A stretch of DNA of 64,000 bases from SAR202 cluster bacterium (lineage in GTDB: Bacteria; Chloroflexota; Dehalococcoidia; Lucifugimonadales; OSU-TB39), in contig VFGY01000021.1 in NCBI GenBank assembly GCA_009392195.1, positions 10,855 to 74,854 of the forward strand. The letters run 5' to 3'. Under the pieces are notes generated by a model. The model saw nothing but the letters and a program-made list of their open reading frames with translations, made no database searches and was not told the DNA's origin. The position numbers were made by a program, and so were the translations under genes. This document shows positions 1 through 64,000 of this stretch, in pieces (positions within the stretch are counted from its first letter, which is position 1; each line of letters opens with the position of its first letter).

Positions 1-300
1 ACAAAAGATGGGCGAGTTGTTGGAATTTCAAGTGCTAAATTGATAAATAAAGAGACTGGGCAAATTGATGGTTTCGCACATGCCAAATTCCAAAATACTT
101 GGAATGAATTAATCGATGCCGCAATTAAATGGATGTCCGCTAAGGGTGTTAAAAAAGTATCTGCAATAATATCTGTAGAAGATGAAGAAAAGCAAGCAAA
201 ATTCTCTCAAATTGGATTCAAATGTTCCGGTAAAAAGGGTAAATTTGAGTATGCTTGTAGAGAAGTGGACTCTCTAGAATTTGTTATGGGTATCTGTTAG
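1..300 (+). CDS. C-terminal part of a GNAT-like acetyltransferase-domain protein (5'-truncated by window edge)
   Basis: Frame 1 is open from base 1 (TKDGRVVGISS...) to TAG at 298-300. The pattern 'DGRVVG..', 'LIDAAIKWMSAKGVKKVSA' and 'FSQIGF' resembles GNAT motifs A/B. Confidence 0.5.
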   Translation, partial: TKDGRVVGISSAKLINKETGQIDGFAHAKFQNTWNELIDAAIKWMSAKGVKKVSAIISVEDEEKQAKFSQIGFKCSGKKGKFEYACREVDSLEFVMGIC

Positions 301-309
301 TTATAAAGA

Positions 310-1254
310 TTAACTTATAAGATTTGGTACTCCAGTTTCCTGAAGCATTTTCAAAGTCATTTCTCTAAAATCTTCTCTCACATCTCTTGTTGGTGGTCTA
401 TTTCTACTGGAGCCCAATCCTACTAGTTCCATGCAAAGTTTGTCTAAATAACCATCTCCTGATGTATATTTACGCATTTCTGCCCATACTTTATAGAATG
501 GTACAACCACTTTCATAACCTGCTGTTGAGCCTCAACATATGATCCACTTTCAAGTAAGTCCCAAAAATACACAGCCCATTTCGGCCAGTAATTTGCAGT
601 ATGTATCTCTATACCTCGTGCTCCTAGCATATGTGTTGTAACGTAATGTCCCATATTATCAATTACAGATACCGTATCGCCGAAATTAGCCACTACACTT
701 TCCATTCCATAAAATACTCCAGATGGAACTGACCATTTTAGCCCAGCTACATTAGGTAACTTCACTAATTTCTCTATCATACCCATTGAAACATCCGGTG
801 TTGTCCAGTAAGTGTTATAAATAATTAATCCAACGCTAGTTGCCTCAGAAGCAGCTAAAATGAATTCATAAAAATCGTCCTCCGTATGATCAAAATAAAA
901 AGGAGGGGAAACTTGTATGTATTGAGCTCCAACTTCTTCTGCCATTTTTGCCAATTTTATGAGCTCTCGAGTATTTGTGGTTTGTGCTCCAACAGTCACA
1001 GGCACTTTACCGTTTGCTGCATCTACAACTGCTAATGCTACTTCTCGGCGCTCTTCAAAAGAGAGTGTCGAAAAGTCTCCTGCGGCTCCAGCAGCGAGTA
1101 TTATGCCATTACCTTTTTTTACCCCTTGGTCTAGTAAGAACCTGACATGATTTTGTATTGCATGTGTATCAACATCCAAATTTTTGTCAGAAAACATGGT
1201 AGGTATTGTAATATAGCAACCCTTTAAATTTTCTCTTAAAAGTTCTTGAGACAT
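310..1254 (-). CDS. DHDPS/N-acetylneuraminate lyase family (class I aldolase) protein, not canonical DapA
   Basis: 314 aa; IPTMF, GAAGDF..LSFEER (in place of GTTGE), PPFYF, IIYN, and Schiff-base Lys in VAGLKWS. Confidence 0.85.
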   Translation of the reverse strand: MSQELLRENLKGCYITIPTMFSDKNLDVDTHAIQNHVRFLLDQGVKKGNGIILAAGAAGDFSTLSFEERREVALAVVDAANGKVPVTVGAQTTNTRELIKLAKMAEEVGAQYIQVSPPFYFDHTEDDFYEFILAASEATSVGLIIYNTYWTTPDVSMGMIEKLVKLPNVAGLKWSVPSGVFYGMESVVANFGDTVSVIDNMGHYVTTHMLGARGIEIHTANYWPKWAVYFWDLLESGSYVEAQQQVMKVVVPFYKVWAEMRKYTSGDGYLDKLCMELVGLGSSRNRPPTRDVREDFREMTLKMLQETGVPNLIS

Positions 1255-1298
1255 ATTTACACTCCAATATTTTTAATTTGATTGAAAGGTTATTAATA

Positions 1299-2450
1299 TC
1301 ATAAATCTTGGTTAAGTATTATACCGTCTTTAATTGTGAATATAGAATCATAATATTCTGAATGTTTAACATTACCGCTAACATCTATGAGTGGTTTTGT
1401 GTTAGTACTCCATTTAAGAACCGTTAAATCGGCTAATTTCCCTGATTCAATTACTCCATATTCATTATTTGAGTCTAATATTTGTGCAGGGACGAAAGTG
1501 GATCTATATAGGGTATCGATATTTGGCATTCCTGACGCGATTAATTTTGATATTAATGTAGGCATACTATGGTCTAAATTATTTGATATATGACGTTTGT
1601 AAAAGTCAGTAGAGATTGTATCTGGATAAAATCCTTCACGTATACATGTTTCAGCTACTTTAAAATTGAATGAACTCATGCCGTGCCCAATATCAAATAA
1701 AACTCCTTTTCCCCTTGCATCTAAAACACAAGGTTCAATACGGTTGTGATTCAAAATACCTCCTTTTCCTGGGTAGAAACAATAAGTTATGACATCACCG
1801 GGCCGTAGTAATTCAATTTGATTTTCGATAGGCCAGTCAAAAGGTTCCCGTCGTATACCGTATAAGATTGGTTTTTTTGTTTCATTAGCGACTTTAAGAA
1901 CTTTATCCATAATCACTTTTGGGTTATTTGCGTTGCAAGAACCTAGGGCTGCGTTAAAAGAAATCCCCCATATTAAATCCGAGTCTTCATTTATAAGGTT
2001 TATACTTCGGCTAACGTCAATTTCATCACTGTTGGTGTAGTTTATGGTTTCAAGTTCATCTCCATAATTAGATATGCTTATTGCCATCAGAACTCGAGTT
2101 TTGCTTTTAGCAATAATATTTTTCTTGTAATAGTCCCAGTTATTAATTCCAGCGTCACCTTGTGACAATACTGTTGTAGTACCATTGGTTAATGTCCATT
2201 TGTCGGGTTCCACTGCATATTTCCAAGAACTTGGCCCTGGATGAAAATGTAAATCAACCAATCCTGGAATTAGTAAATCATTTGGGAACGAAAATGTTTC
2301 AGTTGGATTAAAGTTTAAATCCTTTCCGACTCCAATGATTCTATTTCCTGTAATAGCTATTTCTTGTGGGCCAATAATGTTACCGGCTCTAGTTAGCAGT
2401 TGGCCAACTTTTATCAAGATTTCGCATTTTTTTGTGTTATGTGTGTCCAT
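1299..2450 (-). CDS. Amidohydrolase/deacetylase-family metallohydrolase (dihydroorotase-like)
   Basis: 383 aa; PGLVDLHFH, LRPGDVITYCF, FDIGHGMSSFNF, PDTISTD, G.LADLTVL. Confidence 0.85.
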   Translation of the reverse strand: MDTHNTKKCEILIKVGQLLTRAGNIIGPQEIAITGNRIIGVGKDLNFNPTETFSFPNDLLIPGLVDLHFHPGPSSWKYAVEPDKWTLTNGTTTVLSQGDAGINNWDYYKKNIIAKSKTRVLMAISISNYGDELETINYTNSDEIDVSRSINLINEDSDLIWGISFNAALGSCNANNPKVIMDKVLKVANETKKPILYGIRREPFDWPIENQIELLRPGDVITYCFYPGKGGILNHNRIEPCVLDARGKGVLFDIGHGMSSFNFKVAETCIREGFYPDTISTDFYKRHISNNLDHSMPTLISKLIASGMPNIDTLYRSTFVPAQILDSNNEYGVIESGKLADLTVLKWSTNTKPLIDVSGNVKHSEYYDSIFTIKDGIILNQDL

Positions 2451-2597
2451 TTCAATTTACTTTAAATTGATTGCAATTTATGATTTTTGGATAAGATTTC
2501 AATTAATAATAAATATCAATATAATGATTGCAGAATGGAATTCTACATAAATCTATCAATAAAGAGCAAATATTAAATTTAAATCTAAGGCCCAATT

Positions 2598-3377
2598 ATG
2601 GTTTATCAGGAAAAAGAGGTAACACTCGTTATATATACAGAAAACTCGGAGGGTGTTTCAAATGAAATAGCAGATTTAGACCAAATTGCGGAATATCCAT
2701 TGAAGAACCCATATATTCACCATATTGTTGATGTGTCCTTTGATACTGCTGAAAATCATCTGTTTAATAATCGTAGTTCATTAAGAATAAGAACAATAAA
2801 CGGAAGGTGTTTATTTACTTTGAAATCAAGTCCGGTATTTCAAAGTACAGGTGCTGTAAAACGAGATGAATTGGAACTAGATTGGCACCCAAATTCATTT
2901 GGTTTTTTAATTGATGCTTTAATTCAAATGGGTATTGAATTACCAAATGATTATAAATTTGACTTTGATTGGTGTAAAAGTATGTCTACATTGGGAATGA
3001 ACGTTTTGCAGGAAAGGCAAACTAAAAGGCGAACTAAAGACATTTTTTGTGAACATGTCTTAATTGCTGAATTAGCTGTAGATGAAGTTAAATACAAATA
3101 TCAAAAAGGAGATGTTTTGCATCGGGAAATTGAAATAGAATCAAAAGCAAATAAAGGTGATAAAGCTTTACCAATTGTTGCTGAATATTTAGTGCAAAAA
3201 TACCCTGATGCTTTGTCAGTATGGATGCCAAGTAAGCTTGAACTTGGATTAGGTTTAAAAGATTTGATTGAATCGGGTAATGAAGAGATTATTCGAAATA
3301 ATAAGATCAGTGCAAAGATTTATTCAATGTTAAACGATGTTTGGGAAGAAAAATCTGGGTTTATAAAAAATCAATAA
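2598..3377 (+). CDS. CYTH-domain (triphosphate tunnel metalloenzyme) protein
   Basis: N-terminal EKEVTL (ExExK-like), DVSFDT, LRIR, FTLK, RDELE, ELAVDEV, EIEIE and SKLELG motifs. Confidence 0.8.
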   Translation: MVYQEKEVTLVIYTENSEGVSNEIADLDQIAEYPLKNPYIHHIVDVSFDTAENHLFNNRSSLRIRTINGRCLFTLKSSPVFQSTGAVKRDELELDWHPNSFGFLIDALIQMGIELPNDYKFDFDWCKSMSTLGMNVLQERQTKRRTKDIFCEHVLIAELAVDEVKYKYQKGDVLHREIEIESKANKGDKALPIVAEYLVQKYPDALSVWMPSKLELGLGLKDLIESGNEEIIRNNKISAKIYSMLNDVWEEKSGFIKNQ

Positions 3378-3392
3378 TGAATCGAATATATT

Positions 3393-4970
3393 TTAATCTA
3401 TAGGTTCGAAGAAAGTTAAATCCGCCCCGAAATTTTGCATTGCCATTACTTCATCACCTCTTAATTTAACCTCTATGTTTCTAGTTTTGTGCTTTAAGTT
3501 TAGTGTTTGTACTCTTAAAGGAGTTGAAAGAGATATGACTTTGCCTGGAGTTACTGCTGGAAACATACAATATCCATTTGTCCATATAGGATCAGTGTTT
3601 GCTGGGTTGGATATTTTGATGTTATTTCTACTTACCCATTTAGGTATTCTTAACGATAAAGGCATCGTTGATTTGGGTAAAATATCTATCTGGTTTGATG
3701 GGTATGGTGATGTGATTTTCACGTGTTCATTATCTTGATTGAACAAAAGATTAATTGATATTGTGTTATTTTTTAACGAAGATAGAGAGCGGTATGCTTC
3801 GCATAAAGATGCTACGGTTCCTCCAACAACATCCAAATTAAATCGTATTCTTTTATTTTCAAGTGGTTCATGACCAAATGGTGCAGGGAATCCCCATGCT
3901 CCTTGTAATCTAGGACCAACATTTATTTTCCCATCAGATTTATTCGGATTTGCTGGATCTTTTATAAATGAAATATCACGTAATTGAGATGGAAGTATAT
4001 GGCATCTCAGAATGCGTTCTGCATCACCGTAGTATTCTGTATAGCCCCAATCACCTAAAATTAAAGCTGTTTCAACAATATCCCCAGTATTATTCATTTC
4101 TCCTTCGTCTGGATTTGGACCTTCCCCGCAATTTTCTACACTCCATCCTAGTTCATCTCTCATCGACCATAAGCCGTTATCATAAAATGCCTTCACTCTA
4201 TTCATTAAAGTGGAATCTTTCGTTAATTCAGCTAATTGAGCTAAAGAAGACATTACACAAGTTATTGAATGCGTGTGGGTGCCAAATCTATCTATATCAA
4301 ATGATCCTTGTTCGTCAAAAACCTCTTCCAACAACTTTTCTTTGAGGACCAGGGCTAATCCTAAAGCGTTAACTGATTTGGTTGTTTTGTAATATTTTAC
4401 TAGAGGTCCTATCGCTCTTGCCAAACCACTAACGAAAACTTTTGACTTTTCGCACTTTATTCCATATTTATTTTCGATTCTTTCATAATCCCAATCAGTT
4501 ATTGGATTCCAGTGGTCTGTGATATCCTTTATACTTTTCTCTGCTATTTGTTCAGCCTGATTCGAATTCCTATATTTTATTAAGGAATAAAGGGCATGAA
4601 ATCCTTCTCTTATGTGGTGTGGATTAAATACACTAGGCGTTTTGGTTTGGGTACTAGTGATGAAAGGGCCTCTATCCATTGGGAAAGCAAGTGCACCACT
4701 ATAAGACAAAAAAGCAGCTCTGGTATGATTGTCAACTGCTTCCTCGCTTATTTCAATTCCAGTTGAATCTTCCACATTAAGTAAGGCATTAAGATGCCTT
4801 CCGGGCATATGACTTTCTAAACTTATTCCCAAAAATGCACTTGGCTTAATAATTGCGCGAAAATAGGGTATGTTTTCATCATCGGCATTAAAGCAGCTAG
4901 ACATAGCATCACATCCCATCGAAATTGCTGACAAGATATCTTTCGTGTTTATGTCATTTAATTTAGCCAA
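3393..4970 (-). CDS. Six-hairpin glycosidase-like protein (GH127/beta-L-arabinofuranosidase-like architecture)
   Basis: 525 aa, TTG start. Helical barrel region with GTHTHS, GWSVE, GEMNNTGD, YYGDAERILRCHILPSQ, then a GH127-type beta domain 'ISINLLF..SPYP...LSLRIPKWV'. Confidence 0.55.
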   Translation of the reverse strand: MAKLNDINTKDILSAISMGCDAMSSCFNADDENIPYFRAIIKPSAFLGISLESHMPGRHLNALLNVEDSTGIEISEEAVDNHTRAAFLSYSGALAFPMDRGPFITSTQTKTPSVFNPHHIREGFHALYSLIKYRNSNQAEQIAEKSIKDITDHWNPITDWDYERIENKYGIKCEKSKVFVSGLARAIGPLVKYYKTTKSVNALGLALVLKEKLLEEVFDEQGSFDIDRFGTHTHSITCVMSSLAQLAELTKDSTLMNRVKAFYDNGLWSMRDELGWSVENCGEGPNPDEGEMNNTGDIVETALILGDWGYTEYYGDAERILRCHILPSQLRDISFIKDPANPNKSDGKINVGPRLQGAWGFPAPFGHEPLENKRIRFNLDVVGGTVASLCEAYRSLSSLKNNTISINLLFNQDNEHVKITSPYPSNQIDILPKSTMPLSLRIPKWVSRNNIKISNPANTDPIWTNGYCMFPAVTPGKVISLSTPLRVQTLNLKHKTRNIEVKLRGDEVMAMQNFGADLTFFEPID

Positions 4971-5066
4971 TCGTATATCCTAGCGTTAAACTTAGTTCTG
5001 TATTTTTCAAAACGATGTTCCAACAATGCAGGAATTGAAGTTACAGTCGTATTTTTTAGAAGTTAT

Positions 5067-6017
5067 TTAGTTTGATTTGGTGAACGATTCCAAGTCATTT
5101 TTGTATTGTTTGGCTTGGGCAACAATATCAACGCCTACCTGTTCACTAAATGCATCAGTTATTGATTTGACTACTGGACCAACTTTACCATCTCCAACAG
5201 GTTGGAAATTGAATCGTGTTACTGGTACAGCGAATACAGTGGTACTGGTTATGAAAGCTTCGTCTGCCGCGTTGACATCATAGGTTTCGAGGTTGATTTC
5301 ATGGCATGGAATTCCAAGCTCTTTTGCTATATCTATAACTGCTCCTCGAGATACTCCTCTCAGGATGTTTCTTCCTTCTGGCGTGTATAATTCACCATTT
5401 TTCACAATGAAAAAATTGTTTCCAGTTCCTTCTGTTATAAAACCATCTTCATCTGTAAGAAGGGCATATGCTCCAGGCTCAAGTCGTTCAGCTTGCAAAT
5501 TCGCAATTTGATAGAACATTCTACTTCTATTTTTAATTTTTGGATCTAGTATACGAGCTGGTACGGACTGCTGAGGCACTATGACTGAATGTATTCCTTT
5601 GTCATATTTGTCTGCACTTCCTGCCATATGAGTTATTAGAGGCCAAGTATTGATTGTTACAGTTGGCTCTAATCCATGCTCAAATACTGATTCGTAAATA
5701 GGGAGTGGGCCACGAGAAACATTGTGCATTATTTGGATATCCATCCCTTCAGGGAAACAATCTTTATTATGCTCTAAGAGGTCATATGTAGCTTTTTCCA
5801 TATCATCAACCGTCAATCCACAATCGATTTCAGCTATTTTCAAACCCGCATATAGTCTTTCTAAATGATGGCGAAGCCTAAAAGGTTTGTGTTTATAAGT
5901 TCTGGTCATTTCAAAACACATATCTCCATACATAAGAGCTGAGTCAAATATAGATACTCTGGCTTCTGATTCTTCTACATATCTGCCGTTAAAATAGACT
6001 TTTCTTGTCTGTGCCAT
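5067..6017 (-). CDS. PLP fold-type IV aminotransferase (IlvE/D-amino acid aminotransferase family)
   Basis: VYFNG..V, YGDMCFEMTRTY, FRL..HLERL, catalytic Lys in PKIKNRSR, EGTGNNFFIVKNG, ILRGVSR, ADEAFITST. Confidence 0.9.
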   Translation of the reverse strand: MAQTRKVYFNGRYVEESEARVSIFDSALMYGDMCFEMTRTYKHKPFRLRHHLERLYAGLKIAEIDCGLTVDDMEKATYDLLEHNKDCFPEGMDIQIMHNVSRGPLPIYESVFEHGLEPTVTINTWPLITHMAGSADKYDKGIHSVIVPQQSVPARILDPKIKNRSRMFYQIANLQAERLEPGAYALLTDEDGFITEGTGNNFFIVKNGELYTPEGRNILRGVSRGAVIDIAKELGIPCHEINLETYDVNAADEAFITSTTVFAVPVTRFNFQPVGDGKVGPVVKSITDAFSEQVGVDIVAQAKQYKNDLESFTKSN

Positions 6018-6056
6018 TTATATACTCCGTAAATATTAGGTTTATTTTTAATTGGT

Positions 6057-6389
6057 TTAAATATTCCAACTTTGTTCGATGGTTTGTAATGTGTACGATA
6101 ACTCTTCGGACGCATTTATAACTTCTTCAAAGACTTCATCGTGAATTGGTCTTGCAACCCAAGCTAATCTTTGTTCTTCGGATTGCCAAAATGATATTAC
6201 TTCGTAAACATGATTCGGTGATACCGCTTCAAGCTTTTGAAGTTCTTCATCTGAATACGGTGTAACAGTTGCAGCGGATATAAAGCCGTCTTGTACCTGC
6301 ATAGCGTCTATCCAACGGTCTTTAATCGCTGATTCAAGAGTTTTTTCCATTCCTGATTTTGGTTTCAAATATACGTGCAAACTTATCAT
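6057..6389 (-). CDS. Antibiotic biosynthesis monooxygenase (ABM, dimeric alpha-beta barrel) domain protein
   Basis: 110 aa; 'KPKSG.E', 'QDGFISA', 'VISFWQSEEQRLAWVARPIH' pattern; GGAGG RBS. Confidence 0.7.
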   Translation of the reverse strand: MISLHVYLKPKSGMEKTLESAIKDRWIDAMQVQDGFISAATVTPYSDEELQKLEAVSPNHVYEVISFWQSEEQRLAWVARPIHDEVFEEVINASEELSYTLQTIEQSWNI

Positions 6390-6457
6390 TTATCCTCCAA
6401 GAAATCGTTTTTATATCTATAGAATCAAATATTTACGAGATTGATTTTGCAGATTCG

Positions 6458-7324
6458 TCACCGTAATGACTCATCCAATATTTCTTTTAATCTTGCTGAT
6501 TCGACTTTCAAGTCCCAGCCTTTTTCTAGTACTTCAGGTGATGATACAAATTCAACAGATACTACCCCATCAAAGTTATCTGTTTTTAATTTATTAATAA
6601 CTCTTTTAAAATCTATTACGCCTTCATCTGGTCTTGCCTGAAATTCTCCAGGTGCTGATTGCTTGCATTGAACGTGTCTTGCGTATTGGTGCATTGGTTC
6701 AATTTCCTCGTGACTTAATTCGAGTTGTACTTGATGCGCATAATCAAGGGTTATTCCTAATCCAGGCACGTCATTTATCAATTTAGCACAGTCATCTGGA
6801 TGGTGAGCAATCGAAAAAATGCATGGTTCTACGTTACAATGCATACCATTACTTTCTGCGATATCTACCATGGTGGATAGCTCTTGTACAGATAAGTCCC
6901 AAGCTTCTTGTTTTGACTGCCCAAGGTCTTCAACAAGCGGATTGTCCGCGTCGTGTACGTCACCTGGAAGCATCATCATGCTTTCAAAACCAGCGACTTT
7001 AGCTATGGCTGCCATTTTTGTAAAGGTTTCTCTAGTCTTTGCTCGTATAGTTTGGTCTGGATGATTCACTGAATGACCGAAGTTGCATATAAAAAATTCA
7101 GAAATTTGAAGACCATTTGATTCAGTGATTTTCCTGATACGATCACCTTCGCCTTGGGAATCATCTATGTTTTTAACCACCTGCTGTGGCACCCATTCCG
7201 CAAAACTACTCCACCCACATCCTCCTATGTCAGCATATGAAAACCCCATGTCACTCAAAATTTTTGATGACTCTTCTAAGCTTAAATTTCCAAAAGCAAA
7301 TGTCGAACCTGCAAGCTTAATCAT
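6458..7324 (-). CDS. Sugar-phosphate isomerase/epimerase (xylose isomerase-like TIM barrel)
   Basis: NVEP, LDYAH, HVQCKQ, GVIDF, FDGVVSVEFV metal-ligand pattern. Confidence 0.85.
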   Translation of the reverse strand: MIKLAGSTFAFGNLSLEESSKILSDMGFSYADIGGCGWSSFAEWVPQQVVKNIDDSQGEGDRIRKITESNGLQISEFFICNFGHSVNHPDQTIRAKTRETFTKMAAIAKVAGFESMMMLPGDVHDADNPLVEDLGQSKQEAWDLSVQELSTMVDIAESNGMHCNVEPCIFSIAHHPDDCAKLINDVPGLGITLDYAHQVQLELSHEEIEPMHQYARHVQCKQSAPGEFQARPDEGVIDFKRVINKLKTDNFDGVVSVEFVSSPEVLEKGWDLKVESARLKEILDESLR

Positions 7325-7707
7325 CGCTATACCTCTCTAGTTACTGTATTTATGTATATTATTTAGCAATTAAATTTTATCCGATTTTAATAGAGTGCGA
7401 CTTTAGTGTCAAAGATTCGTTGTACTTAAATAAGTGATTTATTCGAATTGAAAGGAATCTTAATTGAGTTGCATTCGGATAGTTTTAATTTAGTAAATGA
7501 GTTTTTCTTTCCGAAACAAATTATTGTACCTAAAGATAAGTGCTAAACTTATCAACTAGAATTTTGAGCTTGCATGATTTTTGACATAGTATATTATTTA
7601 GCTAGTAGGTATAATTGAGCACGTGAAAACTGTCTATATTTTAGACTTAAGTTTTTAATCGGATTTCATGTAGTTTTGTATAATAAAGAGTATTTGGGAG
7701 TTGGCAA

Positions 7708-8070
7708 ATGAGGTATTTTAGCGGATATTTTGTACTTTCTCTTTTAGTTATTTTATTGTTAGGGTGCGGTTCAGTAGAACAGAAAAGTGTTTACGGTGAA
7801 GATGTTACTGTAACTAAAAAGCAATATGGTGGATTTTGGCCTTTTAAAGAAGGAGTTGATGAAGGTGTGTTGAAATGTATTAACTCGACTGGGCGTCGTG
7901 ATGGTGAAGCGATTTTCGAACATAATGGAGTTCAATACGCAATGAACGAAGAAGCTATTGCAGCAGGTAAAACTCCGTTAGAAGACATACAAGAAGAAAA
8001 CCCGGATTTTCCAGGTGTTAAGAAAAGCGCAAAAAAATTGTATGAAATTGCAATTGATCAATGCTTTTAA
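7708..8070 (+). CDS. Lipoprotein, YebY/DUF2511-like
   Basis: Signal peptide with lipobox LLGC; 'VTKKQYG..WPF...EGVLKC' and 'YAMN' match YebY-type pattern; terminal Cys; GGGAG RBS. Confidence 0.65.
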   Translation: MRYFSGYFVLSLLVILLLGCGSVEQKSVYGEDVTVTKKQYGGFWPFKEGVDEGVLKCINSTGRRDGEAIFEHNGVQYAMNEEAIAAGKTPLEDIQEENPDFPGVKKSAKKLYEIAIDQCF

Positions 8071-8159
8071 ATAGACTTGGAAGTATATGATTCCTAAAAA
8101 TGATGGTTTGGTTTGCGAAATATTATCGCTTTATACCCGATTTGTAGGAGTTTCACATA

Positions 8160-9008
8160 ATGCGTGCAGTTGATACACATGTGCATGTTCCGCGGAAAGA
8201 AGGGCTAAACGAATATACTATCGAAGATGGTCTCCGTCGTTTTTTTAAAATCAAAAACAAACCTTTCAGTATTGAAGAAATGGCTAACATGTATCGTGAA
8301 TGGGATATGATAGGTGTCGTTTTTTCTGTAGATACAAAAACCAATATGGGTGATTTACCCGATACAAACGATTATGTGTCAGAAATAATTTCTACCTATC
8401 CTGAACAATTTGTTGGCTTTGCCACAATTGATCCTTGGGCAGGAAACTTAGCTATAGATGAATTAGAAAGAGCTGTGACAGAATTGGGTCTATGTGGATT
8501 AAAATTGCATCCTGTTCACCAAGGGTTTCCTCCCAACGATGAAAGATTTTATGGGATATATGAAAAATGTTGCAAGCTGAATGTTCCTATAATATTCCAT
8601 ACTGGATTTGCAGCTGCGGGTGCAGGAGAGCCTGGTGGTGCTGGTTTGAAATTAAAATATAGTGCTCCTATACCTCATATAGATGATATAGCAGCTGACT
8701 TCCCGGACCTCAATATAATAATGGCACATCCTGCATGGCCATGGGTAGATGAACAGATAGCTGTAGCATTACATAAAAGTAATGTTTACATAGATTTATC
8801 TGGGTGGTCGCCAAAATACATTCCTTCTCAACTAATAAGAGAAGTTAACAGTAGACTGCAAGATAAAGTAATGTTTGGTTCTGATTTTCCATACCTTAAA
8901 CCAGATAGATGGTTAAATGAATTCGATCAGTTGGAGTTAAAACCAGAAGTTTATAGAAAAGTCATATTTGAAAACGCTAGGAAGGTTATCAAAGGTTTGC
9001 CGGATTGA
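8160..9008 (+). CDS. Amidohydrolase-2 family protein, CouO-like (4-hydroxyphenyl-beta-ketoacyl-CoA hydrolase-like)
   Basis: DTHVH, GLKLHP..QGF.PND, FHTG..GAG.PGG.GLKLKYS.P, AHPAWPW, DLSGWSPKY, FGSDFP. Confidence 0.8.
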   Translation: MRAVDTHVHVPRKEGLNEYTIEDGLRRFFKIKNKPFSIEEMANMYREWDMIGVVFSVDTKTNMGDLPDTNDYVSEIISTYPEQFVGFATIDPWAGNLAIDELERAVTELGLCGLKLHPVHQGFPPNDERFYGIYEKCCKLNVPIIFHTGFAAAGAGEPGGAGLKLKYSAPIPHIDDIAADFPDLNIIMAHPAWPWVDEQIAVALHKSNVYIDLSGWSPKYIPSQLIREVNSRLQDKVMFGSDFPYLKPDRWLNEFDQLELKPEVYRKVIFENARKVIKGLPD

Positions 9009-9047
9009 TATAAAACGGCGTTATTTAGTTGCTTAATAGCAAGTTGT

Positions 9048-9752
9048 CTATTGAATGAATTTACCTTTATTGAGATTTGGTAAGAAAATCAAAATCAGAC
9101 ATTCTATTAAAATGAGTAATCCTATAAGCAAAGTTGCTTCAAGGAAAAAGTTTTGTGGGAACATCATTATCAAGTAATCTTTGGCAGGGTCTAATATCCA
9201 AAGGTCGTTTGCAAAACTGATTTGGTGGAAAATCAAAAACAGTTGCTGAAATGCCAATAATGATAAAACGCTTAAAATAATGGCCGTTATCAATATGTAT
9301 TTGGCAGATGAAGACAACAATTTCACTAACGTGGATATGAATTGATGTGGTTTTAGCACAATTCCCCATATGATTACAATAACCATCAGTGTCAAAGTAA
9401 TTGTTGCTAAGGCATACACTCCATTGATAAGAGATTTCACATCTTTCATATGTGAAATCTCTTTTTCCGAATATATCGACCTTAAAACACCGTTTTGATA
9501 AACATGTAAGTCTAGATATTGCTCTTCATTAGCGAAATATTCGCGAATATGTTTGCCGGCTCTTATGAGTTCATCATGGGGTATTTGCGTAATTTCAGCT
9601 ATGTTGTTTTTTTGAAATTCAAATGAATAGAATATAGGAGTATTAATTACAAATGTTGCACTAGTTGAAATTAGAAGAATTGCTAATAGGAATCCAAAAA
9701 GGATTTTTAGCAAGATTTGTGAAAATTTGAGCGATTTGAAAATTAATATCAT
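9048..9752 (-). CDS. Integral membrane protein, TIGR01906/DUF1461 family
   Basis: E..HM.DVK.L and F..FH.ISF.ND.W.LDP..D.LI.MFP..FF motifs; ATG at 9752 with AGGA RBS preferred over GTG at 9818. Confidence 0.8.
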   Translation of the reverse strand: MILIFKSLKFSQILLKILFGFLLAILLISTSATFVINTPIFYSFEFQKNNIAEITQIPHDELIRAGKHIREYFANEEQYLDLHVYQNGVLRSIYSEKEISHMKDVKSLINGVYALATITLTLMVIVIIWGIVLKPHQFISTLVKLLSSSAKYILITAIILSVLSLLAFQQLFLIFHQISFANDLWILDPAKDYLIMMFPQNFFLEATLLIGLLILIECLILIFLPNLNKGKFIQ

Positions 9753-9920
9753 TGTTCCTAAGAAGGATGCTATTGCAATCGGTTGGATAAATGCAAATAA
9801 CTTATTAAAGTAAATCACAAAAAATATTCCTAAATGTTGGCATTAGTACTGATTAAGAGGATATCATAGCTTCATTATATTGTTGTACAAAGTTGTTATT
9901 CTGTACAAAGGAAGGTTGCT

Positions 9921-10886
9921 ATGTCTGATGAACGGTTTTTGTCCACAGCCCCGATAGGCCAAATTGCTATTGACATACTAAGCCCTAGAGCTCCTGTTGA
10001 AATATCACCTTCTACTTCCCATGAATCGATCGTTAGTCTTATGGATGGGACGCTAGGTTTGATTTGTAGAGCTGAAACGTACATTGATGGACGGATATTA
10101 GATGCAGGTAAAAACTTGAAAGTATTGGGTAGACCTGGAGTAGGTTATGATTCTGTGGACGTAGTAGCTGCTACTGAAAGAGGAATTCCGTTGATTTATG
10201 CACCAGTAGGTGGTTTTGCTGTAGCTGAATGGGCTATGGCTGCTATGTTAGCTTTAGCAAAGAGGATAATAGAGTGCAACCAAATGGTTAAGTCAGATAA
10301 ATGGAGCCAAAGATATTCCGTAGAATTAGATGATATGACTGAAAAAACTTTAGGGATTGTTGGTTTTGGCAGAATTGGACAACATTTAGCTAGATTAGCC
10401 TCACCTTTCGGAATGCGTGTGGTTGCCTTTGACCCTTTTGTTGACAGAAAATTAGCACGGTCACAAAATGTGGAATTATTGGAACTAGAAGCTTTGTTAA
10501 AAATATCTGATTACGTGTCTTTGCATCCCGCACTTAATGATTCATCTAGAGGATTAATTAAAAGTGAGCACATGCAGATAATAAAAAATGGCGCAATGCT
10601 AATAAATGCATCAAGAGGAGGAGTAGTTGAAAATTTGGAAATTCTGGCGGATGCATTAGATGGAGGTATTTTATCAGGAGTAGCTTTAGATGTTTTTCCT
10701 GAAGAACCCCCGCTTCATACGCACAGGATTTTTGAACATCCGATGTGTTTATGTGCACCGCATATGGCAGGATTAAGTAAGCTGGCCATGTTTAGAATAC
10801 TTAAATCAATGGCTAACGATATGTTAGCGGTAGTTGATGGTAATACACCCAAATACTGTGTTAATCCCGAGGTTTTAAATAAATGA
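9921..10886 (+). CDS. D-isomer-specific 2-hydroxyacid dehydrogenase (SerA-like, no ACT domain)
   Basis: RPGVGYD, GIVGFGRIG, SDYVSLH, INASRG, ALDVFPEEP, APHMAG. Confidence 0.9.
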   Translation: MSDERFLSTAPIGQIAIDILSPRAPVEISPSTSHESIVSLMDGTLGLICRAETYIDGRILDAGKNLKVLGRPGVGYDSVDVVAATERGIPLIYAPVGGFAVAEWAMAAMLALAKRIIECNQMVKSDKWSQRYSVELDDMTEKTLGIVGFGRIGQHLARLASPFGMRVVAFDPFVDRKLARSQNVELLELEALLKISDYVSLHPALNDSSRGLIKSEHMQIIKNGAMLINASRGGVVENLEILADALDGGILSGVALDVFPEEPPLHTHRIFEHPMCLCAPHMAGLSKLAMFRILKSMANDMLAVVDGNTPKYCVNPEVLNK

Positions 10887-10941
10887 AATTTGATATAATT
10901 GCCCACTTAAGAACATCTTTGATATTACAGGAGTATTAAAA

Positions 10942-12528
10942 ATGAGCAATCCTAGCATAATGTTTTACCATGACGGAAGGCATCCATTAATATACATGTA
11001 CGAGCCTCCAATGCAGAGGAAAGAATACGAGGCTGCAGTTGATGAATTAGTAGGTACACCTGTTGAAGCTTTAATGTTTTGTATGGGTGATGGAAGGACA
11101 GTCTTACATGACACACAGGTTGGTGAATTGTGGGGAGACAACGTTGATAAGTGGGATCATATCATATTTAGGCGTGCTCATCAGAATGCAAAGGCGTTGA
11201 TAAAAACTGGGAATGATCCTTTGACAATAGTCTGTGAGAGGGCTCATGAAAAAGGTATGAAAGTGTACCCTACATTGCTTATGGCGCAGGGTACAGGTAA
11301 CCGTGAAAGTGATAATAGAGGTTCTGATTGGAGATTTAACAACACTCACCTTGAGATTGGAGCATCAGCTGATATTGATGAAAATTTTCCTGGTCATAGA
11401 AACTTGGACTTTAAACATAAAGAGGTTAGGCAGGAGAGGATAGCTTTGATGAAGGAAACTTTTGAAAAGTATGACATAGATGGTTTTGAGATGCAGCTAA
11501 ATTATTTCCCTGTTTATTTCCATCCTAATGAGATAAAAGATGGAATATCTATAATGAATGAATTTGTGGCAGAAGTTTACGATTTATTAAAATCAACGGG
11601 TAGAAATAGGGAACTAGCAATTAGAGTGCCTGGAAGTGTAACGGGTAGTTTATCTAGAGGTTTGGATGTTGCAACATGGATCAATGATGGTACAGCTGAT
11701 GTAATTATTGGTCAAACTTATGGTAACCCTGAATTAATAGATCCAATGGCTGATTTTACCGATTTCGTTAATCTTGCCAAGGGTAAAGATTGCAGGATTC
11801 ATGCAGCCTTACAAAGTCATTTAGATTCGGATAGGTTATCAGAGGCACCAATAGAGATGATAAGAGCGACTGCTAGCAACTACTGGAGACAGGGAATAGA
11901 TGGATTGTATTTGGCACACTGGTTTAACAACTGGCCGTATGAAGCGGATTTCTATGAAAAGCTGAGAGAAGTGGCTCATCCGGACATAATGGAAACGAAA
12001 GATAAGTTTTATTCTATAGCAACATCTACGGGTCGTTACACCGTGCCTGATCTAGAGCCTGGATTAGAAATGCAGCTTCCAGTTCAGATGAAAGAAGGTA
12101 GTACAGCTAATCTTGAGATAGATATATCCGATGATTTGGAATTGTGGGACAAGACAGGCAGAGTACATCAGGTTATTTTGAGGATAAGGATAGGAGAGAC
12201 TACTGAGTTAGATGAGTATGAGTTTATTCTTAATGGTAACAGGTTGTCTGAAAAAGAATTAAGGAAGTTAAACAGGATGTATGTTATGTCGGCACCTAGA
12301 TATCGTAGGACTGGATATTGGTATATATTCACTTTGGATAAAGAGCACTGGCCTGTCGATGGTAAGAATTATCTAACCATAAATATGAAAAAACGAGACG
12401 ATGGAGTTATACCTTTGCCACAGGTTTTGGATACAGAACTTGAGATTAAATATTTGATGGGTAAGAATTATCATAGAGATTATGTGGATGTAGAACTAGG
12501 ACCGTATGAATCGAAAACAGACCAATGA
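10942..12528 (+). CDS. Glycosyl hydrolase-like 10 (GHL10)-type TIM-barrel protein with C-terminal beta domain
   Basis: 'DPL..VCERAHEKGMKVYPTL', 'LDFKHKEVR', 'KYDIDGFEMQL', 'GLDVATWI..G..D', 'GIDGLYL'; GGAG RBS. Confidence 0.55.
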   Translation: MSNPSIMFYHDGRHPLIYMYEPPMQRKEYEAAVDELVGTPVEALMFCMGDGRTVLHDTQVGELWGDNVDKWDHIIFRRAHQNAKALIKTGNDPLTIVCERAHEKGMKVYPTLLMAQGTGNRESDNRGSDWRFNNTHLEIGASADIDENFPGHRNLDFKHKEVRQERIALMKETFEKYDIDGFEMQLNYFPVYFHPNEIKDGISIMNEFVAEVYDLLKSTGRNRELAIRVPGSVTGSLSRGLDVATWINDGTADVIIGQTYGNPELIDPMADFTDFVNLAKGKDCRIHAALQSHLDSDRLSEAPIEMIRATASNYWRQGIDGLYLAHWFNNWPYEADFYEKLREVAHPDIMETKDKFYSIATSTGRYTVPDLEPGLEMQLPVQMKEGSTANLEIDISDDLELWDKTGRVHQVILRIRIGETTELDEYEFILNGNRLSEKELRKLNRMYVMSAPRYRRTGYWYIFTLDKEHWPVDGKNYLTINMKKRDDGVIPLPQVLDTELEIKYLMGKNYHRDYVDVELGPYESKTDQ

Positions 12529-12598
12529 TAGCTTTTATGCTGGAAGTTAAACTTCCCATAAACATCGATTATAAGAAAATAAATTAAGGGAAATACAT

Positions 12599-13399
12599 AT
12601 GGATGTAAATGATAAAGTCGCAATTGTTACGGGAGCAGCACGAGGTATTGGTAAAGCTATTTCTGTTCAATTAGCTAAAGAAGGAGCTCAGGTTATCGCA
12701 ACAGATCTCAATGAAGATGATTTGGGTGATACACATGATGAATTAATAGGTATTGGCAATAAATCTTTGATATTAAAATTGGATGTGACTAATCAAGATT
12801 CGGTTGATTCTGCTGTAAAGAAGATCATTGACGAATTCTCTTCCATAGATGTTTTAGTGAACAACGCGGGTACAATCGGGGCTAGAGGTTGGGAAGAAAG
12901 AGATGTGCCTGACGAAAGTGATTGGGATGCGATTTATGCAGTTAATTTGAAAGGGATGGTTAAAATAACTGAAGCTGTTATACCAACTATGAAATCGAAT
13001 CGTAGGGGTAAAATCATTAATATGTCTTCTATAACTGGGAGGTTAGGCACTGTAACTAGCCCTCCATATGGGGTATCTAAAGCTGGTGTGATAAATTTAA
13101 CTCAAGCTTGGGCTTTAGAACTTGCGGAATTTAGTATAAATGTTAATGCTATATGTCCTGGAATATTATGGACTCCAATGTGGCAGAGAATAGCGAATCG
13201 TTGGAGTCTGGACGAAGAGAAGTGGAAAGGCTATACTCCAAGGGAAATTTTTGATGCTACTATTAAAGATAGAATTCCTTTGCAAAGAGAACAAACTCCG
13301 GAAGATATTGCTTACGCGGTGGCGTTTTTAGCTTCAGATTATGCACATAACATAACTGGACAGGCTATAAATGTGAATGGCGGTTCACATATGAATTAA
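12599..13399 (+). CDS. Short-chain dehydrogenase/reductase
   Basis: TGAARGIG, NNAG, S..YGVSK (YxxxK), VNAICPG, ITGQAINVNGG. Confidence 0.92.
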   Translation: MDVNDKVAIVTGAARGIGKAISVQLAKEGAQVIATDLNEDDLGDTHDELIGIGNKSLILKLDVTNQDSVDSAVKKIIDEFSSIDVLVNNAGTIGARGWEERDVPDESDWDAIYAVNLKGMVKITEAVIPTMKSNRRGKIINMSSITGRLGTVTSPPYGVSKAGVINLTQAWALELAEFSINVNAICPGILWTPMWQRIANRWSLDEEKWKGYTPREIFDATIKDRIPLQREQTPEDIAYAVAFLASDYAHNITGQAINVNGGSHMN

Positions 13400-13401
13400 A
13401 T

Positions 13402-14193
13402 TCAAAGCCGCATTACTTTTTCCAGTCCCCAAATGAGATTCGACTGGTTAATGACATGCTTTATTGCCATTACTACACCTGGCATGAAACTTTCTCTATT
13501 TATTGAGTCGTGTTTAATTGTAAAAGTCTGTCCTATTGTCCCAAAAGTCAGCTCATGATGTGCTACTCTTCCTGGCATTCTAGAACTGTGGATATTTACC
13601 CCTTCTAGATTTCCCCCTCTTGATCCTTGAACCAATTCTTTTTGTGATTGTACTGAAGTAAATCCAGAACTACGATTTTCTAAAGCAGCTTTTGCTATTC
13701 CTATAGCAGTGCCTGATGGAGAATCCAGTTTCTGTTCATGATGAGATTCAATTAAATCAGCATATTCGAAGAATTGTCCCGCTGTTTTTGCCAGATGAGC
13801 CATTAATACAGCTCCTATTGCAAAATTTGGAGCAACAATTATTCCTAATTTATTTTTTTCAGCTATTGTTTCTATTTCTTTTGCCATTTCTGGACTGAAT
13901 CCTGTTGAACCGGTAACTATAGGTATTTTATGATTGCCAGCTACTCTAATTGCATCAATAGCTACTTCAGAGTTTGTAAAGTCTAAAAGTACGTCAGCGT
14001 CCGATATTATTGATTCTAAGTCCGAAGTTGTAGGAATGTTAATCGAACTGCCAGGGATGGTTAATGTGGGGTTTTCGGGGGATTTACAAGTCCCGCCTAT
14101 AACTTCCATATCACTTTGTGCATGTACAGCTTTCAGTGATTCTTGACCCATTTTCCCGCTTATGCCACTAATTACAACTTTAATTTTTGACAT
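13402..14193 (-). CDS. dapB: 4-hydroxy-tetrahydrodipicolinate reductase
   Basis: GISGKMG, DFT, GSTG, APNFAIG, ESHHEQKLDSPSGTA, HDS..RESFMPGV. Confidence 0.96.
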   Translation of the reverse strand: MSKIKVVISGISGKMGQESLKAVHAQSDMEVIGGTCKSPENPTLTIPGSSINIPTTSDLESIISDADVLLDFTNSEVAIDAIRVAGNHKIPIVTGSTGFSPEMAKEIETIAEKNKLGIIVAPNFAIGAVLMAHLAKTAGQFFEYADLIESHHEQKLDSPSGTAIGIAKAALENRSSGFTSVQSQKELVQGSRGGNLEGVNIHSSRMPGRVAHHELTFGTIGQTFTIKHDSINRESFMPGVVMAIKHVINQSNLIWGLEKVMRL

Positions 14194-14217
14194 TTGGCAA
14201 TCTCCTATAGGCCTAAC

Positions 14218-16368
14218 TTAATTACGCTTGCGCCAATTTTTGTTTTTGCCTTTTTTCTCTACGGATTTTTCTGGATTGTCAGCTTCAGTATTTTCATCAG
14301 GTGATAATAGAGCCTTTCTTGATAAGGCTATTCTTCCTAATTTATCAATATCTTTAACTATAACGGTTACTTCTTCATCTAATTGAATTTCGTCTTCAAC
14401 GGAATCTACTCTATAATTTGCGATTTCACTGATGTGAATCATACCATCTTTACCTGGCAAGATTTGAACGAATGCTCCAAAGTCCATTATTCTTACTACT
14501 TTACCGGTAAAAATATCACCAACTTTTGCTTCGCGTGTTAAATCCTCTATCATTTTAATTGCCCCTTCGGAAGCACTTTTTTCCGAAGAACCAACTAATA
14601 CTGTACCGTCATCTTGTATGTCCACGGTTGCTCCAGTTTCTTCAATGATACCGCGTATCGTCTTCCCTCCAGGTCCTATAACTAATCCTATTTTGTCCGT
14701 CGGTATTTGAATCTGAGTAACTCTAGGCGCATATTGGCTCAACTCATTTCTAGGTCCATCTATCGCAGATTTCATGTTATCTAGAATTTCAAATCTAGCT
14801 GATTTTGCTTGTTCAAGGGTTTTTTCGATTATATCGTATCCGATGCTGGATATTTTTATATCTAGTTGTATAGCAGTAATACCGTCTTTCGTACCTGCTA
14901 CCTTGAAATCCATATCTCCAGCGTGATCTTCAAGTCCTTGAATATCAGTCAATATTTCAAAACTTCCATTTTCATTTGCTACAAGGCCGATAGATATACC
15001 AGCTACTGGTGACTTAATTGGTACGCCTGCATCCATCAAAGCCAAAGTCCCCGCGCATGTACTTGCCATTGAAGTACTACCGTTAGATCCGACCACCTCA
15101 GATACTACTCGAATTGTATAAGGGAATTCTTCAATTGGCGGAAGAATTGGTTCTAAAGCTCGTTCAGCTAAGGCCCCATGTCCTGTGTCTCGTCTGCTGA
15201 CTCCTATTCTGCCAGTTTCACCCACGCTGAAAGGCGGGAAATTGTAATGGAACATGAAATGTTTGGATTCTTGTGGGCTTAAAGTATCTAATTTTAAAGC
15301 ATCTTTTTCAGATCCTAATGTTACGATACCTATTGCCTGCGTTTCACCTCTTTCAAATATTGAAGAACCATGAGTTCGGGGCAAAAATCCAACTGATGAA
15401 TCAAGAGGCCTAATGTCGCTGAGGCCTCTTCCATCTGGTCTAATCTTTTCAGTTAAAACCATATCTCTAAAAGCCATATCTTTTACGTGCTCAAATTCTT
15501 CTTGTATTTCTGCATCCGGATCTGTTTCTTTAACTTGTTTTTTCAGTTCTGATTCAAGTTCGTTTATAGCAGTTGCCTGTTCTTGTTTGCCTTTTATAGT
15601 CATGAATATTTCTTTGATTTTTGAACTTGCAAGTTTATCTATTTCATTGATAAGAGTCGAATCAGCTGATTCGGATTCAAACGGAATTTTTGGCTTGCCG
15701 ATTGAATCCATGATTTCATGTTGGAATTTAATCAGTTTTTCATTTTCTAATTGCCCAAGTTTGATTGCTTCCAATACAACTTGTTCTGAAACCTCTGTAG
15801 CTCCAGCTTCTAGCATGGTGATTCCTGATTTGGACCCAGCCACTACGATATCCAGTTCGCTACATTCAAGTTCCGAGTAAGATGGATTTATAACGTATTT
15901 ACCGTCAATGTAGCCTACTCTACATGCACTTATAGGTTCCGAAAATGGTATGTCTGAAATTGATAAAGCTAAAGATGTCCCGACTAGAGATGGTATATCC
16001 ACAGGATTTTCTAAGTCCACTGAAAGTGGTGTTATTACCACCTGCACTTCATTTCTGAAGCCTTTTGGGAATATTGGGCGAATAGGACGATCTATAAGCC
16101 TACATATTAAAATCGAATCACTTCCTGGCCTTCCTTCTCTTCTAAAGAATCCTCCGGGAATTTTCCCGCGTGCGTACATTCTTTCTGAAAATTCTACCGT
16201 TAAAGGGAAGAAGTCAACACCTTCCCTTGGGTCGCTCATAGTTGCTGTTACCAGTAACGAACAATCACCGTAGTTGACTAATACTGAACCATTTGCTTGT
16301 TTAGCTAAGGTTCCTGTTTGAAATTCGTAAGTATGCTTATCAAAATTGTGTGTGAATATAGAACTCAT
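14218..16368 (-). CDS. pnp: Polyribonucleotide nucleotidyltransferase (PNPase)
   Basis: AKQANG, DFFPLTV, GKIPGGFFRREGRP, RPDGR, SNGSTSMAS, GDMDFKVAGT, then KH and S1 domains. Confidence 0.98.
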   Translation of the reverse strand: MSSIFTHNFDKHTYEFQTGTLAKQANGSVLVNYGDCSLLVTATMSDPREGVDFFPLTVEFSERMYARGKIPGGFFRREGRPGSDSILICRLIDRPIRPIFPKGFRNEVQVVITPLSVDLENPVDIPSLVGTSLALSISDIPFSEPISACRVGYIDGKYVINPSYSELECSELDIVVAGSKSGITMLEAGATEVSEQVVLEAIKLGQLENEKLIKFQHEIMDSIGKPKIPFESESADSTLINEIDKLASSKIKEIFMTIKGKQEQATAINELESELKKQVKETDPDAEIQEEFEHVKDMAFRDMVLTEKIRPDGRGLSDIRPLDSSVGFLPRTHGSSIFERGETQAIGIVTLGSEKDALKLDTLSPQESKHFMFHYNFPPFSVGETGRIGVSRRDTGHGALAERALEPILPPIEEFPYTIRVVSEVVGSNGSTSMASTCAGTLALMDAGVPIKSPVAGISIGLVANENGSFEILTDIQGLEDHAGDMDFKVAGTKDGITAIQLDIKISSIGYDIIEKTLEQAKSARFEILDNMKSAIDGPRNELSQYAPRVTQIQIPTDKIGLVIGPGGKTIRGIIEETGATVDIQDDGTVLVGSSEKSASEGAIKMIEDLTREAKVGDIFTGKVVRIMDFGAFVQILPGKDGMIHISEIANYRVDSVEDEIQLDEEVTVIVKDIDKLGRIALSRKALLSPDENTEADNPEKSVEKKGKNKNWRKRN

Positions 16369-16450
16369 AAATAATTAATATCCTTTGGAAGTTATACGGC
16401 AATCAGGAGTAAGAGAATAAGTAGGGGGAATTAATAAATTGATGAAGGTG

Positions 16451-16711
16451 TTATCTTCTTATAGAAAGTTTATCAGTAATAGATTCATACTGAGATGTAT
16501 CTTTATTATTAAGATAACGAAGAAGCTTTCTTCTTTTACCCACCAACGTTAATAGACCTCTCTTGCTAGACTGGTCGTGCTTGTGGTGTCTAAGATGCTC
16601 TGTAAGTCCATTTATTCTTGAGGTAAGTATGGCAATCTGTACCTCAGTAGATCCATTATCATTTTCATTGGATTTAAATTCTTTAGCTACTTTTAACTTA
16701 TCCACTGCCAT
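16451..16711 (-). CDS. rpsO: 30S ribosomal protein S15
   Basis: [39 protein letters not shown]; upstream of pnp. Confidence 0.98.
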
Positions 16712-16746
16712 TAATATTTTTTTCCTTTTTATGTTTTTCGTATTCC

Positions 16747-16776
16747 ATCATATCATATCTGGTTTAATTTACTCAA
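16747..16776 (-). promoter_or_regulatory. Putative sigma70 promoter of rpsO-pnp-dapB
   Basis: On the minus strand: TTGAGT, 18 bp, TATGAT, with extended -10 (TGaTATGAT). Confidence 0.55.
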
Positions 16777-16793
16777 CGGAATTGTAATTGGCA

Positions 16794-16823
16794 TTTACGC
16801 TACTCAAATACGTATGATATACT
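16794..16823 (+). promoter_or_regulatory. Putative sigma70 promoter of the rpsB operon
   Basis: TTTACG (16794-99), 18 bp, TATACT (16818-23), with extended -10 (TGaTATACT). Confidence 0.55.
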
Positions 16824-16916
16824 TCTTCAGTCTGGTTTATAGAAATTCCTATATACGAGTTTTCAGACTATTTGCCTGAAAATGTTAAGAAAATTAAGGC
16901 GTGGTAATTAAATCAT

Positions 16917-17969
16917 ATGGTTCAAGAAACTGAAAAACAAAATGAAGTTGTAGAAAAAACCGAAAAGACTAATGTACGTACCAATGTATCGATGAAATCT
17001 TTGCTTGAGGCAGGGGTTCATTTTGGGCATCAGAGGAAATATTGGAATCCTAAAATGGATCAATATATATATTCCCACCGAAATGGCATCCACATTGTTG
17101 ATTTGCAGAAAACCGTAAAGTGTTTAGAAACTGCTAGAGAATTTGTTAAAAGTGTTGCAGCTACTGGTAAAAAGGTACTGATGGTTGGAACTAAGAAGCA
17201 AGCTCAAGAAGCTATAGAGCAAGAAGCGACTCGCGCAGGGGCATTTTATATAACGACTAGATGGCTTGGTGGAACTTTAACAAATTTCAGAACTATACAG
17301 AAACGTATAGATTACCTCGTTGAACTTGAAACTAAAAAAGAAAAAGGGGAATTCGAAGTATTACCCAAAAAAGAAGCCCTTAAAATGGAAGAAAAAATTA
17401 CGAAACTAAACAGGTTTTTTGGTGGTATTAAAGACATGACCGAATTACCTGGAGCATTGTTCGTAATTGATATAGGTAAAGAAGATATCGCAATATCCGA
17501 AGCAAGAAAAGTCGGGGTCCCAATTGTCGCATTAGTGGATACAAATTGTGACCCAAGTTTGACTGACTGGCCAATTCCAGGCAATGATGATGCTATGAGA
17601 TCAGTAAAATTAGTTGTTTCTACTATAGCTGACTCGGTGATTGAAGGCGTGGCTGAGTTTAATAATGTAGAATCAACGATGAATGAAGGTTCTGATCAGC
17701 ATATCTCCGAACCTGCAGGGGTAGTTTCTGAACAAATACAAACAACCGCTACTGGAAATGCTGGAGATACTGCTGCTGTTTCACAACAGTCAGAAGTGCA
17801 AAAACAAAATGAAACAGCACAAGCAGTTGATAAAATAGAAGCCTCCGCAGAGGTTGATGAACAAGTCGATACCGAAACTGCTGTAGAAACTCAACCAGAA
17901 AATTTAGAAAAACAAGATGAATCAACATCCGTAGATGAACCTTCAGATATTGATTCAAAAAATAGTTAA
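16917..17969 (+). CDS. rpsB: 30S ribosomal protein S2 with long acidic C-terminal tail
   Basis: [42 protein letters not shown]; about 100 aa of E/D/Q/T-rich extension. Confidence 0.98.
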
Positions 17970-18010
17970 CCAGATTTTTTGAGAAAAAGAATTGTGATGG
18001 AGAGTCTAAC

Positions 18011-18514
18011 TTGGAACCTCAATTAAGTGATATAAAAGAACTACGTGAATTGACTAGTGCAGGTATCATGGATTGTAAAAGTGCTTTGATTGAAGCCAAT
18101 GGTGATATTGAGAAAGCGAAAGCAATTTTACATGAAAAGGGCCTAGCTTCAGTAGCAAAAAAGTCTTCTAGAGCAACTGAGGAAGGTATTGTTGCATCCT
18201 ATATCCATGCAGGAGGTAGGATAGGGTCAATTGTAGAAGTTAATTGTGAAACTGATTTCGTCGCACGTACTGACGATTTTAAAAATCTTGCACATGATCT
18301 TGCGATGCAGGTAGCAGCGATGTCTCCCCAGTTTGTTTATTTAGATGATGATTCAGATAGTGGTGAGGGAGATAATGAAGATTTATGTTTAGTAGAACAA
18401 AATTTCATCAAAGACCAAAGTATCAAAGTAAAGGATGTGGTTAGTGAAGTTGCTGCACGCGTTGGCGAAAATATCAGAATAAAAAGATTTAGTAGATTTT
18501 CTATAGGTGAGTGA
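18011..18514 (+). CDS. tsf: Elongation factor Ts (short form)
   Basis: [50 protein letters not shown]; TTG start. Confidence 0.97.
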
Positions 18515-19257
18515 TTTTCGTGCAAAGCGACCCCTCTAAATTTAAAAGAATACTTTTAAAATTGAGTGGCGAGTCATTTAAAGGCGATAAAGGATTTGGA
18601 ATAGATCCAAACTCTGTAGGTTTTATGGCCGGAGAAATAAAAACCCTTGCAGATATGGGGATTGAAATTGGTGTTGTTGTTGGCGGAGGGAATATTTGGA
18701 GAGGTTCTGAAGCTGCTGCAAAAGGCATGGATAGAGCAACAGCAGATTATGCCGGTATGTTAGCCACCGTGATTAATGCTCTTGCTTTACAGGATTCATT
18801 AGAAAATCAGTTTAATGTTTTAACTCGTACCCAGACAGCAATTGATATACAGCAGGTTGCTGAACCATATATACGCAGGAAGGCCATGAGGCATTTAGAA
18901 AAAGGTAGAGTGGTTATATTTGCTGCAGGAATCGGCAATCCTTATGTTACAACTGACACAGCTGCGGCTTTAAAAGCGATAGAGATCGAAGCACAGATTT
19001 TGATTATGGCTAAGCACGAAGTAGATGGAGTTTATTCTTCTGACCCAAATTTAGATTCAAATGCTACTAAATATGAGTTTCTGACTTATAGAGATGTAAT
19101 TGATAAAAGATTAGAAGTTATGGATACTACCGCTATTTCTTTATGTATGGATAATGAAGTACCTATAAAAGTATTTAATATGTTTGAAGCTGGAAATCTA
19201 AAGCGGCTAATCAATGGAGCACAAATAGGGTCGACGGTGGCTTCAAATAATCAGTAA
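18511..19257 (+). CDS. pyrH: UMP kinase
   Basis: [47 protein letters not shown]. Confidence 0.98.
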
Positions 19258-19362
19258 ATTTGCTAATTTTTGTTAATTTGATTAGTCTAGATTGAAATAT
19301 TTTGGGCTATTTTATTCAATTGATTCTTTATAAGATAGATCATATAACGGAAGGTTTATAGT

Positions 19363-19926
19363 ATGCCAGATAACCAAACGCTTTTAACTCAAGCCAAAAC
19401 AAACATGAATAAATCCTTAGAGGCATTCAATAGAGATTTGGGTTCTATCAGGACAGGACGTGCCACAACTCAATTGATTGATAATATTAGGGTGGATTAT
19501 TACGGATCAATGTTGCCTGTTAACCAAGTCGCATCTGTATCTTTAGGTGATTCTCAAACTGTCATAATTGAACCTTGGGACAAACAAATCATTATAGATT
19601 TGGAAAAGGAAATATTGAAATCTGATTTGGGATTAAGCCCGCAAAATGACGGTTCCTTGATTAGGCTCACGGTGCCACCATTGACTGAAGAAAGACGAAG
19701 AGATTTGGTGAAAGTTTTGTCGAAGCGAGCTGAAGAAGGAAATGTAGCTATTCGTAATATTAGAAGATCAATCATCAATGAACTAAGGACTTTGGAGAAA
19801 GATAAAGAAATTTCTCAGGATGATATGAAAAGAGCTTCAAAAGACTTGCAGGATATAACAGACGAATTTATAGAAAAGATAAGTGAATTGTCCAAAGTTA
19901 AAGAAAAAGAAATAATGACCACTTGA
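19363..19926 (+). CDS. frr: Ribosome recycling factor
   Basis: IRTGRA, VDYYG, PWDK, PPLTEERR, AIRNIRR. Confidence 0.98.
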   Translation: MPDNQTLLTQAKTNMNKSLEAFNRDLGSIRTGRATTQLIDNIRVDYYGSMLPVNQVASVSLGDSQTVIIEPWDKQIIIDLEKEILKSDLGLSPQNDGSLIRLTVPPLTEERRRDLVKVLSKRAEEGNVAIRNIRRSIINELRTLEKDKEISQDDMKRASKDLQDITDEFIEKISELSKVKEKEIMTT

Positions 19927-19959
19927 AGTATCACTGGATCTTTATTGAGCTTTCAGACG

Positions 19960-20682
19960 ATGTCAATTAATAACGCCGAAGATAATACAACAATTGAAAA
20001 GATACCTTCTCATGTAGCTATAATCATGGATGGTAATGGACGATGGGCTTCTCAAAAAGGGTTACCTAGGAATCAAGGCCATGAAGCTGGCACAAAAAAT
20101 TTGAGACGGGTTATCAAGTGTTTTGCTAAATATAAAATCAAATACCTAACCCTTTACGCTTTTTCTACAGAGAATTGGTTGAGGCCTGAGACTGAAGTTA
20201 ACATGCTTTTTGATTTACTTGCGCAATCTATTGTTGAAGAAACCCCTAAATTACATTCAGATGGAGTGCAGATTAGGCATATAGGTAGACTGGATTCAAT
20301 TCCTAAGGAACTAGGCAAATCGATTGAAGAGTCGATTGAATTAACAAAATCAAACCAAACAATGATTTTGACTATAGCATTTAATTACGGTGGAAGAACA
20401 GAAATAATTGATGCTATAAAGAATATTGTCAAGGAAAAAATTGACCCTGACAATATAAATGAAGGGACATTTTCGAACTACTTATATGATAAGAAATTAC
20501 CTGATCCAGATCTGATAATTAGGACAGCCGGTGAAATGAGGATTAGTAATTTTTTGATTTGGCAATCAGCTTATTCTGAATATTATTCAAGCCCTGTTTT
20601 ATGGCCGGATTTTGACGACATAGAAATAAAAAATGCTTTGTATTCTTATAGTAATAGACATAGGAAATATGGAACAATTTAG
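19960..20682 (+). CDS. uppS: Isoprenyl (undecaprenyl) diphosphate synthase
   Basis: HVAIIMDGNGRWA, YAFSTENW.RP, NYGGR, PDLIIRTAGE.RISNFLIWQ; start could alternatively be TTG 19945. Confidence 0.97.
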   Translation: MSINNAEDNTTIEKIPSHVAIIMDGNGRWASQKGLPRNQGHEAGTKNLRRVIKCFAKYKIKYLTLYAFSTENWLRPETEVNMLFDLLAQSIVEETPKLHSDGVQIRHIGRLDSIPKELGKSIEESIELTKSNQTMILTIAFNYGGRTEIIDAIKNIVKEKIDPDNINEGTFSNYLYDKKLPDPDLIIRTAGEMRISNFLIWQSAYSEYYSSPVLWPDFDDIEIKNALYSYSNRHRKYGTI

Positions 20683-20709
20683 TTGGGAAATACTGGCTGG
20701 ATATAGCAT

Positions 20710-21531
20710 ATGAAATCAAGAATAGCCACTGCTTCAATAGGAATACCAATCCTAGCTGGAGTTATTTTTGTTGGTGGGATATGGTTCTCAATATCAGTTT
20801 TGCTTTTGGCTGTAATTGGAACTTTAGAATTAAATAAATTATTGAACAACATAGGATTGAAGACTTCAAAGGTAATGTTTTTGATTTCCGTATGTTCGAT
20901 AGTGATATTAAGTCATTTTCTTACAATCGAAAAATACGATGAATATCATTTACTCACCTTGATAATCGTATTGGTAACTATTCCCTTGGTGTGGCAAATT
21001 CAACGCTTTAAATCGGGAACAAGTATCGTAGATTGGGTTGCTACATACTTTATGGTTATTTGCTTTGGAGGTGGATTGGCGCATGGTATTTTGTTGATAA
21101 ACCTTGATAATGGTGTTTACTTGGCTTGTTGGTTGGTATCGGTTGTAATGGCTTCAGATATGGCGGCGTTTTTTGTTGGTAGGAGGTTTGGTAAACATAA
21201 ATTGGCACCGAATATTAGCCCAATGAAAACAGTAGAAGGTGCTATTGCTGGAGTTGTAGGAGCAATTTTAATCAGCTTAGCAATATACTATATCTTTACC
21301 AAACTAGAAATAATGGATTTGAATTTCTCGATTATTACTGCAGTAATAGGAGGATTATTGGTTGGGTCTATAGGGATAATTGGAGATTTAGGAGAATCTA
21401 AATTAAAGCGAATGGCTGGAGTTAAAGATGCAGGTACTGTTTTTCCTGGACATGGTGGAGTTTTGGATAGATTAGATTCAGTTTTATTTAATTTGCCAAT
21501 CGCTTATTATGGGGTTGTGTGGATAAGTTAG
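20710..21531 (+). CDS. cdsA: Phosphatidate cytidylyltransferase
   Basis: Hydrophobic; D..AFFVG..FGKHKLAP.ISP.KT.EG, GDLGES.LKR..GVKD.G..FPGHGG.LDRLDS. Confidence 0.97.
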   Translation: MKSRIATASIGIPILAGVIFVGGIWFSISVLLLAVIGTLELNKLLNNIGLKTSKVMFLISVCSIVILSHFLTIEKYDEYHLLTLIIVLVTIPLVWQIQRFKSGTSIVDWVATYFMVICFGGGLAHGILLINLDNGVYLACWLVSVVMASDMAAFFVGRRFGKHKLAPNISPMKTVEGAIAGVVGAILISLAIYYIFTKLEIMDLNFSIITAVIGGLLVGSIGIIGDLGESKLKRMAGVKDAGTVFPGHGGVLDRLDSVLFNLPIAYYGVVWIS

Positions 21532-22658
21532 TGAAAAATTTAGTCATCATAGGTTCAACCGGTTCAGTTGGGACTCAAACCTTGGATGTAGTACGTTCTT
21601 TTCCTGATGACTTCAGGGTAGTGGGGCTAATCGCAGGAAAGAATTTTGAATTATTGGAACAACAAGTTGTTGAATTTAAACCTAAATGGATTTATAGCAA
21701 TTGTACCCAAAAGCAAAAACTCAAATTATATTCATATGGATGTTTTGAAAAACCGATAGAAGAGATTGTAGCTTTACCATCAGTTGATTTGATTGTTACT
21801 GCAACCTCAGGGGATATAGCTTTGGTGCCCACATTAATAGCTATAAACAATAAAAAAAATATTGCGTTGGCTAATAAAGAATCAATCGTTATAGCAGGCA
21901 AAGAACTTGTGTCAAAGGCGAAACAAAATAAAGTAGATATATTCCCTCTGGATAGCGAACCGAACGCTATATGGCAATGTTTAAAAGGTGAAGAAAAAGC
22001 AATTAGCAAGTTAATTATTACCGCTTCTGGCGGCGCACTTAGAGATTTTCCTTTGGAAACATTATCTGATGTAACGCCAGAGCAAGCGTTGAATCATCCA
22101 ACTTGGAAAATGGGTGACAAAATCACTGTTGATTCGGCTACTTTAATGAATAAAGCTTTTGAAGTGATAGAAGCACATTATCTGTTTGATATACCATGGG
22201 AAGATATTGAGGTCCTAATCCATACAGAAAGTCTTATACATTCAATGGTTGAATTTGTTGATGGTTCGATTAAAGCAGAAATTGGTAAGCCCGATATGAG
22301 AATGCCAATCCAATATTCTTTGTTACATCCTATCCGTAAATTTAACCCGAAAGTTTCCAAAGTTAACTTAATTGATGTCGGTAAATTATCATTTGCAGAA
22401 TTGGACTTGAATCGATATCCATGTTTTGTTTTAGGTATTGAATATGGAAAAAAAGGAGGTACTTGGCCAGCTGTATTATCAGGCGCAGATCAAATGGCAG
22501 TTGAATTATTTTTATCAGGAAAAATAAAGTACACTGAAATATGTGAGATTATAAGGAATGCTACTAAGAGCCACATAGCAGTATCAAACCCGGACGTTTA
22601 TCAAGCCTTGGAAGCAGCAAATTGGGCAAAAAAACAGGTAGAGGATTTAGTTAAGTAA
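21531..22658 (+). CDS. dxr: 1-deoxy-D-xylulose-5-phosphate reductoisomerase
   Basis: GSTGSVG, ALANKES, DSE, TASGG, HPTWKMG.KITVDSATLMNK; GTG start overlaps the cdsA TAG. Confidence 0.97.
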   Translation: MKNLVIIGSTGSVGTQTLDVVRSFPDDFRVVGLIAGKNFELLEQQVVEFKPKWIYSNCTQKQKLKLYSYGCFEKPIEEIVALPSVDLIVTATSGDIALVPTLIAINNKKNIALANKESIVIAGKELVSKAKQNKVDIFPLDSEPNAIWQCLKGEEKAISKLIITASGGALRDFPLETLSDVTPEQALNHPTWKMGDKITVDSATLMNKAFEVIEAHYLFDIPWEDIEVLIHTESLIHSMVEFVDGSIKAEIGKPDMRMPIQYSLLHPIRKFNPKVSKVNLIDVGKLSFAELDLNRYPCFVLGIEYGKKGGTWPAVLSGADQMAVELFLSGKIKYTEICEIIRNATKSHIAVSNPDVYQALEAANWAKKQVEDLVK

Positions 22659-22660
22659 TT

Positions 22661-23968
22661 ATGTTTGAATTTATGAATTGGTTGATAATTATTCCTGTTT
22701 TGGCATTTTTGATTTTTGTACATGAATTAGGTCATTTTGCCACAGCAAAACTGTTTAAAATAAAAGTTTTAGAATTTGGATTTGGATTTCCTCCAAGAAT
22801 ATTTGGGTATACATATAAAGGTACTATTTATTCTGTAAACCTTATTCCAGTCGGAGGCTTTGTTAAAATGGCCGGGGAAAAAGAATTCGAAGGACCAGGT
22901 AGCTTCAGTTCTGCTAATCCTTTTCAGAGATTGGTTGTGTTGATAGCTGGTTCTTTCATGAATCTTGTTATTCCATTTTTGATATTTATGATTTCTTTTA
23001 TGATGCCACATCAATCTTTGGCGGGAGGAGAAGTAATTATTAATGCTGTTGTACCAGGCTCTCCTGCTTTTGATGCCGGCATCGAAACTGGAGATGTAAT
23101 TGTTAAAGTAAACGACGAGAGAATTAATGATTTAAACCAATTATTAAAAATAATTAATGACAATCTGGGGCAAGAAACAGACATTACATTGAAGAAAAAT
23201 ACCATGGTGGCAGGTTTGAATTCTGAAAGAAATGAAGGGATGGTATTAGAAAATATTAGTCTGATACCTAGAAAAAACCCTCCTGTACTTGATGTTGTTG
23301 AAGAAGTAACGGATCAGACCGCAAAATTTGTTGATTTAAATTCGGAATTTGAATTGAAATTGCAAAAAGATGGGTCTTTTAGTTATGATTCTTCTTCCAA
23401 AATAGCAGATAAAGCGTTAGTAGGAGACAAGCAAATATCAGTTAAAGCAGCTAAAACCTATGACGCTACTTTTGAAGCAGGAGATAAATTGAATCAAGGT
23501 TCTATTGGAATCTTGATAGGAATATCTAATCCAAGGTTTGTATCCCAACAATCATCATTTTTTGATTCAATCACTCAGTCTTATAGTACGATAACTGGTA
23601 TATTTGTATTAACTTGGGAAAGTTTATCTCAGGCTGTTTCCTCTAGGTCCAACCCTGGTTTTGTAGGTCCCATTGGAATGGCACAAATAACTGCTGAGGG
23701 CGTTTCTAGAATGGGCCCCAGTTGGATTTTTCAACTAGCGGCATTTATTAGTTTGAATTTAGCGATTGTTAATATGTTGCCTATTCCAGCTTTAGATGGT
23801 GGAAGGGTTTTATTTATCATTGTAGAATTGGTGAGAGGTGGGAGAAAGGTATCTGAAAAAATTGAAAACGCAGCCCATATTGTAGGGTTTTTGGCTTTGA
23901 TGGGGCTGATTTTATTAATGAGTTTTGTTGATATCACTAGGATTATAAGTGGGGAGAGTCTCTTTTAG
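22661..23968 (+). CDS. rseP: RIP metalloprotease RseP (M50) with PDZ domain and an insertion
   Basis: HELGH, GFPP, P.GGFVK, PDZ 'PGSPA..AG...GD', GPIG, N.LPIPALDGG. Confidence 0.93.
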   Translation: MFEFMNWLIIIPVLAFLIFVHELGHFATAKLFKIKVLEFGFGFPPRIFGYTYKGTIYSVNLIPVGGFVKMAGEKEFEGPGSFSSANPFQRLVVLIAGSFMNLVIPFLIFMISFMMPHQSLAGGEVIINAVVPGSPAFDAGIETGDVIVKVNDERINDLNQLLKIINDNLGQETDITLKKNTMVAGLNSERNEGMVLENISLIPRKNPPVLDVVEEVTDQTAKFVDLNSEFELKLQKDGSFSYDSSSKIADKALVGDKQISVKAAKTYDATFEAGDKLNQGSIGILIGISNPRFVSQQSSFFDSITQSYSTITGIFVLTWESLSQAVSSRSNPGFVGPIGMAQITAEGVSRMGPSWIFQLAAFISLNLAIVNMLPIPALDGGRVLFIIVELVRGGRKVSEKIENAAHIVGFLALMGLILLMSFVDITRIISGESLF

Positions 23969-23975
23969 ATTGAAA

Positions 23976-25115
23976 ATGTTCAAAAGGCGTGTAACTAGTC
24001 AAATAAAAATCGGGAATGTTTCAATAGGTGGTAATGCACCGATATCTGTTCAGTCAATGACTAAGACGGATACTCGTAATGTAAAGGCGACCGTAGAACA
24101 GATAGATGCTATTGCTGAAGCGGGTGGAGATATTGTTAGGTGTGCTGTTCCAGATATGGAAGCAGCTGTGGCGCTAAAAGACATAGTGAAACAAAGTAAA
24201 TTACCCGTAGTCGCTGATATCCATTTCCATTATAAATTGGCTCTTGAATCCCTGAAAAATGGTGTTGATTGTTTGAGGTTAAATCCAGGAAACATAAGAG
24301 ATAAATCTAAGGTTCAGGAAATAGTTAAAGAAGCAAAAATAAGGAAAGTGCCGATAAGAATAGGGGTGAATTTTGGTAGTCTCCCCCCAGTGGGTAAAAT
24401 CGGTGTTTTTGGTGGTTTATCCCGACATACCGATAAGGTTAATGAGTTACCAAAGCCCTCTGAAGCTAAGGACGGAGAATATACTGTTGTAGACCATATG
24501 GTAGACACCGGATTATGGGAAATTGGGATTTTGGAAGATCTTGATTTTGACTTGATAAAAATATCTCTCAAAGCTTTTGATATTGATACAACCATACGGG
24601 CTTACAAGAAAATGGCTGAATTGGTCCCATATCCTTTTCATTTAGGTATTACAGAAGCTGGTACGGCTAAAGCAGGAAGTATACGAAGTGCTATTGGAAT
24701 AGGAAGTCTGTTGTATCAAGGAATAGGAGATACAATTAGAGTATCATTAAGTGCGCCACCTGAAGAGGAAATTATAGTCGGTACCGAGATTCTTAAATCT
24801 TTGGACATGAAAAAAGATGGTGTGACTTTGATTGCTTGTCCTAGTTGTGGAAGAGCAGACGTAGACGTGGTAAAGCTTTCAAATCAGGTTGACGAGTTGT
24901 TGAAAAAAATTGATACGCCAATCAAAGTAGCTGTGATGGGTTGTGAAGTTAATGGCCCTGGTGAAGCCAAGGATGCTGATGTAGGTATTGCTGCTGGAGC
25001 GGGTAGAGCTATAATTTTCACGAAAGGTCAGAAATCAAAAATAGTGGATGAAAGTGAAATGCTTCCAGCATTGATGCAAGAAATCGATAAATTAGAAAAA
25101 GAATTGTCCAAATAA
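23976..25115 (+). CDS. ispG: (E)-4-hydroxy-3-methylbut-2-enyl-diphosphate synthase
   Basis: IGG.APISVQSMT, VADIHF, LRLNPGNI, HLGITEAG, GIGDTIRVSL, CPSCGR, MGCEVNGPGEA. Confidence 0.97.
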   Translation: MFKRRVTSQIKIGNVSIGGNAPISVQSMTKTDTRNVKATVEQIDAIAEAGGDIVRCAVPDMEAAVALKDIVKQSKLPVVADIHFHYKLALESLKNGVDCLRLNPGNIRDKSKVQEIVKEAKIRKVPIRIGVNFGSLPPVGKIGVFGGLSRHTDKVNELPKPSEAKDGEYTVVDHMVDTGLWEIGILEDLDFDLIKISLKAFDIDTTIRAYKKMAELVPYPFHLGITEAGTAKAGSIRSAIGIGSLLYQGIGDTIRVSLSAPPEEEIIVGTEILKSLDMKKDGVTLIACPSCGRADVDVVKLSNQVDELLKKIDTPIKVAVMGCEVNGPGEAKDADVGIAAGAGRAIIFTKGQKSKIVDESEMLPALMQEIDKLEKELSK

Positions 25116-25164
25116 GTATGATGAGTTTGGACTAAATAAATTTGGATTAAGGTGGAGTAAAAAA

Positions 25165-26859
25165 ATTAGAATTTCTAAATTGTTTGGTAAAACATTAAGA
25201 GACGATCCTTCAGAGGCTGAACTAGACAGTCACAGATTAATGTTGAAATCAGGATTCATTAGTCAAATAGGGTCAGGGGTGTACAGTTATTTGCCATTAG
25301 GTTGGAAATCTTTAAGAAAGATTGAGCAGATAATTAGAGAAGAATTAGATGCTATAGATGGACAAGAGTTGCGTATGCCTGCTTTGCAACCATCTGATTT
25401 GTGGGAAAAATCAGGTAGATTTCAGGTTTTTGGCGATACTTTATTCAACTTTAACGATAGGCGGGGCAATACTATGGTTATGGCTCCAACTCACGAAGAA
25501 GTACTTACCTCTATGGTTAAGGCTAATGTTTTCAGTTACAGAGATCTACCTTTGTTACTTTATCAAATACAGACTAAATTTCGTGATGAAGAGAGGCCTA
25601 GAGGCGGGCTATTGAGAGTACGAGAATTCGACATGAAAGACGCCTATAGTTTTCATGTTGATGAACAAGGCTTGGATAAAACATATAACGAAATGATTGG
25701 AGCGTATAAGCGGATATATGAAAGATGTGGGCTTGAGGTAATTATGGTTGAAGCGGATAGTGGAGCCATTGGTGGAAAAGCATCACATGAGTTTATGGCC
25801 CTTTCAGATGTGGGCGAAGATACTGTAATTATGTGTGAATCTTGTGATTATGCAGCTAATGAAGAGAAAGCTGCTTTTGATAAGTCCATAGAAAACATGT
25901 TTGCAAATGAATTTGTAGAAGAAATTCACACTCCTAATGTTAAAACTATAGAGGCATTGGGGGAATTTTTGAACATAAATTCTAGCCAGACACTGAAATC
26001 TGTAATGTATGATTCCGATGGGGAATTGGTTTTAGCTTGTTTGCGTGGGGATTTAGAAATTAATGAAACTAAACTCAAGAATTTTTTGAAATCTAATGAG
26101 TTGTTGGTTGCTAGTGATGACAGTCTTTCTAGGCATTCAATAGTTGCAGGATATGTGTCTCCTGTTGGACTACATGGGATAAAGATTGTTGTTGATGATT
26201 CTCTAGTAGAAACTGGAGGTTTCGTTGCTGGCGCTAATAAACCTGATTATCATATCAAGAATGTCGTTTTCAATCGCGATTTTAATTCTTCAAATATTGT
26301 AGATATAGCAAAAGCTAATGATGGATATAAATGCACCTGTGGGGGAGAATTAGAAACTCGAAGAGGTATTGAGGTCGGTCATGTTTTTAAATTAGGTAGC
26401 AAATATAGTGAAGTATTTGAGGCAAGTTTTCTTGATGAGGAAGGGAAGAGAGGTACAATCCAAATGGGATGTTATGGTATTGGAGTAGGGAGGTTGCTAG
26501 CAGCGGTAATTGAACAAAACAATGATGATTTTGGGATGGTTTTGCCTGTGTCCATTTCACCTTTTAAAGTGTGGCTGACTGCATTAAATATTGACGATGA
26601 ACAGATAAATAAAACATCTTTTGAAGTTTATGAAAAATTGCGTAGCTTAAAGATTGAAGTTTTATTTGATGATAGAGATGAGTCAGCAGGAGTAAAATTC
26701 AAAGATGCTGATTTAGTTGGAGTGCCTTATCGTGTTGTAATAAGTACTCGTAATCTTAAAGAAGGTGTGGTGGAAATCAAGGAAAGGTCTAACCCTGATG
26801 CTGTTAAGATTCCAGTTGGAAAAATCCAACAATTTTTTGAAAATGAAATATGTGATTAA
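25165..26859 (+). CDS. proS: Proline--tRNA ligase (bacterial type with editing domain); probable ATT start
   Basis: PTHEE, QTKFRDE.RPRGGLLR.REF.MKDAYSF, GIEVGHVFKLG.KYS, MGCYGIGV.R. In-frame ATT at 25165 restores the expected N-terminus (M)RISKLFGKTLR; the first standard start is TTG 25180. Confidence 0.97.
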   Translation: MRISKLFGKTLRDDPSEAELDSHRLMLKSGFISQIGSGVYSYLPLGWKSLRKIEQIIREELDAIDGQELRMPALQPSDLWEKSGRFQVFGDTLFNFNDRRGNTMVMAPTHEEVLTSMVKANVFSYRDLPLLLYQIQTKFRDEERPRGGLLRVREFDMKDAYSFHVDEQGLDKTYNEMIGAYKRIYERCGLEVIMVEADSGAIGGKASHEFMALSDVGEDTVIMCESCDYAANEEKAAFDKSIENMFANEFVEEIHTPNVKTIEALGEFLNINSSQTLKSVMYDSDGELVLACLRGDLEINETKLKNFLKSNELLVASDDSLSRHSIVAGYVSPVGLHGIKIVVDDSLVETGGFVAGANKPDYHIKNVVFNRDFNSSNIVDIAKANDGYKCTCGGELETRRGIEVGHVFKLGSKYSEVFEASFLDEEGKRGTIQMGCYGIGVGRLLAAVIEQNNDDFGMVLPVSISPFKVWLTALNIDDEQINKTSFEVYEKLRSLKIEVLFDDRDESAGVKFKDADLVGVPYRVVISTRNLKEGVVEIKERSNPDAVKIPVGKIQQFFENEICD

Positions 26860-26880
26860 AGAAGTACTTAAAGGAGTGAC

Positions 26881-28503
26881 ATGAGTAAAACTGGAGGGGA
26901 AGCTTTAGTAGAAAGCATCAAAGCTAAAGGAGTTGAAGTAGTTTTTGGGATTCCTGGAGTCCAACTTTATCATTTAATGGATGCATTTTATAAGAATCCT
27001 GAAATAAAATTTATAGTAACTCGTCATGAACAGGGCGCGGCATATATGGCTGATGGATATGCTAGGGCCAGTGGAAAAGAAGGGGTTTGTGTGGTTGTTC
27101 CAGGGCCTGGATTGTTGAACGCTAGTGCGGCTATAGGTACTGCTTATTCGGCATCTTCTCCTGTATTAGTTTTAACTGGCCAAATAAATAAAGATTTCAT
27201 TGGGCTTGAGGGCGGAGAATTACATGAAATCCATGAACAACTTGATGTGATGAAACCGATTACGAAATCTGCTGAAAGAGTGGTGGATGCATCTCAAATA
27301 GAAGCGGCAGTTGAGCGTGCTTTTTATCAATTAAGAACAGGTAGGCCTAGGCCGGTTGAAATTGAAGTTCCTCCTGATACATTTGCCGAAGAATTTGATG
27401 ACTCAAATTTTAGTCCGGAAAATGAAGAATATCCTTTGCTTTACCCGAAGGAAGAAGATTTACTTGAAGCAGCAAAATTATTATCTGAATCAAAAAAAAC
27501 TATAGTTTGGGCTGGTGGTGGGGTTATATCCTCAGGAGCCTCTGAATCATTGACTAAATTGGTTGATTATATCCAATCTCCGGTATTTACTACTCAATCA
27601 GGTAAGGGTGCTTTTTCAGATAGTCATCCTTTATGTATGGGTTCGAATGGATTTGGAACAAATGTGTTGGGAGATTTTACAAGTGGATATGATGTTGTAT
27701 TAGCTGTAGGAACGAGATTTCATGGTGTTGGTCTAGAAGATAACGTGAAATTGATTCAAATTGATGTAGATGATGAGGAAATTGGACGTAATCACCCAGC
27801 TCAAGTTGGCATTAATGCTGATGCGAAAGTAGCTTTAGATTTGTTATATCCGATAGTGCAATCTTTAGTTCCCGGGAAAAATAGCAGACATCAGGAAGTT
27901 AGCGAACATAAGCAAAAAGTGTCTAAGCAGTTTAACTCGATTGAACCGCAGGCATCTTTTCTAAAAGCTATCAGAAATGCCGTGCCTGACGACGGTATAG
28001 TGGTGCAGGGTGTAACGCAAATAGGGTATTATTCGAGAGTTTATTACGAAGCTTATCAGCCAAGGTCATATATTACGTCTAATTATTTTGGTAATTTAGG
28101 GTATGTTTATCCAACTGCGCTTGGTGCAAAAGTGGCTTGTCCTGATAAAGCTGTAGTAGCAATTTCTGGTGATGGCGGTTTCTTGTTCAACTCACAAGAA
28201 CTAGCAACAGCAGTTAAGTATGGCATAAATGCTGTGGTTTTGGTCTTTAATGATAATGCTTTCGGTAATGTCAAGAGAGACCAATCAAAAAGTTTTTCTG
28301 GCAACGTTATCGGATCTGAACTATTGAATCCGGATTTTGTAAAGTTGGCTGAATCTTATGGAGCACTGGGTATTCGTGTTTCAAATGCTTCAGAACTAGA
28401 AAAAGAATTGACTAGAGTTTTGGAGATTGAACGGAATAATCCAAGCCAGGCTCGACCTGTTTTGATTGAAATACCTGTTGGGCCTATGCCCCAACCTTGG
28501 TAA
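26881..28503 (+). CDS. Thiamine-diphosphate-dependent enzyme (acetolactate synthase large subunit-like family)
   Basis: TGGEALV, VFGIPG, RHEQGAAYMADGYAR, VPGPG, GDGGFLF..QELATA, FNDNAFGNV; no ilvH neighbour. Confidence 0.9.
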   Translation: MSKTGGEALVESIKAKGVEVVFGIPGVQLYHLMDAFYKNPEIKFIVTRHEQGAAYMADGYARASGKEGVCVVVPGPGLLNASAAIGTAYSASSPVLVLTGQINKDFIGLEGGELHEIHEQLDVMKPITKSAERVVDASQIEAAVERAFYQLRTGRPRPVEIEVPPDTFAEEFDDSNFSPENEEYPLLYPKEEDLLEAAKLLSESKKTIVWAGGGVISSGASESLTKLVDYIQSPVFTTQSGKGAFSDSHPLCMGSNGFGTNVLGDFTSGYDVVLAVGTRFHGVGLEDNVKLIQIDVDDEEIGRNHPAQVGINADAKVALDLLYPIVQSLVPGKNSRHQEVSEHKQKVSKQFNSIEPQASFLKAIRNAVPDDGIVVQGVTQIGYYSRVYYEAYQPRSYITSNYFGNLGYVYPTALGAKVACPDKAVVAISGDGGFLFNSQELATAVKYGINAVVLVFNDNAFGNVKRDQSKSFSGNVIGSELLNPDFVKLAESYGALGIRVSNASELEKELTRVLEIERNNPSQARPVLIEIPVGPMPQPW

Positions 28504-28525
28504 ATTATATTTAGGAAAGAGATAT

Positions 28526-29491
28526 ATGGATAAACCTAAAAAGGTTCTTTGTTCCAAGTATTCTAGTGAAAATAAAGAGTCTATATCTGGAACTGCCCCT
28601 GATTGGGATACTTTAATTCTTGTTTCACTCAATACCCCTTGGCAACCTGATATTGAAGATTCAAATGATTTTCCTGCAGGCATTAATGACATAGTTAAAT
28701 CCGCATCAAATATGAATAATAAAATCAGATTACAATGCATAATTCCTGATGAAGATTATGTTGGAACAGGCTTAACTAAAATAATAAAGTATTCTAAGCA
28801 ATCAGATGAAGATTATTTCTCTAAATTTCAAAAGTTTGAGTTTGATGTATCTTCGGACAAAATTTATAGTGTGGTAAATGATTTGACCCTTAATGAAGAC
28901 GAAGAGTTAATTGAGCAGGGGCTAGCAAACAATAAAGACGCCCGTGACATATTTGTTTGTACTCATGGGAGTAGAGATGTATGTTGCGCTTCTTTTGGTT
29001 TCCCGATTTATACGGAATTAAAGAATAGGTTCTCTGATACAAGTACTAGGGTTTGGAGAATAAGTCATATTGGAGGACACAGATATGCTCCTAATGTGAT
29101 TGAAATGCCTAGTGGTAGACTTTGGTCTAGAGTAGAAGCGGATGACATAGAAGGGGTTTTTGAAAAACAATATTCAACTAATGAAATTCAACCCTTCTAC
29201 AGAGGGTTAATAGGTTTAAATTCTGCATATGAACAAATCATGGAAGCAAAATTGTTATTGCAAAACGGATGGGACTGGGAAAGTATTTTGTTTAAAAGTA
29301 AAATCATTGAATGTGAAGATGAAAGAGCTATAGTCCAATTTGAAACCTCCGGATCTGGTAATACTGAAAAATCCGTATATCAAGCAGCAATAGAGATTGA
29401 TGGATATGTGCAGACGATTCAATGCAGAACTGGGATTGAATCGAAAAAAGAACCCCAATATAAAATGGTAGCGTTCGATAAATTAACGTGA
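28526..29491 (+). CDS. Sucrase/ferredoxin-like (thioredoxin-like [2Fe-2S]) protein
   Basis: CS..S..E...GTA, FVCTHGSRDVCCA.FG.P, WRISHIGGHRYAPN, YRG; ATG 28526 with AGGA RBS. Confidence 0.85.
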   Translation: MDKPKKVLCSKYSSENKESISGTAPDWDTLILVSLNTPWQPDIEDSNDFPAGINDIVKSASNMNNKIRLQCIIPDEDYVGTGLTKIIKYSKQSDEDYFSKFQKFEFDVSSDKIYSVVNDLTLNEDEELIEQGLANNKDARDIFVCTHGSRDVCCASFGFPIYTELKNRFSDTSTRVWRISHIGGHRYAPNVIEMPSGRLWSRVEADDIEGVFEKQYSTNEIQPFYRGLIGLNSAYEQIMEAKLLLQNGWDWESILFKSKIIECEDERAIVQFETSGSGNTEKSVYQAAIEIDGYVQTIQCRTGIESKKEPQYKMVAFDKLT

Positions 29492-29531
29492 CAAAAATTA
29501 TGGTGAGTTAATTTATTAAGGGAGGATACAA

Positions 29532-30653
29532 ATGTCAGTAATATTTGATGCCCATGCTCATTGTTTTCCGCCATTAGGTTTGGATCGCGGGGATAAACAG
29601 TATTACGATATGTGTTCGGCCGAACATCAATATCACGTTCGTTTTCATCCTCAGGGCGTGAGACGTTCTAGCGACTCTTCTCTAATCTCCCTGCAAAAAC
29701 AAAATTCTATATTAACTGGTGAACATGATGGGGTTTCTTGGTTGCCAGATATATCTTTTAGAATAGGTGAATTTGGAAGATTAGAATTTACCCATGAAGA
29801 ACAAGATTATTATATGCAATGGATGCCTCCTTCTTTAACCAATATGGAAAGTTCTCCGGAACATTTAATTGCACAAATGGAATACGCTGGTGTAGATAGA
29901 GCTGTTTTGCAACATGATCGAGTCTACGGTCATTTAGACGAATTTTTGGGAGAGTGTGTGAAAAAATATCCAAATAAACTTGTTGGACTAGCGCAAGTTC
30001 AAGAATGGCGCGCCGGTGAGCCTGACCAACTTGATAGACTCAAGTATCAGGTTCTAGAACAAGGATTCAGAGGAGTATACTTTTCAACCGGTGGGTTTTT
30101 TCATGTAGATTTCAATATGAGCGTCAATGATTCATCTCTAGATCCGTTTTGGTCTTTAGTAGAAGAATTGAATATACCAATACATTGGTATGCAGGAGAA
30201 TATAGGAATCCAATGATGGAGGTTTATCTAAGAGAGCTTGAAGATTTTACTTTCTGGGCTGAATCTCATCAAAATATTCCCAGTGTTTTAACTCACGGAC
30301 TCAACAATATAAGTATGCTGAAAGGTGAACCTGATATTATAAGGTATCAATTGCCTGAAGTTATGGTCAGATTACTTAAGTATGATAATTGGTCTATAGA
30401 ATTGATGTTACATCTTATGGCAAGTGATTCACCATATCCGCCCTATAATCCACATTTAGAAAAAATTGTAGAAGATTTAATGAATGAAATTGGAATAGAG
30501 AAATTGATGTGGGGTTCAGATATGCCTTGTTGTGAAAGAACACTAAGTTATAAACAGTCATTGGTTCTATATAAAGAAAAATGTGAATTTCTGACTCAGG
30601 ATCAAACTGACTTAATTATCGGAGGTAATCTAGAAAAACTTTACCCGTTGTGA
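29532..30653 (+). CDS. Amidohydrolase-2 family protein
   Basis: FDAHAH, M..AGVDRAVL, LNIPIHW, LTHG, KLMWGSDMP, GGNL; GGAGG RBS. Confidence 0.85.
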   Translation: MSVIFDAHAHCFPPLGLDRGDKQYYDMCSAEHQYHVRFHPQGVRRSSDSSLISLQKQNSILTGEHDGVSWLPDISFRIGEFGRLEFTHEEQDYYMQWMPPSLTNMESSPEHLIAQMEYAGVDRAVLQHDRVYGHLDEFLGECVKKYPNKLVGLAQVQEWRAGEPDQLDRLKYQVLEQGFRGVYFSTGGFFHVDFNMSVNDSSLDPFWSLVEELNIPIHWYAGEYRNPMMEVYLRELEDFTFWAESHQNIPSVLTHGLNNISMLKGEPDIIRYQLPEVMVRLLKYDNWSIELMLHLMASDSPYPPYNPHLEKIVEDLMNEIGIEKLMWGSDMPCCERTLSYKQSLVLYKEKCEFLTQDQTDLIIGGNLEKLYPL

Positions 30654-30700
30654 TTACTATCTGTTAGTTTTCATGTGTTTTTAAATCTATTAAGATTAAT

Positions 30701-31489
30701 TTAAAAATATCTATCTACTAAATTGGAATCTTCAACCGAGTCGGGTAAAAAGAATTCGTATAAATCTGGTGACCGGTATTCGTGAATTAATTTAGATTTG
30801 AAATTTGGTTTCACTAAAGTACTTTTAACAACAATTTTGTTGAAATCACTTATTTCAGATGAGTTCAAATATTCTTGAAGTGGCATCCATTTGCATTCTT
30901 CTATTTCTTCAGTTTGAGGAGTGATCTTATTTGATAGTGGTTTCAGTAAAGCTACAAAATATATATCAGATTTTTGATACCTGTACTCATGAATATGTCT
31001 AAAAGATGATATTGAAACGAACTCTGTTTTGACTCCGGTTTCCTCTAATACTTCCCGTATTACTCCATCAACTAAATGCTCATCGGCATTTATTGCGCCT
31101 CCAGGTAATTTAAGTTGATTGATTTGACCTTTCCGAACATATTTTTCTCTTACTACTAAAATCTCATTTTTTGAATTAATTGCCACGCCACCAATACCTA
31201 TGTAGTGAGATGCAAAAGGAGGGATAAATGCTTTTGATTTTAACCTATATACCAACATAAGCGATTGTTCAGAAGTGTGGTGGAAATTAAAACCTAAATT
31301 CACGGCTGGGTGTATCAGGTTTGACTGAGAAATCATAAGTTTCAACCATACGAGTTTTGAGTCAGTTGCTTGCCATCTATGAATTGATTCTTTTAAGTCA
31401 TTAGCAAATACTTTCAGGTCTGTTGGTAAATTGTTTGGTTCCAATATGATTCCGCCAAACGGATCGGTTGTTGATTTTAGAATAGACAT
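30701..31489 (-). CDS. Nudix hydrolase (NUDT6-like with N-terminal pre-nudix domain)
   Basis: Nudix box PGG....E...DG.IREVLEETGV; 'VWL..LI...V.LGF.FHH', 'PPFASH.IG.GG', 'FRH.H', 'KSDIYFV'. Confidence 0.9.
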   Translation of the reverse strand: MSILKSTTDPFGGIILEPNNLPTDLKVFANDLKESIHRWQATDSKLVWLKLMISQSNLIHPAVNLGFNFHHTSEQSLMLVYRLKSKAFIPPFASHYIGIGGVAINSKNEILVVREKYVRKGQINQLKLPGGAINADEHLVDGVIREVLEETGVKTEFVSISSFRHIHEYRYQKSDIYFVALLKPLSNKITPQTEEIEECKWMPLQEYLNSSEISDFNKIVVKSTLVKPNFKSKLIHEYRSPDLYEFFLPDSVEDSNLVDRYF

Positions 31490-31706
31490 ATTATTAATTT
31501 AAAAGACCAACATCAGTAAATATTTGTTTCAACTCTTTTATTTGGGTTTGATTAAATGGACGCATTCATATCTGAATTCCCTTATTTTAAATAGGATATT
31601 ATGACAAAATAGAATTAATTAATAGTGTAAAATTTTTGTATCAAAGATAATATTACTGAAATCGATTTGAAAACCAATCTTGAGCAATATTTACTGGAGG
31701 CCTTTA

Positions 31707-33026
31707 GTGTCAAATATAGTTGAAACATATACAAACAAATTTGCGAAATCCAACGAATTGTATCAAAAAGTCAGACAGGTTATTCCTACTGGAGGACATT
31801 TGTCTAGAGACGTTAAGCCTTTTCCTGTTGCCGTGGAAGAAGCAACAGGTGTAATTAAAAAAGATTTGGATGGGAATCAATTAATTGACTATATGACCGG
31901 TTACGGTGCTCTTATATTAGGTAATTCACACCCAGAGGTTATTGAAGAAGTTAAGAAAAGATTGGTTACAGGGACTCATATGGGAACGATACATCCATTA
32001 GAGTTAGAGTGGGCGGAAATGGTCAAGAAATTAATTCCTTCGGCAGAACGGGTTAGATTTACTGGTACTGGTACCGAATCAACACTATTGGCTATGCGGT
32101 TAGCAAGAGCTTACACCGGTAAACACAAGATTGTAAAATTCAGGGAACATTTTCATGGATGGCATGACTATGCTTCTCCCGGAGCAGGTATTACCGAACA
32201 AACAGGTATACCAGCTGAGACCATGACAGGTACACTTGTAATTGAGCCTAATATTGATGAACTAAGTGGTGTTTTAGAATCAAGAGATGATATAGCAGCA
32301 GTTATATTAGAACCTACTGGTGGTCATTGGGGACAATATCCAATTCAAAACCCATATTTCTTATCTAATGTCCGGGAATTAACCAAAAAGCATAATGTGG
32401 TAATGATAATGGATGAAGTAATATGCGGATTCAGGATATCTAAAGGCGGAGCACAGGCTAAATTTTCTGTTACACCTGATTTAACAACTATGGCTAAAAT
32501 AGTTGCTGGTGGGATGCCTGGTGGCGCCGTCGCTGGAAAAGCAGAGGTTATGGATCAATTATCTTTTGAACTTGGTTCTAATAGAGTTGATCACCATGGT
32601 ACTTTTAATGCTAATCCTGCCACTGCTGCTGCGGGAATAGCTACCTTAAAGATATTAGACAGAGATCCCATAAACAGTCATGCTGATGCTATGTCGATAA
32701 GATTAAAAGCCGGATTAAATGAACAGTTATCAAAGTATGAAGTTAAAGGCCATGCTCACGGAGTAGCTTCTATCGTTCATATTTTGCTAGACGTTGAATG
32801 TTCATGTGATGGTTACATGTGTACTCTAGATCATTCCGAAATTGCGCGGTCATGTAAAACGTATAGTGGAGCTGTCAAAATGGCTATGCTTAATGAAGGT
32901 GTAGATATGATGGGTGGCATAGGATTTATGGTCTCAGGAGTTCATGATGAAAATACAATCGATAGTACATCTGAAGCTTTTGGAAATGCTCTTAAAGCTC
33001 TGAGAGCAGATGGCATTATAAGGTGA
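31707..33026 (+). CDS. Class III PLP aminotransferase (glutamate-1-semialdehyde aminomutase-like paralog)
   Basis: DLDGN..IDY..GYGALILG, GTEST..AMRLAR, FHGWHD, DEVICGFR, AKIVAGGMPGGA, GTFNANP; GTG 31707 follows GGAGG. Confidence 0.88.
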   Translation: MSNIVETYTNKFAKSNELYQKVRQVIPTGGHLSRDVKPFPVAVEEATGVIKKDLDGNQLIDYMTGYGALILGNSHPEVIEEVKKRLVTGTHMGTIHPLELEWAEMVKKLIPSAERVRFTGTGTESTLLAMRLARAYTGKHKIVKFREHFHGWHDYASPGAGITEQTGIPAETMTGTLVIEPNIDELSGVLESRDDIAAVILEPTGGHWGQYPIQNPYFLSNVRELTKKHNVVMIMDEVICGFRISKGGAQAKFSVTPDLTTMAKIVAGGMPGGAVAGKAEVMDQLSFELGSNRVDHHGTFNANPATAAAGIATLKILDRDPINSHADAMSIRLKAGLNEQLSKYEVKGHAHGVASIVHILLDVECSCDGYMCTLDHSEIARSCKTYSGAVKMAMLNEGVDMMGGIGFMVSGVHDENTIDSTSEAFGNALKALRADGIIR

Positions 33027-33046
33027 TTTTAATGTGGATTATCAGT

Positions 33047-33952
33047 CTAGATAGTTGATAGGAATAATTTCAGCTCTTTTATAAAATCAACTGGATTATC
33101 CCCTACAACCAAATGGCTCGCATTTTTAATAGATACTAATTTAGATCCTTTAATAATTGACTGCATCTTGAGTGCGGTTGATTTTGTCAAAATGTTGCTA
33201 TGAGCTGCGTGCATAATTAGTGTAGGACACTCGATTTTATTTACTGATGCCCACAATTGATTTTGAAGCTTTATTTCACTATCCTTGCTTGATATTCTAT
33301 TTTTGATTCCAGGGTCATATTTCCATACCCATTTACCATTATCTAGTTGTTTTATGCTATTCATTATGCTGGCTCTAATACTTTCCATAGGTCTAGTGGA
33401 ATTGTATTGCATTGTTTTTGATACCAACTCATCAACTGAAACGAAATTAGATTGTTGCTCAAGGAATTTCCTAACACTCTCGGTGCCATTTGGATTACTC
33501 TCTGGTCCCGAATCCACTATCACCATGGCAGATAGTCGGTTACTGTGATTTTCAGCATAACTTAAGGCTATTTTCCCGCCCATTGAGAATCCTACCAGCA
33601 CAAATTTATCAAGGTTGAGCTTGTCGATGATTTTTATAGTGTCTTCTAATAAAGTGTTATGGGAGTAATCTTGATTTGTGCTCCATCCCGAATCCCCATG
33701 ACCTCTTTGGTCAATCGTAATGGATCTATAGTTATTGGATAAAGCTAATGCAACTAAGTCCCAAGTTCGACTAGTTTGGGCTAATCCATGAAGCATGAGT
33801 ATTGGTGGGTTGTCCGATTTACCCCAATCTAAATAATGGAATTTTATTTGGTTTACGTTTATTTCTCGGTTTTGTACTGATACATTTTCAGGTACATCAA
33901 TACCTAAATTTTCAGCATAATTTGATAATATTCGAATTTGGTTTTCGTTCAT
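33047..33952 (-). CDS. Alpha/beta hydrolase
   Basis: LHGLAQ, DQRGHGDS, nucleophile GFSMGG, ASHLV..DNP; ATG 33952 preferred over the start overlapping the amidase gene. Confidence 0.9.
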   Translation of the reverse strand: MNENQIRILSNYAENLGIDVPENVSVQNREINVNQIKFHYLDWGKSDNPPILMLHGLAQTSRTWDLVALALSNNYRSITIDQRGHGDSGWSTNQDYSHNTLLEDTIKIIDKLNLDKFVLVGFSMGGKIALSYAENHSNRLSAMVIVDSGPESNPNGTESVRKFLEQQSNFVSVDELVSKTMQYNSTRPMESIRASIMNSIKQLDNGKWVWKYDPGIKNRISSKDSEIKLQNQLWASVNKIECPTLIMHAAHSNILTKSTALKMQSIIKGSKLVSIKNASHLVVGDNPVDFIKELKLFLSTI

Positions 33953-33962
33953 TACTAAGTAG

Positions 33963-35375
33963 TTACAAAGAAGGTTGCCTGATCCAGTCAGTTGCATTTT
34001 CAAAAGAAAGGCCAACGTCTAATAAACTTTGTTCTTTAAAATATGGAGCAACTAATTGAAGACCAATTGGTAATCCTGAGTTAGAAAATCCACATGGAAG
34101 AGAAATTGCTGGATGGCCGGATAGGTTAAATGGCCTAGTTAATCGAGACAAAAGAGGTAAAGGGTCTTCCTTTTTTCCTTTTATTAAAATTTCTTTTTCA
34201 TCTAGCCCTGGGGCTAATACTGGCATGGTTGGAGTCAATAATAAGTCGACTTTTTCGAATGTAGTATTGAGCCCCTTAATGAAAGCTGACCTAGCTCTCT
34301 GAGCTCTAAGATAATCCACCGCACTTACAAAATTACCAAGTTCTACTCTCCACCTGCTACCAGGGTCAAGTTCACTGGCATGGTTTTCCAAATCTTTTGA
34401 ATGTATTTCTGATGCTTCAGCGTTAATTATTATAGTGGATATATCTAATGACTTTTCAATCAATTCTAGTTTAACCTCAAAAACTTCAGCTCCAAGAGAT
34501 TTGAGTACCGCTGCTGCTTCAAATACAGCCTTTTTTACTTCTTCGTCAATAATGTCGAAAAAGAATGAGTCAGGAATTCCGATTCTAATATTATCAACTG
34601 AAGCTTTAAGATCTTTGTAATAATCAACAGGGGTAAATTTTGCGGAATTGTAATCTGAAGGATCATGCTTGGCAATTGATTTCAGCATTATTGCACAATC
34701 AGTCACGTTTTGAGCCATTGGGCCGGGTGTGTCTTGTGACCAACTCATAGCAAATGACGCAGACCTACTGATTGTTCCAAAAGTTGGTTTTATTCCAACT
34801 ATTCCGCAAAGAGCAGAAGGTATACGTACTGAACCTCCTGTATCACTCCCAATAGCGGCTTTAGATTGTCTAGATGCGACAGATGAGCCAGATCCTCCAC
34901 TGGATCCTCCTGTCATCTTTGAATTATCCCAAGGATTTCTCGAAGGTCCGTAATGAGGGTTTAAACTGGTAGCACCCATGCCAAATTCGTGCATCTGGGT
35001 TTTGCCTATAGTAATAGCTCCGTCAGCTTTAAGTTGACTTACCATATAAGAGGTCTCCGTAGAGTAATCACTTCCATATATTTTACTACCAGCAGTAGTT
35101 TTGGTTTGAGCCTCATGAAAAAGGTCTTTGATTCCGATTGGCATACCATGAAGTGGACCTTTGTAATTACCTGAAGAGATTTCTTTTTCAGCAATTTTTG
35201 CTTCTTCTAAGCTTTTTTCAGATAAAACGGAGATAAAAGAATTTAGTTGCTTTTCAGTACTTTTAATCCTGTCTAGATGAGATTTAATTAAGTCAACAGG
35301 GGATATTTGTTTTGATTGAATTAACCTAGCAGCCTCAGTGATAGTGAATTTCCACAAATCCGAATCTCGTGTCAT
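33963..35375 (-). CDS. Amidase-signature family enzyme (GatA/AtzE-like)
   Basis: GPLHGMPIGIKD, GKT.MHEFG, NPW, GGSSGGS, IGSDTGGSVRIPS; no gatB nearby. Confidence 0.92.
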   Translation of the reverse strand: MTRDSDLWKFTITEAARLIQSKQISPVDLIKSHLDRIKSTEKQLNSFISVLSEKSLEEAKIAEKEISSGNYKGPLHGMPIGIKDLFHEAQTKTTAGSKIYGSDYSTETSYMVSQLKADGAITIGKTQMHEFGMGATSLNPHYGPSRNPWDNSKMTGGSSGGSGSSVASRQSKAAIGSDTGGSVRIPSALCGIVGIKPTFGTISRSASFAMSWSQDTPGPMAQNVTDCAIMLKSIAKHDPSDYNSAKFTPVDYYKDLKASVDNIRIGIPDSFFFDIIDEEVKKAVFEAAAVLKSLGAEVFEVKLELIEKSLDISTIIINAEASEIHSKDLENHASELDPGSRWRVELGNFVSAVDYLRAQRARSAFIKGLNTTFEKVDLLLTPTMPVLAPGLDEKEILIKGKKEDPLPLLSRLTRPFNLSGHPAISLPCGFSNSGLPIGLQLVAPYFKEQSLLDVGLSFENATDWIRQPSL

Positions 35376-35563
35376 TCTTGGTCTGCCATGAATCGAGTAA
35401 TAGGCTCTACATCTTCTAAGTCTAAATCATCCATAGAACGTATTTTAGATTGTAATTCGTTAACATGTGGCAATAATTCTTGTATCCGTTCTTCAGTTAA
35501 TTTGATCCCCGCCAGTTCAGCGAGAACCTTGAGTTTTTCAGGTGTGATTTTTTCGTTTTCCAT
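35372..35563 (-). CDS. GatC/AtzG-like small amidase partner protein
   Basis: 63 aa 'ITPEKLKVLAELAGIKLTEE...L..LDLEDVEP' GatC pattern; its stop overlaps the amidase start (ATGA). Confidence 0.75.
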   Translation of the reverse strand: MENEKITPEKLKVLAELAGIKLTEERIQELLPHVNELQSKIRSMDDLDLEDVEPITRFMADQE

Positions 35564-35605
35564 ATTTCCCCTATGTAATATTATTCAAATTTGGCTTAGC
35601 TAGGT

Positions 35606-36046
35606 TTACGCATTTCCCCAAAATTCTACAGTTATCTTATTAATTTTTTTATCTCCCAAGAGTTTTAAGGTGCTTTTATGAAATTTATTAGCTTCTTCAT
35701 CAGACACTAGCAATCTTAAACATTCTATTATTCTAGTTATTCTTAAATGATTATGATTATACTGCTTTTTCCAAGATTCATTCCTTTTTAAAAAGGATAA
35801 AAACCATTTGGAAGATTTAATAATATTTTGTTTTATGGTTTCATTTGTTTGGATTCTTTCTATAGTGGTATCGTCATTTAGATAATATGTATGAGGATTT
35901 GAGTTGCTTGGTTTGTTTAAGGGAAATACTACTTGAATGAAGTCATGTATCTGCTCAATTTGTATGTCAGTATATCTCCAAATCTCTTTTAAAGTCCTTC
36001 CTCTAAAATCACCTCCCTCTAAATTTAGAAATTTTTCAAAATCCAT
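35606..36046 (-). CDS. Opioid growth factor receptor (OGFr) conserved-domain protein
   Basis: D..GRTL..IW...D..IE..HDFIQ..FPL...S, NHNHLRITRII..L, FW at the C-terminus. Confidence 0.85.
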   Translation of the reverse strand: MDFEKFLNLEGGDFRGRTLKEIWRYTDIQIEQIHDFIQVVFPLNKPSNSNPHTYYLNDDTTIERIQTNETIKQNIIKSSKWFLSFLKRNESWKKQYNHNHLRITRIIECLRLLVSDEEANKFHKSTLKLLGDKKINKITVEFWGNA

Positions 36047-36106
36047 AATACATCGAGGGTTGGTGAGAGATGACTTTGTGATTTACATTTGTTCTGTACT
36101 TACTGT

Positions 36107-37945
36107 TCATTCCACAGTGACAGATTTAGCTAAATTCCTAGGCTGATCGACATCACATCCCCTTGTTACAGCAATATGATAAGAAAGTAATTGTAGTGGT
36201 AATGAATTCAATATTGGACTAAGTTCATGAGAAGATTCTGGCAGATAAATACAATGATCAGAAATATTAGATATAGTATCGTTTCCTTCGGTGACAACTG
36301 ACAAGATAGGTGCACCCCTGGCTTTACATTCGTTTATATTACTTTCCATTTTTTCATATAAATCGCTACTTGGTGCTATAGCTACTACAGGCATGTTTTC
36401 GTCTATTAATGATATTGGTCCGTGTTTCATTTCGCCTGCAGGATATCCTTCTGCGTGTATGTAACTGATTTCTTTTAGTTTTAATGCCCCTTCCATGGCA
36501 ATTGGGTGGTTGATACCTCGTCCCAAGAAGAGAAAGTTATGATAATGACTTAGGCTTTTTGCTAATTCATCATATTGATTTGGGTCATAAAGTATTTGTC
36601 CAATCAAGTCAGGTAATTTAGATAATTCAGATATTTTATTTTGTATTTCTTTAGTAGTTAACCTGTTCAACTTAACTCCCAGTTCTATTGCCAATAGATA
36701 AAGTAAAACAAGAGAACAGGTAAACGTTTTACTTGCGGCTACTGCTATTTCTGGTCCAGCTTTTATTTGCATGGAGTAGTCAGCTATACGGGTGCTCTGA
36801 GTATTTTCGTAATTACACAATGTTATTTGTTGTGCCCCTTTATTACGGGCTAATTCCATTGCTGCTAACGTGTCAGCTGTTTCACCAGACTGGCAAATAG
36901 ACACTATTAGTGTTTTATCGTCTACTAAAGGGTCTCTGTATCTGAATTCAGAAGAATTGTCTATTTCAGTTGGGATTTTTGCAAATGATTCTATCCAGTA
37001 TCTTGCTACCATGGCGGCATGCAAGCTTGTACCCATTCCAATAATGACTACTCGATTGATTTTATCTGCATTGAAGTCCGATAATTCTGGGAGGTCAATT
37101 GTAAGGTTATTGAAAGATACTCTACCACTTAACGTTTGCATTATTGATTCGGGTTGCTGGTTTATCTCTTTCAGCATGTAGTGCCGATATCTTCCTTTGC
37201 CTGAATCTATTTGGTTTCGTGGAGTTATGACGAATTTTTTGGAAATAGACTTGCCGTCTATAGAATAAAAAGAAGCACTTGTAGCATTGATTGCTGCTAT
37301 TTCACCAGGCTCAATGTAAGTCACATTGTTAGTGTAGGGAGTTATTGCAGGTAGGTCGCTAGCAATTAACATTTCCTCATTAGCGTTTCCGATTACAAGT
37401 CCTCCAGCATACCCTAGTCTAAAAGCGACTATTGTATCCGGATTGTTTTTGTGTACGGCAAGTATCGCATTTGCTCCTTGTAAAGCTTTTGCGGTTTTAC
37501 GAACTGATTCTAAAAAGTCGTCCCCATCTTTCAGATATTGTTCTATTAAGTGGGGTATACATTCAGTATCAGTATCGGATTCAAATGTATGGCCTTTATT
37601 TTCGAGATCGGTTTTTAGTTCTTTAAAATTTTCTACTATACCGTTATGGACAATACTTATTTCTTCGGAACAATCTTGATGAGGATGAGCATTATCTTTG
37701 GTAGGGGGTCCATGAGTAGCCCAACGCGTGTGTCCGATACCTGTGGTTCCTTCTAAATTACTTTCTGAGATTAAGTCGGCTAATTCAGAAATTTTACCAG
37801 CGGACTTTAATATCTTGGGGTATGATCCATTGTTATAAATTGCCATCCCGGAACTATCATACCCTCTATATTCAAGACGGCTTAGTCCGGACAAAATTAT
37901 ATCTTTTGCAGGTTTGTTCCCTGTATACCCTATAATGCCACACAT
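36107..37945 (-). CDS. glmS: Glutamine--fructose-6-phosphate aminotransferase
   Basis: MCGIIGY, RLEYRGYDS.G, GHTRWATHG, QSGETADT, LKLKEISYIHAEG, PRNLAKSVTVE. Confidence 0.99.
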   Translation of the reverse strand: MCGIIGYTGNKPAKDIILSGLSRLEYRGYDSSGMAIYNNGSYPKILKSAGKISELADLISESNLEGTTGIGHTRWATHGPPTKDNAHPHQDCSEEISIVHNGIVENFKELKTDLENKGHTFESDTDTECIPHLIEQYLKDGDDFLESVRKTAKALQGANAILAVHKNNPDTIVAFRLGYAGGLVIGNANEEMLIASDLPAITPYTNNVTYIEPGEIAAINATSASFYSIDGKSISKKFVITPRNQIDSGKGRYRHYMLKEINQQPESIMQTLSGRVSFNNLTIDLPELSDFNADKINRVVIIGMGTSLHAAMVARYWIESFAKIPTEIDNSSEFRYRDPLVDDKTLIVSICQSGETADTLAAMELARNKGAQQITLCNYENTQSTRIADYSMQIKAGPEIAVAASKTFTCSLVLLYLLAIELGVKLNRLTTKEIQNKISELSKLPDLIGQILYDPNQYDELAKSLSHYHNFLFLGRGINHPIAMEGALKLKEISYIHAEGYPAGEMKHGPISLIDENMPVVAIAPSSDLYEKMESNINECKARGAPILSVVTEGNDTISNISDHCIYLPESSHELSPILNSLPLQLLSYHIAVTRGCDVDQPRNLAKSVTVE

Positions 37946-38016
37946 AATCTATATATTTTACCATCTTGACCTAATGTAGTGTTATAGGAATCTATTGATA
38001 GCTATGAATATGTACT

Positions 38017-38646
38017 CTATCTGTATATACCCCTGTATTCGGAAGGTAGTAATCCTGCGATTTCTTTCATAACTATATCGAGTAGTCCTTCTGAATCATT
38101 GTTTTGTATTAATTCAGGATAATTTTTGGGGTCAATTGCGGTACCTATATTAACTGTTAATTTGCCTGTTGGGTTAAGTACTCTTAGCCATGTACCTAAA
38201 TTTTCGGTACCTGTGATGCCTACTGGTATGATTTTAGCATTTGTGGCCATAGCAAGTTTCGCTGCTCCTTTTTTAGGGTGGTTCATTGATTTTGGGTTAC
38301 GTGTCCCCTCTGGGAAAATTACTATCACATTACCTTGATTCAATAAATCCGTTGCCCATCTGTAAGCCTTTAAATCTATAGAAGTTCGTTTTACTGGATG
38401 AGCGCCATATTCCTTTAAAAGGTAATTAACTATGCCGCCTGTAAATACTGAACTTTTAGCCAAAAAATTTACCTTCCGTGGGATACTTGCGGAGAGTAAT
38501 GGTGGATCAAAATTACTTTGATGATTTGCTGCGATTATCAAAGGACCTTTTTTAGGAACATTATCAAGCCCTTTAACTCTCCATGTTGAAAAAGAGCGAA
38601 GAGTGATTCTCTGTAAGAATGTGCATATGTTATATATTATCGACAT
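38017..38646 (-). CDS. plsC: 1-acyl-sn-glycerol-3-phosphate acyltransferase
   Basis: NHQSNFD (HxxxxD), FLAK, FPEGTR; downstream of cmk. Confidence 0.9.
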   Translation of the reverse strand: MSIIYNICTFLQRITLRSFSTWRVKGLDNVPKKGPLIIAANHQSNFDPPLLSASIPRKVNFLAKSSVFTGGIVNYLLKEYGAHPVKRTSIDLKAYRWATDLLNQGNVIVIFPEGTRNPKSMNHPKKGAAKLAMATNAKIIPVGITGTENLGTWLRVLNPTGKLTVNIGTAIDPKNYPELIQNNDSEGLLDIVMKEIAGLLPSEYRGIYR

Positions 38647-39308
38647 TTTATTGATTTAAGGATTATAGCTACGGTTTGTTCTATGTTCAAATAGTCAGTA
38701 TTTATCAAGGTTGCATCTGAAGCTTTTTTTAAAGGGGCATGTGATCTGGTTGAATCAAGTGTGTCTCTATGTTTAATATCTTTTAATACTTGGTCAAGAG
38801 TTATGCCAGATGATGAGTTCAATTCTGAAAAACGTCTTTGAGCTCTGATGTCAGGTGAAGCTTCAAGATAAAACTTGTGAGAAGCACTTTTTAATACGTT
38901 CGTCCCTATATCGCGGCCAACCATTATAATCGAATGATGTTTTGATAATTCTCTTTGGTTCGTTACTAGAATTTCACGGATTTCTGGAATTTTAGATATC
39001 GTTGATACCAACTTGTTGACCTCGGGGTTTCTTAATGATGAAGTTACATCGTATCCATTGACTTTTATACTTTTTGCTAAATTGTTAGTCGAGTCAAATT
39101 CCACGACTATAGTTTTAGCTACTTTAGATAATTCAATTTCATCATAAGGGGAGATGGTTTCATTTATAGCAGCTACACTTAATGCTCTGTACATAATACC
39201 TGTATCTAAGAATCTGATTTTTAAGATTTTAGAAACTTCTTTACCTACGACAGTTTTCCCAGAAGCAACTGGTCCATCTATGGCAATTGTTAAATGGTTA
39301 TTTGGCAT
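38637..39308 (-). CDS. cmk: Cytidylate kinase
   Basis: IAIDGPVASGKT, LDTG.MYR, GRDIGT.V, RD..DS.R..APL. Confidence 0.97.
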   Translation of the reverse strand: MPNNHLTIAIDGPVASGKTVVGKEVSKILKIRFLDTGIMYRALSVAAINETISPYDEIELSKVAKTIVVEFDSTNNLAKSIKVNGYDVTSSLRNPEVNKLVSTISKIPEIREILVTNQRELSKHHSIIMVGRDIGTNVLKSASHKFYLEASPDIRAQRRFSELNSSSGITLDQVLKDIKHRDTLDSTRSHAPLKKASDATLINTDYLNIEQTVAIILKSIKCR

Positions 39309-39316
39309 TTTATCGT

Positions 39317-40072
39317 TTAATTTTGAAATTTATCAGCAGTGTCAACCGGGTCCCAATTTAAATGTTCTCGAGTGGGATTTAGATCTCTATAGTTCCATTT
39401 GTTATCCGAATTAACAAATAATATTGCAAATTTTAATTTATCCGGCGCTTCGATGCTTTTTGATATAGCTGATTTGATATCATTATGGCTAAGCCATGTA
39501 GAATAGTGCCTCTTTAGACTTGGTTTGTTTTCTGGTAAAACAGCTCCGATTCTCAAACATATTACCGATAATGAATATTCATCTGAAAAATGTCTACCAA
39601 TTGCTTCCCCCCATACTTTTGATGCACCATATATCCCTTTAGGCCATACATCAGTTGGTGGTACCATTTCCCATGGAGATTTAATGTTGTCGTAATCACC
39701 TTCGGTTAGCCAGTTGTAAGGTTCTTCCTTGTCCCATCCACGTGCTGCGTCTCCAGAACTAGCAAAAATCACCCTTTTCACACCTTGGATTCTACTTGCT
39801 TCATAAACGTTGTATGTCCCTTCCAAGTTGGTTTTAAGCATAGAGTCCCATGATGCTCCAGGCAATTGAGCTGCTAAATGGACGACTGTATCGATGCCTT
39901 GAAATGCGGCTGTTACTTTGGCCAAATCATTAATATCAGCTTGAATGCAATTTACGTCTTTTAGCTGAGATCGGTTTAAAGCCGTTAATTGATATTCGGA
40001 ATTGTTTTTCAGATCATTATAAACAAGTTGGCCAATTAACCCGCTCATTCCTGTAATCAATATTTTTTTCAT
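39317..40072 (-). CDS. NAD-dependent epimerase/dehydrogenase, uronate dehydrogenase-like
   Basis: TGMSGLIG, VVHLAA, GTYNVYEA, FASS, YGASK.WGE, LRIG, TWLSH.D. Confidence 0.8.
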   Translation of the reverse strand: MKKILITGMSGLIGQLVYNDLKNNSEYQLTALNRSQLKDVNCIQADINDLAKVTAAFQGIDTVVHLAAQLPGASWDSMLKTNLEGTYNVYEASRIQGVKRVIFASSGDAARGWDKEEPYNWLTEGDYDNIKSPWEMVPPTDVWPKGIYGASKVWGEAIGRHFSDEYSLSVICLRIGAVLPENKPSLKRHYSTWLSHNDIKSAISKSIEAPDKLKFAILFVNSDNKWNYRDLNPTREHLNWDPVDTADKFQN

Positions 40073-40095
40073 GTACGATTCCTATAGCTGATAGG

Positions 40096-40824
40096 TTAAC
40101 CTCTACCAATATAAAGTTGACCAATAGGCAAAACCGTTGTGTCAAGCATATTCACTTCAGGAGGCATGGCTGCCATAGTTAATGCTGCTGAAGCGATAGC
40201 TGTTGTATCCATCATTGGTTCTTGGTGCATGCTTCCTTTGCTTTCATCTCTCCATTCAGTTAAAACATTACCTGGATTAAGGCAACCAACTGAAATGCCA
40301 TGAGCCCTTCCTTCTAATGCTGAGCTTTTTGTCAGACCAATCAACCCGTGTTTAGACGAAGTATATGGAGCAGAATTCATTCTCGGCATTTGCCCGGAAA
40401 TACTTCCTATATTAATAATACGTCCATTTTTCTGTGGCTTCATTATTTTAAAAGCTTCTCTTGTGCACAAAAATACACCGGTTAGGTTGACAGTCATTGT
40501 TTTAGACCATGTTTCCAATGACAGACTTTCAATAGACCCACCATCAAATATCCCAGCGTTGTTAACAACGATATCAAGCTGGCTATATTTTTGTTTTGTG
40601 ATTTCAAATAGATTTATTATGTCTTCTTCTTCAGAAACATCGGTTTTCACAATAGTGGTTTCATTAACCTTATTAAGGTCATTTGCCAATTCTTCTAGTT
40701 TATCTAATCTTCGTGCAGCTAATATTAATTTAGCTCCTTCAGCAGAAAAATATTGTGCGATCTCTTTTCCTATCCCGGAACTAGCTCCAGTTATTATGCA
40801 TACTTTACCTTCTAATTTACCCAT
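40096..40824 (-). CDS. Short-chain dehydrogenase/reductase
   Basis: TGASSGIG, NNAG, GSIS, YTSSKH, LNPGNV. Confidence 0.92.
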   Translation of the reverse strand: MGKLEGKVCIITGASSGIGKEIAQYFSAEGAKLILAARRLDKLEELANDLNKVNETTIVKTDVSEEEDIINLFEITKQKYSQLDIVVNNAGIFDGGSIESLSLETWSKTMTVNLTGVFLCTREAFKIMKPQKNGRIINIGSISGQMPRMNSAPYTSSKHGLIGLTKSSALEGRAHGISVGCLNPGNVLTEWRDESKGSMHQEPMMDTTAIASAALTMAAMPPEVNMLDTTVLPIGQLYIGRG

Positions 40825-40911
40825 TTGGTACTTACCTCTTTTGTAAAAATGTATTTGGCTTCAATAATTTTGATAGATTAACAATCCGTCATATAGAACG
40901 TTGTATTGTTA

Positions 40912-40941
40912 TTGAATGCTAATACCAAACTTGATTATAAT
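40912..40941 (+). promoter_or_regulatory. Putative sigma70 promoter of ferredoxin gene
   Basis: TTGAAT (40912-17), 18 bp, TATAAT (40936-41). A second TATAAT lies at 41044-49. Confidence 0.5.
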
Positions 40942-41068
40942 GTATCTGTTTTGATAACTCTAATTGTAAAAGGACCATTAATTTTTGTTTTTAATGTCCT
41001 ATTAAAAGTTTTGTTGAAGCATACTTTTTGATTAAATCAACGATATAATTAGCCGGAGGAAGCTATAG

Positions 41069-41317
41069 ATGACTTATATAATTGCTGAACCTTGTGTTGG
41101 AGTGAAAGATGCGGCTTGCATAGATGTGTGTCCCGTGGATTGTATTTATGCTGAAGAGGAAGATGACATGTATTATATACATCCCGACGAATGTATTGAT
41201 TGTGCTGCATGTGAGCCAGTTTGCCCTGTGACAGCTATTTTTGCGGAAGAAGATGTACCAGCAGAATGGGATAGCTATACAGATTTGAATTACAAATATT
41301 TTGATGTAGAAAGATAG
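41069..41317 (+). CDS. Dicluster (7Fe, FdxA-type) ferredoxin
   Basis: C-x7-C-x3-CP..C and CxxCxxCxxxCP motifs; GGAGG RBS. Confidence 0.95.
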   Translation: MTYIIAEPCVGVKDAACIDVCPVDCIYAEEEDDMYYIHPDECIDCAACEPVCPVTAIFAEEDVPAEWDSYTDLNYKYFDVER

Positions 41318-41441
41318 TCTAATTAGAAGCAACTTTTTGATTTAGAGCTTGGTTTATATATAAAAGTTAGACCCTATGTGTTCGATAAAAATCGATCAAA
41401 TAAACGTTACTTGTTAGCATAGTCAGTCAGGTTGGAGTTAC

Positions 41442-44126
41442 ATGAGTAGTAAGCGTGATTTATCAGATTTAATTTCAAAGAAAATCTTGAAAACTTCGTC
41501 TGGAGATTATACTTTTTATTCAATACGAACGCTTGAAGAAGCTGGCTTTATTGATATAAGTAAAACTCCTTATTCTATTAGGGTATTATTGGAAAATGTA
41601 CTGCGTAATTCAGATGGTGGTCCAGCAACTTTCGACCATGTGAAATTAGTATCTTCATGGAGGCCAAATAATAAACCCACTAGTGAGTTCCCATACATGC
41701 CTGGGAGAGTGGTTTTGCAGGATTTTACAGGAGTACCTGTAGCTGTAGATATTGCTGCAATGAGGGATGCAGTCGCAACATTAGGTGGAGACGCATCTAT
41801 AATAAATCCTATTGTCCGGTCAGACATGGTTATAGATCATTCAGTCCAAGTTGATCATTTTTCTGTTAATAATGCACTTGATTTAAATATCAAAAAAGAA
41901 TTTGAAAGGAACACAGAAAGGTACCAATTGCTAAAGTGGGCTCAGAATGCCTTCGATAATTTCAACATTGTTCCTCCAGGTACAGGTATAGTTCATCAAG
42001 TTAATTTGGAATATCTAGCCGAAGTTGTCCTCAGTAACACTAATGATCAAATTGGATTGGCTTATCTTGACACATGTGTTGGTACTGATTCACATACAAC
42101 GATGGTTAACGGATTAGGTGTGTTGGGTTGGGGTGTTGGTGGAATTGAAGCAGAGGCTGTAATGTTAGGTCAGCCATACTATATGGTTGTTCCTGAAGTG
42201 GTCGGAGTGCGCTTAACTGGTAATCTTCCTGAAGGATCAACAGCTACAGATCTAGTACTTTCATTAGTTGAAGTTTTAAGGTCGGTGGGAGTTGTTGAAA
42301 AATTTGTTGAATTTTATGGCCCAGGGTTAAAAGATTTACCTTTAGCAGATCGCGCTACAATAGCGAATATGGCACCCGAGTACGGAGCGACATGTGGATT
42401 TTTCCCAATCGATGATCAAACCTTAAGATATTTGAAAGATACAGGTAGAGAAGGGTCTCTTATTGAATTAGTAGAAGGATTTGTGAAAGATAATGATTTA
42501 TATTACGATGAACAAAATGAGCCAGAATATACTACTAATATTCATTTTGATATATCTAAAGTTGTACCTTCAATGGCAGGTCCAAAGCGGCCTCAAGATA
42601 AAGTTCCATTAAATCAAGTTCCAGAGAATTTTAGCAACTCATTTGATAACATACCAAACGGGAATCATAAAATAACTATTGATAATGAAGAAGTTATTTT
42701 AGGTGATTCATCTGTGGTGATTGCTGCTATTACGAGTTGTACTAATACTTCTAATCCTTCAGTAATGGTAGGAGCTGGTTTGTTAGCCAGAAATGCCAGA
42801 AACAGAGGTTTAAAAAGGAAGCCATGGGTGAAATCGAGTTTAGCGCCTGGTTCTACCGTAGTAACTAGATATCTTGAAGCTGCTGGTTTAAACGAGGATT
42901 TGGATTACTTGGGCTTTAATACGGTTGGGTATGGATGTACTACATGTATTGGTAATTCAGGACCATTACCGGATCCAGTATCGGAATCAGTATCAGCCAA
43001 TGATTTAACAGTTGCTGCGGTTCTGAGTGGTAATCGTAATTTTGAAGGTAGAGTACATCCTCAAGTTAAAGCAAATTATTTAGCTTCTCCAATGTTAGTT
43101 GTAGCTTATGCTTTAGCAGGTAGAGTAGATATGGATATAGTAAATGAACCAATAGGTCAAGATGAATTTGGAAAAGACGTTTTTCTTAAGGATGTATGGC
43201 CATCACAAGAAGATATATCTAATACGATATCTTCTTCGTTAACCCCTGAGATCTTTAGGGAGCAATATGGTGCAGTTGTTGATGGGCCAGATGAATGGCA
43301 GAACTTGGATACTTCTTCGACTTTAAACTTTGCATGGGATGGGGGATCAACTTATATACAAAAACCACCGTATTTTGATAATTTTTCAAAAAATCCATCA
43401 TCGAGGCCCGAGATAACTGGTGCTAGAGTTTTAGTGTATTTAGAAGATTCTGTTACTACTGACCATATTTCCCCAGCTGGTTCTATACCTCCCAAGGCAC
43501 CAGCAGGACAATTTTTGTTGAGTAGTGATGTTCCTCAACATGAATATAATTCGTTTGGTTCTAGAAGAGGAAATCACGATGTAATGGCGCGCGGGACTTT
43601 TGGGAATATTCGTCTAAGAAATAAATTGACTCCTGACATGGAAGGAGATTGGACTAAACATTTTCCAAGTGAAGAAGTTATGAGGATATATGACGCTTCT
43701 GAACAATATAGGTCCGAAGACGTTCCTTTAATTGTTATTGCTGGAAAGGAGTATGGTACTGGAAGTTCTCGTGATTGGGCTGCCAAAGGTCCTATGCTTT
43801 TAGGTGTAAGAGCTGTAATAGCTCAAAGTTTTGAAAGAATTCATAGGTCAAATTTGATTGGCATGGGGGTTTTACCTTTAGTATTTGAAAATGGAGAATC
43901 TGCTGAGTCTCTGGGGTTGGAAGGAACCGAGACTTTCGAAATACTTGGTGTTGCTAATAACGTTAAGCCCGGATCTAAAGTTAAAGTTAAAGCCGTTTCA
44001 AATTCAGGAAAAACAACCGTGTTTGAAGTTTTAACTAGAATTGATACAGAAATTGAAAATCAATATTATAGGCACGGAGGGTTGTTGCCTTACGTGTTAC
44101 GCCAAATGATGTCGGAATCCAGATAA
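41442..44126 (+). CDS. acnA: Aconitate hydratase A
   Basis: QDFTGVP, IDHSVQVD, GTDSHT, AITSCTNTSNP, GCTTCIGNSG, TTDHISPAG, GSSRDWAAKG. Confidence 0.99.
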   Translation: MSSKRDLSDLISKKILKTSSGDYTFYSIRTLEEAGFIDISKTPYSIRVLLENVLRNSDGGPATFDHVKLVSSWRPNNKPTSEFPYMPGRVVLQDFTGVPVAVDIAAMRDAVATLGGDASIINPIVRSDMVIDHSVQVDHFSVNNALDLNIKKEFERNTERYQLLKWAQNAFDNFNIVPPGTGIVHQVNLEYLAEVVLSNTNDQIGLAYLDTCVGTDSHTTMVNGLGVLGWGVGGIEAEAVMLGQPYYMVVPEVVGVRLTGNLPEGSTATDLVLSLVEVLRSVGVVEKFVEFYGPGLKDLPLADRATIANMAPEYGATCGFFPIDDQTLRYLKDTGREGSLIELVEGFVKDNDLYYDEQNEPEYTTNIHFDISKVVPSMAGPKRPQDKVPLNQVPENFSNSFDNIPNGNHKITIDNEEVILGDSSVVIAAITSCTNTSNPSVMVGAGLLARNARNRGLKRKPWVKSSLAPGSTVVTRYLEAAGLNEDLDYLGFNTVGYGCTTCIGNSGPLPDPVSESVSANDLTVAAVLSGNRNFEGRVHPQVKANYLASPMLVVAYALAGRVDMDIVNEPIGQDEFGKDVFLKDVWPSQEDISNTISSSLTPEIFREQYGAVVDGPDEWQNLDTSSTLNFAWDGGSTYIQKPPYFDNFSKNPSSRPEITGARVLVYLEDSVTTDHISPAGSIPPKAPAGQFLLSSDVPQHEYNSFGSRRGNHDVMARGTFGNIRLRNKLTPDMEGDWTKHFPSEEVMRIYDASEQYRSEDVPLIVIAGKEYGTGSSRDWAAKGPMLLGVRAVIAQSFERIHRSNLIGMGVLPLVFENGESAESLGLEGTETFEILGVANNVKPGSKVKVKAVSNSGKTTVFEVLTRIDTEIENQYYRHGGLLPYVLRQMMSESR

Positions 44127-44158
44127 TAGAATAAATCAACATCTGATTTTATTGAAAA

Positions 44159-44338
44159 CTAGGCTTTGTACATAGTCCTTAAACAACGAGTACATACCGA
44201 TAATTGTTTGTTTATTCCGTTTATATTAACAGTTGCTTTTTGGGTGTTAACTTGCCATTTGGTCCTTGTTCTTCGCTTAGAATGGCTTACGTTATTCCCT
44301 GATTGGCTTGATTTTGAACAAATTTGGCATCGTGCCAT
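44159..44338 (-). CDS. rpmB: 50S ribosomal protein L28 (59 aa, missing from the ORF track)
   Basis: Translation MARCQICSKSSQSGNNVSHSKRRTRTKWQVNTQKATVNINGINKQLSVCTRCLRTMYKA; GNNVSHS..RT motif; two CxxC; AAGGA RBS; divergent from fakA. Confidence 0.96.
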   Translation of the reverse strand: MARCQICSKSSQSGNNVSHSKRRTRTKWQVNTQKATVNINGINKQLSVCTRCLRTMYKA

Positions 44339-44481
44339 AATATCACTTTATCCTTTCTTACCCTCTAAACATATCGTTAATTGTTAAGTTAACTTAATTG
44401 CTCAATTAATTACTGTATTAGATATTTATATGTCAAAAGTAAATGCTACCATATGATGAAAATTTGAACAATCATATCGAT

Positions 44482-46170
44482 ATGGATAAAAAATCAAAAA
44501 ATATATTGAATGGGGTAACCCTTGTAGAGATGTTTTCAGTGGCATTATCTAAACTTGAGGAAAATATTGAAGCGGTTAATTCTTTAAACGTTTTTCCCGT
44601 TCCTGATGGTGATACTGGCACCAATATGGTATTGACCTTGAAATCAGTCGTTGAAGCTGCTCAGAATGGTACAGTCGAATCTGCTGGAGAAGTTGCAAAA
44701 ATATTTTCAAAAGCAGCTTTAAACGGAGCAAGAGGTAATAGTGGCGTCATTTTATATTCATTTATTAAAGGGTTTTCTTTGGGTATAGGTGACTCAGCGG
44801 AATTAAATGATTCTTTATTTGTAAAATCACTTGAACAATCTAAAATATCGTCATATAAATCAGTTAGTAAACCTGTCGAAGGTACAATGTTAACGGTGAT
44901 ATCCCGTATCTATGATATAGCATCTAAAAGCCTCTCAGATGTATCAGGTTTAAAAGAATTATTAGAAATAATTGTTAAAGAAGCAAACAAAACTGTTAAA
45001 GAAACACAGTTTATGTTGCCTGTGCTGGAAAAGGCGGGAGTCGTAGATTCAGGTGGTTATGGGTTGCAATTGATTTTAGAAGGGATGTATCAATACACTG
45101 CTGGATTGTCACAATTTGAATCATTAGATGTTGGTAGCAAAGTACCAGATTTGTCATCGAGTGCAACATCTGGATTACTAGACTCAACAAGTGGTGATTC
45201 TGGATTCATGCAAAGTGGACAGAACGTTGACGATTTACACAATATAGAAAAAGACGATTATGGTTATTGTACTCAATTTTTGGTTGCAGGTAATAAACTT
45301 GATGTTGACGCAATTAGGGAAGATATAAGTAAAATCGGATCTTCGACTGTTGTAATTGGAGATGTAAATAATGTAAGGATACATGTTCATATAGAAGACC
45401 CTGGGTCAGCTATATCTTTTATGATTTCTTATGGGGTTATAAGCGAAGTATCTATTCAAAACATGGATCAACAGCATGAGGAATTTAGGGGTAAAATACC
45501 AACTCAGGTAAATGGTTTCTCAATAATTGCTGTAGCTGCAGGATCTGGTATTTGTGAATTATTTAGACAATATGGTGTAGATGCTATTGTAGAGGCGGGT
45601 CAAACTAGTAATCCATCTATAAAACAATTACTTGATGCTATAGACAAAGTTGATTCAGAAGAAGTTGTTTTATTACCAAACAATTCAAACATAATATTAT
45701 CAGCAAATGAAGCTGCAAAATCTTCTGATAAAAATGTTAGTGTGATTCCATCTAAATCGATACCGCAAGGAATAAGCGCCCTGTTAGCTCTTGATAAAGA
45801 AAAACCGTTGGAACTGAATTTGCCATCTGCATTAGATGTTATTGAAGATATTTGTGTGGGAGAAATTGCTAAGTCTGTTAGGCCGTTTAAGATAGATGGT
45901 GGAGCGGAGATTGAAAAAGGAGAATATTTAGGAGTATTGAATGGTGAAGTAGTGGTTGGTGGTAAGGATCTAGTTCGAGTTGCCTTGGATCTGATAAGAA
46001 AGGGACTTACCGACTCTTTTGAGTTAGTTAGTATATATTGGTCAGATTCTGTGGGTTTAAATTTGGCGGAAGAAATAAGTAATGCTATAGCTGATAACTT
46101 TGAAAATATAGATGTTGAAATTTTTGAAGGAAACCAACCAATTTATGACCTAATTATATCGATGGAGTGA
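44482..46170 (+). CDS. fakA: DAK2-domain fatty acid kinase catalytic subunit (FakA/YloV)
   Basis: LNVFPVPDGDTGTNM, GARGNSGVIL, PVEGTMLTV, GVVDSGG, YGYCT.F, HVH..DPG, NPS, LPNNSN. Confidence 0.92.
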   Translation: MDKKSKNILNGVTLVEMFSVALSKLEENIEAVNSLNVFPVPDGDTGTNMVLTLKSVVEAAQNGTVESAGEVAKIFSKAALNGARGNSGVILYSFIKGFSLGIGDSAELNDSLFVKSLEQSKISSYKSVSKPVEGTMLTVISRIYDIASKSLSDVSGLKELLEIIVKEANKTVKETQFMLPVLEKAGVVDSGGYGLQLILEGMYQYTAGLSQFESLDVGSKVPDLSSSATSGLLDSTSGDSGFMQSGQNVDDLHNIEKDDYGYCTQFLVAGNKLDVDAIREDISKIGSSTVVIGDVNNVRIHVHIEDPGSAISFMISYGVISEVSIQNMDQQHEEFRGKIPTQVNGFSIIAVAAGSGICELFRQYGVDAIVEAGQTSNPSIKQLLDAIDKVDSEEVVLLPNNSNIILSANEAAKSSDKNVSVIPSKSIPQGISALLALDKEKPLELNLPSALDVIEDICVGEIAKSVRPFKIDGGAEIEKGEYLGVLNGEVVVGGKDLVRVALDLIRKGLTDSFELVSIYWSDSVGLNLAEEISNAIADNFENIDVEIFEGNQPIYDLIISME

Positions 46171-46271
46171 TATAGTGATTTGGTTAGGGTACTGCAAAGA
46201 ACTTTGTGAGTATAGTGTAGGTTAGTTCTTTTAAGGGTTGAGTAAAATAAATAATTTAGAGGAGGTTTAAC

Positions 46272-47108
46272 TTGGGTGTAAAAATAATAACGGATAGTAC
46301 TTCTGATATACCGGAATCGGTTGTTTCCGATTTAGATATAGAGGTGGTACCTTTAAATATACACATTGGACAAGATGATTTTAAACATGGAGTTGATATT
46401 GGTACCGATGAATTTTATACCAAACTATTGACTGGTTCCCAGTTGCCTAAAACTTCTCAACCATCTCCGGGAGAATTTTTGGATGTATACAATAAATTTT
46501 TAGATAAATCAGATGCTATAGTTTCTATACATGTAACCTCAAAATTGAGTGGTACTTATAACTCAGCGATACAGGCCAAAAGTGAATTGAATACAACTAA
46601 GCCAATTGAAATCGTAGATAGTGCCACTGTTAGCATGGCTTTGGGGTTAATTGTGATAAGAGCAGCTAAACTAGCAAAAGAAGGTGGAACTCTAGAACAA
46701 GTTGTGAAAGAAATAGATGAGTGTTCCCGCAAGTCTGAGGTTCTCGTTGTGCTTGACACTCTGGAGTATCTTGCAAAAGGTGGTAGGATTGGAAAAGCTA
46801 GTGCACTAATTGGATCGATTCTAAGTGTGAAACCTATTTTGACCGTTGCAGATGGTGTTGTAGATACTTTTGGTAAAGCAAGAACATTTACAAAAGCTAT
46901 GAATAGTCTGGAAGAAGCTATTAAAGGATTTACTCCTGTTACAGATATGTCTGTGTTTTATAGTACAGATAAGAACATATCAGATGATATGATTGACAGA
47001 TTATCTGGCATTGTTGAAGCTGATAGATTGGTGGTTTCTCGTATAGGTCCTACAGTTGGTACTTATGCTGGGCCAAAGGCTATTGCTGTAGCAGTTATAA
47101 AGGAATAA
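46272..47108 (+). CDS. DegV family fatty-acid-binding protein (FakB)
   Basis: ITDST.D, PKTSQPS, SKLSGTYNSA, L.YL.KGGRIG, KPIL; GGAGG RBS with TTG start. Confidence 0.93.
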   Translation: MGVKIITDSTSDIPESVVSDLDIEVVPLNIHIGQDDFKHGVDIGTDEFYTKLLTGSQLPKTSQPSPGEFLDVYNKFLDKSDAIVSIHVTSKLSGTYNSAIQAKSELNTTKPIEIVDSATVSMALGLIVIRAAKLAKEGGTLEQVVKEIDECSRKSEVLVVLDTLEYLAKGGRIGKASALIGSILSVKPILTVADGVVDTFGKARTFTKAMNSLEEAIKGFTPVTDMSVFYSTDKNISDDMIDRLSGIVEADRLVVSRIGPTVGTYAGPKAIAVAVIKE

Positions 47109-47160
47109 TATTCGGAAATTTTGGATAGAGTATTAGCTTTTATTTAAAGGATGTTTCTAC

Positions 47161-49614
47161 TTGGCAATGTGTGAACAAGGAACTTTCCAATCGACTAAGT
47201 TAAATACATTTAAGAATATACTTGAACAGGAATTAGATTCTGGGTTTGATGATAGCGTAGTTATAGGCGGGGTAGATGCATTTATTGATAGATGGAAGAT
47301 AGAACTTTCATCGGGATTAGGTGAGTTGCCTTGTTATTCAAAGCTTTCAAAACCAAAGCGTAAATTATGGATTTCTAGTATTTTGAAAAAAATTTCGGAA
47401 GCCAACGTTGGGCAACATTTGAACAAAACAAATTCCAAAAGCCTTAACAATAAAGCCAATAAGATTCAAAAAAAATCGACTAAACTGACTGATAGTGTGT
47501 ACCAGATCGAAGGTATGACTAGAAGAAATATTTCAGAATCTGAATTAGCAAAACTAAATATAAATAATATTAACGATTTATTGTATTTTGTTCCTAATCG
47601 CCACAATGACTTTGGGGATATCCGTAAAGTATCAGATTTACAAGATGGACAAGATCAAACTATCATGGCGAATGTTTGGGAAGGAAGTGTGAAAAAGATT
47701 AGGCCAAGGTTATGGTCTATAAAGGTAATTGTTGGTGATGACAGCGGTAATGTTTCATGTAATTGGTTTAGGCATGGATATAAGAAACCATATTTGCTAA
47801 GTGCATTTAAGCCTGGCACTAAATTGGTTATAAGCGGTAAGACAAGTTTGTTTGCTGGAAGAATAACCTTTCAATCTCCTGAATACGAATTGGTTAATGA
47901 ATCGGCTGACTCTTTGGTTCATACAAGTGGGTTGGTGCCTGTATACCCAATAACTGAAGGTATAACGCAGAGACGTATTAGAACTGTTGTGAAAAAGGCA
48001 GTTGATTCTATGGCGGATGAAGTCAATGATCATTTGCCAAATCACTTGAAAAAAGAATTGAAATTTATGAACCTTTCTAGTGCTATAAAAAACATACATT
48101 ACCCAGATTCTATATTGCAGTATAACGAAGCGAGAAGAAGATTGGCTTTCGATGAGTTTTTTGTTCTTCAATTAGCTGTTTTAATGAGGAAATTGTCTTT
48201 AAAGACAGAAAATCATTTTTTAGATCTTAATATAGATTTAAACAAAATAAATGGCTTTATTGATTTGCTTCCCTTCAAACTAACGGATTCACAAAATTTG
48301 GTGATTGAGGAAATTCTCCATGATTTAAATAGTCAGGTAGTAATGAATAGATTGTTGCAAGGAGATGTAGGTAGTGGCAAAACAGTTGTAGCGCTCGTTG
48401 CTATGCTTGCATTAGTTTTTGATGGATATCAAGTAGCATTGATGGCACCAACTGAAATATTGGCGCAACAACATTATGCTACTTTATCGAGATTATTGTC
48501 ATCTGGTCACATTATCGAAAGAGAAGAAAATTATATTGTTTTGAAGTTGCCGGATTTTGACAAAACTATAACGATGGGGATATTGATTGGAAGTATGAAG
48601 CAATCCGCTAAAAAGATTATTGTTGAAAAATTGAATCAAAAAGAAATCAATATAATAGTTGGTACCCATGCTTTAATTCAGGATGATGTCAATATTCCCA
48701 ATATGGGCTTAGCTGTTGTCGATGAACAACATAGATTCGGAGTGGAACAAAGGTCAATTCTTCGAAAGAAAAGTGATAATCCTCACATGTTGGCTATGTC
48801 AGCGACTCCTATCCCTCGGTCTTTGAATTTGACTGTGTATGGAGATTTGGATATATCGATATTGAATGAATTACCACAAGGTAGAAAGGAAATTAAAACT
48901 CGCTTCATAAACGATGAAGACAGGTTTAAAGCATATGAATTTACTAGGCAACAAGTAGAAAAGGGTAGGCAAGCTTTTGTTTTATGCCCGCTCATTGAAG
49001 AATCTGAAGTGTTGCAAACCAAAGCTGCTACTGAAGAGTATGAAAAGCTTGTATCAGACATTTATCCTGAATTCAATGTGGGATTATTGCATGGCAGGAT
49101 GAAGTTAATTGAAAAAGATGAAGTAATGATTCAATTCCAAAATCATGACATTGATATTTTGGTATGTACTCCAGTGATTGAAGTAGGAATTGATATCCCT
49201 AATGCAAGTGTGATGATAATAGATGGAGCGGATCGGTTTGGATTAGCTCAATTGCACCAAATAAGAGGTAGGGTTGGGAGGGGTCAGTTTCAAAGCTATT
49301 GTATTTTAATTGCTGATGCCCCGAGTGAAAATGCTCAATTTAGATTAAAGTTATTAGAAGGTAGTAATGATGGATTTGAACTAGCTGAAGAAGATTTGAA
49401 ATTACGTGGTCCAGGTGATTATCTGGGAACTAGGCAGAGTGGGTTACCAAATTTTAAAGTCGCACAAATTAGTGATTTTGAAATTTTGCATCAGGCACGT
49501 GAAGCAGCGTCAAAACTTCTGATTCGTGATCCTAAATTACAACATAAAGATAATTTTGATTTAAGCAAATTGGTAATAGGATATGAAGAGAGATTGTACT
49601 CTGATATCAACTGA
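47161..49614 (+). CDS. recG: ATP-dependent DNA helicase RecG
   Basis: MNRLLQGDVGSGKT, MAPTEILA.QH, DEQHRFG, SATPIPR, QIRGRVGRG, DGFELAEEDL.LRGPG..LGTRQSG. Confidence 0.98.
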   Translation: MAMCEQGTFQSTKLNTFKNILEQELDSGFDDSVVIGGVDAFIDRWKIELSSGLGELPCYSKLSKPKRKLWISSILKKISEANVGQHLNKTNSKSLNNKANKIQKKSTKLTDSVYQIEGMTRRNISESELAKLNINNINDLLYFVPNRHNDFGDIRKVSDLQDGQDQTIMANVWEGSVKKIRPRLWSIKVIVGDDSGNVSCNWFRHGYKKPYLLSAFKPGTKLVISGKTSLFAGRITFQSPEYELVNESADSLVHTSGLVPVYPITEGITQRRIRTVVKKAVDSMADEVNDHLPNHLKKELKFMNLSSAIKNIHYPDSILQYNEARRRLAFDEFFVLQLAVLMRKLSLKTENHFLDLNIDLNKINGFIDLLPFKLTDSQNLVIEEILHDLNSQVVMNRLLQGDVGSGKTVVALVAMLALVFDGYQVALMAPTEILAQQHYATLSRLLSSGHIIEREENYIVLKLPDFDKTITMGILIGSMKQSAKKIIVEKLNQKEINIIVGTHALIQDDVNIPNMGLAVVDEQHRFGVEQRSILRKKSDNPHMLAMSATPIPRSLNLTVYGDLDISILNELPQGRKEIKTRFINDEDRFKAYEFTRQQVEKGRQAFVLCPLIEESEVLQTKAATEEYEKLVSDIYPEFNVGLLHGRMKLIEKDEVMIQFQNHDIDILVCTPVIEVGIDIPNASVMIIDGADRFGLAQLHQIRGRVGRGQFQSYCILIADAPSENAQFRLKLLEGSNDGFELAEEDLKLRGPGDYLGTRQSGLPNFKVAQISDFEILHQAREAASKLLIRDPKLQHKDNFDLSKLVIGYEERLYSDIN

Positions 49615-49672
49615 AGTTTATCTTTTTCAATCTGCTGTCACGGCTGCTAGCATTACTACTTAATTATCGAAG

Positions 49673-49701
49673 TTGACACTTGTATTTTCCGTATATAAGA
49701 T
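49673..49701 (+). promoter_or_regulatory. Near-consensus sigma70 promoter of the DHDPS-like/MfnB-TusA operon
   Basis: TTGACA (49673-78), 17 bp, TAAGAT (49696-701). Confidence 0.7.
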
Positions 49702-49761
49702 GAATCTGATGGACCTTTAATAAATCTAAAGTAAAACTACCAGGATAAATCGATAAACTAA

Positions 49762-50757
49762 ATGGTTGATTACAAGAAAAATGAATCTAAAGATTGGGCT
49801 AAATCATATTTAAAAGGCCAATGGTCTACTTTAGTAACTCCATTTACCCCCGATGGATCTCTAGACGTTGATGGATTAATATCCAATATAAGTCATATAT
49901 CAGACCTAGGTGTTTCGGGTTTAGGCTGCACTTGGGGGATGGGTGAATTTTGGAGCTTAACACTAGAAGAAAGAATGAAAATTTATGACCTAGTGGCCGA
50001 ACATGCAGGAGATAAACTGCATGTAGCAGCTCATGTAACGCATTCAAGTGTTCAAGATATGTTGAACCTTGCAGAAAAAGCTCAAAATACAGGATTTGAT
50101 TTATTGATTGTTACATCACCATATATTGTAGCTAAAAGTCCAAGCCAAGTGTTTGAGTTTGTCTCAAAGTTAGCTGAAAATACAGATTTGGCTATAATGT
50201 TCTACAATTCTCCACAGTTCGGGATAGTTTTGCAACCTGAATGGTTAAGTAAAGTTTCTGAAATCCAGAATGTTGTTGGCGTTAAGGAGGCTAGTTTCGA
50301 TAGAGAACTTTCAATAAACACCCATTTGTTAATTGGAGATAAGGTAGTAATTAGTACTCCAGATGAATGGATTTTTTTCAAAGGGAAAGAGATGGGTTTT
50401 GAACAGCAAGTAATGTTTGCAAATACATCTGATTGGAGATTCGATACGAAAGAAAATAATTACTATGTGGATTTTGTTAATAATGCAGTGAAAGGTGATT
50501 TGAACGAAGAGTTCTATGAAAAATATATAAAACCGATTAAAGGCGTCTCTGATAAATGGTGGATGAAAACAGTACAAAAAAACAACGGAGTTTTACCTGT
50601 TTCATTATGTAAATATTGGGGAGAACTTATGGGTATGGCAGGTGGTCCACCTAGATTGCCACTTTTTGATTTAAATGATGAAGAAAAAAACCAATTGGAA
50701 ATTGATATATCTAATGCGAGAAAAGAAATTATGATTAATGTTAAGGATAAAGTCTAA
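49762..50757 (+). CDS. DHDPS-family class I aldolase/lyase (non-DapA subfamily)
   Basis: LVTPFTPDGSLD, WGMGEFWSLTLEER, SPY, IMFYN, Schiff-base Lys in GVKEAS, G..GGPPRLPL; N-terminal 'YKK.ESKDWAK' extension. Confidence 0.88.
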   Translation: MVDYKKNESKDWAKSYLKGQWSTLVTPFTPDGSLDVDGLISNISHISDLGVSGLGCTWGMGEFWSLTLEERMKIYDLVAEHAGDKLHVAAHVTHSSVQDMLNLAEKAQNTGFDLLIVTSPYIVAKSPSQVFEFVSKLAENTDLAIMFYNSPQFGIVLQPEWLSKVSEIQNVVGVKEASFDRELSINTHLLIGDKVVISTPDEWIFFKGKEMGFEQQVMFANTSDWRFDTKENNYYVDFVNNAVKGDLNEEFYEKYIKPIKGVSDKWWMKTVQKNNGVLPVSLCKYWGELMGMAGGPPRLPLFDLNDEEKNQLEIDISNARKEIMINVKDKV

Positions 50758-51737
50758 TGTTACTAATGGTTAGTGTTCAAAATATGGAAGAGGCGAAACA
50801 AGCTCTTAAGGGAAATGCAGACATAGTCGATGTCAAAAATCTTCAGGAAGCTTTGGTGGGTTCTGCTCATCCTTGGTTAGTGAAAGAGGTTAGGGATTAT
50901 GTACCCCAAGAAACTCATGCAAGCGTAACTCTAGGAGTTGTACCTAATCAAGTTGGTACCGTTGCAATGGCTGTATATAGTGCTGGATTACTTAATGCGA
51001 CGTCAGTGAAAGTAGGTTTTATGAAAACTGAATACCAAATGGCTGTTGATATTTTATTGGCTAGTAAAGAAGCATTGAATGGTACAGAAACTAAATTGAT
51101 TGGTTCACTTTTTGCCGATAATGAACTTTATGATGGATTAGATCCAAATAAAATGGTAGATTTAGCTAAAGATGGTGGATGCGATGGTTTTTTGATAGAT
51201 ACTCTAACAAAAGATGGAAGGAATTTATTTGACTTTATGTCTGAAGAGGTTTTGACAAATTTTGTTTATCAAGGTAAATCAATGGGAATAAGCACAGCGT
51301 TATCCGGACATCTTCGTCTTGATAATTTAGATGAATTAGCTAGGATTAATCCTGATATAGTGGGTGTTAGAGGAGCTGTTTGTTCAAAAGGAGAGAGAGA
51401 CAATTCTGTTTATTGGGAAGCAGTTGCTAATTTTCGTAAAGAACTCAATTTACGCGAGTCAGGAGAAATAGCCGTAAGAGATTTAGATGATTCTGCTAAC
51501 AGTATAAATGGTGATGAATGGATTGTAATTGATGGTACTGGTAAGAGTTGTGCAAGTATAATTTTAGAACTGTCTGAACAAGTCGAAAGAGATACGCTTT
51601 CATTTGTAGAGGTTGTTATGCCAGATGTTCTTAACACTTATGACGTAATTGTTTGGGCACAAAAGGGTGGCCATAAAGTAATATCGCAACGTAAGGAAAA
51701 TAATGGGTCTGTTCGAATTTTAGTGCAGCCAAGATGA
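50757..51737 (+). CDS. MfnB-like ((5-formylfuran-3-yl)methyl phosphate synthase family) enzyme fused to a C-terminal TusA/SirA-like domain
   Basis: Residues 1-235: LLMVS...EEA..A..G.ADIVDVKN, S.TLG, KVG, FAD, IDT..KDG.NLFDF, PDIVGVRGAVC..G.R. Residues ~255-326: IDGTGKSC..II......VEVV.PD.....DV..WA..GGH.V. Confidence 0.85.
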   Translation: MLLMVSVQNMEEAKQALKGNADIVDVKNLQEALVGSAHPWLVKEVRDYVPQETHASVTLGVVPNQVGTVAMAVYSAGLLNATSVKVGFMKTEYQMAVDILLASKEALNGTETKLIGSLFADNELYDGLDPNKMVDLAKDGGCDGFLIDTLTKDGRNLFDFMSEEVLTNFVYQGKSMGISTALSGHLRLDNLDELARINPDIVGVRGAVCSKGERDNSVYWEAVANFRKELNLRESGEIAVRDLDDSANSINGDEWIVIDGTGKSCASIILELSEQVERDTLSFVEVVMPDVLNTYDVIVWAQKGGHKVISQRKENNGSVRILVQPR

Positions 51738-51793
51738 AAGGTAGATAAGTCCAAATTCATAATAAATAGGTAATTATTAACAGATATATTGTT

Positions 51794-52030
51794 ATGGCTG
51801 AAGTAGCACAAATAATAGGTATTATTAGAGATATAATATTAGTTTGTGTATTGGTATTTGTGCTAATTGTATTGTTACGTTTGAATAGAAGATTATTGTC
51901 TGTGTTTGAATCTTTGGATAAACTAACTGCTAAGCTAAATGATTTATCTGATGGGAAGCAAATGGCGTATAATTTTGGTAAAGTAATTTCTTTTGTTGCT
52001 GGCATTTTTGGTAAACGAAATAAAGATTGA
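51794..52030 (+). CDS. Small membrane protein (DUF948/YoxC-like)
   Basis: One TM segment then a coiled coil; adjacent to a YtxH gene as in ytxG-ytxH pairs. Confidence 0.55.
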   Translation: MAEVAQIIGIIRDIILVCVLVFVLIVLLRLNRRLLSVFESLDKLTAKLNDLSDGKQMAYNFGKVISFVAGIFGKRNKD

Positions 52031-52048
52031 TAGATTAAGGAGGGTATA

Positions 52049-52375
52049 ATGGCTGACAGTGGTGGTGGTTTTATTACGGGATTTTTATTTGGTGGGATAG
52101 TAGGAGCTGCTTTTGGTTTATTGCTTGCGCCTAAGCCAGGTCAAGAAACCAGAAATGAACTTAGAAATCAATCAGATATTATTAGATCTAAAATGGAAGA
52201 TATAGGTACTGCAGCAAGGGATAGACTTGCTCCAGCAGTAGATGAAATTAAAGACAAAATTGGACCGAAAATAGATGAAGTTATTAGTAATCGCAGACAA
52301 TCATCAGGAAGGTCTGAAGATGCTATAGAGTTAGATGACGATTTTGAAGAAGAATTTGGTTTGCCAAAGCCTTAG
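52049..52375 (+). CDS. YtxH-domain protein
   Basis: F..GFLFGG.VGAA.GLLLAPK.G.ETR; AAGGAGG RBS. Confidence 0.9.
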   Translation: MADSGGGFITGFLFGGIVGAAFGLLLAPKPGQETRNELRNQSDIIRSKMEDIGTAARDRLAPAVDEIKDKIGPKIDEVISNRRQSSGRSEDAIELDDDFEEEFGLPKP

Positions 52376-52379
52376 AAGA

Positions 52380-53234
52380 TCAAGTTTTATCTTCATTGAT
52401 TTTAAATCTAGGATAAGAACCAAATAACCTAAACATCGAAGACGATTTTTTAAGAGCAGAAAGCGCTAGTTGAACTTTAGGTTCATCTCTATGGCCTAGT
52501 AAATCTATAAGAAACATGTATCTCCCGAGGGATTCTCCTGTTGGTCGGGATTCGATTTTACTCAAATTTATATCTCTTGAAGCGAATTCTCCTAAAGATT
52601 CATAAAGGATTCCAGGTCGGTCAGATTTTAGCTCAAAGCATATAGACGTTTTATCATCTCCAGTTGATTTACTGTCTTTGTTCGATAGTATGGCAAAACG
52701 AGTAGAGTTGGATTTGTTGTCTTGGATATTTTCACCGATTGTAACCGCATTATTAAGTATTGATGATCTCTTGGTGCCTATTGCTGCACTTTCGTTTTTT
52801 GATGTGTCAAGCATTTGTTTGACTGCCAAAGCAGTACTCATAGTTGCCGTGATTTTTGCATTTGGTAAGTTCTCTGAAATAAATGTTTTACATTGTGCAA
52901 TAGCTTGTGGATGTGAATATATATACTTGATGTCATTAAATGCTACTTGAGCTTTCGTAATCAAATAATGATTTATTGGTATTATCAACTCGTATTTGAT
53001 TTTAATATTTTTATGAAATATTAGAACGTCCAATGTTTCGTTTACCGACCCAGCAAGACTATTCTCTATTGGAGCCATACATTCTTCAGCTTCCCCTGTT
53101 ACTATTGAATTTACAGCGTCTCTTATTGACGGGAAAGGTATCCTGATAGCAGATGAATTGTAAGCAATACATGCTTGCTCTGTATGTGTTCCTTCTGGAC
53201 CTAAGTACGCCAGAGTTTTAGACTTGGGTTTCAT
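52380..53234 (-). CDS. pheA: Prephenate dehydratase
   Basis: AYLGPEGT, PIENS..GSV, SHPQA.AQC, N.TRF, ACT domain with INLSKIESRP. Confidence 0.96.
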   Translation of the reverse strand: MKPKSKTLAYLGPEGTHTEQACIAYNSSAIRIPFPSIRDAVNSIVTGEAEECMAPIENSLAGSVNETLDVLIFHKNIKIKYELIIPINHYLITKAQVAFNDIKYIYSHPQAIAQCKTFISENLPNAKITATMSTALAVKQMLDTSKNESAAIGTKRSSILNNAVTIGENIQDNKSNSTRFAILSNKDSKSTGDDKTSICFELKSDRPGILYESLGEFASRDINLSKIESRPTGESLGRYMFLIDLLGHRDEPKVQLALSALKKSSSMFRLFGSYPRFKINEDKT

Positions 53235-53913
53235 ATGGGCCTGACACCAACATTTCTCTTATTTGATCTTCTATATCTGCAGTCGTTACGGCTACGATTT
53301 GATCTCCTGGCTTAATCATCGTTTCCTCAGTCGGATGAGAAGTAGAACCATCAGTCGTGATTACCAAATAGGCCTCTATGTGGTTCAATAAGTTTGTGTC
53401 ACCTAATCTTACTCCGTGTAGTCCAACTTCTCTTGGTATTCTTATGGATATTATAGATTTATCTGTTTGTTCCGGTATAGGCATTAGATGTTTTAGTCCT
53501 GGTACAGAAAATGATTCCATTAGTTCTTTAAGAAGAGTTTCATTTATGTTGATTATTGTGTTTATTCCCAACAAGTTAAAAAGTTCTATTTTGTCAGATT
53601 GATTTAATACAGCTATAGTTGTTATGGCATTATCAAGTTCTTTGGAATAATCAATAGCTAATTGACATGCTATTAGGTTGACGTAATCATGTGGAGTAGT
53701 GGCAATAATTGTATCGCAACGTGTTATGCCAGCGTTAGTGAGAGAATCCCAATTAGTGCCATCTCCGAGGACAGATACCATGCCAATATTATTGTCTATG
53801 TATTTACACCTTTGAGGATCCGTGTCTATTATTGCGACTTCATTACCAGCCGCCAATAGCCATTCGGCTATCGAAATTCCAATTTTCCCTCCTCCAATTA
53901 TCACAATATGCAT
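53218..53913 (-). CDS. TrkA/RCK-family regulatory protein (RCK-N + RCK-C)
   Basis: IVIIGGGKIG, GDGT...L..AGI, D.VNL..CQLA, C-terminal PGD.I. Confidence 0.85.
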   Translation of the reverse strand: MHIVIIGGGKIGISIAEWLLAAGNEVAIIDTDPQRCKYIDNNIGMVSVLGDGTNWDSLTNAGITRCDTIIATTPHDYVNLIACQLAIDYSKELDNAITTIAVLNQSDKIELFNLLGINTIININETLLKELMESFSVPGLKHLMPIPEQTDKSIISIRIPREVGLHGVRLGDTNLLNHIEAYLVITTDGSTSHPTEETMIKPGDQIVAVTTADIEDQIREMLVSGPYETQV

Positions 53914-53925
53914 TTGCTTAAAACC

Positions 53926-54360
53926 TCAAATTATGGAAAGAATTTTTTCATTAAATAGAGTGATCGGACTATACGCTACTATGTTTTGACTATCTCCAAG
54001 CAATCTCAGTTTTTCGTTGTTAATCTTACAGATAATTTTTGATGCACTAAATAGTTGCTTCGCTAATTGTCCAATAAAGAGATTTGCTGAATCATTGCCT
54101 GTAAGTACTATTACCACCGATGAATCTTTGGACAGATTAGATAAATCATTTATAGACATTCCATCCCCGATTATTGGTACTATGTCACCATTTTTAATGT
54201 TTACGTCAGGTAATTTTGAGAAAACTTCTGGGTTTATGTCCATTATAGTTATTTTTAACCCTAAGTTATTAATTGAATTTACTAACTCGTAACCCGATTC
54301 TCCGTAACCGATTATCGTTACTTCTCTGGAAGATTCTATATTTTTTTCATCTTTATTCAT
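53926..54360 (-). CDS. Stand-alone RCK-N (TrkA-N) domain protein
   Basis: IIGYGESG, GDG, TGNDSANLFIGQLAK; 144 aa, lacks RCK-C. Confidence 0.75.
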   Translation of the reverse strand: MNKDEKNIESSREVTIIGYGESGYELVNSINNLGLKITIMDINPEVFSKLPDVNIKNGDIVPIIGDGMSINDLSNLSKDSSVVIVLTGNDSANLFIGQLAKQLFSASKIICKINNEKLRLLGDSQNIVAYSPITLFNEKILSII

Positions 54361-54851
54361 TGAATATAAGAGTACATTTCTTTTTTATCGGTGTTTTTCC
54401 AAATTATCACGTTACAATGGGCATTCTCTAATAAATAAGGTAAAACCTGACCTAAATCAAAATGACCATATTTGGTTTTATGGGGTAAACATAATATGAT
54501 GGCCTCTACATTTTTGTCTGCCGCTTCGTGCAATATACCTAATCCCACATGTCTAGATTGCAATAATTCCGCTTCAGCATTATAGTTTAGAGACTGTGCA
54601 AACGATTCACCATTTTTTAATATTGATTCGGCTTCAAAAGTAAGACTCTCAATTTCTATATCAATAGGAAAGGATCTTTTTATTTCAACAATATTGACTA
54701 GATTTACGGAATCATTCTCATTTTCTGTAATGTTGTAAGCTAGTTCAATGGCACCTTTATCTGATGCTTCTCCGCATAAAGCTACTAGTACCGACTTGAA
54801 TAATTTATTGTTATTGGTAGGTTTGGAGAATTTAAATGGAAAGAGGTTCAT
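54357..54851 (-). CDS. Universal stress protein (USP) domain protein
   Basis: VLVAL.G...D..AI.LA, V.IVEI.R..P.D, ELLQSR..G..I..EA, 'YLLENAHCNVII'. Confidence 0.8.
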   Translation of the reverse strand: MNLFPFKFSKPTNNNKLFKSVLVALCGEASDKGAIELAYNITENENDSVNLVNIVEIKRSFPIDIEIESLTFEAESILKNGESFAQSLNYNAEAELLQSRHVGLGILHEAADKNVEAIILCLPHKTKYGHFDLGQVLPYLLENAHCNVIIWKNTDKKEMYSYIQ

Positions 54852-54866
54852 TTGAATATATTTAAA

Positions 54867-55544
54867 TTACTTGTCTGAGAGGTCATTTTTAAGAGTTTCC
54901 CTTAATTGATCATCCTTCCCAGCAACTACTATAACATCTCCAGATTTTAAGTGGTCATCGGTGTCTGGAGATAGAAAAACATCTTTTCCCCTTTTTAACG
55001 CAAGCACTGCAGATTGTTTTCCTCTTGGTCCAGAAAACCCTATTTCTTTCAATGGTTTTTCTACCCATTCTATAGGCACTCGAATTACGTTTACCCCGAA
55101 ATCATTAGTAAGACCAACGTATTGTTCTACTTCAGGTGTGAATAAACTGTGAGCAACCCTGTTTCCCATCTCAGTTTCTACGTGCACTATCCTATTTACT
55201 CCTAGCCTTTCTAATGCATTACCATGAGTTTCATCATGAGCTCTAGCAACTACGTTTGTTATGCCGATCGTCTTTAATATAACGCAAGCCATAACGCTTG
55301 CAACCAAGTCGGATCCTATGGCTACTACAGCGGCATCGTAATCTTCTACCCCTAGTTCTCTTAATACCCCTTCGTTGGTACCATCGCCTGCAACCGAATG
55401 AGTGACTTGTCCCATTATGTCATGGACTTTAGATTCATCCATGTCAATGGCTAAGACATCATGACCTATATTGTAAAGAGATCTGGCTATACTTGAACCA
55501 AACCTTCCCAAACCAATAACTGCAACATTGCTTTTTTGTGCCAT
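54867..55544 (-). CDS. ktrA: Ktr system potassium uptake protein A/C (RCK)
   Basis: VAVIGLGRFGSSIA, HDVLAID, VVAIG, VVARA, E.EMG.RVA. Confidence 0.9.
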   Translation of the reverse strand: MAQKSNVAVIGLGRFGSSIARSLYNIGHDVLAIDMDESKVHDIMGQVTHSVAGDGTNEGVLRELGVEDYDAAVVAIGSDLVASVMACVILKTIGITNVVARAHDETHGNALERLGVNRIVHVETEMGNRVAHSLFTPEVEQYVGLTNDFGVNVIRVPIEWVEKPLKEIGFSGPRGKQSAVLALKRGKDVFLSPDTDDHLKSGDVIVVAGKDDQLRETLKNDLSDK

Positions 55545-55651
55545 ATTTTCCCTCTATTTTTACATTCTTAGGCTACTAATTGATTTAGTTGTTATTCGAT
55601 AGGTTATGTTACATAAAAGATATATATAGAATTATACAGAACCTATATGTT

Positions 55652-57082
55652 TTAACCTAATATTAATTCTTCTTCCGCAAACTTATAAGACGGTTTCTGA
55701 AGATTTTGGGTAATGATTAGCGCGAGTGTCATCGGCGCGATTCTTCCTATAAACATTAATGTTGAAAGTATTAGTTTGCTTAGAGAACTTGCTTGTTCAG
55801 ATAATCCGGTGGTTAATCCTACGGTGCCTAATGCTGAAATTGTTTCAAACCACACGTTAATAAAAGATTGGTTATTTTCCGTGATTGACAAAACGATACT
55901 TGTGATAAATGCACAAGATATAGCCAAGATACCTATTGATATTGATAATCGTATTTGACTTTTGGGGATTTCACGTCCAAATGCACTAGCATATGCTTTG
56001 CATCTTATTGTAGAGAAGACTGAAATAGCAATGATAGCGAGAGTATTGACTTTTATGCCACCGGCAACTGATGCAGCTGAACCTCCAATAAGCATCAACC
56101 CTGTGAAAAAAAATTTTGTATGTTGGTTTGTTTCTGCAAATTGTATTGTTGAAAATCCTGAGGTCCTGCCACTTATTGATTCAAAAATTGATATGTATAT
56201 TTGTTGTATTATTGGTAGATCTTTGATTGTTTTGGGATTATTCGATTCTGAAAACAAGAAAAATAGAGCCCCAACAAAAACCAAAGAAACTGTAGTGATT
56301 AGTACAAGTTTAGTATTTAGGTGTAACTTAGAAAACGAAAAGTTAGTTCCTACATCTAATATTGTCCAGTATCCAATCGAGCCTACAAATATTAAAGTTC
56401 CAATTATTAACAAAATTAAATAGTCATTTTGAAAATAAGATAGGCTTTCACTGTCCGGGAATATCACGAAACCAGCATTGTTGAAGGCTGATATTGAGTG
56501 GAACATAGATTGCCAAACAGCTTGTCCGAATGGATATACGTTAATTAATCGCATTAACAAAACGAAGAAACCTATTGATTGCACCAATACTGCAAACCCA
56601 ACCATTAGCAGAGTGATTTTTGCTAATCCTCCCAGTTGATTGATTTGAAAACTGTCTTTTATTAGAACTTGTTGAGATAGTGAAACGCGGTGGCCAAATA
56701 GAATAAGAAGGAATCCAGTTACGGTCATTATCCCTAGTCCACCTATGAATATCAGCATTAAAATTATAACTTGTCCAGTAGCGGACCAGTGTGTCGAAGT
56801 TGATACACTAGTTAAGCCAGTAACTGTTGCTGCAGAAGTTGCCGTGAATAATGCATCAACCAAAGGTGTGAAATTTCCGGAAGTGGTAGTAAATGGCATT
56901 GATAAAAGAATTGTGCCTATCATTATCAAACCCAAAAATATGTACATCAGCATCATTGGGGAACCGAATATTTTGGGTTGAGATCTTCTATCGGTACTTG
57001 ATATTCGTACCGTTTGGAGTTCTTCTTCTCTAGGGTGTCTTATGACCCGATCGCCTTTATTTGGTTCCCATTTTTTGTTCAT
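55652..57082 (-). CDS. ktrB: Ktr system potassium channel subunit B (TrkH family)
   Basis: Four pore-loop motifs TVTGL, NNAGF, RTSGF, GTVGL; GGIKV; MFIGR. Confidence 0.92.
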   Translation of the reverse strand: MNKKWEPNKGDRVIRHPREEELQTVRISSTDRRSQPKIFGSPMMLMYIFLGLIMIGTILLSMPFTTTSGNFTPLVDALFTATSAATVTGLTSVSTSTHWSATGQVIILMLIFIGGLGIMTVTGFLLILFGHRVSLSQQVLIKDSFQINQLGGLAKITLLMVGFAVLVQSIGFFVLLMRLINVYPFGQAVWQSMFHSISAFNNAGFVIFPDSESLSYFQNDYLILLIIGTLIFVGSIGYWTILDVGTNFSFSKLHLNTKLVLITTVSLVFVGALFFLFSESNNPKTIKDLPIIQQIYISIFESISGRTSGFSTIQFAETNQHTKFFFTGLMLIGGSAASVAGGIKVNTLAIIAISVFSTIRCKAYASAFGREIPKSQIRLSISIGILAISCAFITSIVLSITENNQSFINVWFETISALGTVGLTTGLSEQASSLSKLILSTLMFIGRIAPMTLALIITQNLQKPSYKFAEEELILG

Positions 57083-57187
57083 GAAATGAATTTATATATG
57101 ATTTCCTTTGTTACAATATTAGAAGTTTGGAATTACAATATAAATTAATAAACTATTTATCAATTATATATGCATTGAAAATATATA

Positions 57188-58351
57188 TTGTCTAATTTTA
57201 AACCATTGAATCAAATAATTGAAAAAATCGTAAATAAGATAAATGAAGATGCAGTTAAAATAAACGGTGTATTTGCTGGATCTGGATCAAGTTTTGCACA
57301 TTGGTTTTTAACAAAGGCAGGTTCATCTAAAACCCTGCTTCAGTTGGATTTTCCATATTCATATAGTGTTATTGATGAAATGCTTGGGTGTACACCCAAT
57401 GGGTACGTTAATGAGGTGGTTGCAAATGAATTTGCCAACATTGCGTATAAAAGAGCTAACAAGCTGTTAGCTCCAGAAGAAAAAATAATAGGAGTTGGGT
57501 GTACTTCAGCGCTTACATCAGAAAAACCGAAAAAAGGTGAGCACAGGGTGTATGTTTCTATAAGAAGCAGAAACGAGATGATTAATGGATATCTTAAACT
57601 TAATAAAGGTATTAGGACTCGAATTGAGGAAGAGGATTTAGTAAGCAGGTTCATATTGGATCAAATAAATCGGTTTTGTTTTAGCAGCGAAGACCAAACT
57701 TTACTTAAAGATTTAACTTCTGGAGATAAGGTGGAAAGGAAAAAAAATAAATTTTATGGTGCAGTTGAGCAGTTTTTTGAAACAGATAAACCGTTTGTGG
57801 CAATAAACAAAGATGGACATTTATTAGATTTTTCAGATTCTTTCACATATATAATTCCCGGATCATTTAATCCTTTGCATTCAGGCCATAAGCAATTGGC
57901 GGAATTTATAAAGAGAATGAAAAAATCGAGAGTAGATTTCGAGATTTCTATTTTCAATGTAGATAAAGACAATATGAATAAAGAAGAGGTGATTAATCGG
58001 ATATCTCAATTTATGGGAGTGGGTACAATAATAATATCCAAGTCTAAAACTTTTGCCGAAAAATCTATTCATTTCAAGGGATGCTCATTTGTTGTAGGAT
58101 GGGATACAGCAGTTAGGATACTTGATACTAAATATTACGATAATAATTTTGAATCAATGTTGACAGCGTTGGATATTATTAAGGAAAATCATTGCAGGTT
58201 TTTAGTTGTGGGAAGATTGGACGAATTTGGTGCTTTTAGAAATGCTAACGATATTGATGTGCCTAGTGGTTATCAAGATATGTTTACAATGATTGATGAA
58301 AAAAGGTTCAGAAATGATATTTCATCTACGGAAATTAGATCGCAAAATTGA
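57188..58351 (+). CDS. CinA-C/PncC-like domain fused to a cytidylyltransferase-like (NadD-type) nucleotidyltransferase
   Basis: N-half 'GSGS....W....GSSKTLL...PY', 'GVGCTSAL...PKKGEHR'; C-half PGSFNPLHSGH, FEIS..NVDK, VVG.DT..R, ISSTEIR. Confidence 0.75.
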   Translation: MSNFKPLNQIIEKIVNKINEDAVKINGVFAGSGSSFAHWFLTKAGSSKTLLQLDFPYSYSVIDEMLGCTPNGYVNEVVANEFANIAYKRANKLLAPEEKIIGVGCTSALTSEKPKKGEHRVYVSIRSRNEMINGYLKLNKGIRTRIEEEDLVSRFILDQINRFCFSSEDQTLLKDLTSGDKVERKKNKFYGAVEQFFETDKPFVAINKDGHLLDFSDSFTYIIPGSFNPLHSGHKQLAEFIKRMKKSRVDFEISIFNVDKDNMNKEEVINRISQFMGVGTIIISKSKTFAEKSIHFKGCSFVVGWDTAVRILDTKYYDNNFESMLTALDIIKENHCRFLVVGRLDEFGAFRNANDIDVPSGYQDMFTMIDEKRFRNDISSTEIRSQN

Positions 58352-58364
58352 TTTGGAGTAGGAG

Positions 58365-59816
58365 ATGTTTAAGGATTTATCAGATTTCATAAATTTTCTT
58401 GAAGAGAAAAATGAATTAGTTCGAATCTCGACTCCGGTAAGTTCAGAATTTGAGATTACTGAAATTGCTGATCGGACCATAAAAAGTAAGGGTCCAGCTT
58501 TGCTTTTTGAAAATGTTGATGGTCAAAAAATACCTGTTTTAATCAATTTGTTCGGTAGTGAAGCTAGAATGGCTTGGGCATTAGGTATAGATAGTCTTAA
58601 TGATTTATCTGATATTTCAAACAAATTAATAAATTTACCCAAGAACCCTCCAAAGTCATTAATGGAAAAACTGAAAATTTTGAACGAATTAATCAATCTT
58701 AGTAAAAGTTCACCTAAGATTTTGAAAAATGCTCCTTGTCAAGATATTGTCTTAAAAGGTGATGAAATTAATTTGTTCGAGTTACCAATCTTGAAATGCT
58801 GGCCTGGTGACGCAGGTAAATTTATAACGTTGCCCTTGGTCATTACTCGAAATTTGAATACTGGTCAAAGAAATGTTGGTACCTATCGTATGCAGGTATA
58901 TGATGAAAGAACAACCGGTATGCATTGGCAGACACATAAGGTTGGGACTTCCCATTACCGTAAAGCTAAAGATTTTGGGAACTCTAAGCTGGAGGTTGCA
59001 GTTGCAATTGGAGGTGATCCTGTAACTATTTGGTCTGGTTCTTTACCTTTACCACCTGACATGGATGAACTTTTAGTGGCGGGAATTTTAAAAGGAAGTT
59101 CTGTTGAACTTGTTAAATGTAAAACAGTAGATTTGGAGGTACCTGCTAACTCTGAATTCGTTTTAGAAGGATATATTGATGTTGGAGAAGAAAGGATTGA
59201 AGGCCCATTTGGAGACCATACAGGTTTTTATTCTGAGCCAGCAAAATATCCTGTATTTCACTTAACTGCATTAACACGTAAGACCAATCCGATTTATCCT
59301 GCAGTCGTAGTAGGAAAGCCACCCTCAGAAGATTATTTTATGGGCAAAGCTAGTTCCAAGTTAATGTTGCCCGCTTTGCAGTTAACGTTACCTGAAATAA
59401 TTGATGTTAACATGCCTGCCGAGGGTTTGTTTCATAACTTTGTGATTGTATCTATGAAAAAAGAATACCCGGGACATGTGAGAAAAGTGATGTATGGGTT
59501 ATGGGGTTTAGGATTAATGTCTTTAACGAAAATAATTATTGTTGTTGACCATTATGTAGACGTAGAAGATATTTCTGAAGTTGCATGGAGAATTGGTACT
59601 AATGTTGACCCTGGTAGAGATTTAGTGATTGTTAAAGGTCCAACTGATGATTTGGATCATGCTTCGGAAGTTCCAAAATATGGTGGAAAAATGGGAATAG
59701 ATGCAACTTCAAAAGGTGAATTGGATGGGTTCAATAGGGATTGGCCAGATGAGATCATGATGACCGATGAGATAAAAAAATTAGTTGATAAGAAATGGAC
59801 TAATTACAGGATTTGA
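58365..59816 (+). CDS. UbiD-family prFMN decarboxylase (menaquinone futalosine-pathway type)
   Basis: EITEIADR, GPALLFEN, LP..KCWP.D.G.FIT.P, NVG.YRMQ, MHWQ.HK, EGPFGDHTGFY, D.LDHAS. Confidence 0.93.
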   Translation: MFKDLSDFINFLEEKNELVRISTPVSSEFEITEIADRTIKSKGPALLFENVDGQKIPVLINLFGSEARMAWALGIDSLNDLSDISNKLINLPKNPPKSLMEKLKILNELINLSKSSPKILKNAPCQDIVLKGDEINLFELPILKCWPGDAGKFITLPLVITRNLNTGQRNVGTYRMQVYDERTTGMHWQTHKVGTSHYRKAKDFGNSKLEVAVAIGGDPVTIWSGSLPLPPDMDELLVAGILKGSSVELVKCKTVDLEVPANSEFVLEGYIDVGEERIEGPFGDHTGFYSEPAKYPVFHLTALTRKTNPIYPAVVVGKPPSEDYFMGKASSKLMLPALQLTLPEIIDVNMPAEGLFHNFVIVSMKKEYPGHVRKVMYGLWGLGLMSLTKIIIVVDHYVDVEDISEVAWRIGTNVDPGRDLVIVKGPTDDLDHASEVPKYGGKMGIDATSKGELDGFNRDWPDEIMMTDEIKKLVDKKWTNYRI

Positions 59817-59845
59817 GCATAACGATATATAGATTTTCATATTGA

Positions 59846-60694
59846 ATGTTAATATTTTTAAGATTATTAAAATTAAATGAAACTTTGTTTGCGCTCCCAT
59901 TTGCCTATTGCGGGCTGCTTTTGGCGTATAAATCTGCCGAAGAATTCAGTTTAGTCAAAATAATTTGGATAACCCTAGCTATGGTGGGTGCGAGAACATT
60001 TGGAATGCTAATGAATAGAGTTGTTGATAAGCACATCGACTCGATGAATCCAAGGACTAAGGACAGAGATTTGCCTTCAGGAAGAGTTAATGTGCTTAGT
60101 ATATTGTTGATAGGATTTCTTGCCTTGGTGATATTTCTATATTCCGCTTTTATGTTGAATGACATGGCTTTTTATTTATCCCCTATAGTAGCTGCATATA
60201 TGTTGATTTATTCGTACACAAAACGATTTACTTGGCTTAGTAGTTTTTTCTTGGGAGGGGTTTTAGCAATCGCTCCTAGCGGAGCCTGGATAGGAGTAAA
60301 TGGATCTTTAGGGGTTGAACCAATCATTTTATCACTTGGGGTTGCTTTGTGGGCAACTTCGTTTGATATTCTGTATCATATTCAAGATGTGGATTTTTAT
60401 TCGGTAAACAAATTACACTCATTTTCGTCTAGGTTTGGAATCGCAACATCAGTAAAAGCAACAAAGTTATTGGATTTAATATCAGTACTAATACTGATTT
60501 TGTTAGGCGCTGTCGCAGATTTAAGTTTGGTTTATTATATTGGTCCGATTATTGTAGGATGTATTTTGTTTTATAAACATAGGTATATCAGTTATCATGG
60601 TGTTATTGTTGGAAGTCAGAAATTTTTCCGATTGAATCCTATTGTGTCTTTCTCAGTTTTCTTTTCTATATTGGGAAGTTTAATAGTGACTTGA
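59846..60694 (+). CDS. UbiA-family polyprenyltransferase (MqnP-like)
   Basis: TLFALPFAY, MVGART..M..NR.VD..ID..NPRT..R.LPSG, YSYTKRFTW, FDILY..QD. Confidence 0.9.
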   Translation: MLIFLRLLKLNETLFALPFAYCGLLLAYKSAEEFSLVKIIWITLAMVGARTFGMLMNRVVDKHIDSMNPRTKDRDLPSGRVNVLSILLIGFLALVIFLYSAFMLNDMAFYLSPIVAAYMLIYSYTKRFTWLSSFFLGGVLAIAPSGAWIGVNGSLGVEPIILSLGVALWATSFDILYHIQDVDFYSVNKLHSFSSRFGIATSVKATKLLDLISVLILILLGAVADLSLVYYIGPIIVGCILFYKHRYISYHGVIVGSQKFFRLNPIVSFSVFFSILGSLIVT

Positions 60695-60709
60695 ATGTTA
60701 GGAGGCTAT

Positions 60710-61315
60710 TTGAATAACGAAACAACCATTGAAAAGCCATTAGTAGTTGGAATATCGGGAGCAAGCGGTTCTATAATAGCGTCTAAGCTAGTAGATGCTT
60801 TAATAGAACGGGATATTCAAGTTGCACTAATCGTTTCCCATGCCTCGAGGATTGTTTGGAAGCAAGAAATGGATGAATCTTTTGGAGAGTTTTTAGAAAG
60901 GAAGATTCAAACTGGTAAAGTGAAAAATTATCATATCGGCGATATCCAAGCGCCAATGGCAAGTGGGACTTATCCGATAAGAGGGATGGTTATTGTGCCA
61001 TGTTCGATGGCCACAGTTGCTGCTTTAGCTACAGGATTAGCGGATAATTTACTGCGTAGAACTGCTGATGTTTGCTTTAAGGAAAGGCGGCCAATAACGA
61101 TAGTTCCTAGAGAAACTCCACTTAGCCAATTACATTTAGAAAACCTGTCAAAGCTTGCTAACATGGGTGCTAATATAATGCCACCGCAACCAGCTTTCTA
61201 CCTGAAGCCAAACAGTTTGGATGATGTTGTGGAGTTTTTAGTTCAAAGACTGTTAATGACCTGTGGCATAACCGATGAATTGCCTCAAGATATAAGATAC
61301 AATGGGCCAAATTAG
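60710..61315 (+). CDS. ubiX: Flavin prenyltransferase
   Basis: VGISGASG, ASGT, VPCSM, DNLL.R.ADV..KERR, PRETPL, PAFY..P; TTG 60710 after GGAGG. Confidence 0.93.
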   Translation: MNNETTIEKPLVVGISGASGSIIASKLVDALIERDIQVALIVSHASRIVWKQEMDESFGEFLERKIQTGKVKNYHIGDIQAPMASGTYPIRGMVIVPCSMATVAALATGLADNLLRRTADVCFKERRPITIVPRETPLSQLHLENLSKLANMGANIMPPQPAFYLKPNSLDDVVEFLVQRLLMTCGITDELPQDIRYNGPN

Positions 61316-61339
61316 ACAAACTATTTTGAAGGTAAAAAT

Positions 61340-61900
61340 ATGATACCTGCATTCGACGTGATTAAAGCATTAAATATTAAGCGTAAGGATGAAATTGTCG
61401 TTGGAACTATGACACCTAATCGTTACTGGGAACTTGTATCAGATAATCCCAAAAAGGATTTACCGGTTTTTGGTGCGATGGGTAAAGCTTCATCATTAGG
61501 ATTAGGGGTAGCATTATCGAAGCCTAGCGAAAAGGTCTGGGTTTTAGATGGCGACGGTTCTATTTTAATGAATTTAGGAAGTTTAATCACAATTGCTGGT
61601 CAAAAACCTGAAAATTTTTTCCATTTTGTTTTTCAAGATGGGATTTATTTTACCACTGGAGGACAGCCTGTACCTGGGGGAGGCAACGTAGACCTTGCGG
61701 GCATAGCTTTGAAATCGGGCTATGCACATGTGTTTACTTTTGATGATTTGGAGCATTTCATAAATGAATTAGATGAGATTAATGAATTAAATGGGCCAGT
61801 TTTTGTCTGTCTTAAGGTGCAACATAGTAAAGATGCACCGGAGATGTATATTGGCAGTACCAAAAATGCAATCAATCGTTTTATGAAAGAGAACAATTGA
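61340..61900 (+). CDS. ThDP-binding beta subunit, sulfopyruvate/phosphonopyruvate decarboxylase (ComE-like)
   Basis: GAMG.ASSLGLG.AL..P...VWVLDGDGS.LMNLGSL.TIA, 'TTGGQP'; 186 aa, PP domain only. Confidence 0.8.
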   Translation: MIPAFDVIKALNIKRKDEIVVGTMTPNRYWELVSDNPKKDLPVFGAMGKASSLGLGVALSKPSEKVWVLDGDGSILMNLGSLITIAGQKPENFFHFVFQDGIYFTTGGQPVPGGGNVDLAGIALKSGYAHVFTFDDLEHFINELDEINELNGPVFVCLKVQHSKDAPEMYIGSTKNAINRFMKENN

Positions 61901-61937
61901 ATTTTTTGATTTGCTTGAATTACAAATAGGAGTTAAT

Positions 61938-63239
61938 TTAAAGTAATTTTGAAATTAATTCGGAAATCTGGTCTTCACTACCAAATCCACCGGACTTGGT
62001 TATTATATTGAATCGCACATTGTTTTCAGGTAGTGGTAAGCTGAGTATTGTTCCTGGCAATATTTCTTCTATAGCTTCGATTTTTCCTATTGAAGCCGTT
62101 TTCAAAACTATGTTTGCTGTATCACCTCCGATTAATATGAATGTTTTGTAAAAATCGTAAGACATTAATTTAGTAGAGATAATAGATAGAAATTTATGTA
62201 GTCTTTTGGAAGTGAAGCTTTTATTTTTCGTTCCTAAAGATGGTTGTTTGTTTTGTTTGATGGCAATATTTGTTTTCGAGTAAATCGAATCTTCAATAAT
62301 ACTACACACACGTTTATATTCTTTATTAAAAGAAGTATCTAATTGAAGGGCATCTGTATCTATTGTGATATTCGATATTTTTTTTAAGTCTGATAATTTA
62401 GTGAAGTGCGTTTTTGTTGTTTGGTGGTAACTTAAGCTAATTAAGGCAAATGGATTTTGCTGAATATTAACCTTTGGTGGTTTATAAGGCCGAACTGCAA
62501 TTGATTCTGATATAGATTTAGTTAAGCCTGCTGATCCTACTAATAGGCACTTAGGGAAATATTTTTTTGTTGTATTGTAGATCTGATTTAAATCTTTTCT
62601 TGATAATGAGTCAAAGCAAATGATTTTCACATTTGACTCAATCATTGACTTTAGCCTTATATATAGGCTCTTTTCGTCTGTATCAATTTCTTTTTGAGTT
62701 ACTAATCTTGTTTTTAAGCCTGATTGTATTTCTAGGGATTTTTCCGTTTGGTATCGTACATCTTTAGGTAGCTTAGAGTTGTTTTGAGTGTGGTCGATTG
62801 GGTTGCCTTCAGATTTGATTATTCCCATAGTTTGAATTCGTTTTAATTCGGGATATGGAAGGCAAACAAACGCATATGGGATATGGAATTTGCTTAGGAT
62901 TGCATTAATTTCGAATCCAATATTACCTCTCCCAGTTGAATCTACTTTTTTAAAAGGATGTGAATTTTCAAAAAGCCATTTATATTCGGAAAATAACAAA
63001 TCATACATCGATTCGATTTTTTTATTTGTTGAATTGCGGGTTTCAGTATTTAATACCACCACTTGGTTCATATTGCTGGCTAGGTCTTTTTTTATAACCT
63101 CAATATTTTTGGGTAACTCACAATACACTATAGTTTTGTACCCATTGGAGGAGAATGTACAACTTGAATCCAAAGCACCAGTTAAATCATCGGCGAGAAT
63201 TACTATAGGAGAAGATATTTTATTAATGTGATTGGCCAA
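61938..63239 (-). CDS. Four-carbon acid sugar kinase family (DUF1537) protein
   Basis: ADDLTGA.D, NTETR, FKKVDST.RGNIG.E, GSAGL, GGDTA, TKSGGFG. Confidence 0.9.
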   Translation of the reverse strand: MANHINKISSPIVILADDLTGALDSSCTFSSNGYKTIVYCELPKNIEVIKKDLASNMNQVVVLNTETRNSTNKKIESMYDLLFSEYKWLFENSHPFKKVDSTGRGNIGFEINAILSKFHIPYAFVCLPYPELKRIQTMGIIKSEGNPIDHTQNNSKLPKDVRYQTEKSLEIQSGLKTRLVTQKEIDTDEKSLYIRLKSMIESNVKIICFDSLSRKDLNQIYNTTKKYFPKCLLVGSAGLTKSISESIAVRPYKPPKVNIQQNPFALISLSYHQTTKTHFTKLSDLKKISNITIDTDALQLDTSFNKEYKRVCSIIEDSIYSKTNIAIKQNKQPSLGTKNKSFTSKRLHKFLSIISTKLMSYDFYKTFILIGGDTANIVLKTASIGKIEAIEEILPGTILSLPLPENNVRFNIITKSGGFGSEDQISELISKLL

Positions 63240-63526
63240 GATTTGATACTTATGAGGTTGATATAGGTTTATTAGTAATTATACGCCAATTGTTTGTTTT
63301 GAATATATGGTTTGATTTTTCAATTAATGCTCTGGTTAAATTTGGTTACTGAAGTATTGACTACGGTATATTAATCAAATATAATTTTCTTTTCATTTAA
63401 ACGTTTCGGGAATTGTTTTTTGAGTTCACAATTACCTTAAGACATATATCCATGCGTTTTGTACTTTAAAAATTTAATCGTGTAATGAATAGGCTTAGTT
63501 TTATATATGACGGTATAAGACTTGGC

Positions 63527-63556
63527 CTGACTTCGCATTAATGGTTAGATGATAAT
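63527..63556 (+). promoter_or_regulatory. Possible promoter for the 23S rRNA gene
   Basis: CTGACT (63527-32), 18 bp, GATAAT (63551-56), ending ~14 bp before the 23S 5' end. Confidence 0.35.
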
Positions 63557-63570
63557 TTGGCCTTAATGTG

Positions 63571-64000
63571 GGTCAAGATAATAAGAGTTTACGGTGGATG
63601 CCTTGGAGCCAAAAGCCGAAGAAGGGCGCGGTAAGACTGCGATAAGCCTCGGTGAGCTGTCTGACAAGCTTAGCCGGGGATTCCCGAATTAGGAAACTTA
63701 TTACGGGTTGTGCCGTAATATCCGCATAGCGGAAGGTAAGTGGGAGAACTGAAACATCTAAGTATCCCGAGGAAAAGAAATCTACCAGAGATTCCCTTAG
63801 TAGTGGCGAACGAAATGGGAAGAGCACAAACCGATATTGCTTAGTGGATTGAGGTCCTATGTAATGTCGGGGTTGTAACACTCGCCTGCCTGAACCTCAG
63901 ATAAGGTAAGGAGTAAAAAATCTTTCATTTAGTTGAACGCATCTGGAAAGAACGACCATAGAAGGTGATAGTCCTGTAAGCGAAAAATGTTAGACTCCTG
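63571..64000 (+). rRNA. rrl: 23S rRNA, 5' portion (truncated by window end)
   Basis: GGTCAAG...ACGGTGGATGCCTTGG, GAACTGAAACATCTAAGTA, GAGGAAAAGAAA, GAGATTCCCTTAGTAGTGGCGA, GAAGGTGATAGTCCTGTA are conserved 23S domain I segments. Confidence 0.98.

Follow-up and report, generated by a model that had tools for sequence, protein, structure and literature searches.

A conserved aldolase and MfnB-type enzyme pair in SAR202-type Dehalococcoidia and its possible link to late menaquinone genes

Introduction

Which pathway is served by two overlapping genes of a SAR202 cluster bacterium, one encoding a relative of dihydrodipicolinate synthase (DHDPS) and the other a relative of MfnB, an enzyme of methanogen cofactor synthesis? 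The genes lie in a 64,000-nucleotide stretch of DNA, here referred to as the window, and were described in a first-pass annotation as a self-contained operon for a dedicated two-step pathway leading to or from a small heterocycle or cofactor. No published account of such an enzyme pair was found in the literature, nor any that links MfnB with dihydrodipicolinate synthase or with menaquinone. Searches for DUF556, UPF0264, or PF04476 gave unrelated works only, nothing was found for SAR202 together with methanofuran, and futalosine together with SAR202 or Dehalococcoidia occurred in none of the matches listed.

Three bodies of background bear on the question. To our knowledge, the menaquinone ring is made in just two ways, namely, by the classical Men route and by the futalosine route, the latter of which begins with chorismate; 1,4-dihydroxy-6-naphthoate contains eleven carbons. 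TusA proteins are free-standing, have a characteristic topology with a cysteine at the start of helix 1, and carry a Pro-x-Pro motif after that cysteine. For MfnB, the Schiff base is reported to form on Lys27, with two lysines and two aspartates being essential (PMC6604932), and another report names Lys155 (PMC11365854).

In this study, the proteins, the conservation of the pair, and its distribution relative to quinone genes were assessed, and a role upstream of the late menaquinone enzymes was weighed against four other explanations.

Results

Gene arrangement and transcription

As the first-pass annotation had stated, and as open reading frames and Pfam matches agree, the pair lies between a RecG-like gene upstream (47161-49614) and a YtxH gene downstream (52049-52375), alongside which a 78-aa ORF is also found. 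The first gene (49762-50757, forward strand) encodes a 331-aa protein that ORF, Pfam, and alignments place among DHDPS-family class I aldolase-like proteins. The second (50757-51737, forward strand) encodes a 326-aa protein in which a MfnB-type (PF04476) TIM barrel (residues 1-231, 50757-51449), recognized by Pfam, alignment, and predicted fold, is followed by a putative TusA-fold C-terminal domain (residues 255-324, 51519-51728), recognized by a sub-cut-off Pfam match, the topology of the model, and an invariant Cys265. Stop and start overlap in a TAATG at 50755-50759, with one base common to the TAA of the aldolase gene and the ATG of the barrel gene, an arrangement that couples the two genes translationally.

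The sigma-70-like promoter candidate proposed earlier is present on the forward strand at 49673-49701, within the 147-nt gap between the stop of the RecG-like gene at 49614 and the ATG at 49762. It consists of TTGACA (49673-49678), a 17-nt spacer, and TAAGAT (49696-49701), and is the top-scoring site of its kind within 49000-52600 (10/12), a region in which the number of promoter-like sites does not exceed that in shuffled sequence (11 observed versus 14.2, sd 3.6). In an alignment to a single close relative (locus L022), the block is conserved and the flanks have diverged. Both genes are covered by RNA-library contigs from one study, including a 1666-nt contig that spans their junction. One contig starts at 49708, a position that cannot be read as a transcript start, and none of that study's contigs lies on 48800-49688 or 51721-47, which likewise says nothing on where transcripts start or end.

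The first protein is a divergent DHDPS-type aldolase

The first protein matches PF00701 (DHDPS) with an E-value of 1.7e-32 and 112.8 bits, well above the gathering score of 22.1. Its first 200 residues align with many solved DapA and NAL structures, and share with them the Schiff-base lysine and the tyrosine of the YN.P motif; Lys175 (codon 50284-50286) is invariant and Tyr148 nearly invariant among relatives. Residues 200-283, in contrast, are divergent. Compared with DapA, in an alignment to 2yxg, the protein has WGMGE at the position of GTTGE and PYI for PYY, and has no Arg aligned to the substrate arginine; DapA is marked by the GTTGE motif, the second Tyr of PYY, and a substrate Arg after YN.P (E. 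coli numbering). WGMGE and the FANTSDWRFD segment, both of which had been pointed out before, are nearly invariant in 98-117 relatives. The protein reaches only 85.1 bits against the TIGR00674 (dapA) cut-off of 206.15, and a true dapA is present elsewhere in all five genomes checked, e.g., with 310.6 bits at G000:C20:4217-5065. Since the genuine gene lies elsewhere in the genome, the first protein is, judged by its sequence, not DapA, as had been proposed.

Membership of the NahE hydratase-aldolase group was considered and set aside as weak. NahE has the same length (331 aa), a common G.W(T/S)...TP.TPD start, and, within the G..GE motif, likewise a hydrophobic residue at the third position, but identity is only 22% over 188 residues of the N-terminal part (E 2e-8). 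A search of the ESM Atlas gave DHDPS-family clusters only, and nothing for the TusA-like tail of the partner protein. Among annotated plasmid sequences, the closest relatives of the aldolase occur in clusters of catabolic appearance, together with transporters, kynureninase, and 3-hydroxyanthranilate dioxygenase.

The second protein combines a MfnB-type barrel with a TusA-fold tail

Residues 3-226 of the second protein match PF04476 (4HFCP_synth) with an E-value of 5.5e-57 and 193.6 bits (threshold 22.4). The best fold match of the predicted barrel is MfnB itself (MJ1099; PF04476; PDB 4rc1, 4u9p), with a TM-score of 0.90 and E 1e-21 versus 2.5e-8 for the next barrel; the two share the same fold at an rmsd of about 2 Å and 35% identity, and phmmer relates them with E 1e-45. 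All positions aligned to MJ1099 D25, K27, K85, D151, and K155 are kept (D25, K27, K85, D148, and K152 in the barrel), the Schiff-base Lys27 being encoded at 50835-50837. Both proteins thus keep the Schiff-base lysine of their families, as the first-pass annotation had it.

The barrel nevertheless departs from canonical MfnB in several respects. The best NCBIfam match is the 4-HFC-P synthase model, and none of the NCBIfam equivalog cut-offs is reached (196.4 vs 341 and 186.1 vs 304). Ten of the 31 positions common to at least 85% of canonical MfnB differ, among them P29L, G32A, D61V, and Y119F at positions common to 85-98% of 108 members; Asp61, replaced by Val, occurs in 94% of these 108 representatives. 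A 95-residue TusA-fold tail is added, and near-full-length representatives with this tail number only three in the best 150 of 3197 matches (from 1.84 billion cluster representatives). Moreover, apart from the two exceptions given below, the barrel gene always adjoins or is fused to a DHDPS-type gene, whereas none of 80 canonical KNPxEG-type MfnB loci from a metagenome scan, used as a negative control, has a DHDPS or TusA-like neighbour. One locus examined in detail (L133) carries a canonical MfnB, and for the short proteins most closely related to MfnB the cluster records yielded almost no names. Finally, the genomes with the pair lack methanofuran-using enzymes: Ftr was found in 0/5 genomes and FwdA above cut-off in 0/5, both being detected in methanogen controls. 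Because Ftr and FwdA were not found, the barrel protein is, as far as these profiles tell, not the methanofuran MfnB.

The tail matches PF01206 (TusA/SirA) below the cut-off (19.5 vs 28.6 bits) over residues 257-324, although the match spans the whole profile (positions 2-69 of 70), and PF01206 is detected at E <= 0.01 in 43 of 103 relatives (best 6.3e-6). In the predicted structure, strands at residues 255-259, 283-288, 307-313, and 319-324 and helices at 265-278 and 291-304 give the order strand-helix-strand-helix-strand-strand, and the invariant Cys265 (51549-51551) is placed at the start of helix 1. The model would therefore represent a TusA-type two-layer alpha/beta fold with the same element order and cysteine placement as TusA. 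It differs from TusA in that Ala-Ser-Ile follows the cysteine instead of Pro-x-Pro, and in being joined to an enzyme. A search with the tail alone retrieved 27 proteins, the majority of which are incomplete members of this family.

The two genes form one conserved module

The aldolase gene lies directly upstream of the barrel gene, on the same strand, at all 15 related loci of one comparison and at 78 of 80 in another, a pairing far beyond chance; of the two exceptions among the 80 loci, one is cut by a contig end. At 11 of 92 loci the genes are fused in frame into one protein of about 700 aa, e.g., single 715-aa ORFs that carry DHDPS, 4HFCP_synth, and TusA matches in Pfam, and in these sister lineages the order is aldolase, barrel, TusA domain. 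Among 81 relatives with unfused genes, stop and ATG are spaced by -4 in 19 cases, by -1 in 2, and by between 0 and 11 nt in 33. Mean column identities of 67% and 77% for the two proteins point to strong constraint. The complex prediction for the two proteins gave a score of 0.00, weighing neither way on binding.

The neighbours of unfused loci are housekeeping genes (TrkA/H, PheA, Usp, FakA/DegV, RecG, YtxH). Replacement of PLP or thiazole synthesis by the module was also considered and ruled out, with PdxS present in 5/5 and ThiG in 4/5 genomes. Based on sequence and predicted structure, the two genes constitute one conserved enzyme module, composed of a divergent DHDPS-type Schiff-base aldolase and a MfnB-type barrel with a TusA-fold tail. 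Of the earlier proposal of a two-step pathway, the dedicated and coupled two-enzyme unit is thus borne out.

The pair occurs with late, and without early, menaquinone genes

In 121 genomes of the window's order, the pair is present in 75 and absent from 46. MqnL, a late futalosine-type enzyme, accompanies the pair in 71 of the 75 holders; MenD, which represents the classical Men pathway here, is found in none of them, MqnE in one, and PF02621 (the MqnA/D family) in four, three of which are weak matches without MqnE. The 46 genomes without the pair include 16 with PF02621 and 13 with MenD. Seen from the side of MqnL, 71 of the 89 holders carry the pair; PF02621 occurs in its absence in 14, and the remaining 4 lack both. 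Four pair-holders are without MqnL; two of these are 68-71% complete, and G662 and G675 about 94%. A single genome (G625) holds the pair, MqnE, and a PF02621 gene together. Fisher tests of the associations between pair and quinone genes gave p = 1e-9 to 4e-12, values that overstate the case because related genomes are not independent.

In five pair-holders inspected in detail, PF02621 and both families of chorismate lyase were absent, and neither MqnC nor MenD exceeded its cut-off. In a wider sample of 201 genomes of the class, the 13 pair-holders include none with PF02621, none with MenD, and 12 with UbiD. The pair thus occurs almost exactly in those relatives that have late quinone genes and are without the known early ones. 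This distribution, in which the late genes are kept and the early genes are gone, may reflect a new way to build the quinone ring.

Gene order around the late menaquinone genes

The window itself contains a late-gene cluster on the same strand, 6.6 kb downstream of the pair. It is headed by a 387-aa gene (57188-58348, forward strand) whose C-terminal half is cytidylyltransferase-like, whose N-terminal half is unassigned, and which has no NCBIfam match, followed on that strand by a putative MqnL-type UbiD-family decarboxylase (TIGR03701, menaquinone biosynthesis; 58365-59813), assigned solely by its HMM score (613.9 bits vs a cut-off of 495.9), a MqnP-like UbiA-family prenyltransferase (59846-60691) that scores above the ubiA_other subfamily cut-off and below the MqnP exception cut-offs, and a MqnM-like UbiX-family flavin prenyltransferase (60695-61312) recognized by profile matches. 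A UbiD gene lies at most 10 kb downstream of the pair in 22 of 88 loci, and the 387-aa gene follows the pair on the same strand, likewise in 22 of 88; such linkage over 5-15 kb in one order may be inherited gene order instead of functional linkage.

Closer arrangements are found elsewhere. In two genomes from different families (G578 and G589), the fused gene lies directly behind ubiD-ubiA-ubiX and is co-directional with them. In the relative G192, it is the early genes that adjoin the MqnP-UbiX-MqnL genes, in the form of MqnE, a PF02621 gene, MqnC, and a second PF02621 gene. The module and the early Mqn genes (MqnA, MqnE, MqnC, MqnD) therefore have MqnL as a common phyletic partner, can both adjoin the MqnL/MqnP/MqnM genes, and, with the exception of G625, exclude each other. 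The pair is accordingly seen as linked, on comparative genomic grounds, to the late futalosine-type menaquinone genes, a connection absent from the first-pass annotation. The operon described there as self-contained appears to be so in its transcription, and not in its function, given the distribution of the pair and its place beside ubiD-ubiA-ubiX in two genomes.

Discussion

It is tentatively proposed that the module takes the place of the early futalosine steps and provides the head group of the quinone, a reading that we hold to be a serious possibility and the leading one. The module would act upstream of MqnP, MqnL, and MqnM in lineages without MqnA, MqnE, MqnC, MqnD, and MenD and, with these early genes missing, would supply the carboxylated ring compound that the late enzymes then prenylate and decarboxylate. 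In a first step, Lys27 of the barrel would condense triose phosphates to a formyl-bearing ring, as MfnB does; in a second, Lys175 of the aldolase would add pyruvate to the aldehyde of this ring; in a third, the Cys265 domain would deliver sulfur or hold an intermediate. The module has no sequence or fold relation to the early futalosine enzymes or to the classical MenF/D/H/C/E/B route, and while the futalosine route starts from chorismate, the families of the module act on triose phosphate and pyruvate. It would stand in for the early futalosine genes functionally. A little more doubtful is the extended form of this proposal, in which the module is the core of a third head-group route that uses triose phosphate, pyruvate, and possibly sulfur as ring precursors in place of chorismate, and feeds MqnP/MqnL/MqnM in SAR202-type Dehalococcoidia; the quinone might then depart from ordinary menaquinone and have a new structure, possibly one derived from a furan or thiophene. 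Several points speak against the head-group proposal. Two trioses and pyruvate amount to nine carbons, and no route on paper was found from them to the 11-carbon naphthoate; and we know of no counterpart of the TusA-like cysteine in menaquinone synthesis. Also adverse are the four pair-holders without MqnL, the double carrier G625, the four MqnL holders that lack both the pair and PF02621, and the UbiD holders and fused-type loci described in the next paragraph.

The module might instead make some other small metabolite or cofactor, e.g., of a furan or thiophene type from triose phosphates, pyruvate, and sulfur, with the fit to the quinone genes reflecting shared lineage or lifestyle. This is rather unlikely in our estimation, and is nonetheless the strongest of the alternatives. 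The retained MfnB fold and catalytic residues and the invariant cysteine of the tail would suit it; in six fused-type genomes the neighbours are all different, with no quinone gene among them; and in the class sample the pair, PF02621, and MenD are all missing from many UbiD holders (e.g., 10/10 in family f9), in which the head group must have another origin or UbiD must serve a different purpose. What it leaves unexplained is that, within single families and orders, the pair and the early futalosine or Men genes exclude each other while both go with MqnL, and that ubiD-ubiA-ubiX adjoins the fusion in two families. Nor was a consumer of such a cofactor found among the conserved neighbours.

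If the module does belong to quinone synthesis, it could still be a tailoring or accessory step, e.g., one that introduces sulfur or modifies the ring, rather than the source of the head group. The high share of pair-holders with MqnL, the in-cluster position, and the hint of sulfur transfer given by the TusA-fold cysteine are compatible with this. It is quite improbable all the same, as it does not account for the origin of the head group in genomes without PF02621, MqnE/C, MenD, and both chorismate lyase families, and predicts co-occurrence with the early futalosine genes, for which G625 is the only case.

A catabolic pair, in which a 2-keto-3-deoxy (phospho)sugar acid is split by the DHDPS-type enzyme, yielding pyruvate and glyceraldehyde 3-phosphate, and the barrel then acts on the triose or on a furanic compound, would fit the 28 DHDPS-family matches in G000, a pattern typical of broad catabolism, and the surroundings of the plasmid relatives of the aldolase. 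We regard this as more improbable again: each genome has one copy of the module, at 60-77% identity throughout the order, it is fused with a barrel of biosynthetic type, the survey of conserved neighbours found no transporter or regulator kept next to it, and cells are not known to require a special source of glyceraldehyde 3-phosphate. That the barrel is a bacterial MfnB serving a C1 cofactor of the methanofuran or methanopterin type, as the PF04476 score and the top NCBIfam model would suggest, is highly improbable in view of the missed equivalog cut-off, the Ftr and FwdA results, the partnerless canonical loci, and the loss of Asp61.

Even without the quinone link, a strongly conserved, expressed, and uncharacterised enzyme system stands. 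The head-group proposal is directly testable, because SAR202 strains are now in culture (PMC10444878) and the module consists of two genes or one fused gene. If true, it would give the MfnB family a new function outside methanogen cofactor synthesis, provide the first role for a TusA-fold domain fused to an aldolase, and fill a gap in the respiratory metabolism of SAR202, a group that ranks among the most abundant bacteria in the dark ocean.

A translationally coupled and transcribed gene pair

The first gene encodes a DHDPS-family aldolase of 331 aa (49762..50757, + strand, ATG at 49762) and the second a 326-aa protein with an MfnB-type barrel and a TusA-like tail (50757..51737, + strand). 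The stop codon of the former overlaps the start codon of the latter in TAATG (50755-50759), and a promoter-like site is located upstream on the same strand, i.e., TTGACA (49673-49678) followed after 17 nt by TAAGAT (49696-49701). The promoter-like site, the TAATG overlap and the two genes had been described in the first-pass annotation as parts of a two-aldolase operon and were found in the sequence as described; the genes also have the neighbours named there, RecG-like on one side and YtxH on the other (ORFs, Pfam). The promoter-like site ranks top of its region, where such sites are not commoner than in shuffled sequences (11 vs 14.2), and its block is conserved amid diverging flanks in an alignment to one close relative. 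Both genes are covered by marine RNA-library contigs of one study (at least 99% alike), and their junction is bridged by one contig of 1666 nt (49999-51664). The expected coverage was found, and one RNA contig begins at 49708, near which a transcription start was expected; such contigs cannot prove a start or a single transcript. Downstream of the pair and ahead of the YtxH gene is a short ORF (51794-52030, + strand; 78 aa) that includes a hydrophobic segment and matches no family; one RNA-library contig starts inside it, at 51860.

Identity of the two proteins

The first protein matches DHDPS in Pfam (1.7e-32) and retains Lys175 and Tyr148. Compared with DapA, however, GTTGE is replaced by WGMGE and PYY by PYI, and the substrate-site arginine is absent; residues 200-283 are divergent, yet highly conserved inside the protein's own family. 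The earlier claim that it is not DapA is supported by a score below the NCBIfam dapA equivalog cut-off (85 vs 206 bits) and by a true dapA elsewhere in the genome in 5/5 genomes checked, and this identity was rejected. NahE shows only distant likeness. The closest annotated relatives (27-28% identity) are plasmid-borne in Rhodobacterales and Rhizobiales and carry the label 'DHDPS family proteins'. Those of Phaeobacter (L101) and Shinella (L102) each adjoin an aspartate-dehydrogenase-like gene, the latter also kynureninase and 3-hydroxyanthranilate 3,4-dioxygenase genes, and they form a separate uncharacterised subfamily. The source genome contains a large family expansion, with 28 matches to the DapA-family model and only one above the dapA cut-off; a further paralogue is located at the window start (313-1254, - strand).

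The MfnB-TusA make-up proposed for the second protein is seen in Pfam as a match of residues 3-226 to 4HFCP_synth (5.5e-57) and a TusA match of residues 257-324 below cut-off (19.5 vs 28.6 bits). The protein is also below the NCBIfam equivalog cut-off for 4-HFC-P synthase (196 vs 341). The barrel aligns to MfnB MJ1099 at E 1e-45, and its AlphaFold model (pLDDT 86.7) matches MJ1099 with a TM of 0.90, far ahead of other TIM barrels (E 1e-21 vs 2.5e-8). The barrel retains a lysine at the position of the Schiff-base Lys27 of MfnB, as well as the other essential Lys/Asp residues. In contrast to canonical MfnB, the barrel differs at 10 of the 31 positions common to at least 85% of 108 members, including D61V. 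The Schiff-base and essential Lys/Asp residues of MfnB are supported by PMC6604932 and PMC11365854. The tail is predicted to fold as strand-helix-strand-helix-strand-strand, with a Cys265 at the start of its first helix that is invariant in the relatives' alignment; 43/103 relatives reach the TusA profile at E <= 0.01. No PF04476 gene other than the module occurs in the five genomes checked, and a methanofuran role was rejected, as Ftr and FwdA above cut-off were each found in 0/5 with positive methanogen controls. Hence, the module is neither DapA nor for methanofuran.

Pairing, fusion and distribution

Close relatives amount to 834 matches for the first and 983 for the second protein, and the names, where given, are SAR202, Dehalococcoidia or Chloroflexota. 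In a search of 1.84 billion cluster representatives, the best 150 matches listed include only three near-full-length representatives in which barrel and tail occur together (330, 454 and 699 aa), followed by ordinary MfnB relatives of 230-260 aa (<=42% identity) aligned only over residues 1 to ~230. Canonical MfnB had a DHDPS or TusA-like gene nearby in 0/80 metagenome loci. A co-oriented aldolase gene immediately precedes the MfnB-TusA gene in 15/15 loci (13 genomes) and, for a species-level genome collection with 484 loci, in 78 of the 80 best, which bears out the conserved neighbourhood anticipated earlier. One exception is cut by a contig end (L086). The other, L073 (DCAW01000032.1, 10001-10969), is the sole locus where no DHDPS-type gene was found within 21 kb of the MfnB-TusA gene; upstream, on the opposite strand, there is a fragment of an HpcH/HpaI-type aldolase.

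Where the genes are unfused (81 loci), the spacing from stop to ATG is -4 nt in 19 loci, -1 in 2 and 0-11 nt in 33, and never exceeds 165 nt. Both genes are fused in one frame in 11/92 loci; the linkers have ~20-75 residues, and only in L063 do the two tblastn matches overlap in frame. Single 715-aa ORFs hold DHDPS, 4HFCP_synth and TusA (Pfam). Most carriers in family f37 (9/10) have the fused form, and family f31 is mixed. Conserved, expressed and either coupled or fused, the pair is an enzyme module that presents known folds in a new combination.

A second copy (67% and 59% identical) is present on contig C29 of the source genome, with the same YtxH, PheA and MqnL neighbours; C29 34.8-63.5 kb is collinear with 49-76.8 kb of the window's contig over ~30 kb (40-80% protein identity). 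The bin (9.2% contamination) probably contains pieces of two related genomes, and the second copy is then no duplication.

Association with menaquinone genes

A cluster of cytidylyltransferase-like, UbiD, UbiA and UbiX genes (the families of the late futalosine-type enzymes MqnL, MqnP and MqnM) follows the pair at a distance of 6.6 kb in the same orientation; against TIGR03701, the model for the menaquinone decarboxylase, its UbiD reaches 613.9 bits (cut-off 495.9). In 22/88 loci, a co-oriented UbiD gene is found no more than 10 kb downstream, and pair and MqnL are at most 20 kb apart on one contig in ~34 of the 71 genomes with both (coordinates read by hand). In two genomes of different families (G578, G589), ubiD-ubiA-ubiX-fusion is co-directional and tightly spaced; in G192, of the same order as the window, the genes after MqnP-UbiX-MqnL are MqnE and MqnC, each with a PF02621 gene behind it. 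The 387-aa gene heading the cluster (57188-58348, + strand) is cytidylyltransferase-like in its C-terminal half, and its N-terminal 220 residues matched no family. As genes of this type follow the pair in the same orientation in 22/88 related loci, it may be part of the same pathway. Directly after UbiX, a 185-aa TPP-binding protein (61340-61897, + strand) is most like the sulfopyruvate/phosphonopyruvate decarboxylase beta subunit, below cut-offs.

Five pair-holders studied in detail contain no PF02621 (the MqnA/MqnD family), no MqnC or MenD (the stand-in for the classical route) above cut-off, and neither family of chorismate lyase. The radical-SAM matches of the source genome are the FO synthase genes CofG and CofH (C23, 70510-72839); as these adjoin an F420-type luciferase-like oxidoreductase, it probably makes F420. 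In a class sample of 201 genomes, the pair was found in 13, PF02621 in 14 (10 with two strong matches), MenD in 46 and UbiD in 57; pair-holders had PF02621 in 0/13, MenD in 0/13 and UbiD in 12/13, the exception being 57% complete.

Of the 121 genomes sampled from the window's own order, 75 have the pair and 46 lack it. MqnL (E <= 1e-100) is present in 89 (71 with and 18 without the pair), PF02621 in 20 (4 and 16), MqnE above cut-off in 15 (1 and 14) and MenD in 13 (0 and 13); 17 genomes have none of pair, PF02621 and MenD. Three of the four PF02621-bearing pair-holders belong to family f157 and have weak matches (101-132 bits) and no MqnE, and the fourth (G625) is a 77%-complete bin with PF02621 and MqnE. 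The MqnL holders comprise 71 with the pair, 14 with PF02621 without the pair, and four with neither; none of the MenD holders has MqnL. Fisher tests gave p = 4e-12 (pair vs Mqn or MenD), 1e-9 (pair vs PF02621 within MqnL holders) and 2e-11 (pair vs MqnL), values that overstate the case, given the non-independence of related genomes. All three states are found intermingled across families of this one order.

A possible role in quinone synthesis

At slightly less than even chances, the module would replace the early futalosine enzymes and supply a ring compound to MqnP, MqnL and MqnM. Judged from family chemistry only, the barrel would condense triose phosphates via Lys27, the aldolase would add pyruvate to an aldehyde via Lys175, and Cys265 could carry sulfur or an intermediate. 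Several observations speak against this role. The 5-15 kb linkage may instead reflect inherited gene order, and a quinone gene adjoins the module in none of six fused-type genomes. Moreover, 4/75 pair-holders lack MqnL, and in the rest of the class neither pair nor PF02621 nor MenD is present in many genomes with UbiD. Four MqnL holders likewise lack all three (G574, G630 and G665 of family f137, and G617); these may use a further head-group source or a module that has diverged. The scheme would also yield nine carbons, against the eleven of 1,4-dihydroxy-6-naphthoate, and a TusA-like domain is not known to act in the menaquinone pathway. Literature searches turned up neither the module nor any connection of MfnB to menaquinone, and the complementarity of the pair with the early menaquinone genes appears to be new here. 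Tentatively, and with doubt somewhat outweighing confidence, the module may mark a fundamentally new way of making a respiratory quinone.
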